A stretch of 64,000 nucleotides of DNA from Pseudomonadota bacterium (GTDB lineage: Bacteria; Pseudomonadota; Alphaproteobacteria; Paracaedibacterales; CAITNM01), in contig JAGOSL010000001.1 in NCBI GenBank assembly GCA_018062345.1, forward strand, positions 39,245-103,244, in the 5' to 3' direction. Each line of letters begins with the position of its first letter. The first letter of the stretch is position 1. The position numbers were made by a program, and so were the translations under genes. A model generated the notes under the pieces. The model was given only the letters and a program-made list of their open reading frames with translations. It had not been told where the DNA came from and did not search any database. Below, piece after piece: positions 1-64,000 of this stretch.

Positions 1-831
1 ACGGAAAGGTTCTGAGCGAACGTCAATACAAAAAACCAATTGGGCTTCTGGCGTGCTTGGAGTTTTGATGCTTTGTTTTGCTAAATTTTGAAGCAGTTTT
101 TGTCTATACGTTTTTTCTGTTGCTTGTATGGTTTCTAACCGGTCACCTTTCGACTGAGATTTAGTGATTATTTCTTTGTGGAAATCTATCAGCTTTTTGC
201 CTTCTGGCCAAAGTAAAGTGGTTATAATAAGCCGTATAGCCAGATAATCATTTTGACAAATAGGATTAGAACGATAGGTATCTAATGCTGCCCATTCAGT
301 GCGGTATTTTATGTATGCTGACCATCCTGGTAGTGTTGTAAGCAGAAGAGTTAAAAATTGATTTGTCTCTTCTTTTTTAATATTCAGGTATTTTAGACAT
401 TCAATAATTGCTTGTTCTGCATTTTTGGGTAACTTTTTAAGCCATTCTTTTTTTTGCTTATCATTCTTGTGCAAGTTTGTATCGTATAAAGCCAGTTTTT
501 TCCATGATGGATAGAACCCCAGGTATTTTAGAGGCATAGTTATAGTTGCTTGTCCTTCATCAAGATAAACCTGTAACCATTTGATTGTTTCACGATTTAC
601 CGCTTCCATCTCTTTTGGGATTTCTTGTTGCTGAAAGTAAGTTGCCGCTGTTTCTAGGGCTTCTTCTATGGCTAAATCTTCAAAACCTTGAAGAGGATTA
701 ACCGCAATCAGGTTTTTTAGTGGCCAGAAAGGCGCAATTTTTGAGAAACTTTTGTTAACCGTTCCAGATATATCGTTTATGTAATTATGTTCGTTAAAGT
801 ATTCGTATTTGCATGTTGCTTTTTGTGTCAT
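1..831 (-). CDS. dabA: DabA-like (DUF2309) subunit of a DAB inorganic-carbon pump; 5' part only, gene runs off the window start
   Basis: Not in ORF track (edge-truncated). Own translation of the minus strand from ATG 831-829 is open to position 1: MTQKATCKYEYFNEHNYINDISGTVNKSFSKIAPFWPLKNLIAVNPLQGFEDL...EAQLVFCIDVRSEPFR. FWPLxNxIAVNPL and CIDVRSE are motifs I associate with DUF2309. Starts 7 nt after the stop of the NuoL-like gene. Confidence 0.75.
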   Translation of the reverse strand, partial: MTQKATCKYEYFNEHNYINDISGTVNKSFSKIAPFWPLKNLIAVNPLQGFEDLAIEEALETAATYFQQQEIPKEMEAVNRETIKWLQVYLDEGQATITMPLKYLGFYPSWKKLALYDTNLHKNDKQKKEWLKKLPKNAEQAIIECLKYLNIKKEETNQFLTLLLTTLPGWSAYIKYRTEWAALDTYRSNPICQNDYLAIRLIITTLLWPEGKKLIDFHKEIITKSQSKGDRLETIQATEKTYRQKLLQNLAKQSIKTPSTPEAQLVFCIDVRSEPFR

Positions 832-838
832 GTTCTGC

Positions 839-2188
839 TCACTGGTAGTTATAGTGGTTGCGATGCGTAGTTACTGTATTCGGGTGAGGTTGGCTGAAGT
901 TAAGTGCAGTTACATAACATCGAAGCATCAGGGGAGAAAAGCTTGTGGTTTTTTCTTTATTTCGAACTAATAGTATTAATAGCCAAGCAGCGCTGAATAA
1001 AATTATTCCCAATATGTGAGCCCAATTAATAGGCTGAGGATCCATTAAATATAGTGGTTTTATTACCCACGTAACGAATTGTACGCTAAATCCGTAAGAT
1101 AAACCGGCTAGCAGCGTTGCCACTAATGCCAGCAGAAATCTTTTTATGCTTATTTTTCCAAGCATAGAGATGGCAAGCTGACTAGTGGCAAGAAAGGATA
1201 CAACCATTAGTACAAGAGTGGTATCACTTACTAACCATGACTTGCTGCTAGCGTAGCCAAAACTAACGCTTCCTGCTGCCCCACATAATAATCCGCAAAT
1301 AAAAGTGATTAGATTTATAGGTTGATTCAAATCGAAGCGTTTTTCTTGTGCTGCGGATCCGCTGGAAAGAAAGAGATAAGCTTTGAACAGGCTATGCCAC
1401 ACTAAATGCGCTACTGCTGCAGGAAATAATCCTAGTCCGCACTGGGCAAGCATGAATCCCATCTGTGCCATGGTTGAGCAGGCAAGCATTCTTTTTATAT
1501 CGCTTTGCATTAATTTCCATAGGGTTCCGATGAGGGCAGTTGTGATTCCGATAAGGAATATGCAGGTAAGTAGATCTGGATGTTGCAAATAAAGAGGGGA
1601 AAAGCGAACCAAGATAATGCCGCTTCCATTTACTAAACCGGCGTGCATGATGGCAGAAACTGGAGTAGGTGAATTTAATGAACTAATTAACCAACGATTG
1701 AATGGCCATATGCCTGATTGGGTCATGGCACCTATTGATATCAATATTAAAGCAATTATTGTAGAGATAGATTCAAGATTTTGACCTTGGTTTAGAATAG
1801 CTTTTATGCTGGTTTCTTTGGTCTTTAAATAAAATATTATAAATGCAGTTCCTATTGAGAGCGCGCCCAGCCCATAGTTTTTTAAAGCAAGAATTCCTGA
1901 ATTTTTTGCAGCTTTCCAGCTTGCCTTGTGGATCATTAGAAAAGCCAGTGTTACATTGCTTAAACACCATGAAGAAAATAGAATTGCTAGATTATCTGTA
2001 CTTACTGTAATTGATACTGAAAAAATAAGCAGAGTGAGCTGAATGCAAAACAAGTGGTACTTTTTATCACCCCTCATGTACCTAGAAGAAAAACTAAATA
2101 CGCACAATCCAATAAAAACAACCAAAACAATCATAATTTTTGCAAATTCATCTAGATTGTCAGGTAAGTATAAAAATTTATTTATCAT
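839..2188 (-). CDS. dabB: DabB-like proton-conducting membrane subunit (NuoL/MrpD, Proton_antipo_M family)
   Basis: 449-aa polytopic membrane protein with NuoL/M/N-type motifs (AIMHAGLVNGSG..., STMAQMGFMLAQCGLG...AHLVWHSLFKAYLFLSSGSA). Immediately upstream of, and co-oriented with, the DUF2309 gene, which is the diagnostic DAB pairing. Confidence 0.7.
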   Translation of the reverse strand: MINKFLYLPDNLDEFAKIMIVLVVFIGLCVFSFSSRYMRGDKKYHLFCIQLTLLIFSVSITVSTDNLAILFSSWCLSNVTLAFLMIHKASWKAAKNSGILALKNYGLGALSIGTAFIIFYLKTKETSIKAILNQGQNLESISTIIALILISIGAMTQSGIWPFNRWLISSLNSPTPVSAIMHAGLVNGSGIILVRFSPLYLQHPDLLTCIFLIGITTALIGTLWKLMQSDIKRMLACSTMAQMGFMLAQCGLGLFPAAVAHLVWHSLFKAYLFLSSGSAAQEKRFDLNQPINLITFICGLLCGAAGSVSFGYASSKSWLVSDTTLVLMVVSFLATSQLAISMLGKISIKRFLLALVATLLAGLSYGFSVQFVTWVIKPLYLMDPQPINWAHILGIILFSAAWLLILLVRNKEKTTSFSPLMLRCYVTALNFSQPHPNTVTTHRNHYNYQ

Positions 2189-2279
2189 GTAAAATCTTTC
2201 TTACAGCAAATTTTTGGAAGGTTGATTTATACTATCGATCTGCATAAAATAAGAAAAATTAATTTTTTTTATTTTTGGT

Positions 2280-2294
2280 ATTAGATAGTCTAAT
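2280..2294. promoter_or_regulatory. Candidate LysR-type (T-N11-A) box ATTAGA-TAG-TCTAAT
   Basis: Perfect 6-bp dyad with 3-bp spacer in the dabB/lysR divergent region. It overlaps the likely ATG (2293) of the LysR gene and lies about 95 bp from the dabB start. Short AT-rich dyads also occur by chance. Confidence 0.25.
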
Positions 2295-3135
2295 GAATAT
2301 AGATACAATTTCAATGCAATGTTTTATTGCTGTGGCAGAAACTGGAAGTTTTACGAAAGCTGCAGAGAGCGTAGGGCGTACCCAGTCTGCTGTTAGCCAG
2401 CAGATCAATAAATTAGAGTTTATGCTGGGTAAGTGCCTTTTGGTACGTGGTAAAACTTTTGCTCTTACTACTGAAGGGGAAATTTTTCTGAGCTATGCTA
2501 GGCAGATTTTTTCTTTGCACAGAGAAGTTATGGGTAGGTTTAAGGAGCCAGATTTAGAAGGTGAGGTAAGCTTTGGGCTGCCAGAGAATTTTGCAAGTGT
2601 TTACCTTTCAGAAGTTTTGGCTGATTTCTCACGCCTTCACCCTCGTATTTTCCTTAATATTGAATGCGATTTAACGCTTAACCTTTTTGAAAAATTCAAA
2701 AATAAAGAGCTTGATATTGTGTTGGTAAAAATGAATAGGCCAGAAGATTTTCCAAATGGTGTGTATGTGTGGTCTGAGCCCTTGAGATGGGTTGGGGACT
2801 GCAATCTAATATCTTGTGATAAGCCTGTTCCTTTAGTTTTATCGCCAAATCCTTGTGTTTATAGGGCCTCGGCCCTAAAAGCTTTAGAAGCTGAGGGTAG
2901 GGCTTGGCGTTTGGTTTTTTCAAGCACAAGTTATACTAGTACTGTTGCTTCTGTTAAAGCAGGAATGGGAATTACTGTGATGCCGTATACAATGATTCCT
3001 AATGGATTGCAGCCAGTAGATGCAGCATTATTGCCAAATCTTCCCGATACCCATGTTTCATTGCTGAAGCATAAAGCAGACAATCCAGCCATTAATACAT
3101 TAGAGGAATTTGTGCTGAAAAAATTAAAGCATTAA
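2293..3135 (+). CDS. LysR-family transcriptional regulator
   Basis: N-terminal HTH FIAVAETGSFTKAAESVGRTQSAVSQQINKLE plus a LysR substrate-binding-like C-terminus. The track ORF starts at TTG 2275; ATG 2293 (MNIDTISMQCF...) fits the usual LTTR N-terminal length. Divergent from dabBA. Confidence 0.85.
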   Translation: MNIDTISMQCFIAVAETGSFTKAAESVGRTQSAVSQQINKLEFMLGKCLLVRGKTFALTTEGEIFLSYARQIFSLHREVMGRFKEPDLEGEVSFGLPENFASVYLSEVLADFSRLHPRIFLNIECDLTLNLFEKFKNKELDIVLVKMNRPEDFPNGVYVWSEPLRWVGDCNLISCDKPVPLVLSPNPCVYRASALKALEAEGRAWRLVFSSTSYTSTVASVKAGMGITVMPYTMIPNGLQPVDAALLPNLPDTHVSLLKHKADNPAINTLEEFVLKKLKH

Positions 3136-3253
3136 TTTTTAAGAAGTCGCAGATCTGTTTTTGGTTTTTTAAATTTTAAATAAAAAAATACATTTTATTT
3201 ATGTATAATTATAATTTTGTTAATTTATAGTTAATATTAATTTAATTATATTT

Positions 3254-3293
3254 CTGTAATATAAAAAGCATTATTAGTGTTTTTATATTACAG
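3254..3293. promoter_or_regulatory. Perfect 14-bp inverted repeat (CTGTAATATAAAAA-N12-TTTTTATATTACAG) abutting the SD of the NHL-repeat gene
   Basis: Arms at 3254-3267 and 3280-3293 are exact reverse complements. GAGGA SD at 3293-3297, ATG at 3303. Confidence 0.35.
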
Positions 3294-3302
3294 AGGAATA
3301 TC

Positions 3303-4940
3303 ATGAAAAACTTTAAATACTGCATGGCTTTTGTGTTGGTTTTATCAGCAAGCCTTAGCGCAAGTTACGAGGTGGAAACTGTTGCGGGCCTTGCGGGAGC
3401 TTATGCCCATACAGATGGGGTTGGAACAGCAGCACGTTTTAAACGTCCAGGTATGATGTCGATTGACCTTTCAACAGGCAATTTATTAGAGCCAGATGAA
3501 GATAGCAATATTCGACAAATTACAACTGCTGGTGGGATATATACGGTATCGACTCTGTTTAACTATAATGTTGGAAGTCCCCCCGTGCAAGCCGTTTGTA
3601 CTTATATAACTAGCGATGGAACTTCTTCTATTCTAACGACCGACCAATATTCCCATCTGTATCAATGGATAGAATCAGGCGGAACATACGTTTATAACAC
3701 ATCTTTGGATGCGGTATCCGTCACTGATGCGTATGACGGTTATGGCCTTGTGATTGATAGTAATAATAACATTTTTATGGCTGACGCTTACGAGCAGGTT
3801 ATTTATAAAATTTTACCTAATGGTTCATATTCCTTTTTTGCGGGTCAAGCTTTTTCATCTGGTTCTGCTGATGGTACGGGATCTGCTGCTAAATTTAATG
3901 GTCTTACAGGTATTACCATCGATAGCTCAGGTAATTTATATGTTTCAGACACGAAAAATAACACTATTCGCAAAATCACCCCAGCTGGGGTTGTGACTAC
4001 CATTGCTGGTTTGGCGGGTTCGTCTGGTTCTAGTAATGGTGTGGGATCTGCAGCACGATTTAATAGCCCTTGGGATATTGATATTGATGCAGAAGGAAAC
4101 CTTTATGTAGCTGACCGAGGGAATAATTTGATTCGTAAACTTACTAATAATGGTGGGATTTATACTGTATCAACTATTGCTGGTTTGGCGGGTTCATCTG
4201 GTTCTAGTGATGGTGTGGGATCTGCAGCACGATTTAATGCACCAACAGGGCTTGCGGTTGACAGATTTGGAAGTATATTTGTAAGTGATACAAATAATAG
4301 TACTATCCGTAGGGTTTTCCTGCCAGTTCTTGAGATAGACTTCACAAATGGTGCACAATTAACAGCACCAATCACAGGCGGACTAAAGTTTGCGGGAACC
4401 GGAGATTGTACATTCTTAGGAAGTGCAACAGCTGGAATTGAAATAAACCAAGGTAATATAAAAGTTGCCAGCGCAATACCTTTTGGGGTGTGGGGAGTAG
4501 AAATGACTGGTGGTAGTCTAGAAGCAACTGCTCCAATGACTTTCCCAGCTCTTACTTTGATAAGCGATACCACTGTTAAAGCTGATACAAACAATGTCCA
4601 TGTAGCAACTGCAGGTGGTAGTGGTGAATTAACACTTACAGGTCTTGACGGTTCTGAAGTAATTTATTTAGATGCTATCGCATCAGCTGGTGGGGTAAAT
4701 TCTGCGGCTAATCCAGTACATTTATCAATGCTTACAAATCTGCATACAAACGTAGGAACATTTAATGCATTGTATTTGGATTCATTACCAGGTAGCAATG
4801 TGTACGGAAGTGGTGCGGTAACAGCTTCAGAAGTTGTTGTGGGAGTTAATATTCCAGCAGGAGCATTTCCTGGAACATTAACAACTCAGAAAATTGTACT
4901 TGGATCACATAGCATTAGCCAAGCAGTGATTGCTAACTAA
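3303..4940 (+). CDS. Secreted NHL-repeat beta-propeller protein with a C-terminal G/T/A-rich domain
   Basis: Signal peptide MKNFKYCMAFVLVLSASLSA. Repeated blades of the type GSADGTGSAAKFNGLTGITIDSSGNLYVSDTKNNTIRKITPAGVVTTIAG (NHL-like). GAGGA SD 5 nt upstream. Confidence 0.7.
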   Translation: MKNFKYCMAFVLVLSASLSASYEVETVAGLAGAYAHTDGVGTAARFKRPGMMSIDLSTGNLLEPDEDSNIRQITTAGGIYTVSTLFNYNVGSPPVQAVCTYITSDGTSSILTTDQYSHLYQWIESGGTYVYNTSLDAVSVTDAYDGYGLVIDSNNNIFMADAYEQVIYKILPNGSYSFFAGQAFSSGSADGTGSAAKFNGLTGITIDSSGNLYVSDTKNNTIRKITPAGVVTTIAGLAGSSGSSNGVGSAARFNSPWDIDIDAEGNLYVADRGNNLIRKLTNNGGIYTVSTIAGLAGSSGSSDGVGSAARFNAPTGLAVDRFGSIFVSDTNNSTIRRVFLPVLEIDFTNGAQLTAPITGGLKFAGTGDCTFLGSATAGIEINQGNIKVASAIPFGVWGVEMTGGSLEATAPMTFPALTLISDTTVKADTNNVHVATAGGSGELTLTGLDGSEVIYLDAIASAGGVNSAANPVHLSMLTNLHTNVGTFNALYLDSLPGSNVYGSGAVTASEVVVGVNIPAGAFPGTLTTQKIVLGSHSISQAVIAN

Positions 4941-4962
4941 TTCCTAAAGTGCAAAAATACTT

Positions 4963-4999
4963 ATCCCCAGTCAGACTTAATTTTACTGGGGATTTTTAT
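4963..4999. terminator. Rho-independent terminator between convergent genes
   Basis: ATCCCCAGT-N13-ACTGGGGAT, a perfect 9-bp stem, followed by TTTTTATTT. Confidence 0.6.
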
Positions 5000-5003
5000 T
5001 TGC

Positions 5004-5714
5004 CTAAATTTCAAATCCGGCGGATTTTGCGTCATTAAAAAAGGTATTTACAGTTTCTAGGCTGCACTCGAATAAATCTTTATTGTGGTGCTCGAGCTTG
5101 TTTAAGATGTCTAGGGGGGCGGTAATGATATCGCAGTTGGCTTGTTCTGCTTGGAAAATGTTTAGTGTTTCGCGTGTGCTTGCCCACAATAACTCACAAG
5201 ACTGACGGGTTTTTATTATATCTTTAGATTGCTTCATGATTGGCATTGGATCGCGGCCAGTATCAGCAATGCGGCCTGCAAAAACAGAAACAATGGAAGG
5301 TGTGCCATTATGAAGATTTTTCACAACTTCTTGAACCTGTTCAAGGGTGAAAATGGCAGTTACATTAAGCTTCACCTCTTTTTCGGAAAGTTCTTTAATA
5401 ACTTTTGCAGTGGATTCGCCTTGAGTATTGATAACTGGGATTTTGACATAAATATTTTTGCCCCAGGAGGCTATTTTAAGGCCTTGTTCGATCATGCCTT
5501 GATGATCATCAGCAAAAATTTCAAATGAGATAGGCTTATCGCCAATTAACTGCAGGGATTTAAGGGCGAATTCTTTGTAGTTTGTGGTGCCAGATTTACG
5601 CATAAGGCTTGGGTTTGTGGTGAAGCCCTTAATCCAATCAAGCTTCGCCATTTTTTCCATGACGTTTAGGTCTGCTCCATCAACATAAAGTTGCACTTTT
5701 AAATTTGGCTGCAT
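5004..5714 (-). CDS. tal: Transaldolase / fructose-6-phosphate aldolase family (short type)
   Basis: 236 aa. ...LYVDGADLNVMEKMAKLDWIKGFTTNPSLMRKSG...YVKIPV...LNVTAIF... matches short transaldolase-family sequence features. Confidence 0.75.
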   Translation of the reverse strand: MQPNLKVQLYVDGADLNVMEKMAKLDWIKGFTTNPSLMRKSGTTNYKEFALKSLQLIGDKPISFEIFADDHQGMIEQGLKIASWGKNIYVKIPVINTQGESTAKVIKELSEKEVKLNVTAIFTLEQVQEVVKNLHNGTPSIVSVFAGRIADTGRDPMPIMKQSKDIIKTRQSCELLWASTRETLNIFQAEQANCDIITAPLDILNKLEHHNKDLFECSLETVNTFFNDAKSAGFEI

Positions 5715-5796
5715 GAGTTTCAGTTTCTTTTTTATATTGAGATAAAGATTAGCACACTAGATAAGATATTTGGAATTAGTGTTTAAAGGTAAGATT

Positions 5797-5816
5797 CTGA
5801 GGGAAAAGTCCCTCAG
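5797..5816 (-). terminator. Hairpin downstream of greA
   Basis: CTGAGGGA-AAAG-TCCCTCAG, a perfect 8-bp stem 4 nt after the greA stop. The T-tract on the minus strand is weak. Confidence 0.35.
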
Positions 5817-5819
5817 TAC

Positions 5820-6296
5820 CTAAATGTATTCGATTTTTTTAATGTTGTAGCCTTTGCCGCCACTTGGGGTGACAACTTCAACAGAAGTGTCTACTTTTTT
5901 TCCAATTAGAGCGCGTGCCAAGGGTGATGTGATGGATAGTAATCCCTTTTTTATGTCAGATTCGTCGCTGCCAACAATTTGGTATACAACAATTTCGTCA
6001 CTATCATCGTCGTGCAGTGTTACAGTTGCGCCAAATTTAACGTAGTCGCCTGTAATTTTTGATGGCTCAATAACATCAGCTCGGCTTACTTTATCTTCTA
6101 ATTCTGAAATTCTTCCTTCGATGAAACCTTGACGTTCTCGGGCTGCGTGGTATTCAGCATTTTCAGAAAGATCACCATGTTCGCGTGCATCTGCGATTGC
6201 CTTGATAACAGAAGGGCGCTCAATAGTTTTTAAATGGCTCAGCTCTTGTTCAAGGAGAGTAAATCCTTGTTGAGTCATTGGTATCTTTTTTTCCAT
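5820..6296 (-). CDS. greA: Transcription elongation factor GreA
   Basis: [23 protein letters not shown]...[29 protein letters not shown]... is a classic GreA N-terminal coiled coil plus C-terminal domain. I place the start at Met12 of the track ORF, by analogy to the GreA N-terminus. Confidence 0.9.
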
Positions 6297-6420
6297 AACA
6301 ACCCTATTTTTTTTAATACAGGTATCCATTATAGCAAAAACAGGCCAGTTGTTCTAATTTATAAAATTATTTATGAAGCAAGAGTAACTTTTATGATAAA
6401 AATGCAACATTTTGTGAATT

Positions 6421-8376
6421 TCACTGATGATTTTTGTGCGGAACGGGCTTTGTAATCCAATCGATAGTTTCATAGTGTTCATTAGGAATAAACAAAGCAG
6501 CGTAAACAGCGGCATTTTCTAGAACGCGATGGATGTAATTTCTGGTTTCGCCGAAGGAAATACTTTCAATCCAATTAAGCCAATCTCCGGTTTCGCGGGG
6601 ATCACCGAAAAGCTTTATCCATTCGTTAGCATTTGAATCACCAGCATTATATGCAGCGAGGGCTAAAACCAAAAACCCTTTGTATTTTTCAAGGTGTTGA
6701 AGTAAGTGTGTTGTGCCAAGAGTCACGTTAACGCGTCTGTCATGGATACCGCCTGGAATGCTTGTTAAGCCATAACGGGGGGCTAGCTTGCGCATTGCTT
6801 TGGCGGTACCATCCATTAGTTGCATAAGCCCTTTGGCTTGAGCTGTGCTGATAGCGGTTTCGTTAAAATTACTTTCTTGGCGAATAATGCCATGAGCAAA
6901 GCACTGAATTAGTGGTGGAAGTTTTGAAAAAATATTTTTGCGTAAGCGTTCGTCAAGTTTAGGGTATCCGTATTTAGTAATTACCATTCCAAGATATTGG
7001 GATTTTTTAGCAACAAAAACGCTTAGATAAGTTCCGCCTAATTGATGTGCGAATTCTGTGATAAGTATTTCTTCACCGGGTACACCTAGTTGTGTGCTTG
7101 CAAAATTAAGTAGTGTTAATTGCAAGTCAACGGGTAAATTTTCTCCGTAGGCCTTTAAGCACTGGATAATAAAGCGGTTATTAAACATGGTTTTTGCTTC
7201 TTCAGAAACAGCAGGTCTACCTTCAAAATTAATTATTTGCTTTTCTTCATCTGTGCCTTTTAGTCGTGAAATGGCGATTTGACCATAAAAAGTTGCAGGA
7301 AGAGCTGCAGCCTTTTTGTAGAATTCTTTAGCGCGATCTTTCTCATTGATTGCTGTTAGTGCTTCTGCAGCCCAGAAAGCCATGCGTGCTTTGCTAACTG
7401 GCATGCCCACGTTAGCGTGGAGTTCGATGAACCTGTTGGCTGCTTTTTCTTTCTGATCAAGTTTTGTTAGTTCAATCCACCCTAGCATCCACTCAGCATT
7501 TACAAAGGATTCCCCTTTTTTTAGAGCGTGGCCTGAGATTAGGCTGTATGCTTTGTTCCAATTGCCTTCTTCCATCATGCGTCGTGCTAAAATATTACGT
7601 TCGTTCCACCAGGGCGCAGGAGTTTCTATTTCAGCATTTCTTTTTAGTGATTTTAAAAGAGCAATGGCTTCTGCTGTTTTGTGTTGTTTTCTGTAGTAAC
7701 GTACTACGTCAAATAGTACGTTTGGATTGTTTTTATAATGGACAAGTGCTGTTTTAGCGGATTTTGCAGAATTTGCATTATTTTTTTGAATATTCATGCG
7801 AAACTGTGCGATTTTTTTTGTTGGCGCATCTACATACTGCAGAAAGTTTTGCGCATGTTCATGTTTTTCTTGGCTTAAGAGTGCTTCAAGCTTTTTGTTA
7901 TAATCGGCCTTTTTGAGATAAGGTTTTGCTACCTGGATTAGTTCCCTTATTTCATTTTTAGTGAAGTCAAGTTCAAGCCAATATCGCTGAATAATAGTAT
8001 GAATTTGATCATGTTTGGCTGTTTCAAGTAATGCTTTGACAAAAGCAATGAGCCCTTTTCCTGTTAGTACAGGGTTAAATTCAAAATAGCGTATGACTTT
8101 TTCTTGTGAATCTACGTTGTAGTATGCGGCTTCTTCAGCACGTTTTCTAATGTGATCAAGAGGGAATTTTCCAGAGAAAGCATGAATAAATTTTCGGTAT
8201 TGGCGAAAGGTTTCTGTAACTTGTGAATCTTGATAATTATGCCAGGCTTTAATAGCGTCATGTGGAGACATATTCATATAATCTGGGTCCTTTGCAAAGA
8301 GCAGTAAACAGAAGATATTGGCTAATAAAATCCTATAGGTTAAGGTATAGCCAGTTAATAAAAAGGATTTTATCAT
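6421..8376 (-). CDS. slt: Soluble lytic murein transglycosylase (Slt70-like)
   Basis: C-terminal SLT domain (IIRQESNFNETAISTAQAKGLMQLMDGTA...AAYNAG) after a long helical superhelix region. Start set at Met25 (MIKSFLLTGYTLTYRILLANIFCLLLFA, signal-like), because the longer ORF overlaps dapA. Confidence 0.8.
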   Translation of the reverse strand: MIKSFLLTGYTLTYRILLANIFCLLLFAKDPDYMNMSPHDAIKAWHNYQDSQVTETFRQYRKFIHAFSGKFPLDHIRKRAEEAAYYNVDSQEKVIRYFEFNPVLTGKGLIAFVKALLETAKHDQIHTIIQRYWLELDFTKNEIRELIQVAKPYLKKADYNKKLEALLSQEKHEHAQNFLQYVDAPTKKIAQFRMNIQKNNANSAKSAKTALVHYKNNPNVLFDVVRYYRKQHKTAEAIALLKSLKRNAEIETPAPWWNERNILARRMMEEGNWNKAYSLISGHALKKGESFVNAEWMLGWIELTKLDQKEKAANRFIELHANVGMPVSKARMAFWAAEALTAINEKDRAKEFYKKAAALPATFYGQIAISRLKGTDEEKQIINFEGRPAVSEEAKTMFNNRFIIQCLKAYGENLPVDLQLTLLNFASTQLGVPGEEILITEFAHQLGGTYLSVFVAKKSQYLGMVITKYGYPKLDERLRKNIFSKLPPLIQCFAHGIIRQESNFNETAISTAQAKGLMQLMDGTAKAMRKLAPRYGLTSIPGGIHDRRVNVTLGTTHLLQHLEKYKGFLVLALAAYNAGDSNANEWIKLFGDPRETGDWLNWIESISFGETRNYIHRVLENAAVYAALFIPNEHYETIDWITKPVPHKNHQ

Positions 8377-9223
8377 GTTCAAAGGGTCGATTGTTGCATT
8401 AGTGACTCCATTTAAAAACAATAGCCTGGATGAGCATGCACTTGTCAATCTGATTCATTGGCATGGAATGTCAGGTACTGCTGCTATTGTTGTGTGTGGT
8501 TCAACCGGTGAGGGGGCGTTGCTTACTTCTGGGGAGAGAGAACGACTTATTGAAATAGCAGTGAAAGAATCATCAATTCCTATTATTGTGGGGTGTGGAT
8601 CCCCTTCTACTTGGGCAGTGGTTGAACAAGCGCAGCAGGCTGAGCGATTGGGCGCAAAAGCAGTTCTAGTTGTGGCGCCGTATTATTGCAAGACAAGTCA
8701 AGAAGGTATGTATCAGCATTTTAGAGCTGTGCATGATGCTGCAAATTTACCTATGCTTTTATACAATAACCCTGGAAGGACTGTTTTAGAGATTTCAGTT
8801 GACACTGCTTTAAGGTTGTTTGAATTGGAACGTGTTGTGGGTATTAAAGACTCAACTGCAGATACAAGTAGGGCCGCTTTAATGAGAGGAGCTGTTAAAA
8901 AACAAGTTTGTTTGTTGAGTGGGGATGACCCTTATGCCGCAGGGTATTTGGGGCAAGGTGGTGATGGAGTTATTTCAATTACAGCGAATGTGCTGCCTGA
9001 AAAGATGGCTGCATTTGTTGAAGCATGGAATGCTAAAGATTTTGCCAAATTTCATGCGCTGAATCATGAGCTGATGCCAGTTCATTATGCGATGGTTGCT
9101 GAGCCGAACCCGATACCTGTGAAGGCGGCAGTGGAAGTGCTTGGGAGGTGTTCTGGAGAAGTGCGTTTGCCGCTGGTAAGGGCCGCGCCGGAGACCGTAG
9201 CGAAGTTGAAGGTGTTGCTGTAG
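8375..9223 (+). CDS. dapA: 4-hydroxy-tetrahydrodipicolinate synthase
   Basis: MFKGSIVALVTPF...CGSTGEGALLT...YNNPGRT... is the DapA signature. The N-terminus aligns with canonical DapA. Confidence 0.9.
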   Translation: MFKGSIVALVTPFKNNSLDEHALVNLIHWHGMSGTAAIVVCGSTGEGALLTSGERERLIEIAVKESSIPIIVGCGSPSTWAVVEQAQQAERLGAKAVLVVAPYYCKTSQEGMYQHFRAVHDAANLPMLLYNNPGRTVLEISVDTALRLFELERVVGIKDSTADTSRAALMRGAVKKQVCLLSGDDPYAAGYLGQGGDGVISITANVLPEKMAAFVEAWNAKDFAKFHALNHELMPVHYAMVAEPNPIPVKAAVEVLGRCSGEVRLPLVRAAPETVAKLKVLL

Positions 9224-9266
9224 CTACTGCTGAAATTTGCGATCAACTTTTGAAATGCTAAATTGG

Positions 9267-9331
9267 AATTTATAAAAACGCGGTAGTAAAATTTATAAAA
9301 ACGCGGTAATATAGCTTATAAAAATGCGGAT
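9267..9331 (+). repeat. Three direct repeats phased at 23 bp (AATTTATAAAAACGCGGTA x2 identical, third copy 14/19)
   Basis: Copies at 9267-9285, 9290-9308 and 9313-9331. They end 15 nt before the ATG of the ATPase gene, and each contains a TATAAA -10-like hexamer. Confidence 0.8.
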
Positions 9332-9345
9332 TTGTTTTTGCAAAA

Positions 9346-10587
9346 ATGTCGAAAAAAGAAAATTCTTTTTATGCGCGGATTCAAAAAGATAGTATTGACT
9401 TAGCGCTGCAATCAAGCAGAGTTATTCATTTGTCTGGCCCTCGTCAATGCGGAAAAACAACATTAGCAAGAATGATAGCGTCAGAAGAAAGTGACTATCG
9501 CACTTTAGATGATGAGATGTACTTGCAATCAGCGCGAATTGATCCTGGTAGTTTTGTCAAGCATGATAAAAAGCACCTAATCATTGATGAAATTCAGCGA
9601 GCGCCTCAACTTTTAATGGCTATTAAAAAAGTTGTCGATATGGATAATAGGACGGGTCAGTATATTTTAACGGGATCCTCTAATATTCAATCATTACCAG
9701 GTGTGACGGAATCCTTAGCGGGGCGTATTTATAAAATTCGGCTTAGAACATTAACAGAAGGGGAAATATTAGGATCTACGTCATCATTTTTAACAAGAGC
9801 ATTTTCTCAAATATTTAAAGGAAAAAGTATTTTAGATCGCGATACAATATTGGAAATTGGATTTTGTGGTGGATTTCCTGAAGCCGTACGTTTACCAAGT
9901 AAGATTCGGCCTATATGGCATAGAGAATATATTCATGCTCTTTTAGAAAGAGATTTAAAGGACATTGTTAAAATTCAGCGTTTTCAAGCGATGCATGATC
10001 TAATCAGGATTATGGCAAGCTGGTCATCAAAATTTATGGATCTATCGGCAATTGGGGCAAGCTTAGGGATATCTCGTCCTACTCTTGAAACGTACGTGAA
10101 TGCACTAGAAGCGATGTATATTATTGAACGAGTGAGACCATGGATACGTACTGATTATGATCGAGTAGGAAAGCATAGTAAAATTTTTATGACTGATTCT
10201 GGTCTGATGTCATCATTGCTTGGGTGGGGGATGGATCAGGTGCGGTTTGATTCCGATCGCTGCGGTAAGTTAGTAGAAACGTTAGTTTTTCATAGTTTAT
10301 CTGCGCTTATTGATGCCAGCTTTGGGAAGTATTCGCTGTACCATTACCGAGATCGTGAGAAACGTGAAATTGATTTTCTTGTTGAGCGTGAAGATGGGGC
10401 AATTATTGGAATAGAGGTTAAATCAAGTTCATCCGTTGGTAAGAATGACTTTAAGCATTTAGAATGGTTTAGAAAAAATATGGCCAAAGAAAATTCATTT
10501 ATTGGGTTGGTTCTATATACTGGAAAAGAAGCTTTACCATTTGGTAATGGATTTTGGGCTGTGCCAATTAGTGATTTGTGGAAATAA
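9346..10587 (+). CDS. AAA+ ATPase with DUF4143-type C-terminal domain (COG1373-like), function unknown
   Basis: Walker A GPRQCGKTTLA, Walker B LIIDEIQ, then a C-terminal region ending ...EIDFLVEREDGAIIGIEVKSS (restriction-endonuclease-like fold typical of this family). Confidence 0.7.
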   Translation: MSKKENSFYARIQKDSIDLALQSSRVIHLSGPRQCGKTTLARMIASEESDYRTLDDEMYLQSARIDPGSFVKHDKKHLIIDEIQRAPQLLMAIKKVVDMDNRTGQYILTGSSNIQSLPGVTESLAGRIYKIRLRTLTEGEILGSTSSFLTRAFSQIFKGKSILDRDTILEIGFCGGFPEAVRLPSKIRPIWHREYIHALLERDLKDIVKIQRFQAMHDLIRIMASWSSKFMDLSAIGASLGISRPTLETYVNALEAMYIIERVRPWIRTDYDRVGKHSKIFMTDSGLMSSLLGWGMDQVRFDSDRCGKLVETLVFHSLSALIDASFGKYSLYHYRDREKREIDFLVEREDGAIIGIEVKSSSSVGKNDFKHLEWFRKNMAKENSFIGLVLYTGKEALPFGNGFWAVPISDLWK

Positions 10588-10592
10588 GGCAT

Positions 10593-10620
10593 AAAAAAAC
10601 CCGCCGTGAAGGCGGGTTTT
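10593..10620. terminator. Bidirectional rho-independent terminator
   Basis: AAAAAAA-CCCGCC-GTGAA-GGCGGG-TTTT between convergent genes. Confidence 0.8.
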
Positions 10621-10637
10621 AATTGTTTTAGTCAAGC

Positions 10638-11258
10638 TTAGAACTTGTAACCTAAACCTAAAGTGAAGCGTTGTTGAGTTGCTTTAGAGGTCACGTCTGA
10701 ATCTTTCTCGCTAATTTTTGGTCCAAATACGTGCGTGAATTCACCGCGAAGGAAAATGTTCTTGTTTACAAACATATCCATACCTACTGAAGGTGCGAAT
10801 GAAATTTTTTGCTTCTTTCCGGCTGATTCACCATCAACTTTAGCTGACATTTTTGCTCTTTCTAGGCCAAGACCTAAGAAAAGCATAGATTGTGGAGAAA
10901 CAGTGTAACCTAAGCGAGCTTTTGCACCGTAATTGTAACCAATAGTAAGCGTAGATTTAACTCCAGTGTCATCAACTTGACTTATGTTTGTGTTGCCAAG
11001 ATTTAAATAAAGCTCAGCACCAACATATGCGCAAGAACCAACGCCCATTCCGTAACCAGCAAACAAACCGCCGACAAATCCTTTGCCGCCAAGATTACCT
11101 TTGGTGTCTGTAGCTTTATCTTTGACTTGAATGGTTGCTGAGTTTGCTCCAGCTTGAGCACCAGCATAAAATCCGCTGAAAGATGAAGCACAAGAATCAG
11201 CAAATGCTGTTGCGCTTAGTAAAGAAGCAGTAGCTACTGCCATTGTAAATTTTTTCAT
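10638..11258 (-). CDS. Small outer-membrane beta-barrel protein (Omp25/OmpA-like beta-barrel family)
   Basis: Signal peptide MKKFTMAVATASLLSATAFA, alternating amphipathic strands, C-terminal ...FTLGLGYKF. Confidence 0.7.
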   Translation of the reverse strand: MKKFTMAVATASLLSATAFADSCASSFSGFYAGAQAGANSATIQVKDKATDTKGNLGGKGFVGGLFAGYGMGVGSCAYVGAELYLNLGNTNISQVDDTGVKSTLTIGYNYGAKARLGYTVSPQSMLFLGLGLERAKMSAKVDGESAGKKQKISFAPSVGMDMFVNKNIFLRGEFTHVFGPKISEKDSDVTSKATQQRFTLGLGYKF

Positions 11259-11342
11259 ATTATCTCCTAAAAAAATAAAATAGTTATCCTACTAAGGGGA
11301 ATATATATGAAAGGTTATTTGTTCTCTACCAATAATGGCAAA

Positions 11343-11372
11343 TTGCAGCGCTGATTCACAGAAGCGTTGCAA
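11343..11372 (-). terminator. Possible terminator hairpin after ctrA
   Basis: TTGCAGCGCT-N10-AGCGTTGCAA (9/10 complementary), about 20 nt downstream of the ctrA stop. Confidence 0.3.
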
Positions 11373-11391
11373 TATTGCATCAGTTTTCGGT

Positions 11392-12150
11392 TTATAAAAC
11401 CGGAGATCCATGGTGTGCGTGGCTTAACGACTTTGGTAGTGCTGTTTTTTCAGGAAGTGTAAAGAGAGAGTCTGTTTCTGGATCACGTAAAACATATCCA
11501 CGTCCCCACACCGTTTCTATGATGTTGTCATGACCTAGAGCTTCTGTCAACTTACGACGAAGCTTGCAAATAAATACGTCGATGATTTTTAATTCTGGTT
11601 CATCCATACCGCCATAAAGGTGGTTCAAAAACATTTCTTTCGTAAGGGTTGTGCCTTTGCGTAGTGCCAGTAATTCTAAGATAGCGTATTCTTTTCCAGT
11701 GAGGTTGATAGTTGATTTATCAACACTTGCAGTGCGATTTTGTAAGTTTACAACTAATTTTCCTGCACGAATAATTGAGTCACTGTGGCCACGTGAGCGA
11801 CGCACAATAGCGTGAATACGAGCTAATAATTCATTTTTGCTGAATGGTTTGGTTAAATAATCGTCAGCGCCGAATCCGAAGCCTTTGACTTTATCTTCTG
11901 TGTCATTTAGGCCAGAGAGGACAAGTACAGGGGTTTTGATTTGAGAAGAGCGGAGCCTTCGTAAGAGTTCAAAGCCATCCATGTCGGGTAGCATGAGATC
12001 GAGAATGATTAAATCATATTCGTAGATTTTTCCAATTTCTAGGCCATCCTCACCTAAATCAGTACAATCCACCACAAAACCTTCCGATTTTAGAGTGCTT
12101 GTAAGGCCTTTTGCTGTTGCTGAATCGTCTTCAATAAGTAGAATGCGCAT
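11392..12150 (-). CDS. ctrA: Cell-cycle response regulator CtrA (OmpR family)
   Basis: [27 protein letters not shown]...[30 protein letters not shown]...[29 protein letters not shown] closely follows the CtrA sequence as I remember it from Caulobacter and Rickettsia. Confidence 0.85.
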
Positions 12151-12242
12151 ATAATACTCACAATGTATTGCCTAGTTTCTAAATATTATCAAAAATTTTA
12201 AATTTTAACGAGGTTTTTATTTGTGTGTTTTGTTAAGGAAAA

Positions 12243-12257
12243 TTAACAAAATTTTAA
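12243..12257. promoter_or_regulatory. TTAA-N7-TTAA (CtrA-box-like) in the ctrA upstream region
   Basis: TTAACAAAATTTTAA about 95 bp upstream of the ctrA start. The motif is easy to hit by chance in AT-rich DNA. Confidence 0.2.
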
Positions 12258-12344
12258 TAGTATTAACTTTGGTTAACAGAATTAGTGATTGTTATTCAAC
12301 TTTTTTTGCTTGCAAGAATATAAACGTAATACGGCATCTACCCA

Positions 12345-12888
12345 CTGGACCCCGACCTTCGTCGGGGCGACGAACTTTGGCCTTACTTTGTTTAGCATAA
12401 CAGTGGGAATGAAAGCTTGCACACGGCATTTTTAAATGATTAGGAAATGATGGAACTGGACCCCGACTTTAGTTGGGGCGACGAACTTTGGCCTTACTTT
12501 GTTCAGCATAACAGTGGGAATGAAAGCTTGCACACTGCATTTTTGAATGATTGGGAAATGATGGAACTGGACCCCGACCTTCGTCGGGGCGACGAACTTT
12601 GGCCCTACTTTGTTCAGCATAACAGTGGAAATGAAAGCTTGCTCACTGCATTTTTGAATGATTGGGAAATGATGGAACTGGACCCCGACCTTCGTCGGGG
12701 CGACGAACTTTGGCCCTACTTTGTTTAGCATAACAGTGGGAATGAAAGCTTGCACACTGGGTTTTTGAATGATTGGGAAATGATGGAACTGGACCCCGAC
12801 CTTCGTCGGGGCGACGAACTTTGGCCCTACTTTGTTTAGCATAACAGGGGAAATGAAAGCTTGCACGCTGGGTTTATAAATGAGCTGG
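12345..12888. repeat. Tandem array, about 4.9 copies of a 111-bp unit with overlapping palindromes
   Basis: Unit starts at 12345, 12456, 12567, 12678 and 12789 (period exactly 111). Each begins CTGGACCCCGACCTTCGTCGGGGCGACGAAC. The last copy decays into the final codons and stop of tgt. Confidence 0.95.
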
Positions 12889-14061
12889 GTGGCACCATTC
12901 TTTTTGGCAATTATCAAGTGTGTCGTTTTGCAGAGCTTCGCGAATCGCTTTCATAAGTTTATTCATAAAATATACGTTATGGATTGAAATTAGGGTAAAT
13001 GCTAGCATTTCTTGAGCTTTTATAAGGTGGTTAAGGTATCCTCGGCTGGCCCAACTACATGTTTCGCATGTGCAATTCTGTTCAATGGGTTGGTTGTCAT
13101 TAATATAGGTGCTATTGCGCAAATTAATGTGTTCTCGGGTGGTGCTTGGGTTGTTGGCTGGTTTGACCAGAGCTCCTCCATGGCGGGCAAGCCTTGTTGG
13201 GTGCACACAGTCAAAGGTGTCAATTCCCTGGCGAACGCCTGAAAATATATCAGAAATTCCGCCGATGCCTAACAAATGCACGGGGCGGTCTTTTCTTACT
13301 TTTTCCATAGTAAAACAAACAACATCATGCATCTGATTTTTGTTTGCGCCCAAACATCCGCCTACGGCTGTTCCGAAGAAATTGTGCTCATTTGTGAATT
13401 CGCAGCTTTCTTGGCGAAGTTGGGGATAAATACCCCCTTGAATGATTCCGTATAGTTTTTGAGTGCCGTTATCATGAAGTTGCCATTCGTTTAAAGAACG
13501 TAGAGCCCATCTGTGGCTCATGTGCATTGATTTTTGTGTGTAGCTTTGATCGACATGATAAGGAGTGCATTCATCCAAAACTACTATTAAATCAGCGCCG
13601 AGGTTGCGTTGAACGCTGATTGATTCTTCAGGGGTGAGAAAATAAATTTTACCATCAATATAAGATTTAAATTTTGCGCCTTCTTCTGTTATGCGCAATA
13701 GAGTTTTTGGGTGATTGGTTGATCTATTGCCTTTTATTTCGGAGGCAACTGAGCCATGACCAAGGCTGAAAATTTGAAATCCACCTGAATCGGTAAGCAT
13801 GGGGCCGTTCCATCCAGTCATTTTTTGCAACCCGCCAAGAGCCCTAACAGTTTCACCGCCTGGTTGTAGCATGAGATGATAAGTGTTTGATAAAATGATT
13901 TGCGTGTCGGCATTCTTCATTTGAACTGGAGTTAGTGCTTTCATGGCAGCTTTGGTTGCGCAGAAAATGAATGCAGGTGTTTGTATTGTTCCGTGAGGAG
14001 TTGTAAGTGAACCTAAGCGTCCTTGGGGGGTGGATTTTAAAATGTCAAATTTAAATGTCAT
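12874..14061 (-). CDS. tgt: Queuine tRNA-ribosyltransferase
   Basis: ...LTDSGGFQIFSL...VLDECTPY...LLGIGG...CTCETCS... carries Tgt catalytic and zinc-site motifs. Confidence 0.9.
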   Translation of the reverse strand: MTFKFDILKSTPQGRLGSLTTPHGTIQTPAFIFCATKAAMKALTPVQMKNADTQIILSNTYHLMLQPGGETVRALGGLQKMTGWNGPMLTDSGGFQIFSLGHGSVASEIKGNRSTNHPKTLLRITEEGAKFKSYIDGKIYFLTPEESISVQRNLGADLIVVLDECTPYHVDQSYTQKSMHMSHRWALRSLNEWQLHDNGTQKLYGIIQGGIYPQLRQESCEFTNEHNFFGTAVGGCLGANKNQMHDVVCFTMEKVRKDRPVHLLGIGGISDIFSGVRQGIDTFDCVHPTRLARHGGALVKPANNPSTTREHINLRNSTYINDNQPIEQNCTCETCSWASRGYLNHLIKAQEMLAFTLISIHNVYFMNKLMKAIREALQNDTLDNCQKEWCHPAHL

Positions 14062-14797
14062 AAGGCTTTAATCTATAACTTATATATAAGAGTGGAGTTG
14101 AAAGGATGGAAATGAGGGCTCTTAGCATTTGAGAAAAGCCAATAAATCCAATTACAACTGTGGAAATAGGCAGTGGTGACGGCGCAAGAACAATCCAAGC
14201 TAAAAAGCTAAAAACGACTGTGTCAAAAACTCCAGAAATCAACGTTGATGCATTGCCGCGGATCCATAAATAGCTTCCACCATGACGTTTTTTTAAAGCG
14301 GAAAATATGTAAATATCTATGTGTTGAGAAACGACAAAAGCTACTAAGCTTGCGAATAATAATCGTAGGGATGGTGTAAAAAGAGTCTCTAAGGCTGTTT
14401 GCGCTAGACTTTTCTCACTTCCTATTTCTGGGTGACTAATCACAAGTGCCATGCTAATAGTGACAAAAACTTGCATTAAAAATATTAGGTAGATTGTTTT
14501 TTTTGCAAGTGCAGCGCCGTAATGTTCGGTTATCAGATCGCTTGTAGTAAAAAGAGTTGTAAAAACAACTGTTCCTAAAGCAATGGGCTCATTAATAAAA
14601 GGGAATACGCCTAACTTTAAGACTTGCATGTTGGCGATGGTGATAGCTAGCACGCTGTAACATACTAATCCAAAGGCACCGAAATACTTAAAGCTAAGCA
14701 GGATAAAGACAACACAAACAAGAAAACTTATTACCGGCAACGCTTCCACCGGAAGTGTTTTTAGAGCTTCAATAAAATCAAGAAAAAGACTGTCCAC
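14051..14797 (-). CDS. yhhQ: Queuosine-precursor transporter (YhhQ / VUT family, DUF165)
   Basis: Polytopic membrane protein with LWIRGNASTLISGVFDTVVFSFLAW (YhhQ-family motif). Overlaps tgt by 11 nt. Confidence 0.7.
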   Translation of the reverse strand: MDSLFLDFIEALKTLPVEALPVISFLVCVVFILLSFKYFGAFGLVCYSVLAITIANMQVLKLGVFPFINEPIALGTVVFTTLFTTSDLITEHYGAALAKKTIYLIFLMQVFVTISMALVISHPEIGSEKSLAQTALETLFTPSLRLLFASLVAFVVSQHIDIYIFSALKKRHGGSYLWIRGNASTLISGVFDTVVFSFLAWIVLAPSPLPISTVVIGFIGFSQMLRALISILSTPLLYISYRLKPYDI

Positions 14798-15615
14798 TAT
14801 AAATTTTTTATTTTTTGAGCTTCGTGATCTTCTAGCCAGATACCATCATGCATCAGTTTTTGGGTTTGGATATCGCCAAAATCTTGTGCTGGACTATATG
14901 GCAATTGACTTGCTGCTTGATAATAGGCCCCTTGGAAAGAGATGTTCATATCGGCGCATAGTTTTTCTAGTGATTGTATATGTTCTATTCGATCATCAAC
15001 AAATACCAATTTAGAGGGTTTTCCATATTTCTTGGTAAAGTTTATTAATGTCTGTGCTTTAGTATGGTTTCCTGTAAAGAGAATTCCTTGATATAACGTG
15101 GCTGGTTTTTCGCTATCAATGAGTATTTCAACAGAATTTTCAGCATAAGGACTAAATGTTATGTTGAGGTTTCTTAGTTCCTGAGCCCGCCATTTTTCCA
15201 TAGATGAAATTTTTCCAAAATGCCCTGTGTGCATTTGCGTTAGGGCAATAACGATGACGCCTCTTTCTTTTAAAGTATCAATGATTGCAGGCCATTCGTT
15301 TTCAACAAGCGTAACATCGCGACTTAAGCGCCAAATGGAAATGGTTAGGGATGAATCGGGGAGAGTTTTTAGGTGATCGATGAATTTGTGATGAGGGGAT
15401 TTTGTGCGAAACATTGCGGCTTTTGGCGTAATGATCGTGTCATCTATATCAACTACTAGCCAATCTCCTGGTTGAAGTTGGTCAAGACAGGGTTGCAGGG
15501 TCTTTATCGAAATGCATTCCATAACGCCACCAAAAACTGCGAAGTTAAAAATAAAGGCGTGCAAAAACACGCCTAGAAATTTTGAAAATAGATAATGCTT
15601 ATTTTTTTGCATCAA
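14797..15615 (-). CDS. HAD-superfamily-like protein with N-terminal hydrophobic segment (DUF2608-like by memory)
   Basis: DIDDTIITP (DxDxT HAD motif I) and a later FVDDR (motif IV-like). Function unknown. 1-nt overlap with yhhQ and 17-nt overlap with rpmB. Confidence 0.5.
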   Translation of the reverse strand: MMQKNKHYLFSKFLGVFLHAFIFNFAVFGGVMECISIKTLQPCLDQLQPGDWLVVDIDDTIITPKAAMFRTKSPHHKFIDHLKTLPDSSLTISIWRLSRDVTLVENEWPAIIDTLKERGVIVIALTQMHTGHFGKISSMEKWRAQELRNLNITFSPYAENSVEILIDSEKPATLYQGILFTGNHTKAQTLINFTKKYGKPSKLVFVDDRIEHIQSLEKLCADMNISFQGAYYQAASQLPYSPAQDFGDIQTQKLMHDGIWLEDHEAQKIKNL

Positions 15616-15889
15616 GCCGTTTTGCGATAACTTTTTTTAAAGGTAACACTTCAGCTGTTAATTTACGCTTCGGGGTTGAAATTAGATAAGCATCTAAGCC
15701 ACCATGAAATTCAATTGTGCGAATTGCACGAGTTGAAAGGCGAAGGCTGATAGTTCTGCCAAGAGCTTCACTTAAAAAAGATACATTTTGTAGATTAGGT
15801 AAAAAACGGCGATTTGACTTGTTATTCGCGTGGCTAACATTATGGCCAAACAACACACCTTTTCCTGTTAATGCACAACGACGCGCCAT
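15599..15889 (-). CDS. rpmB: 50S ribosomal protein L28
   Basis: MARRCALTGKGVLFGHNVSHANNKSNRRFLPNLQ... Confidence 0.9.
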   Translation of the reverse strand: MARRCALTGKGVLFGHNVSHANNKSNRRFLPNLQNVSFLSEALGRTISLRLSTRAIRTIEFHGGLDAYLISTPKRKLTAEVLPLKKVIAKRLDAKK

Positions 15890-15950
15890 TTATTTTTTCC
15901 TTACAATAATTTTCGTTATTTATAGCACAATATTGGAGGGGGCAGTCAAG

Positions 15951-15985
15951 CGTAAAAAACGTTCTAAAACCCAACACCTTTTGTG
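15951..15985. repeat. Direct repeat copy A (duplicate of the 3' end of the ferredoxin-NADP reductase gene)
   Basis: CGTAAAAAACGTTCTAAAACCCAACACCTTTTGTG is identical to 16586-16619 except for one extra A. Confidence 0.9.
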
Positions 15986-16270
15986 TTAGTGGTGAATTTT
16001 TTTATAGATTTCTTTACGATGGCCGATTGCTACAGCAACAATTATGAGCTTTCCTTTGTCTACGTTGCAAATAGCACGATAATTTCCAACACGAAACCTC
16101 TATAATCCTTCCATTTCTCCAGAAAGGGAGGAAGCAAAAATTAGTGGATTTGGAGCTGTTAGTATGCGGTCTTCGAAATAGTCTAAAATTCTGGATTGTG
16201 TATCTTTTGGTAATTTGGAAAATTGTTTTTTAACATCGGTTTCAAAGAGAAGTTGCCAGATTTTAATCAC
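15986..16270 (-). pseudogene. RelE/ParE-family toxin, interrupted by an in-frame TAG
   Basis: Own translation from GTG 16270: VIKIWQLLFETDVKKQFSKLPKDTQSRILDYFEDRILTAPNPLIFASSLSGEMEGL*RFRVGNYRAICNVDKGKLIIVAVAIGHRKEIYKKIHH. TAG at 16102-16100 sits where this family usually has W or Y (GLWRxRVGDYR). The 8-nt GTGATTAA overlap with the antitoxin stop is typical. Confidence 0.75.
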
Positions 16271-16487
16271 GTTCTAGCTCAAGCTCTTTGCGCATATCTT
16301 CAAGAGAAGTTGCTTTGCGTCCAGATGCTAAATAGCGTTGATATCCTTGAATGCCTATATAATAATCATGTTGGTCTTCCAAGTATTCTTCTAGAGCGCT
16401 TAAAACAAGATTTGACGGTTCTATTGAGAGTTTTTTTGAAACCTCAAGTAAGAATTTTTCTAGGTCTTTTGGAATATCAATTTGCAT
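16263..16487 (-). CDS. Ribbon-helix-helix antitoxin (RelB/ParD/CopG-like)
   Basis: 74 aa. MQIDIPKDLEKFLLEVSKKL...LEEYLEDQHDYYIGIQGYQRYLASGRKATSLEDMRKELELE is a typical RHH antitoxin layout, directly upstream of the toxin remnant. Confidence 0.65.
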   Translation of the reverse strand: MQIDIPKDLEKFLLEVSKKLSIEPSNLVLSALEEYLEDQHDYYIGIQGYQRYLASGRKATSLEDMRKELELERD

Positions 16488-16585
16488 ATCAGCACCTTAA
16501 AAAGTGTAATTCATTGTACCAGATTTTTTGTAAAAAGTATTACATAAAGTGTTATGTATCGAAGCTCATGGTAAATATGTGAATA

Positions 16586-16619
16586 CGTAAAAACGTTCTA
16601 AAACCCAACACCTTTTGTG
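16586..16619. repeat. Direct repeat copy B (native 3' end of the reductase gene plus 12 nt downstream)
   Basis: See copy A. It includes the stop codon (16598-16600) and the last 6 codons (TKGVGF). Confidence 0.9.
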
Positions 16620-17611
16620 GTGGAATATTCGAAGTGGGTGATTTCGTCTGGATATAAATGCGCGCGAATGGCATGAGCGGCTTGAGCGGCTTCAGCAAAG
16701 CCCGTCAAAATAAGCTTTAGTTTGTGAGGGTACGTTGCAATATCACCGATTGCATAAATGCCTTTGCGGTTTGTGGAGCTGGTAGCCTGATCAACAGCGA
16801 TATGATGTTTTTCAAGATTTAGTCCCCATTCGGCAATAGGGCCTAAGTTCATAGACAATCCAAAAAATGGCAATAAATAATCAGCTTGCAGGATTCTTTT
16901 TTGACCATCGAGACTTTCAACTTCTACATTACTTAATGTGCCATTGGGACCTTGCAGTCCGCTGAGTTGATATGGGGTAACTAATTCAACTTCACCTTTT
17001 GCCGCGGCTGTATTTAATTTTTCTTCGCTATCAGGAGCCGCGCGAAATTTTGCACGACGGTGCACAACTTTAACGGAAGCGGCGATATCTTTTAGTATTA
17101 GTGCCCAATCGACAGCGGAGTCGCCTCCGCCTGCAATGACAACGTGTTTGTTGCGGTACGTTTCTTTATTGCGTACAGCATAGTGAATGCTATTTTTCTC
17201 ATAAGATTCAAGACCTTCAAGGGGTGGGCGATTGGGGCCAAACGCACCAACACCGGCCGCTATAATGATACTTTTCGTTTTAATTTCTGTGCCAGAGGAC
17301 GTGCGAACCAACCACTGAGTGCCGTAATCATTTAAGGGTTCAATATTTGTAACTTGTTGATTTAAATGGTAGGTGGGGAAAAATGGTGCAGCTTGCTTTT
17401 CAAGTTGGTCAATAAGATCCGCAGCCGTGATCGAGGGGTAGGCTGCAATATCATAAATGGGTTTTTCTGGGTACAAAGCGGAGCATTGCCCCCCGACTTT
17501 TTCAAATGCGTCAATAACATGCGTTTTAAGTTTTGCCATGCCGCATTCAAAAATGGCGAATAAACCAACTGGACCGGCGCCAACGATAACAACGTCGGTT
17601 TCATAAGTCAT
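16598..17611 (-). CDS. Ferredoxin-NADP+ reductase, thioredoxin-reductase-like type
   Basis: MTYETDVVIVGAGPVGLFAIFECGMAKLKTHVIDAFEKVGGQCSALYPEKPIYDIAAYP... with two Rossmann GxGxxG motifs and no CxxC redox pair, as in YumC-type FNR. Confidence 0.8.
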   Translation of the reverse strand: MTYETDVVIVGAGPVGLFAIFECGMAKLKTHVIDAFEKVGGQCSALYPEKPIYDIAAYPSITAADLIDQLEKQAAPFFPTYHLNQQVTNIEPLNDYGTQWLVRTSSGTEIKTKSIIIAAGVGAFGPNRPPLEGLESYEKNSIHYAVRNKETYRNKHVVIAGGGDSAVDWALILKDIAASVKVVHRRAKFRAAPDSEEKLNTAAAKGEVELVTPYQLSGLQGPNGTLSNVEVESLDGQKRILQADYLLPFFGLSMNLGPIAEWGLNLEKHHIAVDQATSSTNRKGIYAIGDIATYPHKLKLILTGFAEAAQAAHAIRAHLYPDEITHFEYSTTKGVGF

Positions 17612-17620
17612 GGCTTAAAC

Positions 17621-17746
17621 TTAACCTTGGCGTGCTTTGTAACGTGGCTTTTTCTTGTTGATAACGTACATACGACCCTTGCGACGAACCAATTTACAGT
17701 CTTTGTCACGATTTTTAAGAGTCTTTAAAGAATTTGCGATTTTCAT
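17621..17746 (-). CDS. rpmJ: 50S ribosomal protein L36
   Basis: Below the track length cutoff. Own translation: [41 protein letters not shown] (41 aa). Confidence 0.9.
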
Positions 17747-17993
17747 AAATTTCACCTATCTGCTTGGCGTTGATATTAAGTCTTTATTGTTTGATTGTCA
17801 AAAAGAAAATTCCTTCTTAATTTCTATTTGAAAGATTTTAGTTTCATTACCATTTTAAATGGCGATTGATAGCAGATGATGGAGTATTTGAAGAAATGGA
17901 GACGTTGCTAGTAAAAGCTGATGACACTGAAATGGATTCCCTGTCAGCAATCTAGTATCAAACTTAAAATGTAAAAAATTCTGACTAAAGTTA

Positions 17994-18236
17994 TCACTTC
18001 AAATCCTTTTCTTCTTCTGGAAAGACAAACTGACCAAAAAGAATGTGGCCATGCTCATCTTTTTTGAGATTTGTGAAGCGCCCTTTTTCATAAAAGTTTT
18101 TTAAATATTCTTGTTCAGCGGCTCTTCTTTTTAAGGCTTCTTCTTGTCTTTTTTGTTTTTTTAGAGCGCATTGATGACGAACGTAAAGATCAATTAGACG
18201 CGAAATGTTTAAGGTGGAAAGTTGTGCTTCCTTCAC
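17994..18236 (-). CDS. Hypothetical K/E-rich 80-aa protein
   Basis: ORF only. GTG start, no convincing SD, no recognisable motif. Confidence 0.25.
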   Translation of the reverse strand: MKEAQLSTLNISRLIDLYVRHQCALKKQKRQEEALKRRAAEQEYLKNFYEKGRFTNLKKDEHGHILFGQFVFPEEEKDLK

Positions 18237-18284
18237 AGAAGATAAATCGTGGTAAATCTAATAAATCAGGGTTGAATTTTTTTA

Positions 18285-18323
18285 GTGAAAAAAATTCCCT
18301 CTAACAAAGATTGCTAGAGGGAA
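18285..18323 (-). terminator. Rho-independent terminator of the porin gene
   Basis: On the minus strand, TTCCCTCTA-N11-TAGAGGGAA (perfect 9-bp stem) followed by TTTTTTTC. Confidence 0.7.
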
Positions 18324-18340
18324 GTGATAGATTTTGTTTT

Positions 18341-19885
18341 TTAGAACTTGTAGGAGGCGCCGAATTGTAAGCGTTGGCCTAAGCCCTTGTATTTTAATGT
18401 TGATTGGCGTTGTAATATGAAATATTCCAAGCCTAGTTCTAAATTATCTTCAGGTTTGTACATTGTGTTGATAAGGAATTTGTTGAATTTTTTATCAAGA
18501 CCTGGTTCGAACCATTGCGTAATTGGGCGATTAGCATCGTTTGCTTTTGCCTGTGTGTTTAGTTTGATTTGAGCTAAGCCAATGCTTGTTTGCCATTGTG
18601 AATTCCAAACATGTGAATACCCTGCCCAGAATATAGACATGCCGATGGCTTTATAACGTTGCCCTTCTGTGGCTGCGGTTGGATCGAAAAGAGCTGATCT
18701 ACCATTCATTTCAAGAATGTACCAACCAATGCCTTTTCCTGTGCTTACGCCGCCGGTAAAGAAGCTTTTCCCGGCAGTCATAATTTTAGTTGCTATGTTT
18801 ACGCCCCACGCCTCAGCTTTATAGGTTCTTCCATCTACTGTTGTTGCTGGGTTACTTCCAACAGCAGTATTGTTTTTTATGCGAAGATCACGATTAATGA
18901 CGCTAACACCAACGGCGCTGCCACTATCGAAGTTATATTTTACGCGCATGATTAAATCTGGCCGTGTTTGCTTTGAAAGATTCCCTGCAAAATCTTGTGT
19001 GTTGTACACGTACTGTGCGGAGGTAGCGTTTGGTGTTTTTGCATAAGATACATAATCGCCTCTACCGTGTTCTGCAGCAGCTGTTACAGAAAAATCACCT
19101 AATTTATGCGTATACCTGATTAATGCGTGTCGTCCATAACCACCAGAAATTCCGTTTAGATCTACCGATGGTAGAATGGCTTCATCGAGATGGAATGTCG
19201 TGTTTGTGTGTCCTGCTTCTAGGCCGCCGTATTTAAGAACGGCATGGCGTAACCTAAAGGTATATGTTGTAGAAGAATTGGATGTGTTTCCTGTAGTTCC
19301 ACCTGGTACGGCGTCTCCCCAGTGAGTGGAGCCGAAGAAGTCTCCTTCTATAAAGCCTTTAGTTTCTGTTCCAGAGGTATTTTTTATGATTGAATCAAGG
19401 CGTATTCTGGATTGTTTTGCATGCACGAAAAAATGCTCTTTCCAAGAATTCTTTTGGGAAGAGGTGTTTGCATTTCGCATTTGTAAAGTGTAAGGAATGC
19501 GACTAGCGTTTGTTTGTTCGCTTGTATTGGCTTTAGTGTCACGAATCATGTCAAGCTTGACCATTCCGCCTATTTTTACTGCTGCCTTTGTGCCTGGAAT
19601 GTTTATGTACCCCTTATCAAACACCAAACCATCATCAGCTTTTTTTCCTTCTGCAGCTGGCATTCCCGATGAGGTTTTATGAGTTTTGGCTTGTTTATGT
19701 TCAGTTTTAATTTCTTTAACCTGATTGCTTTGCTCTTTTACCTGTTTTGCAAGTGTTGCTAGTTGTTGCTGCAAAGCTTCAATTTGCTTCTGAAGAGCTT
19801 CCACCTGATTGGCTGATGTATCGGCTGCGCTTAAGGATGTTAGCGATACTCCCGCTATTAACAATAGAATAGTTGCTTTGTTCAT
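18341..19885 (-). CDS. Outer-membrane porin with N-terminal coiled coil (DcaP-like architecture)
   Basis: Start moved to MNKATILLLIAGVSLTSLSA (signal peptide). Heptad-like QVEALQKQIEALQQQLATLAKQVKEQ, then a beta-barrel-like region ending ...RLQFGASYKF. Confidence 0.65.
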   Translation of the reverse strand: MNKATILLLIAGVSLTSLSAADTSANQVEALQKQIEALQQQLATLAKQVKEQSNQVKEIKTEHKQAKTHKTSSGMPAAEGKKADDGLVFDKGYINIPGTKAAVKIGGMVKLDMIRDTKANTSEQTNASRIPYTLQMRNANTSSQKNSWKEHFFVHAKQSRIRLDSIIKNTSGTETKGFIEGDFFGSTHWGDAVPGGTTGNTSNSSTTYTFRLRHAVLKYGGLEAGHTNTTFHLDEAILPSVDLNGISGGYGRHALIRYTHKLGDFSVTAAAEHGRGDYVSYAKTPNATSAQYVYNTQDFAGNLSKQTRPDLIMRVKYNFDSGSAVGVSVINRDLRIKNNTAVGSNPATTVDGRTYKAEAWGVNIATKIMTAGKSFFTGGVSTGKGIGWYILEMNGRSALFDPTAATEGQRYKAIGMSIFWAGYSHVWNSQWQTSIGLAQIKLNTQAKANDANRPITQWFEPGLDKKFNKFLINTMYKPEDNLELGLEYFILQRQSTLKYKGLGQRLQFGASYKF

Positions 19886-20118
19886 GACATTTCCATTATT
19901 GATTACTACTATTAGTTTTGAGTTGAATTGTGAAAATGTAAATGTATTTGATTGAATTCTTAAATAGCGTTTAAGACTGTGACTTGCTTTCACTATTGAT
20001 TTTACTTTGAAATTTTGTCAAAATTTTGCAAATTTGAATTTTTCAGGGAAAACGTTTGGTTTTGCATATCCTAAATTTTTAGATTATTCTTTTAAAATCA
20101 AGGGTTACCTAACGTCTT

Positions 20119-20664
20119 ATGGAAGAAACATCCAATCAGTCATCAGTTGAAGATTCAAAACGCAGAGATTTTCTAAAATTAACTGCAACATCCTTTGGAG
20201 TTGTGGGGGTGTGTGCTGTAGCATGGCCGTTTATCGATAGTATGAATCCAGCTGCTGATGTGAGGGCTGTTTCAAGTGTTGAAGTTGATATTTCAAAGTT
20301 AGAGCCTGGACAGAGCATAACGACGCTTTGGAGAGGAAAGCCTGTCTTTATTAAAAGGCGGACTTTAGAAGAGGTCAAAGAAGCCCAGAGTGTGCAGTTG
20401 AAATTATTGCCTGATCCACAAACAGATCAAGAGCGTTTTGGAAAAAATCCTGAATGGCTTGTTGTGATTGGTATTTGCACGCATTTGGGGTGTGTGCCAA
20501 CAGAACGAAAAAATATGGCGCCAGCAGAAGGTGGATGGCTATGTGCTTGTCATGGATCTCGTTACGATACATCTGGGCGTATAGTCTCAGGTCCGGCACC
20601 TAGGAATTTAGATGTGCCTGCATATGAGCTATTGAATAACAACACGATTATAAAAATCGGATAA
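20119..20664 (+). CDS. petA: Ubiquinol-cytochrome c reductase Rieske iron-sulfur subunit
   Basis: Tat-like RRDFLK. Rieske boxes CTHLGC and CACHGSRYD. Confidence 0.9.
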
Positions 20665-20669
20665 ATTTT

Positions 20670-21824
20670 ATGAAAATACTAGAATGGATTGACTATCGCC
20701 TGCCTATAGTCACCTTGTTTCGTAAAGAGTTAAAGGATTATCCAACCCCTAAAAATTTAAATTATCTTTGGAATTTCGGTTCTTTGGCTGGCATTACCTT
20801 GGTGATTATGATTTTAAGTGGAATTTTCCTTGCCATGCACTATGTTCCCCACGTTGATTATGCCTTTTCTAGCGTTGAGCGCATTATGCGCGAAGTTAAT
20901 TTTGGTTGGTTGATTCGCTACATTCATATGAATGGGGCTTCGATATTTTTTATTGTTGTGTATTTGCATATGCTTCGTGGGCTTTATTATGGTTCGTATA
21001 AAAAGCCGAGAGAGTTACTGTGGATTTTAGGGGTTGTGATTTTGCTATTGATGATGGCAACAGCATTCATGGGATATGTGTTGCCTTGGGGGCAAATGAG
21101 TTTTTGGGGGGCGACTGTTATTACCAATTTGTTTTCAGCTTTTCCTGGCGGAGAAAGTATTGTGCAGTGGCTTTGGGGAGGTTTTTCGGTTGATAATCCA
21201 ACTTTGAATAGATTTTTTGCATTGCATTATTTATTTCCTTTTCTGATTATTGGTGTGGTGATGTTGCACATGGTGAGTTTGCATCGGTTTGGTTCTAATA
21301 ATCCTACAGGGATAGAGACTAAAGCTAAGGATAAAATCCCTTTTCACCCTTATTACACCATTAAAGATTTATTTGGTCTTGGGGTTTATTTGTGTGTTTA
21401 TGCAGGTTTTGTATTTTTTGCGCCGAATTTTTTTGGGGAACCTGACAATTATATTCCAGCAAATCCTTTGGTGACGCCTCCTCACATTGTGCCGGAATGG
21501 TATTTTTTGCCCTTTTATGCAATTTTGCGATCAATTCCAAGTAAGCTAGGAGGGGTGCTGGCAATGTTTGGGGCGGTATTTACGCTAATGGTTTTGCCAT
21601 GGCTTGATCGTCATCCGGTGCGTAGTGCAAGGTATCGTCCTATTTTTTCTAAATTGTTTTGGCTGATGCTGATTAATATTATTGTGTTGGGGTGGATTGG
21701 GTCAAAGCCACCAGAGGGAATTTATTTATGGATGGGAAGGTTAGCCACTGCCTACTATTTTATTCATTTTTGGGTTTTTTACCCCTTACTTGATAGGTTT
21801 GAGAAAACTTGGGAAGTGCCGTGA
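20670..21824 (+). CDS. petB: Cytochrome b
   Basis: ...[13 protein letters not shown]...[12 protein letters not shown]...WGATVITNL...[13 protein letters not shown]... Confidence 0.9.
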
Positions 21825-21832
21825 GAGATTTT

Positions 21833-22570
21833 ATGAAGTGCGTATTGCTATTGTTGGTGATTATTACGAAGCTCACAGCTGAAAACGCTGTTATTCCACC
21901 TAAACAAAATTGGAGTTACGCCTCACCCATTGGAACTTTTGATCGAGGTGCATTGCAGCGTGGTTTCCAAGTGTATAAACAGGTGTGTGCTGCGTGTCAT
22001 AGCATTAAATATGTTTCATTTCGTCATTTGAAAGCGTTGGGGTTGAGTGAGTCGGAAATTAAAGTGTTGGCTTCCCAGCACCAAATTAAAGATGGCCCAA
22101 ATGATGATGGGGAAATGTTTGAGCGCCCCGGCAGACCATCAGATTATTTTCCGCGTGTTTATGCCAATGATAAGCAAGCCAGAGCTGCAAATAACGGTGC
22201 ATTGCCGCCAGATTTATCTTTAATTACTAAGGCAAGGGTAGGTGGTGCAGACTATATACATGCACTTTTAACAGGGTTCAAGGACAACCCTGATTTTAAA
22301 GGTGGAGCTGGGCAATACTATAATGAGTATTTTCCAGGGCATGCAATTTCAATGGCACCGCCGCTTAGTGAAGGGCTTGTTGCTTATAATGACGGCACCA
22401 AACCTACTGTGCAGCAAATGGCTCATGATGTGACTACATTTCTAGCTTGGGCTAGTGAGCCAGAGGCTGAACAGCGTAAGCGGTTAGGACTGAAAGTACT
22501 AATGTATTTAGTTATAATGACCGGACTATTCTGGGCAACAATGCGTCGCATCTGGAGAACGATTAAATAG
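21833..22570 (+). CDS. petC: Cytochrome c1
   Basis: Signal peptide MKCVLLLLVIITKLTA, heme site CAACHS, C-terminal membrane anchor. ATG 21833 preferred over the track's TTG 21809, which overlaps petB. Confidence 0.85.
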   Translation: MKCVLLLLVIITKLTAENAVIPPKQNWSYASPIGTFDRGALQRGFQVYKQVCAACHSIKYVSFRHLKALGLSESEIKVLASQHQIKDGPNDDGEMFERPGRPSDYFPRVYANDKQARAANNGALPPDLSLITKARVGGADYIHALLTGFKDNPDFKGGAGQYYNEYFPGHAISMAPPLSEGLVAYNDGTKPTVQQMAHDVTTFLAWASEPEAEQRKRLGLKVLMYLVIMTGLFWATMRRIWRTIK

Positions 22571-22573
22571 TTT

Positions 22574-23119
22574 CTAGCTATTTTTTTTGCGGCCAATGTG
22601 AATAAGTCTGTCAATTTCGATTTGCCACATATCCTGTTTCATAAAAGGAAGATCTCTTATCAGGCTTGCTATGTCGTTAGGCTCTGCAAATTCATTTAGA
22701 TTTTGCATTGTGGTCTGGTCAAAAACGCTAAAAATATCATTAAAAAGTTCCGGCATTTTACTGATGTCTTCAATGACAAAACGTGTGGTTTCTCCGTTCA
22801 TTACTTGAGTGAGGAGGCATACAACATCTGTAAACTCTGGTATTAAATTTTCTTCAGGTATAGAAAGAATAGCATCTGTCACCTGCATTCTATCTGTTTC
22901 ATAAACAGCAATACTTTTTCTTTCACAAATCTGATTTATAATGTTGCTTTGATGGTCGGGTAGATGGTTATCGTTTTCCTGATAAATATAAGTCGTATCG
23001 TCGTGATCATCAGATGGGTAGGAATCATCTTGATCATTTTTTGGTGCTTTGCAAAAAAGTTGAGAAGAAGACAGCAATATTGTTCCTAGCATGCATAGTT
23101 TGATAATTTGTTTATTCAT
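22574..23119 (-). CDS. Hypothetical secreted acidic protein
   Basis: Signal peptide MNKQIIKLCMLGTILLSSSQLFC, AGGAG SD upstream, D/H-rich N-terminal stretch. No motif recognised. Confidence 0.5.
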   Translation of the reverse strand: MNKQIIKLCMLGTILLSSSQLFCKAPKNDQDDSYPSDDHDDTTYIYQENDNHLPDHQSNIINQICERKSIAVYETDRMQVTDAILSIPEENLIPEFTDVVCLLTQVMNGETTRFVIEDISKMPELFNDIFSVFDQTTMQNLNEFAEPNDIASLIRDLPFMKQDMWQIEIDRLIHIGRKKNS

Positions 23120-23386
23120 AAATAGCTTGTGCTCCTACTAATTAAGTTTGATAAAATGAATGAAAAATTTATGATAAATATAAGAATAATTCAATATGAA
23201 AAATAAAAGAACTTAAGGTCTGGGTGTTGGTTTGGACTTTCTTCTTTTGGTTTTTAAGGGTGGAAAAATAGGTATTATTATACCATAAGCGTAGATGCTA
23301 TGTATTTTGGGCTTTTTGCGTTTTCTGTTGCAATGAATTTTTAAATTAGCTATAAAAACTCAAGACTTAATTAATGGAAAAAAATC

Positions 23387-23854
23387 ATGAAAACGACTCA
23401 ATCGATTCGTCCTCAAGATGTAAAAAAGAACTGGCTTTTGGTAGACGCTACTGATTTAGTGGTAGGGCGTCTAGCAGCTGTTCTAGCAAATCATTTACGA
23501 GGCAAGCATAAAGCTTCTTATACACCGCACGTAGATTGTGGTGATAACATTGTCGTCATTAACGCTGAAAAAGTGCAATTTACTGGTAACAAACTAAAAG
23601 ACAAAATATTTTACTGGCATACAGGTTATGCTGGAGGTATTAAAGAACGCACGATGGGACAAATTTTGTCAGGTCGTCATCCAGAGCGAGTGCTAATGAA
23701 AGCTGTTGAGCGCATGGTGCCAAGAGGTCCTTTGGGGCGTCAAATTATGCGCAATTTAAAAGTGTACGCCGGTGCAGCACATCCTCATGAAGCGCAACAG
23801 CCAGTAGTTTTAGATGTTGCTGCGATGAATCCAAAGAATAAAAGGAGCAAATAA
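23387..23854 (+). CDS. rplM: 50S ribosomal protein L13
   Basis: ...[27 protein letters not shown]... Confidence 0.9.
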
Positions 23855-24366
23855 TGACCACAAATAAAGTTGGTCTAGAAGACCTAAAATCTGCAGTTTC
23901 AAATAGTGGTGTCGCTGCTACAAGCACTGGTTTCACTTCTGATGATGCTGCGATTAAATATGAGAAGAAGGTTGATGCTCAAGGTAGAGCCTATGCAACG
24001 GGAAAGCGTAAGAATGCTGTTGCTAGGGTTTGGATTAAACCAGGCCATGGTAAGCTATTAGTAAACGGTCGTGAAGGGGCTCAATACTTCGCGCGCCCTG
24101 TATTACAGATGCTTATTGGCCAACCATTTCAGAGCGTAAATCGCCATGGTCAGTATGATGTGTGGTGTACAGTTATTGGTGGTGGACTTTCAGGTCAAGC
24201 TGGAGCGGTGCGTCATGGTATTAGCAAGGCGTTGGTAAATTTTGAGCCTGAATTACGCAGCTTGTTGAAGCAAGGCGGATTCTTAACACGTGACAGCCGT
24301 GTAGTTGAACGTAAGAAATACGGTCAGGCAAAAGCGCGTAGAAGATTCCAATTCAGTAAGCGCTAA
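23854..24366 (+). CDS. rpsI: 30S ribosomal protein S9
   Basis: ...[15 protein letters not shown]...[19 protein letters not shown]...[25 protein letters not shown]. Confidence 0.9.
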
Positions 24367-24393
24367 TTTCTTGCAAGTACTATTAAAAGAAAA

Positions 24394-24420
24394 AGCTCAG
24401 GATTTTCTGGGCTTTTTTGT
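24394..24420 (+). terminator. Rho-independent terminator after rpsI
   Basis: AGCTCAG-GATTTT-CTGGGCT (one G-T pair) followed by TTTTTT. Confidence 0.65.
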
Positions 24421-24421
24421 T

Positions 24422-26776
24422 TTACTGCTGCTGTTCAAAAATTTCTCTTATTACATTGCCATCGTTGATGTAGTCATACACTTCCTGGAATGTTTTGAGA
24501 TCTTTAGCTTGCGGGCGACAGAGCATTATGAAAATTTTCTCATTTTTTCGCCCTTGCATGAAATCTTTATTGTCATCAAATAGGGTTTTTAACTGTTCAG
24601 AATTTGTTTGTATATGGTATGCAGCTGCCAGTTGAACTAATGCAGTTTCTCTCTGATTGTCATCATTTTGGGCAAGTGATGAAATATAATCGTTTAGGCT
24701 GGTTACTGTGTGTTCATAATTTTCAGTAATAATATAAATATCGGCTATTGCTCGTTTGTTTTCTTTTGTTGGGTGGCGCTGTAACCATTGAATTGCTGTG
24801 TCAAAATCTTTTTCTAGGCAGTATGCCCTAGACATAATAACTTCTATTTGCTTTTGATATTCTTCCCCAACGCTTGGGTATATGCCTGACAAGAGCTTGA
24901 TGGTTTCTTTTGGCTTAGAATTTTTCACATAGATATTTCCAATTTTTATTTGGAGTTCTAATTTTTTCTCAGGGTTTGAGGTTTTCTTAACTATTTCTGT
25001 AAGAAGTTCTGCTGCTTTATCTAGCAGGTCAAGCTGTTCGTATTTTTTAGCAACACTTTCTGCAATTTTTTCATACACTGAATAACGTTCAATTACTGGT
25101 TTGTATTTTGCAAATAAACTAATAGTTTTTACAGTTGACTGATTTTCTGTGGTTGTTACGAAGTATTGCTCTAGGTAACTTCTTAGCAGTTGATGAAGCC
25201 CCAAAGAGACATCAAATTTTTTAAAGCGAAGTAAGAGGTCTTGGGTAAGGTCTATAATTCTTGGGTAATTTTTTTTCTTCTCTAGCTGCTTGATTAGTCT
25301 TAAGCAGATTTTCACTTCGATATCATGTCCGCGGGCTTGGGTGCGTAAAATATCTAGTTCTTTTATTAGCTCATCTTCGTTTGTTTCGCCATTTTCATGA
25401 AAGTAGGTTTCTAACTTAGCTTCAGTTTGTAGGTCGCTTGGGATAGGATAAGGGGTTTCATTTTTTGCAATTGGTAATAGTAGTTTGTATCCCTGGTCTT
25501 TATCTTCAAAGGTAAATACATGCATAGCTTTGTAGAAAGACATTATTGCTTTTGCGGATTCAGCTTGTGGCGTGATTTCTTGTAAAATAGTTTTTAAAAG
25601 TTTGATCTGACGAGATTCAAATAAATAAGGTACAAGTCTGGAAAAAATGTAATCTTTTAAATTTTGGGGGTAATTTTTAAGAATTGAAACTGTGCTTTCA
25701 CTAAAGACAACCCTTTGATCAAGTTGGCACTGAGATAGTTTTCGCCATAAATTGATTTCTGGGGTGTTTGGTAGAGAGGATAAAGTTTCAAGAGATGCTT
25801 TATAATTTTGCGACAAAAATTGGGAAAAACCTAAAATGATTCGATAAAAAAGAGAGTTTGTGAAATTTGGAACTTCCTTGCCTAGTAAAAATATTGTTTG
25901 GGCGGCTTCATTTCCTGCTCCTAGGGCAAGTTCAACCCATGCTTTTCTTAGAAGATGGAGGGATCTGTTTTTTGTATCTTGACGTGCTTTTTCAGCCAGA
26001 AAATTACGGAATTCGTAAGTGAAATCGCCAGTCTTTATAAAAGTGATGTTTGGAGGAAGATCGCTAATATTTTCAAGAAGTGCTTGAGAACGCAATAGTG
26101 GCTCTTTGGTTGGATAGTATGCTGCGTCATCTGTCTGCTTTTCAATAAAAAATTGATCGCTTTTTAAGTATAGGCATGCTCCTTGTACGGATTCGTGGAT
26201 ATCTACATAGTGAGTATGTGAGGGGTCAAGACCGGTGTCAGGATGACCTGTCGGAATAACATTTAGTTCTTCTCCTGTTGGCATGTTCAATACTACAAAG
26301 GAGGTGCTGTTTGCATTAAGGATTTGAAAGTGTCCGGCTTCTTGATCAAAAGAAATTTGATTTGGGTTTGGATTATCTTTTAAAAGATAATCCGATACGA
26401 TGTTAATTCCCCATCCTTTTTCAGTTTTAATGACGAATGGCATCATTTCAGCAGAAACTTCAAAAGAAAATATAATGCAGGGTCTAGAGGTTTGAATATC
26501 CGAAATTTTCTTGATAGAAATAAAACCTGCAGGCCATTCTTCTTGGGAAGGCAATACAATATCAGTTGCGGGTTGCTCAAGCTCCCAAACGGCATACCAT
26601 TTTTGACCAAAAGAAAAAACTGCTAATTTACTGTTGCTGGCGTGATTTAGTTGTAAATATCTAGCGTTTCCTATGTTTGCGCAAAGAACAGATGGGGCAA
26701 CAACTGTTTCAGTAGCATTCATGTGGCAAATGCTAAAAAATATAAAAAAAAGCTTGGCAACTAAGAAATGAATCAT
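24422..26776 (-). CDS. Large hypothetical exported protein with helical TPR-like C-terminal two-thirds
   Basis: 784 aa. N-terminal signal-like MIHFLVAKLFFIFFSICHMNA. About 230 aa of beta-rich N-domain, then a long repetitive helical region. No catalytic motif recognised. Confidence 0.5.
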   Translation of the reverse strand: MIHFLVAKLFFIFFSICHMNATETVVAPSVLCANIGNARYLQLNHASNSKLAVFSFGQKWYAVWELEQPATDIVLPSQEEWPAGFISIKKISDIQTSRPCIIFSFEVSAEMMPFVIKTEKGWGINIVSDYLLKDNPNPNQISFDQEAGHFQILNANSTSFVVLNMPTGEELNVIPTGHPDTGLDPSHTHYVDIHESVQGACLYLKSDQFFIEKQTDDAAYYPTKEPLLRSQALLENISDLPPNITFIKTGDFTYEFRNFLAEKARQDTKNRSLHLLRKAWVELALGAGNEAAQTIFLLGKEVPNFTNSLFYRIILGFSQFLSQNYKASLETLSSLPNTPEINLWRKLSQCQLDQRVVFSESTVSILKNYPQNLKDYIFSRLVPYLFESRQIKLLKTILQEITPQAESAKAIMSFYKAMHVFTFEDKDQGYKLLLPIAKNETPYPIPSDLQTEAKLETYFHENGETNEDELIKELDILRTQARGHDIEVKICLRLIKQLEKKKNYPRIIDLTQDLLLRFKKFDVSLGLHQLLRSYLEQYFVTTTENQSTVKTISLFAKYKPVIERYSVYEKIAESVAKKYEQLDLLDKAAELLTEIVKKTSNPEKKLELQIKIGNIYVKNSKPKETIKLLSGIYPSVGEEYQKQIEVIMSRAYCLEKDFDTAIQWLQRHPTKENKRAIADIYIITENYEHTVTSLNDYISSLAQNDDNQRETALVQLAAAYHIQTNSEQLKTLFDDNKDFMQGRKNEKIFIMLCRPQAKDLKTFQEVYDYINDGNVIREIFEQQQ

Positions 26777-46538: not shown

Positions 46539-47621
46539 ATGGAGCTTTTATACTTACCGATGGCAGATATTTATGTTTCTTTGCCTTTGCTTTTTGCAAT
46601 TGGCATAGGGGGTGGAATTATATCGTCTATGCTAGGTATTGGCGGGGGAGTGCTTATTACCCCTAGCTTAATGAGTATTGGAGTGCCCTCTGCTGTTGCT
46701 ATTTCAACCCAATTAAATAATTCTGTTGGAACTAATTTTAGTGGATTCTTAGCATACCAGCAGGAGCGAGATGTAGATATTAGCTTGGCTTGGTATTTAT
46801 TTATAGGGGGGCTTGCTGGAGCTTTGGCGGAAGAGTTTGCTCTTACTCACGTTGAAAGTAGGGCAGGTAGCTACGCTGTTTTAAAAATCATTGTGTTTTT
46901 AGTGGTTGTAATTAGTAGTATTGTTACCTTGGTGCAATCCCAGCGACAAATTCAGGTTGGGATTGAAAAAGGCGCAATGATGCGGCGTTGGATGATTTAT
47001 TTTCCCTGGCATAAAATTTTTCTGAGATCACGTGTGGAAATGAGTATCTTGGTGCCAATCGGAGTGGGGTTTTTTACAGGCACAGTTACTACTAGCTTGG
47101 GAGGCGGAAATAGCCTTTTGATGGCGCCAATTATTATGTACTTGTTGGGACGAAGTTCTCCTGTTGTTTCTGGTACTTCGCTGTTAGCAGGTTTTGGAAT
47201 TAATATGGTGGTTACGTTTATCACAAGTGTTGGAAGGGCACCTGTTGATTTTGTGTTGCTTCCAATTCTTGTGGTAAGTAGCACAATTGGCTCAATAATT
47301 GGGGTAAGACTAGCTTATAAGTTTAGCACAAAAACCTTAAAAGTATTTGGTGGTTTTGTTTTGATGGCCATAGCTTCTAAGATGTATTTTTCTTTAAAAG
47401 CAGCGAACTGGCAGACAGCTTCAAAGGGAAAAAATTTCTTTAACAAGTTTCCTTTGATTTTAAAAAAGATCCAGGCTATGCCAGACCAAAACTGGATGTT
47501 ATCTATTACTCAATATGCATACGATTTTCCGGTGGAATATACGATTATAACGCTTCTATCTGTTACTGTTTTTGCTGCCATAGTGCAGTTTTTTATTAAT
47601 CGTATTGTTTGGCGACAATAG
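46539..47621 (+). CDS. TauE/SafE (DUF81) family anion-exporter-like membrane protein
   Basis: Polytopic, with GIGGGVLITP and a second GGGNSLLMAP motif typical of duplicated DUF81 halves. Confidence 0.6.
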   Translation: MELLYLPMADIYVSLPLLFAIGIGGGIISSMLGIGGGVLITPSLMSIGVPSAVAISTQLNNSVGTNFSGFLAYQQERDVDISLAWYLFIGGLAGALAEEFALTHVESRAGSYAVLKIIVFLVVVISSIVTLVQSQRQIQVGIEKGAMMRRWMIYFPWHKIFLRSRVEMSILVPIGVGFFTGTVTTSLGGGNSLLMAPIIMYLLGRSSPVVSGTSLLAGFGINMVVTFITSVGRAPVDFVLLPILVVSSTIGSIIGVRLAYKFSTKTLKVFGGFVLMAIASKMYFSLKAANWQTASKGKNFFNKFPLILKKIQAMPDQNWMLSITQYAYDFPVEYTIITLLSVTVFAAIVQFFINRIVWRQ

Positions 47622-48752
47622 ATGTTTTCCAGATTTTTGTTTCGTTTGTTACTTGTTTTGTGCATTGCAAGCATTAGTATTTGGTATTATTTTCAGCCCT
47701 CTTCTGCACATCCAGAAGATAATTACGTAAACGTGTACTGTTGGTATGGATTGATTGATGCAGAAACAATTAGAGAATTTGAAAATGAAACAGGAATAAC
47801 AGTTCGTTTGGATGCTTACGATAACAATGAAGTTTTAGAGGCAAAGCTTCTTGCTAGTAATAGTGGTTTTGACGTTGTATTCCCATCAGCTACTCCATAT
47901 GTAGCGTGGCAAATTCAAGCAGGTGTGTACCAAAAACTTGATAAAAATTTAATACCAAATATTGGAGGGCTTGATCCGGTAGTGGTGCGTTGGATGCGTG
48001 CTGTTGATAAAGATCTTGTTTATTCTATTCCCTATTTCTGGGGAACGATTGGTATTATCTATAATAAAGATGTGCTGAGGGAAGTATTTCCAAATGGCTT
48101 TGTGCAAAATTTGAGTTTATTGTTTGATCCAATCAATCTTAAAAAACTTAAAAAATACGGAATTTCATTGCTTGAAGAGGGGGTAGATGTTATTCCGTTT
48201 GCTTTGATGTATTTAGGTGAAAATCCAAATAGTGCATCTTCACAAGATATTGATGTGGCGGCAAGGCATCTTGTGAAAATGCGACCGTATATAAAGAGAT
48301 TTACATCATCAAGAGTTGTTAATGACATTGTTTTGGGTGATACGGCAATAGCTCTTGTTTGGTCTGGTGAAGCTCAGGAAGCTATTCGTGATGCAAAGGA
48401 GCAAGGTAAAAATATTGAGTATTTTATTCCGCCGGAAGGTTCTATTGCATGGATTGATGCTATGGCAATTCCAAGGGGAGCGCCACATCCGAAAAATGCG
48501 CATGCTTTTATTAATTTTTTACTAAAGCCCCAGATCGCAGCGCGAATTTGTAAAAATACAGCCCATGGTGTTGCTGTGTTAGGTGCTAAAAAATATATGC
48601 CTGCTAATATTTTAAATAATGAACAAATTTATCCCGGGAAAAAGACGCTGAAAAAGCTTTTTTTGAATGCTCCCCCAAAAACACAAAAAGAACTACAATT
48701 TGAACGAGAGCGGACACGTATTTGGGCGAAAATACGCCTCAATGATTATTAG
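47622..48752 (+). CDS. potF: Periplasmic polyamine-binding protein (PotF/PotD family)
   Basis: Signal-like N-terminus. Size and ...YFWGTIGIIYNK...WSGEA... motifs fit the PotD/PotF family. First gene of the binding-protein/ATPase/permease/permease order seen in potFGHI. Confidence 0.7.
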   Translation: MFSRFLFRLLLVLCIASISIWYYFQPSSAHPEDNYVNVYCWYGLIDAETIREFENETGITVRLDAYDNNEVLEAKLLASNSGFDVVFPSATPYVAWQIQAGVYQKLDKNLIPNIGGLDPVVVRWMRAVDKDLVYSIPYFWGTIGIIYNKDVLREVFPNGFVQNLSLLFDPINLKKLKKYGISLLEEGVDVIPFALMYLGENPNSASSQDIDVAARHLVKMRPYIKRFTSSRVVNDIVLGDTAIALVWSGEAQEAIRDAKEQGKNIEYFIPPEGSIAWIDAMAIPRGAPHPKNAHAFINFLLKPQIAARICKNTAHGVAVLGAKKYMPANILNNEQIYPGKKTLKKLFLNAPPKTQKELQFERERTRIWAKIRLNDY

Positions 48753-48763
48753 GAAAGATAGAT

Positions 48764-49915
48764 ATGTCTATTATTGGAAAAAAGGAAAACTTAAGAAATT
48801 TGGAACCTTGGCAAGATCCGAATGTTAAGCCTTATGTTTTGATAGAGAACGTTAGTAAGAATTTCGGTACAACTGTAGCAGTTAAAAATCTTTCACTTTC
48901 TATTTATCGAGGGGAGCTTTTTGCATTGCTGGGAGCTTCTGGATGTGGAAAATCAACTTTATTACGTATTCTTGCTGGTCTTGAAAAGCCATCAAGTGGA
49001 CGTATTGTTATTGATGATTTAGACATCACGGATTTGCCGCCTTACAAGCGCCCTGTTAGCATGATGTTTCAATCGTATGCCTTATTTCCGCATATGACAG
49101 TGCAAGAAAATATCAGTTTTGGTTTAAAACAAGAAAAGCTTTCAAAAAGTCAGATTAATGAGCGGGTTGACGAAGTGCTTGATTTGGTTCAACTGCGAAA
49201 ATATCGCGATAGAAAGCCGGATCGGCTTTCTGGAGGCCAGCAGCAGCGGGTTGCCCTAGCTCGTAGTCTTGCTAAAAGACCTAAACTACTTTTGCTAGAT
49301 GAACCATTAGGGGCTTTAGATAAAAAGTTGCGTGAAAAAACTCAATTTGAGCTGGTAAATATTCAAGAGAGAGTTGGAATCACTTTCGTTGTGGTGACGC
49401 ACGACCAGGAAGAAGCAATGACAATGTCTAGTCGTATTGGCATTATGGACGAGGGGCAGATTAGGCAGATTGGAAAGCCGCATGAAATTTATGAATTTCC
49501 CCACTCACGTTTTGTTGCAGAATTCATAGGATCAATGAATATGTTTGAAGGTGTTGTTGTTGAAGATGAGCCAGATCATGTATTAATTGAATCATCTGAA
49601 GCTGGCTGTGAGCTATATGTTACGCATGCTGCTTCAATGCCTGTTGGTGCTAATGTCACGGTAGCAGTGCGTCCTGAAAAAGTGATGATTTCAACTAACC
49701 CTAATCCTAATTTGGGGAAAAATTGCACCAAAGGTATTGTGCGTGAAATTGCATATTTAGGTGATATTAGTATTTATCATGTGCAGCTTGAATCGGGGAA
49801 AATTATTCAAGCATCATTACCTAATTTACTTCGTTTGTCAGAGCGTGATGTAAAGTGGGATGATGAAGTTTATTTGTTTTGGCGTCCTGAAAATGGGGTT
49901 GTTTTAAGCGTATGA
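48764..49915 (+). CDS. potG: Polyamine ABC transporter ATPase
   Basis: [30 protein letters not shown], plus a C-terminal TOBE-like domain. Confidence 0.8.
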
Positions 49916-50862
49916 TTTTACGGATAGTAGAAAATTTTCGAGCGTTTTTGTGGGGTGAGCTTCTTTATATAGCAAGGCAATTGCGCGAAAAATGGTTTCT
50001 TATTTCCACACCATACGTGTGGCTTACGTTATTCTTTCTTTTTCCGTTTCTGATTATTTTGAAAATCAGTTTCTCAGAACTGCAAGTAAGCATGCCCCCT
50101 TTTCGAGATATTGTTGAATGGACTCCAGACTTGCTTTTAAAAATTAGGCTGCATTTTGAAAGTTATTGGATAGTTTTTACTGATAATTTTTATATTCATG
50201 CAGTATTTAGTTCTTTGAAAATTGCTCTGTTTTCAACTACTGGATGTTTAATTATAGGCTACATGATTGCTTATAGTATTTCACGTGTAAAAATTTCTTG
50301 GAGAATGCCACTGTTATTAATGATTGCATTACCCTTTTGGACTTCATTTCTTATTCGGGTTTATGCATGGATGGCGATGCTAAGTAGCAAAGGGCTTGTT
50401 AATAGTATTTTGCTAAAGCTTCATATCATTAGTAACCCGTTACAATTGCTTGATAATGATGCTGCGGTTTGTTTGGGAATTAGCTACTGTTATTTGCCGT
50501 TTATGGTTTTTCCTATTTATGCATCTTTAATAAAAATCAATGATGATTTTATAGAAGCTGCTCATGATTTAGGTTGTTCACCTTGGCGTGCTTTTTGGTC
50601 TGTGACCGTGCCGCTATCTAAGCAAGGAATTATTGCGGGCATTATTCTTGTATTTTTGCCATCAATCGGGGAATTTGTAATTCCAGAAATTCTTGGTGGG
50701 CCTGAAACCATAACTATTGGGCGAGTGCTGTGGTGGGAATTTTTCAATAATCGAAACTGGCCTTTGGCAAGTGCAGTGGCTGTTCTTATGATATTACTAT
50801 TTGTTGTGCCAATTATGATTTTAAGAAACCGTCAATTAGACGCTACAGAAAAGGCATCGTAA
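49912..50862 (+). CDS. potH: Polyamine ABC transporter permease
   Basis: 316-aa permease with EAA-loop-like IEAAHDLGCSPWRAFWSVTVP. 4-nt overlap with the ATPase gene. Confidence 0.7.
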   Translation: MILRIVENFRAFLWGELLYIARQLREKWFLISTPYVWLTLFFLFPFLIILKISFSELQVSMPPFRDIVEWTPDLLLKIRLHFESYWIVFTDNFYIHAVFSSLKIALFSTTGCLIIGYMIAYSISRVKISWRMPLLLMIALPFWTSFLIRVYAWMAMLSSKGLVNSILLKLHIISNPLQLLDNDAAVCLGISYCYLPFMVFPIYASLIKINDDFIEAAHDLGCSPWRAFWSVTVPLSKQGIIAGIILVFLPSIGEFVIPEILGGPETITIGRVLWWEFFNNRNWPLASAVAVLMILLFVVPIMILRNRQLDATEKAS

Positions 50863-50864
50863 AT

Positions 50865-51674
50865 ATGGTTCGTTTTTCTAAGTTTAATTTGGCTGCACTC
50901 ATTTTTGGGTATGGCTTTTTATACGTTCCTATTTTGTATTTGATGGTGTATTCGTTTAATGATTCTAGGATTATTGGAGTTTGGGCTGGATTTTCAACGC
51001 GTTGGTATAGGCAATTATTTGAAGATGACACTTTAATTCGTGCCGTATTAAATAGTTTTGAAATTGCATCGATTGTTGCGACCTTAGCCGTAGCGCTTGG
51101 TACAATGGCAGCTATTGTTATGGTTCGTTTTAAGCGGTTTCGTGGAAAAACCTTATTTAGTGGTTTAATTTCAGCGCCATTGGTTATGCCGGAAGTTATT
51201 ACAGGTCTTGCCTTATTATTAATGTTTGTAACGTTAGAGCGTGCTATAGGGTGGCCATCTGAGCGTGGCATGCTAACCATTATCATTGCTCATATTACCC
51301 TTACAATGTCTTATGTGTATTTAGTTGTTCAGGCGCGTTTGGTTGATTTTGATCAATCCTTAGAGGAAGCTGCGATGGATCTTGGGGCTAAGCCATCCAC
51401 GGTATTTTTTAAAATTACACTACCGTTGATTTTTCCGTCTTTACTTGCTGGATGGTTACTAGCCTTTGCTCTATCATTAGACGATGTAGTGATTGCTAGT
51501 TTTTTGGCTGGCCCTGGATCTACAACGTTGCCAATACTTGTGTTTTCAAGTGTTCGAACAGGCGTTACGCCAGAGCTTAATGCCTTGGCTACAATCATTG
51601 TTGGTATTGTAAGTGTGGGCATTCTTATTAGTGGCCTTATTATGCATCGCCGAGCGGCAAGAAAGGCTTATTAG
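50865..51674 (+). CDS. potI: Polyamine ABC transporter permease
   Basis: 269-aa permease with LEEAAMDLGAKPSTVFFKITLP. Confidence 0.7.
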   Translation: MVRFSKFNLAALIFGYGFLYVPILYLMVYSFNDSRIIGVWAGFSTRWYRQLFEDDTLIRAVLNSFEIASIVATLAVALGTMAAIVMVRFKRFRGKTLFSGLISAPLVMPEVITGLALLLMFVTLERAIGWPSERGMLTIIIAHITLTMSYVYLVVQARLVDFDQSLEEAAMDLGAKPSTVFFKITLPLIFPSLLAGWLLAFALSLDDVVIASFLAGPGSTTLPILVFSSVRTGVTPELNALATIIVGIVSVGILISGLIMHRRAARKAY

Positions 51675-51684
51675 CTTTTACTTT

Positions 51685-52992
51685 CTACAAAATAAACCTT
51701 GAAAGATCTTGGTTTTGCGCTAGATTTGAGACTTTTTCTTCTACGTATTTTTTTGTGATGGTAAACGTTTCACCAGCAAGATCTGGCCCTGTAAAGCTAA
51801 CTTCCTCTAGCAGTTTTTCTAGAATAGTATGCAACCTGCGGGCCCCGATATTTTCAATTTCTTCGTTGATTTTTGCTGCAAGTTCAGCGATGGCTTGAAT
51901 TGCATCTTTTTTAAAGTCTAGAGTAACGCCTTCGGTTTTTAGCATTTCGACTGATTGAAGAATTAGATTTGCTTCGGGTTCAGTGAGAATGCGTATAAAG
52001 TCATCTTTGCTTAATGCTTTTAGTTCTACGCGTATTGGCAGGCGTCCTTGTAATTCAGGTAATAAATCAGATGGCTTAGATACATGAAATGCCCCGCTAG
52101 TAATAAATAAAACATGATCAGTTTTTATGGGCCCATATTTTGTAGAAACAGTTGTACCTTCGATAAGTGGTAGTAGATCACGTTGGACGCCTTCGCGGCT
52201 AACGTCACCTCCGCGATGTTCTGTTCGTGCACAAATTTTGTCGATTTCATCAAGAAAAACAATGCCGTTTTGTTCCACGTGTTTTATTGCACTAGCGACA
52301 ATTTTTTCTTGATCAAGAAGTTTGTCTGATTCCTCAGTTAGCAGGAGTTGTTGTGCTTCTTTTACGGAAATATTTTTTGTTTTTGTTTTGTTACCAAATG
52401 CTTTGCCAAAAACATCACTAATATTAATCATTCCCATTTGTGCGCCTGGCATTCCTGGCACATCAAAAGTTGGCATTGAGTTGGTATTATCTTGAACTTC
52501 AACATCAATTAGTTTTTCGTCTAATTCACCTGTGTGGAGCATGCGCCTGAATTTTTGACGTGTATCTGGGGTTGCCGTGGATCCCACTAAGGCATCAAGG
52601 ATTTTTTCTTCAGTTAGAATGACTGCACGTTCTTTTACTTCAACACGTAAGTTTTCGCGCTGCATATGGATGCTGAGTTCAACGAGATCACGAATGATTT
52701 GCTCAACATCTCTTCCGACGTAACCAATTTCTGTAAATTTTGTTGCTTCAACTTTAATGAATGGGGCGTTTGCTAGTCTTGCTAGTCGTCTAGCAATTTC
52801 TGTTTTTCCAACGCCTGTTGGGCCAATCATAAGAATATTTTTTGGCAAAACTTCATCAATAAGCTCTGGAGATAATTGCATGCGTCTCCAGCGATTACGC
52901 AAAGCAACGGCTACAGCTCGTTTGGCATCTTGTTGGCCAACAATAAAACGGTCTAGTTCAATAACAATTTCTTTGGGGGTAAGTTGGGTCAT
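51685..52992 (-). CDS. hslU: ATP-dependent protease ATPase subunit HslU
   Basis: [37 protein letters not shown]...[15 protein letters not shown]... Confidence 0.95.
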
Positions 52993-53549
52993 TCGCTTAA
53001 AGTTTCTATGATGATTTGGTTATTTGTATAAATGCAAAGTTCTGATGCAATTTCTAACGAGCGTTTAGCTATAATATCAATATCTAAAATAACATCAGGA
53101 ACGCTTAACATTCCTTTAGCTGCAGACAGGGCGTATCCACCACCTGAACCAATTGAAATAACGTCATCGTCAGGTTCAATTACGTCGCCATTACCGCTCA
53201 TTAAGAAGGTTTTTTGAGTGTCTGCAACAATCATCATGGCTTCTAAACGCCGAAGATATTTGTCTGTGCGCCAATCTTTTGCCATTTCAACGCAGGCTCG
53301 CGCGAGTTGGGTGGGGTGCTGATCTAGTTTTGCTTCAAGCCTTTCAAGTAGTGCGAAAGCATCTGCTGTGGCCCCTGCAAAACCGGCAAGAACTTTTCCA
53401 CTGCCAATTTTTCGAATTTTTCTGGCTTTACCTTTCATGATTTGTGCACCTAACGTGACTTGACCATCACCTGCCATTACAACGTGATTAGCTCTTCTTA
53501 TAGCAAGTATGGTAGTGCCATAAATTGTTTGTGAATCATGCGAAATCAT
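52989..53549 (-). CDS. hslV: ATP-dependent protease subunit HslV
   Basis: ...[24 protein letters not shown]...GSGG.YA... 4-nt overlap with hslU. Confidence 0.95.
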
Positions 53550-53611
53550 ATCAATACCATTTGGTTTTTAATTCCAGACTGGTCTACAGGCTATCACAAA
53601 CCTTAACTTAT

Positions 53612-55054
53612 TTATACAGAATTTCTTGAAAAATTTGGCATTGGGCGATATCCAAAGAAGACTATAAAGTTTGCAAGAATTCCCCAAATACTTATTTCAA
53701 AATAAGCTGAATGTTTTAGTGATAAAAGGCGAATAACAGTAACAACAGAAATGCCTGTAATGGCACCGTATAAGAAAGCTTTTTTAGGGCGTTGAACACC
53801 CATTACACCAGCAACGAATGGAACTAATATTATTGGTGTCCAGAACATATACGCTTCAAGTAAAATATCAATGGCACTTTCTAGGGATAGGGTAAATAGC
53901 AGCCCTGATAATGCAACAACATAGGTTGAGTATTTTGAGATCAGCAATTTTTGTGCTCGGGTTAAGCGGGGAATAATAGGTGTAAGTACATCGTGCGTGA
54001 TTGAAACAGATGCAGCATTTAAAAATGAGTCTGCAGAGGATAAAATAATCGCCATCATGCCAGCAATTGCAAGTCCTTTTAGGCCTGTAGGCATAGACTC
54101 GAGCACAACATATGGCAATGCAAGATTAGGATTTAAATCAGGATTCATTGTTACTGCAATAATTCCAATTAACCCAATCATCAAGAAAAAAGGTATGGAA
54201 AGAAGACCACTAGCCATATTGCCTTTTATTGTATCTTTTATAGTTTTTCCTATAAGTAATCGTTGTACATAAGGAGGCACTAGTGTTTCTCCAAAGAAAA
54301 AGCTCAAAAATATGAGTGCGATAGATGAGTAGGAAATATTATTGGAAAAATTCATAGAGCTGTAAAAATATAATTTCTCAAAACCACCAATCGCTTGAGT
54401 ACCAAAATAAAATACTAGTGGTAGCGAGACCATTAATACACAAAAATGTAATGTATCATTTGCAACAACAGCGCGCATTCCTCCGGCTCCTGCATATGTC
54501 ATAATAATTAATGCACAGATAAATGCACCAAAATGAGAAGAAATTCCAAGAAGTACGTTACAAATATGACCAAAGGCCATTAATTGGGCGCCAAGTATTC
54601 CGGCGCACACTAGAAATGCGGATATGCCTGTGAATATTTTTGTGCGTCTGCCATAAAGTTGTCCCATAATATCACCAACAGAGTGTGCCGATGGAAAATT
54701 TACCATTTTAGGTGCGATATATTTTGCTACTAAAATTTCTTTTAGGCTAAATCCCCACAATGCAATTATGTAGATTAAGCCTAAGCTATAGACTTTTTCT
54801 GCAAGTCCTGTGGTGAATCCCCCACCAATAAAAGATGACGCTAGAGTAGCTGTGATAAAAAATGTTGTGTAGTGCCTTCCGCCTGTTGCGAAATCATCAA
54901 GCGTTTTTACTTTTCTTGCGGCTATCCAGCCGATTGAGATAATCGCAATAATATATAAAACTAAAATAAAAAGATCGACAGAGGATAAATTCACAAAATA
55001 ACATTCTGCTAAAATATGGTTATCATTAGAGCCTAGTTCTTGGAAATTATTCAA
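53612..55054 (-). CDS. Sodium:solute symporter family (SSF) transporter
   Basis: 480 aa with about 13 predicted TM segments. ...DDFATGGRHY... near TM2, as in the PutP/PanF family. Substrate unknown. Confidence 0.65.
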   Translation of the reverse strand: MNNFQELGSNDNHILAECYFVNLSSVDLFILVLYIIAIISIGWIAARKVKTLDDFATGGRHYTTFFITATLASSFIGGGFTTGLAEKVYSLGLIYIIALWGFSLKEILVAKYIAPKMVNFPSAHSVGDIMGQLYGRRTKIFTGISAFLVCAGILGAQLMAFGHICNVLLGISSHFGAFICALIIMTYAGAGGMRAVVANDTLHFCVLMVSLPLVFYFGTQAIGGFEKLYFYSSMNFSNNISYSSIALIFLSFFFGETLVPPYVQRLLIGKTIKDTIKGNMASGLLSIPFFLMIGLIGIIAVTMNPDLNPNLALPYVVLESMPTGLKGLAIAGMMAIILSSADSFLNAASVSITHDVLTPIIPRLTRAQKLLISKYSTYVVALSGLLFTLSLESAIDILLEAYMFWTPIILVPFVAGVMGVQRPKKAFLYGAITGISVVTVIRLLSLKHSAYFEISIWGILANFIVFFGYRPMPNFSRNSV

Positions 55055-55073
55055 GATCTAAAAAAGTGATGAA

Positions 55074-56477
55074 TTAAGCGACTGCTTTTAACTGATTTTT
55101 CAGCATTAAAACAAGTTCTTGAAGACGTTGAGATAATGATCCTTTTAAGAATATGCTTTCGCCACCTTCCAAGCTATTGATAAGCTCTTCTTTAAGGTCA
55201 TCAACACTTTCGAACCAAGAGCCACGTTTTTCCTTTATTGTGGTTTCGAAAAGGCATTTAGCTTGTTCTCCGATTACATGAACGACATCAATAGGCAGAT
55301 TATTTATAAACTCACCTAATTCTTTGTGATACTGTTCGCTGTTTTCTCCGAGTTCTCCCATTTGACCAATTATTGCGATTTTACGACCTTCGTGGTTCAT
55401 TGTGCAGAAGGATTTTAGCCCCGCTATCATGGATGCTGGATTAGCATTATATGCATCGTCAAAAACAAAGATGGTACGTCCATTGTCAAGTTGTAATCGA
55501 AACATTTGCCCTCGTCCAACCATGGGTTGTGCTTTTGCTAAATGCTGCATGACTTGTCCAAGGTCTAAGCCAAGTATTTCAGCACTAAGCAGAACGTATA
55601 GGCTATTAAATGCGTAGTGCTCTCCTGCAAATTGTAGGGGATATGCTACTATTTTTCCGAAAATTTCCACGGTGATTAATGAACTTTTTCCTTGGTGTAT
55701 AGGCTGATAATGCAAAAGTCGGGCGTCGGAGCCAGCTTGTCGTCCTGCGGTAAATATATTTTTTATTCCTCTGTCTTGAGCATTTTCTTTCATGCGTTCG
55801 AATAAAGGATGATCTCCGTGCATCAGAGCAGCGCCATTTTTATTAAGGCTAGCAAAAATACTAGATTTCTCATCAGCAATCTCTTCGAGTGATCCCATAT
55901 TGCCGATATGAGAGGGGGCGATTGTGGTAATAATTGCAAGGTCTGGTTTAATCATATTGGCGAGGGGAAGAATTTCTCCTTTATGGTTCATGCCTACTTC
56001 AAACACTCCAAAGGCGGTGTCATGACGCAACATGGCTAAGCTTAATGGAACGCCCAGATGATTATTGTAGCTGGCTTTAGAATAAATGGTTGGCCCAAAA
56101 TAATGTAAGGTAGAGCGCAACATTTCTTTTGTTGTTGTTTTCCCGACGCTTCCCGTAACTGCAATTGTTCTAATATTTGTTGCAAGGGATCTGCTGTATT
56201 GACCAAGATCATTTAGCGCTTGCTGAGAGTTTTTAACATAAATTATTTTATCTTGATCGCTGGTGTTAGGGGGAGTGCGTTCGACAATTGCGCATACAGC
56301 GCCATTGTCTAGTGCTTGACGCACAAAATTATGGCCATCTTGGTTGCCTAAAAGTGCTATAAAAATATCGCCTTGTTGTACCTGACGACTATCAACGCAT
56401 AAAGTATAGGCATTAAAAGAAAAAGGGACTTCCAGTTTTAGAGCATTTTTTAAGGTTTCATTATTCCAACGAGCCAT
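55074..56477 (-). CDS. murF: UDP-N-acetylmuramoyl-tripeptide--D-alanyl-D-alanine ligase
   Basis: ...DSRQVQQGDIFIAL...VTGSVGKTTTKEML...DDAYNANP... Confidence 0.9.
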   Translation of the reverse strand: MARWNNETLKNALKLEVPFSFNAYTLCVDSRQVQQGDIFIALLGNQDGHNFVRQALDNGAVCAIVERTPPNTSDQDKIIYVKNSQQALNDLGQYSRSLATNIRTIAVTGSVGKTTTKEMLRSTLHYFGPTIYSKASYNNHLGVPLSLAMLRHDTAFGVFEVGMNHKGEILPLANMIKPDLAIITTIAPSHIGNMGSLEEIADEKSSIFASLNKNGAALMHGDHPLFERMKENAQDRGIKNIFTAGRQAGSDARLLHYQPIHQGKSSLITVEIFGKIVAYPLQFAGEHYAFNSLYVLLSAEILGLDLGQVMQHLAKAQPMVGRGQMFRLQLDNGRTIFVFDDAYNANPASMIAGLKSFCTMNHEGRKIAIIGQMGELGENSEQYHKELGEFINNLPIDVVHVIGEQAKCLFETTIKEKRGSWFESVDDLKEELINSLEGGESIFLKGSLSQRLQELVLMLKNQLKAVA

Positions 56478-56498
56478 GATCCCAAATTACTACCTTGT

Positions 56499-56954
56499 CT
56501 AAACTGTTTGTAGTAGTGATATCATATATTCATCGCTAAAGGAGGAATTTTTTTTAAGATTTTTTTCGATGTTCTTTAAGATTTCCTCAACGCACCTTGT
56601 TTGCAAAATTTTGCGTTGCTGTTGCTGCATTCGGTGAATGATTTGTTCAAAGCTTTTTTTACGGTAAGTATATTGAAGCTCTAGTTCTGCATCTAATTTG
56701 ATTTTTAGAAAATTAATTTTTTGTTCTGTGCTAATTTTTTGTTCTTCGATTTCTTTGTGTAAATGTTGTAACCGTTCTTGATAGAAAAATTTCAGTTTTT
56801 CATGTTCTGAAATACTGGTGTCTCTTTTTGAAAATTCATTCTTTATTTGTGCAATATATTGATCTAATTGTTCAGCTATGCTGGGCCAAATCTTTTTAGA
56901 AAATAGAAAAATAAAAGCAAAAAAGCTGATAAGCATGAAAAAGCTAGTATTCAT
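56499..56954 (-). CDS. atpF: F0F1 ATP synthase subunit b
   Basis: Single N-terminal TM helix plus a long charged helix. Last gene of the F0 operon. Confidence 0.7.
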   Translation of the reverse strand: MNTSFFMLISFFAFIFLFSKKIWPSIAEQLDQYIAQIKNEFSKRDTSISEHEKLKFFYQERLQHLHKEIEEQKISTEQKINFLKIKLDAELELQYTYRKKSFEQIIHRMQQQQRKILQTRCVEEILKNIEKNLKKNSSFSDEYMISLLQTV

Positions 56955-57387
56955 TTTTTATTCCTAATTTCTTGATAATCTGAGAAACAGCTTCATCGAT
57001 GATATCTTTGTAATCGGCATCGAAATTTTCATATTGGTGCTTATTATTACTTTGTAGGGAATGTAGTTCTTGTTGAATTTCTTTTTCTAGACTTTGCAGG
57101 CGATTTTCGTTGATACTACGTATGGCTGCTAGGCTTTCCTCAATGTAAAATTGCATCTCTTTTTTTGAAGTTTCCTTTTGGTCATCATAGGTTTTTTGAA
57201 GCTGCAAAATAACTTCAGATAAGCTTTGAATTTGTTGATCTGCATTTTTTTCTGTATTAATGCGCTTTTGGAAAATATTTGATAATTTGGGTAAAATTAC
57301 TCCAAGAAAAATTCCAAACATTGTTGAGAAAACAATGATAAGCCAAAAAATCTGGGAGCTATACGTGCTAGTATCAAGTTGTGGCAT
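56944..57387 (-). CDS. F0F1 ATP synthase subunit b'
   Basis: MPQLDTSTYSSQIFWLIIVF... is a typical b' N-terminus (PQLD). Its position between c and b is as in alphaproteobacteria. Confidence 0.7.
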   Translation of the reverse strand: MPQLDTSTYSSQIFWLIIVFSTMFGIFLGVILPKLSNIFQKRINTEKNADQQIQSLSEVILQLQKTYDDQKETSKKEMQFYIEESLAAIRSINENRLQSLEKEIQQELHSLQSNNKHQYENFDADYKDIIDEAVSQIIKKLGIKNEY

Positions 57388-57390
57388 AGC

Positions 57391-57618
57391 TTAGAATGCG
57401 AAGAGCATAGTCATAGCTGTTCCAAGAGCAAAAAGCATAATCGCCTCAGTTAAAGCAGCTCCAATTAAGCCGGCACGAAAGATTTCATCTTTTGCTTCAG
57501 GGTTGCGTGCAATACCAGTGACTAGTCCATTAAAAATGTTGCCCAATCCGATACCAGCACCTAAACCTGCGGTCATTGCCAAACCGGCGCCAATCATTTT
57601 TGCTGCAGCTATTTCCAT
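57391..57618 (-). CDS. atpE: F0F1 ATP synthase subunit c
   Basis: 75-aa hairpin: GAGLAM..GAGIGLG...ARNPE...LTEAIMLFAL. Confidence 0.9.
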   Translation of the reverse strand: MEIAAAKMIGAGLAMTAGLGAGIGLGNIFNGLVTGIARNPEAKDEIFRAGLIGAALTEAIMLFALGTAMTMLFAF

Positions 57619-57638
57619 TGTTTTCTCCTTTTTAAAAT

Positions 57639-58376
57639 TTAATGCAAGTTAATTGCATCATTAATATATAAACATGTTAGCAACGTAAATACATAAGTTT
57701 GTAACACTGCTACTAGGAACTCTAGTCCTACCATGCCGATGTTCAATAATAATGGAACAACACCTAGAACAGCAAGTGGAGACTCAACGAGCATTGCTGA
57801 GAAGCTTGCAAAGAGTTTGAGTATAAGGTGTCCGGCCATCATATTAGCAAATAATCGAATAGCTAGACTAAAGGGCCTTGCAAGGTAAGATATTAATTCG
57901 ATTACTATCATCAGCGGTGCCAAAAATATTGGCATGCCCTTGGGTAAAAAAAGATGAAATAATTTTAGGCCGTTTTTTTTAAACCCAGCTACGTTTGCAA
58001 TTATAAAGGCTGCAATTGCTAAAGTGAAAGTGACTGCAAGGTGGCTGGTGTAAGTGAAACTAGAAGGAATTAACCCTAATAGATTTCCGACTAGGATGAA
58101 CCAAAAAAGCGTAAAAATAAATGGAAAAAAAACTGTACCTTCTTTGCCTATGTATGTTTTTACTGTGTCTGATAAAAACGTAAAAATAAGCTCAGCACTG
58201 GCTTGTAAGCGACTGGGTATAACAGCTTCTCTTCTTAGAGAGGCATAGAAAAAAATACAAAGAACTCCTAACCCGATCGTCATCCAAAGAGCGGAATTTG
58301 TGTAAGAAATATCCCAAACACCAAGAGATAGAGGGATTATTTTTGTGATCTGAAATTGATGCAGAGGATCAAGCAT
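57639..58376 (-). CDS. atpB: F0F1 ATP synthase subunit a
   Basis: ...LSLAIRLFANMMAGHL... conserved Arg motif. Confidence 0.9.
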   Translation of the reverse strand: MLDPLHQFQITKIIPLSLGVWDISYTNSALWMTIGLGVLCIFFYASLRREAVIPSRLQASAELIFTFLSDTVKTYIGKEGTVFFPFIFTLFWFILVGNLLGLIPSSFTYTSHLAVTFTLAIAAFIIANVAGFKKNGLKLFHLFLPKGMPIFLAPLMIVIELISYLARPFSLAIRLFANMMAGHLILKLFASFSAMLVESPLAVLGVVPLLLNIGMVGLEFLVAVLQTYVFTLLTCLYINDAINLH

Positions 58377-58575
58377 CTGGCTCCTTTGGAATGCTTATTT
58401 TTGCTAGGGACAACCAACCCAGATACCCCCCAAAGCCTATGAAAAAAATCATAAACCAGGGAGAAGTTTCTGTAAATTTGTCTATATAATAGCCTATTAT
58501 TGTGAAAAAAGCGATGCGTGCTACAAATCGCAAACATAAACTAAAAGAAAGAGCAAAAAATGTACCAAAAGACAT
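58369..58575 (-). CDS. atpI: AtpZ/AtpI-family small membrane protein
   Basis: 68 aa, two TM helices, first gene of the F0 operon, overlaps atpB by 8 nt. Confidence 0.55.
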   Translation of the reverse strand: MSFGTFFALSFSLCLRFVARIAFFTIIGYYIDKFTETSPWFMIFFIGFGGYLGWLSLAKISIPKEPDA

Positions 58576-58581
58576 TTGAGG

Positions 58582-59790
58582 CTAAGCCTTATTTCTTTTT
58601 AGCTGAATGATAAATCCTATTGCTGCTACAAACAAGCAAATAGGAATAACGCTTAGTCCGTATTGGTACTGTTCATGGCTGAAGTTTCCACCTGGTTGGT
58701 GGTTGCCCATTGTGATGCCAATTATGCTATGAAAAAAGTATCCAAATGTCATAATAATCATGTTAGCTAACGCGGTGGTTATGCTTACGTGACGTTCCCG
58801 CACATATGTACTGGCTACATAAATAACAATAATTTGGTAAGCGCATGCTACACCCACGGCCGTGAATAATGCCGATAATATTTCAGGGGTGCCGAAGCCA
58901 TATAGCATCATTACAAATACTGCTCCCATGAATAAACCTGCGCAGATAATAATTTTTATATGAGCATTTAGGCGGTCTGCTATGTAGGTAAGGCCAGGTG
59001 CGCCGAATAACATGCCTAAAAACATTAAGGATGAGATACCTGCTGCTTTCGCTGGAGCTATTTGATAAACGCTTTGCAGAAAACCAGCCCCCCAAACATC
59101 AGCGAAGCCTTCCAAAGGTCCAAGCATTAGGCCCCCACAAATACAAACTATAAGAACATTTTTGTTTTTAAGTACTTGAATAATGTCATCTAGAATGTTG
59201 TGAGTTGAAATAATTGGCTTATATTTGGAGGGGATGACCACGTATGCTAATACAGCAAGAAAGCTACCGATCCAGCAAAAATATAAAATAATAGTTTGCC
59301 AATGGGTGGTTTCAAGCAAGGTCTTAACCGGAAGTCCACCGTATAAGGCCCCCACAAGGCCAACTGTTACAGAAAGCCCAAGCATTCTATTAAAATGTGA
59401 TTCTGGGAACCCAAGGCGTATGACTCTGAATACGCCTAAAATTGCGCCCGATGAACCTATACCCATGATAAATCGCCCAATATTGGCAGCAACGATGGTG
59501 TCACTAATGAGTAAGGGGATAATGCCAGCAACTGTTGCTAGAATACAAATAGGAAGTATAAATTTAGGATTTTTGCGATCTAGCCAGATTGCTAAAGGAA
59601 TATGAGTTAACGTGTAACCTAAATAATATAGGCCGGCAAACTGACCAAATTCCATGGCATTGGTGTTAAAATGCGTTAGAAGATCTGGCATAATGACATT
59701 TGGAAGAACTCTTAAAACGTACTGATAAGCATAAAACAATGAAGCCACGGCCCACATAGACCAGGCTTGATAGGGGGATAAAGACAACAT
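58582..59790 (-). CDS. MFS transporter
   Basis: 12-TM layout. Paralogous to 60732-61976 (LRVLPNVIMPDLLTHFNTNAMEFGQFAGLYYLGY versus LRLWPSLMMQQIMQQFQIDATGFGVLASVYYYGY). Confidence 0.7.
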   Translation of the reverse strand: MLSLSPYQAWSMWAVASLFYAYQYVLRVLPNVIMPDLLTHFNTNAMEFGQFAGLYYLGYTLTHIPLAIWLDRKNPKFILPICILATVAGIIPLLISDTIVAANIGRFIMGIGSSGAILGVFRVIRLGFPESHFNRMLGLSVTVGLVGALYGGLPVKTLLETTHWQTIILYFCWIGSFLAVLAYVVIPSKYKPIISTHNILDDIIQVLKNKNVLIVCICGGLMLGPLEGFADVWGAGFLQSVYQIAPAKAAGISSLMFLGMLFGAPGLTYIADRLNAHIKIIICAGLFMGAVFVMMLYGFGTPEILSALFTAVGVACAYQIIVIYVASTYVRERHVSITTALANMIIMTFGYFFHSIIGITMGNHQPGGNFSHEQYQYGLSVIPICLFVAAIGFIIQLKRNKA

Positions 59791-60163
59791 ATTAAATCTC
59801 TTGATTTTTCGAGTTAAAATAATTTTAAATTAAAAGTTTTGGGTACAGTCATCTATCGCAGCACTAGCTGCGCAGGGTTAGGTCTAGGAGGGATGAATAT
59901 TTTCTATGCATACTGGCGATTCTACCAGAAAAAGTAGTGCTGTCAATGGTTTATGGGCTGTATTGGGTATCTATTGCTTTGGAGTTTTTTATGTTCATAT
60001 GTCTATATTCGAGGTGTTTAGTAGGAAGCCTTTATGTATATGATTTTTACTTACAAATCAGGGTTGTTTTAAATAATGAAAGTAGTTTTAGGGAGTAGCA
60101 TTAAGTGCATTGATTCATGTGACTGTTGGTCTTGTGGTGTTTATTTTTTGGAGGGACTGGGTT

Positions 60164-60532
60164 ATGCAAATTTTTGAAAAAATTTTGAATGATTATAAAA
60201 AATCAGTAAGTATCGGTTTTCATTGGACTAACGAGCAAGAAATCATTGAGCAAATTCATTCAGAGCTTGAAGAAGTAAAAATAGAATTGCAAAAAGGAGA
60301 TAAAAATGCCCTTCAAGACGAATTGGGGGATGTATTGCATGCTTGGGCTACACTTGTTGATTTGTGTGGAGTTGACTTGCATGAGACAATAGAGTTGGCA
60401 GGCAAGAAATTTGAAAAGCGTTTTGCTGCGCTAGAAGCAGTGATTGCGGAAGAAAATATTCGTGATTTCAAAAACCTTTCTCGTGAGCAAAAGTTACTTT
60501 TTTGGAAAAAGGCAAAACAAAAATCGGGGTGA
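60164..60532 (+). CDS. MazG-like nucleotide pyrophosphohydrolase domain protein
   Basis: ...IHSELEEVKIELQKGDKNALQDELGDVLH... (ExxE...ExxD MazG motif). Start moved to MQIFEKILN... Confidence 0.6.
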   Translation: MQIFEKILNDYKKSVSIGFHWTNEQEIIEQIHSELEEVKIELQKGDKNALQDELGDVLHAWATLVDLCGVDLHETIELAGKKFEKRFAALEAVIAEENIRDFKNLSREQKLLFWKKAKQKSG

Positions 60533-60731
60533 TTAATTGCTAAATTTAAAAAATACTGTAGAATGAAATACGTATTAAATCTTAGGTTAAAAAAGGAAAA
60601 TGTTGGTTTGTAAATTTAAAGCCATCGTTACTATTTTCAATATTATTAGCGGATAGCCCCGCTAGTATACTTCTTCATATTCTCATATTTTTAAAAATCA
60701 AAATTAGTCTTTCAAATTCTTGAGGTTTACT

Positions 60732-61976
60732 ATGTCTAGAAAAATTTTACCGTATGCGATGTGGGCATTTCCATTATCGTTTTTTACGTATCAATTCATT
60801 TTGCGTCTGTGGCCCAGTTTAATGATGCAGCAAATCATGCAGCAATTTCAAATTGATGCTACTGGGTTCGGGGTGTTAGCTTCTGTTTATTACTATGGTT
60901 ATGCTGGTATGCAGTTGCCTATAGCTATACTTCTAGAGCGTTTTGGCGCGCGTTACATCGTTTGCATTTGTGCTGTTTTGTGTGGGCTTGCAACGCTTTG
61001 GTTTACCTATACTGATAATTGGGTATTTGCGTTATTAAGCAGATTTCTTATAGGCGCTGGTTCAGCTGCAGGCTTTTTAGCAACATCAAAAGTGATTTCG
61101 GGTTGGTTTGGTCCAAAATATTATGCACGTATGGTTGGATTTTCATTTACTGTTGGGTTACTTGGGGCTATTTACGGGGGAAAGCCTGTTAGTTTGCTTG
61201 TGGAAAGTTTCGGCTGGCAAGATGTTGCTTTTGTTTTGGCTTTGGTCAGTATTAGTATTGGTTTACTGACATTGTTATTCTTAAAAAATAGCGAATTGTT
61301 TAATAAAAATAGCCAGTCATCACTGAGTTTTAAAGATTTACGAAAATTACTAAGTGCCCCAACAATTTGGTTTTTAGCAATTGCTAACCTATTGATGGTA
61401 GGACCTTTAGAAGGATTTGCTGATGTTTGGGGAGTTAATTATTTAATACAGGCTATTGCGGTGAATAAATCTGATGCAGCAGGTTTTGTTTCATATATTT
61501 TTGTAGGTATGCTGTTTGGTGGCCCATTACTAGCTGCCTGGGCAAAGCGCGTTAGCAATTATTCTGTTATTGCATTTTGCAGTGCGGGAATGGTGTTGGC
61601 ATTTTTGTGGTTACTGTATGCCCACACATTTTTAAACACATATACTCTTTCAGCTATATTTTTTGTTGTAGGTATTTTGTGTTGTTACCAGGTGTTAGTT
61701 TTTGCAAGTGGAAGTGAACTGGTAGCACCAGCTATGCTGGGTATTACAATTGCATTTTTAAATTGCATAAATATGTTAGGTGGATCATTTTTTCATAGCA
61801 CAATAGGCTGGGCAATGGATCAATTTTGGGCAGGAGAGTTGCTTGATGGAATTCGTGTTTACACAGTGTCATCATATCAAAAATCATTGCTGATTATTCC
61901 TATTGCTGCTGCAGTGGGTGGTGTGATTGTTATTATTCTTGGTGCAAAAAGGTCTAAAAATAATATAGTGAATTAA
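60732..61976 (+). CDS. MFS transporter (paralog of 58582-59790)
   Basis: 12-TM layout. Start at MSRKILPYAMWAF. Confidence 0.7.
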   Translation: MSRKILPYAMWAFPLSFFTYQFILRLWPSLMMQQIMQQFQIDATGFGVLASVYYYGYAGMQLPIAILLERFGARYIVCICAVLCGLATLWFTYTDNWVFALLSRFLIGAGSAAGFLATSKVISGWFGPKYYARMVGFSFTVGLLGAIYGGKPVSLLVESFGWQDVAFVLALVSISIGLLTLLFLKNSELFNKNSQSSLSFKDLRKLLSAPTIWFLAIANLLMVGPLEGFADVWGVNYLIQAIAVNKSDAAGFVSYIFVGMLFGGPLLAAWAKRVSNYSVIAFCSAGMVLAFLWLLYAHTFLNTYTLSAIFFVVGILCCYQVLVFASGSELVAPAMLGITIAFLNCINMLGGSFFHSTIGWAMDQFWAGELLDGIRVYTVSSYQKSLLIIPIAAAVGGVIVIILGAKRSKNNIVN

Positions 61977-61992
61977 TTGATGATAGAAAGAC

Positions 61993-62036
61993 GCATCATA
62001 TAAAATAAATTGTGTTTATATGATGCAAATTTTTTA
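61993..62036. terminator. Bidirectional terminator hairpin
   Basis: GCATCATATAAA-N10-TTTATATGATGC, a perfect 12-bp stem, then AAATTTTTT. Lies between the convergent MFS gene and glyA. Confidence 0.65.
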
Positions 62037-62040
62037 ATGA

Positions 62041-63296
62041 CTACGCAAGATTTTCATAAATTGGAAAACGTTTACATAAAGAAATTGCTTGAGTTTTCAC
62101 ATTGTCAATCACGCTTTGTGAATTTCCTTGTGCTACGGATTTTAAAACGCTTAGCATCATACGGCCGACTTCTCGGAATTCTTCTTCTTTGAAGCCACGT
62201 GTTGTGCAGGCAGGTGTGCCTACGCGAATACCGCTGGTAATCATTGGTGGCTGGGGATCTTTTGGAATGCCATTTTTATTGCAGGCTATATGCGCGTGCT
62301 CTAGTGCATCGGCTGCATCTTTTCCGGTAACGCCGATTGGGCGTAGATCAAGCAATAGCATGTGACAGTCAGTGCCATCAGTCAAAAGCTTAATACCGCC
62401 TTCATGTAAAACTTCACCCAGTGCCTTGGCATTTTTTACAACTTGGAAAGCATAATCTTTAAATTCTGGTTGTAATGCTTCACCAAAGGCCACTGCTTTT
62501 CCAGCAATCGCGTGCATCAGCGGACCGCCTTGAAGGCCAGGGAAAACAGCACTATTAATCTTTTTTGCTATGTTTTCGTGATTAGTAAGGATAATGCCGC
62601 CGCGTGTTCCACGTAATGTTTTGTGTGTGGTTGATGTGACAACATCTGCAAAAGGAATGGGAGTTGGGTATACGCCGCCCGCAATTAAACCTGCGTAGTG
62701 GGCCATATCAACCATAAGATATGCATCAACTTTTTTTGCTATTTTTTTAAAGCGATGAAAATCAATAAATCTAGGGTAGGCGGAAGCACCAGCAATAATA
62801 AGTTTAGGTTTGTGTTCTAGGGCTAAAGCTTCAACGACATCGTAGTCAATCATATGGGTCGAGTCATCAACGCCGTAAGAGACAATGTTAAACCATTTTC
62901 CTGACATGTTGACTTTGCAGCCATGCGTTAAATGGCCGCCTGCACTTAGGTCCATGCCTAGAACAGTATCACCGGGATTTAAAAGAGCTAAGAAAACAGC
63001 CTGGTTTGCCTGAGCACCAGAATGAGGCTGCACATTAGCATACTGTGCTCCGAATAGACGTTTTAGTCGTTCAATAGCAATTGTTTCAATTTCATCAACA
63101 TATTCGCAGCCATGATAATAGCGCTTGCCGGGGTACCCTTCAGCATACTTATTTGTAAGTATTGATCCCTGTGCTTTAAGCACCGCCTGACTTACAATAT
63201 TTTCCGAAGCGATTAATTCTATTTGATTTTGCTGACGAAATAATTCGTTGTTTATTGCGCCAAAGATTTCTGTGTCGTTAAAATGTATGAAAGCAT
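62041..63296 (-). CDS. glyA: Serine hydroxymethyltransferase, apparent frameshift near the 5' end
   Basis: Track ORF starts at GTG 63183 inside the conserved ...[36 protein letters not shown]... The same frame stays open upstream to 63306 ([28 protein letters not shown]) with no start codon. The only ATG (63296-63294) is in another frame. Confidence 0.85.
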
Positions 63297-63318
63297 CACC
63301 TAAAAATTAAATGTTTAG

Positions 63319-63393
63319 TGGTGCCGCTGGAGAGAATCGAACTCTCGACCCCACCCTTACCAAGGGTGTGCTCTACCACTGAGCCACAACGGC
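63319..63393 (-). tRNA. tRNA-Thr (anticodon GGU), CCA encoded
   Basis: Manual cloverleaf: GCCGTTG TG GCTC AGTGGTA GAGC A CACCC TTGGTAA GGGTG GGGTC GAGAG TTCGATT CTCTC CAGCGGC A CCA. 7-bp acceptor stem with one G-T pair, GTTCGATT T-loop. Confidence 0.9.
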
Positions 63394-63456
63394 GCTTTAA
63401 TATTTATATCGTGTGGTCTAGCTTTTGGCAATGGGATGGGGTGAAATATTGAATTA

Positions 63457-63951
63457 CTAGGGATGATATGGATTATGACTATTTGCAAAGGCTGCAAGCT
63501 GATCTTTTACATCTTTATTATAGTAAGTAACCTGGTGGATTATCCAATTAATAGGGCCTTCAAAGTCTTCCACTTCTTCTTCTATTGCAGCATTATTGTT
63601 GCGATATTTTGTGAGTTTTTCAAAAAAATCATTTCGAAGCTGTATAAGAGCTGTGTTTTGGGTATTCGCGACAGCAGCAATATCTGGGTTTGCTGCAGTG
63701 ATGCTTGAGACATATTCTTGTTGTTCAAAAAGATCGTTAAGAATTTCATCAATGTCATAAGGTGCATTTGGATCGCCTCCTATCCTTAAATCAAAGTGAT
63801 TAATCTTAAAATTTTGATATGTATAGCGGGTTAATTGGGCTTCGCCTTCTTTTTGTTCTATTGATAAACAGTTGGTACGCTCCATGCATGCTAATGGACT
63901 CATTTGGCTAGTTGCGATTGCTATGCCTAGAAGTAATGTTTTTGTTTTCAT
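63457..63951 (-). CDS. Hypothetical secreted protein
   Basis: Signal-like MKTKTLLLGIAIATSQMSPLA. No motif recognised. Confidence 0.45.
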   Translation of the reverse strand: MKTKTLLLGIAIATSQMSPLACMERTNCLSIEQKEGEAQLTRYTYQNFKINHFDLRIGGDPNAPYDIDEILNDLFEQQEYVSSITAANPDIAAVANTQNTALIQLRNDFFEKLTKYRNNNAAIEEEVEDFEGPINWIIHQVTYYNKDVKDQLAAFANSHNPYHP

Positions 63952-64000
63952 AAAAAATCTTTAAAAATTAATAATGCATTTAATAAGCAAATTTATAAAT

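Follow-up and report, generated by a model that had tools for sequence, protein, structure and literature searches.

The window (the whole 64-kb stretch of DNA that was analysed) carries a tandem array of hairpin-bearing units between tgt and ctrA, with a stump of a small nuclease gene at its ctrA side. The placing of the array between these two genes, proposed in a sequence-only reading of the window, is confirmed by Pfam and by the NCBIfam CtrA equivalog, which ctrA passes with 387.7 bits (cut-off 350). Read in the sense of both genes, the array comes after the 3′ end of tgt and before the 5′ end of ctrA. Pfam recognised tgt, ctrA, an OMP, Vut_1 and DUF2608 as neighbour genes in the window, and no RAYT or transposase was found beside the array. 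The features are the following:

11392..12150, minus strand: ctrA response regulator gene (NCBIfam NF045991)
12151..12295, minus strand: AT-rich ctrA upstream region with TTAA-rich boxes (by-eye comparison with contigs L011, L012 and L013)
12296..12337, minus strand: remnant of ssn, a small GIY-YIG nuclease gene (tblastn and DNA alignment with the intact gene)
12344..12890, minus strand: tandem array of about five units of 111 bp (Tandem Repeats Finder and unit alignments)
12345..12372, minus strand: SRM hairpin, allele A, last copy (SRM scan and core scan)
12456..12483, minus strand: SRM hairpin, allele B, CGTC GCCCCAAC TAAA GTCGGGGT CCAG (SRM scan and core scan)
12567..12594, minus strand: SRM hairpin, allele A (SRM scan and core scan)
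12678..12705, minus strand: SRM hairpin, allele A (SRM scan and core scan)
12789..12816, minus strand: SRM hairpin, tgt-nearest copy, CGTC GCCCCGAC GAAG GTCGGGGT CCAG (SRM scan and core scan)
12874..14061, minus strand: tgt, queuine tRNA-ribosyltransferase gene (Pfam TGT, 1e-122)

Tandem Repeats Finder placed the array at 12344-12870, with a period of 111, 4.7 copies, 94 % matches, 0 % indels and a score of 935; it was the single strong array that the program reported in the window. The units could be aligned without gaps and stand in register at 12345, 12456, 12567, 12678 and 12789, so both approaches agree on the exact 111-bp period and the five units read from the sequence alone. Each unit is composed of an 83-nt spacer and a 28-nt SRM hairpin, and all units run head-to-tail in the same sense as tgt and ctrA. 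The array is richer in G+C than the spacer at 12109-12330 (0.44-0.50 vs 0.23-0.27), as the earlier reading had suspected. Its observation that the fifth copy fades into the end of tgt also holds, as unit similarity extends about 15 nt into the final tgt codons and the stop. By unit homology, these last codons and the stop are supplied by the tgt-nearest unit.

Read on the minus strand, the 28-nt hairpin is CGTC-GCCCCGAC-GAAG-GTCGGGGT-CCAG. The CGTC tag stands directly 5′ of the palindrome in 5/5 stems, the stem has eight pairs including one G-T (the first two pairs are G-T and C-G), the loop GAAG fits GMAV, and the palindrome is directly followed by a cytosine, with the tail CCAG in all five window copies. 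The hairpin-bearing 28-mer occurs five times when up to three mismatches are allowed, compared with no occurrence in 100 shuffles. A generic scan for the SRM architecture returned nothing outside the array within the 64-kb window. Perfect G+C-rich 7-bp hairpins number seven in the 64 kb, and four of the seven are inside the array.

Copy 2 carries a different hairpin (allele B), which differs at unit columns 13, 16 and 19. It has an A-C mismatch on the motif strand, and the minimum energy of the ssDNA fold changes from -8.7 kcal/mol in allele A to -2.7 in allele B. Of 45 copies, 7 have allele B (CCCCAACTAAAGTCGGGG); they come from different strains and from both loci that bear the hairpin (see below), including contigs L005, L006, L008, L025 and L026. 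Since the three changes form one hairpin haplotype that recurs across units and strains, they go back to one old event, not to three separate ones, and were exchanged between units.

The sequence-only reading described two overlapping, mutually exclusive hairpins in each unit. This description is right at the level of sequence, but the two are not balanced, with hairpin 1 about 7 kcal/mol more stable (-14.8 vs -7.6 kcal/mol using RNA parameters). Hairpin 1 is also the minimum-energy structure of the DNA at -8.7 kcal/mol. The covariation analysis that the reading had suggested was done within the species on 22 distinct copies, where hairpin 1 pairs in 93.8 % of the cells and hairpin 2 in 81.2 %. 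Species-wide, no compensatory change was seen among these copies for either hairpin. Every variant within the species breaks a pair, and thus there is no sign of present-day selection on the structure. The picture across lineages is different in an alignment of the window motif with 14 hand-picked motifs from elsewhere: 99.2 % of the cells pair, four of the eight pairs change on both sides, and none of 500 shuffles reached this. This alignment comprised ssn-adjacent SRMs of Neisseria, Azospirillum, Aeromonas and a relative, and also hairpins from two sources in which no ssn gene was found, a Sphingomonas plasmid and a MAG.

The hairpin corresponds to motifs known under two names. Ssn proteins are single-domain GIY-YIG proteins of the family cd10448 that act as site-specific single-stranded DNA nucleases (Chenal et al. 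2025, PMC11893778). They bind an oriented hairpin, called NTS in Neisseria (CGTCATTCCCGCGMAVGCGGGAATCYRG) and SRM in general, recognise only the CGTC strand as ssDNA and cut a few nt upstream of the motif, being inactive on dsDNA, RNA and the reverse strand (PMC11893778). SRMs lie nearby in 71 % of ssn homologues, and the NTS-ssnA-NTS layout was described as IS-like (PMC11893778). In earlier work the same hairpins were classed among the CGTC-tagged REPs, for which no transposase was known (Di Nocera et al. 2013, PMC3733652).

The window hairpin shares with NTS and SRM the CGTC tag, the 8-bp stem, the 4-nt loop of GMAV type, the C after the stem and the CYRG tail, and so fits the NTS consensus in tag, stem length, loop, post-stem C and tail (PMC11893778). 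The stem itself is not that of NTS (GCCCCGAC/GTCGGGGT here, ATTCCCGC/GCGGGAAT there), and the motifs stand here in homogeneous head-to-tail tandem arrays, unlike NTS and SRM (PMC11893778). With CGTC-1 REPs the hairpin has in common the terminal CGTC, the 8-bp stem, the 4-nt loop, the unpaired CCA tail, the alphaproteobacterial host and the position downstream of a coding region (PMC3733652). It differs from them in the first stem pairs (G-T and C-G, in place of the near-invariant A-T pairs) and in arrangement, as CGTC-1 REPs mostly form head-to-head dimers, unlike the head-to-tail units at exact 111-bp spacing seen here. Head-to-tail tandem arrangement is negligible for CGTC REPs generally (PMC3733652).

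Directly beyond the last hairpin we found the beginning of an ssn gene. The first 13 codons (ATG and 12 more, MPYYVYILASKKS, encoded at 12337..12299) and a stop lie within 65 nt after this hairpin. In a tblastn search against the window, the 95-aa protein of a second locus (locus B) matched the remnant with 11/13 identical residues and an E-value of 0.006. At the DNA level, the sequence past the last window hairpin, GGGTAGATGCCGTATTACGTTTATATTCTTGCAAGCAAAAAAAG, matches the start of the intact ssn gene. The two are identical save three variable columns through column 100 and diverge afterwards; homology to the intact gene stops at about codon 12, where the ctrA upstream region begins. The last hairpin (12345..12372) is 7 nt upstream of the remnant ATG, the identical spacing that precedes the intact ssn at the second locus. 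The case for the 13-codon remnant rests mainly on this near-identical DNA at the intact locus. The sequence-only reading had considered a structured, amplifiable REP/RPE-like element, and this option proved correct in so far as the hairpin is a CGTC-tagged REP (an Ssn-related motif) and the array stands beside a GIY-YIG ssn stump.

The second locus was recovered from a metagenome scan with the hairpin and its 3′ flank, which returned eight contigs, some of them representing the tgt-ctrA locus of other strains. Contigs L026, L030, L023 and L028 carry the second locus, as does L022. It starts with the stop of an upstream gene, followed by two 111-type units, a hairpin, 7 nt and the ATG of a 95-aa ORF, which encodes a GIY-YIG domain protein (Pfam, 8.8e-16). 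After the ORF stop come 5 nt, an inverted 27-nt core (26/27 identical), about 130 nt and an array with a 75-bp period, which has 9.7 copies in L026. The intact ssn is thus bracketed by inverted 27-nt cores, 7 nt before its ATG and 5 nt after its stop, and this arrangement of inverted copies near both ends of a gene of about 95 aa resembles the SRM-ssn-SRM layout (PMC11893778). Hairpins at this locus also occur with the tails TCTAG and TTTAG. In L022, a 111-type unit is joined straight to 75-type units without the nuclease gene, and the join looks like a deletion between the repeated cores. Both loci co-occur in three datasets (GCA_013558295.1, JGI 3300013132 and JGI 3300014720), and the G+C content of the datasets of both loci is about 39 %; from this co-occurrence and matching G+C we infer that the two loci belong to one organism. 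In comparison with NTS/ssnA, the nuclease gene at tgt-ctrA is cut to 13 codons, and the activity of the locus-B protein is only predicted.

The 95-aa protein has 33 homologues with 42-56 % identity in plasmid and chromosome records (tblastn), and the protein that shares 56 % identity is encoded among the NTS repeats of N. gonorrhoeae. We inspected homologues from N. gonorrhoeae, Azospirillum, Novosphingobium, Sinorhizobium and Aeromonas, and in 5/5 the gene has hairpins of the form GTCAYYCC...GGRRTCCAG on both sides. Two more hairpin-flanked homologues are present in relatives with 82 % identical Tgt. Altogether, CGTC hairpins flank the ssn-type gene in 8/8 inspected cases from six lineages, in line with the published association of 71 % (PMC11893778). 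A PDB sequence search gave only a weak match to the UPF0213 protein BH0048 and no solved Ssn.

Copies of the unit elsewhere were sought as the earlier reading had advised. Its BLAST check could be answered in part: dispersed copies were not found and the collection scans revealed only two loci bearing the hairpin, while the species is seemingly absent from the genome collection. In that collection, the scan of genome contigs with the hairpin and its upstream flank returned one match, from a MAG (L001) that is G+C-rich and unrelated. When three units were compared with plasmids by blastn, the sole similarity was a 24-nt stretch of the hairpin in a Sphingomonas plasmid, which pointed to a wider family of hairpins. 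Five copies are present in the 64 kb, all in the array, and the two loci stand against the hundreds of copies in classic NTS/SRM-rich genomes (PMC11893778).

The array and the hairpin are missing in L011, L012 and L013, whose Tgt is 85 %, 89 % and 86 % identical, respectively. In all three, the AT-rich ctrA upstream region with TTAA boxes directly follows the tgt stop. Between tgt and ctrA, L012 has 121 nt and L011 has 146 nt; L013 ends before ctrA. The gap in the window is 723 nt, and the extra of about 580 nt corresponds to the array and the ssn stump (12296-12343). Because the region 12151..12295 is conserved with these array-free relatives, it represents the ancestral sequence that stood directly after tgt. 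The comparison indicates that the array is a recent insertion. The Tgt C-terminus beyond EWC differs in every relative or lineage; taken with the unit similarity that enters the end of tgt, this suggests that the insertion rewrote the end of the gene, and the terminal PAHL-stop codons are apparently element-derived.

Variation between close strains was followed on contigs about 98.5-98.8 % identical to the window. The order of units differs even between strains that are about 98.6 % identical. At least two consecutive units are present in L005, at least three in L006, L008 and L025, and at least five in L021. The last is the one other complete array, with five units at spacings of 111, 92, 111 and 111, so that total length and the length of one unit (92 nt) also differ. 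Across strains, the hairpin block varies at 3 of 31 columns and the spacer at 18 of 80. L021 and L027 carry the same ssn stump, and since these strains have it in common, the deletion is older than their split.

We conclude that the strain-variable array consists of non-coding hairpin repeats of the Ssn-target type and is neither a new gene nor an RNA switch. As to its origin, we favour, with a probability of roughly 0.78, that it is a decayed ssn cassette whose hairpin units turned into a variable-number repeat, comparable to NIME arrays and to Wolbachia VNTR-105/141. In a recent ancestor of this alphaproteobacterium, which is uncultured and Holosporales-like, an SRM-ssn cassette would have come into the 3′ end of tgt by insertion or recombination that replaced the last tgt codons. 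The nuclease gene would have been deleted afterwards, past about codon 12. The unit then may have multiplied, and may still reshuffle, by slipped-strand mispairing and unequal exchange aided by the hairpin, to which Ssn nicking of exposed single strands may add. Slipped mispairing or exchange is also the mechanism proposed for Wolbachia VNTR-105/141 (PMC3287509) and for the dynamic NIME arrays (PMC1797815).

In NIME arrays, dRS3 hairpins are separated by RS elements of 50-150 bp (PMC1797815). The window array is similar in that hairpins rich in G+C are separated by spacers of about 50-85 nt with a lower G+C, and in that the arrays sit at fixed chromosomal sites where repeat order and array length differ by strain (PMC1797815). 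It is dissimilar in that one unit is repeated near-exactly, unlike the mixture of many RS families there, and the dRS3 consensus ATTCCC-N8-GGGAAT does not occur in its hairpin (PMC1797815). Wolbachia VNTR-105 and VNTR-141 likewise lie between genes of an intracellular alphaproteobacterium, as tandem repeats whose periods measure 105-141 bp (Riegler et al. 2012, PMC3287509). Likened by description, they too have a stem-loop hairpin in each period; the periods are 98-99 % alike, and copy number and internal deletions vary between close strains (PMC3287509). The proposed cause of this variation is slipped-strand mispairing at the hairpin (PMC3287509). The Wolbachia hairpins are 9-bp stems in 23 bp, unlike those of the window, and no nuclease-gene remnant was reported beside them (PMC3287509). 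The window array thus shows what characterises hairpin-bearing intergenic VNTRs, that is one hairpin per period, a period within about 100-140 bp and differences between close strains.

Among the alternatives, the one that survives best, while still unlikely, is that selection maintains the array as a cis-acting element at the RNA or DNA level, such as a stabiliser of the tgt mRNA, a terminator or insulator before ctrA, or a two-hairpin switch. The array does stand precisely between tgt stop and promoter of ctrA on the strand that is transcribed, hairpin 1 is strong (-14.8 kcal/mol with RNA parameters), the hairpin block is less variable across strains than the spacer, and REPs downstream of genes are often seen as RNA elements (PMC3733652). 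Against this, tgt abuts the ctrA promoter without any hairpin in the relatives, and copy order and unit length vary freely among strains. There is no U-tract after hairpin 1 and no terminator-like site was found on the tgt/ctrA (minus) strand. An Rfam search of 11000-14500 at a permissive threshold gave no match better than E = 1.4; within the array the best had E about 8-9, and all of them fell well short of the gathering scores and were at chance level. The fold of the whole array is unremarkable on either strand (z about -1.6). Hairpin 2, finally, is about 7 kcal/mol weaker, is paired in 81 % of the cells across copies and shows no compensatory change. The RNA switch, terminator and insulator options raised in the sequence-only reading thus fail for lack of an Rfam family, of a terminator-like site on the minus strand, of balanced hairpins and of covariation. 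An effect on ctrA expression is possible but unsupported, and an effect on tgt mRNA or ctrA expression, itself unproven, is not needed to explain the sequence.

It is very improbable that the five copies arose in assembly from a repeat that is in fact single-copy or shorter. Such an origin could be suspected as short-read contigs often end at or inside the array, and the series of five units recurs in just one further contig, L002, which matches the window at 100 % identity over 12.4 kb and so is no independent confirmation of copy number. Diagnostic positions, however, set each window unit apart from its neighbours in the unit alignment, and five further assemblies (strains with about 98.6 % identity) have runs of at least two to five units that bear variants of their own. 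The 9.7-copy array of the second locus points in the same direction.

We see even less reason to assign the repeats to some other mobile-repeat system, as a REPIN moved by RAYT or a MITE of a DDE transposon, with the adjoining ssn fragment being coincidental. A palindromic, repeated, intergenic element would suit such systems, and the Sphingomonas plasmid and MAG L001 contain inverted hairpin pairs with no nuclease gene between them. The tag is CGTC and not GTAG, though, and neither a RAYT nor another transposase adjoins the array in the window, so that it differs from the GTAG REP/REPIN-RAYT systems also in lacking a tyrosine transposase among its neighbours. The hairpins around all eight inspected ssn-type genes speak for the decayed ssn cassette instead.

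Neither strand of the array encodes a conserved protein. Where a 37-codon unit has no stop in one frame, that frame remains open however often the unit is repeated. Openness alone therefore means little, and open frames are what chance alone would give with such a unit. Both of the ORFs reported earlier do exist (161 aa on the minus strand, 93 aa on the plus strand) and are open across several units, but the claim of an array open on both strands holds only partly, as the minus ORF does not span the array: its 'SVQAFI' frame has a stop between units 2 and 1 in the window. The minus ORF begins with TTG inside tgt. Other strains have stops in this frame within the array (L021, L006 and L008), and the 92-nt unit of L021 shifts it. 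The plus frame is interrupted by TAG stops in all strains checked but one and is open only in the two-unit fragment L005. It is true, as stated in the sequence-only reading, that the three changes of copy 2 are synonymous in the minus frame (PTK; columns 13, 16 and 19 are all third positions) and that the CAG/TAG change is synonymous there as well. The codon-position test suggested with these claims showed no bias, with 6, 2 and 6 of the 14 variable columns at codon positions 1, 2 and 3. Pfam gave no match reaching the threshold for either ORF. A search of 5.8 billion proteins with both ORFs returned only array translations: P0121 is a translation of the tgt-ctrA array and P0123 of the second-locus array, and P0122, on a contig of 326 nt, would be one as well. 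Such ORFs appear as gene calls in public assemblies, and those on this array (P0121-P0123) are unsupported as genes. With the frame broken by stops or by the 92-nt unit in other strains, the young gene with 37-residue repeats suggested by the earlier reading can be set aside almost entirely.

Some further candidates were tried and rejected: a CRISPR-like array, as conservation covers the entire unit and spacers of that kind are absent; an origin by duplication of the tgt 3′ end, which is different and shorter in the relatives; and an array of CtrA boxes, as the TTAA boxes are outside the repeats.

The decayed cassette at tgt-ctrA has some practical and possibly functional consequences. The array is usable as a marker for strain typing and is a known cause of contig breaks. 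If the genome keeps an intact ssn, the minus strand of the array, which is the sense strand of tgt and ctrA, would be a set of Ssn sites, and if this ssn is expressed, the strand would offer four good predicted sites, with allele B as a fifth, weakened one. The Ssn/SRM system has been known only since 2025 (PMC11893778). The two loci make up a compact natural example of it, in which an intact cassette, a decayed cassette and units of 111 and 75 bp that vary between near-identical strains are found together. The tgt-ctrA locus supports, without proving, the view of ssn cassettes as mobile, with hairpins from which minisatellites arise.

A bolder and rather doubtful possibility is that the SRM-ssn-SRM cassette is itself mobile, inserting at stop codons and changing the final codons of the gene, after which the nuclease decays and Ssn nicks on exposed single strands drive the amplification of orphan units. 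If this is true, CGTC REPs would owe their mobility to Ssn, the enzyme long missing for them. The tgt-ctrA gap would then be a recurrent landing site, as suggested by the relatives with 82 % identical Tgt, in which the same gap holds a different ssn homologue in inverted orientation. The array could also favour single-strand cleavage and recombination beside the gene of the cell-cycle master regulator.

The second locus, which holds units of the 111-bp type, also carries an array with a period of 75 bp (1599-2329 in contig L026; also in L023, L028, L022 and L030). What the 75-bp and 111-bp units have in common is limited to roughly 46 nt, a core consisting of the hairpin and TTCCATCATTTCC. L026 has 9.7 copies of the 75-bp unit, L023 has 4 and the remaining contigs have 2-3 each; several units contain variants that break the stem, e.g. 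CGCGCCGAC and GTCGTGG.

Hairpins nearly identical to those of the array (CTGGACCCCGACYTTCGTCGGGG) were also found as intergenic inverted pairs in unrelated G+C-rich bacteria:

L004 2173-2528: inverted hairpin pair, Sphingomonas parapaucimobilis plasmid NZ_CP155753
L001 2436-2556: inverted hairpin pair, unrelated MAG

No nuclease gene lies between the paired hairpins in either L004 or L001. The Sphingomonas pair spans 356 bp, which is about the size of the cassette formed by the nuclease gene ssn and its bracketing hairpins (354 bp).

The window itself contains a classic two-way terminator-like hairpin at 10599-10617 (AAAAAA-ACCCGCC-GTGAA-GGCGGGT-TTT), located between the convergent genes for the DUF4143 ATPase and the OMP; unlike it, the array hairpins have no such runs beside them. 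Directly upstream of the ATPase gene (AAA_14/DUF4143), we noted a 23-bp tandem repeat of 2.7 copies at 9267-9329, AATTTATAAAAACGCGGTAATAA, which is kept in the closely related strain L021. The repeat search also returned in-gene repeats at 3371-4238 and 34985-35215 (families D2-D4), with one family spaced at about 165-456 nt in an NHL-repeat-like region and a second at 81-102 nt. Two nested inverted-repeat pairs enclose about 2.3-3 kb:

58707-58758 / 61767-61818: 52 nt, 73% complementary
59090-59127 / 61395-61432: 38 nt, 87% complementary

These nested repeats (58707-61818) may stem from paralogous genes in opposite orientation, or they may mark out a bounded element.

A cassette of about 600 bp, with exact direct repeats at both ends, is situated at 15955-16619:

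15955-15985 and 16589-16619: exact 31-nt direct repeats, cassette bounds
16263..16487, minus strand: DUF6290-like antitoxin gene
16100..16270, minus strand: ParE-like toxin gene, shortened to 56 aa

The toxin is 94 aa long in strain L005 as opposed to 56 aa in the window, and strain L003, whose Tgt is identical to that of the window, lacks the entire cassette.

Relatives with 82% identical Tgt carry a different ssn-like GIY-YIG gene in the tgt-ctrA gap, on the opposite strand, and a second one after the OMP gene:

L016 11150-11960 and 13500-14380: ssn-like GIY-YIG gene regions, also in L017-L020

Both genes have CGTC-type hairpins of different sequence on either side. Because these relatives hold a different hairpin-bracketed ssn-like gene at the same position, the tgt-ctrA gap looks like a recurrent landing place.
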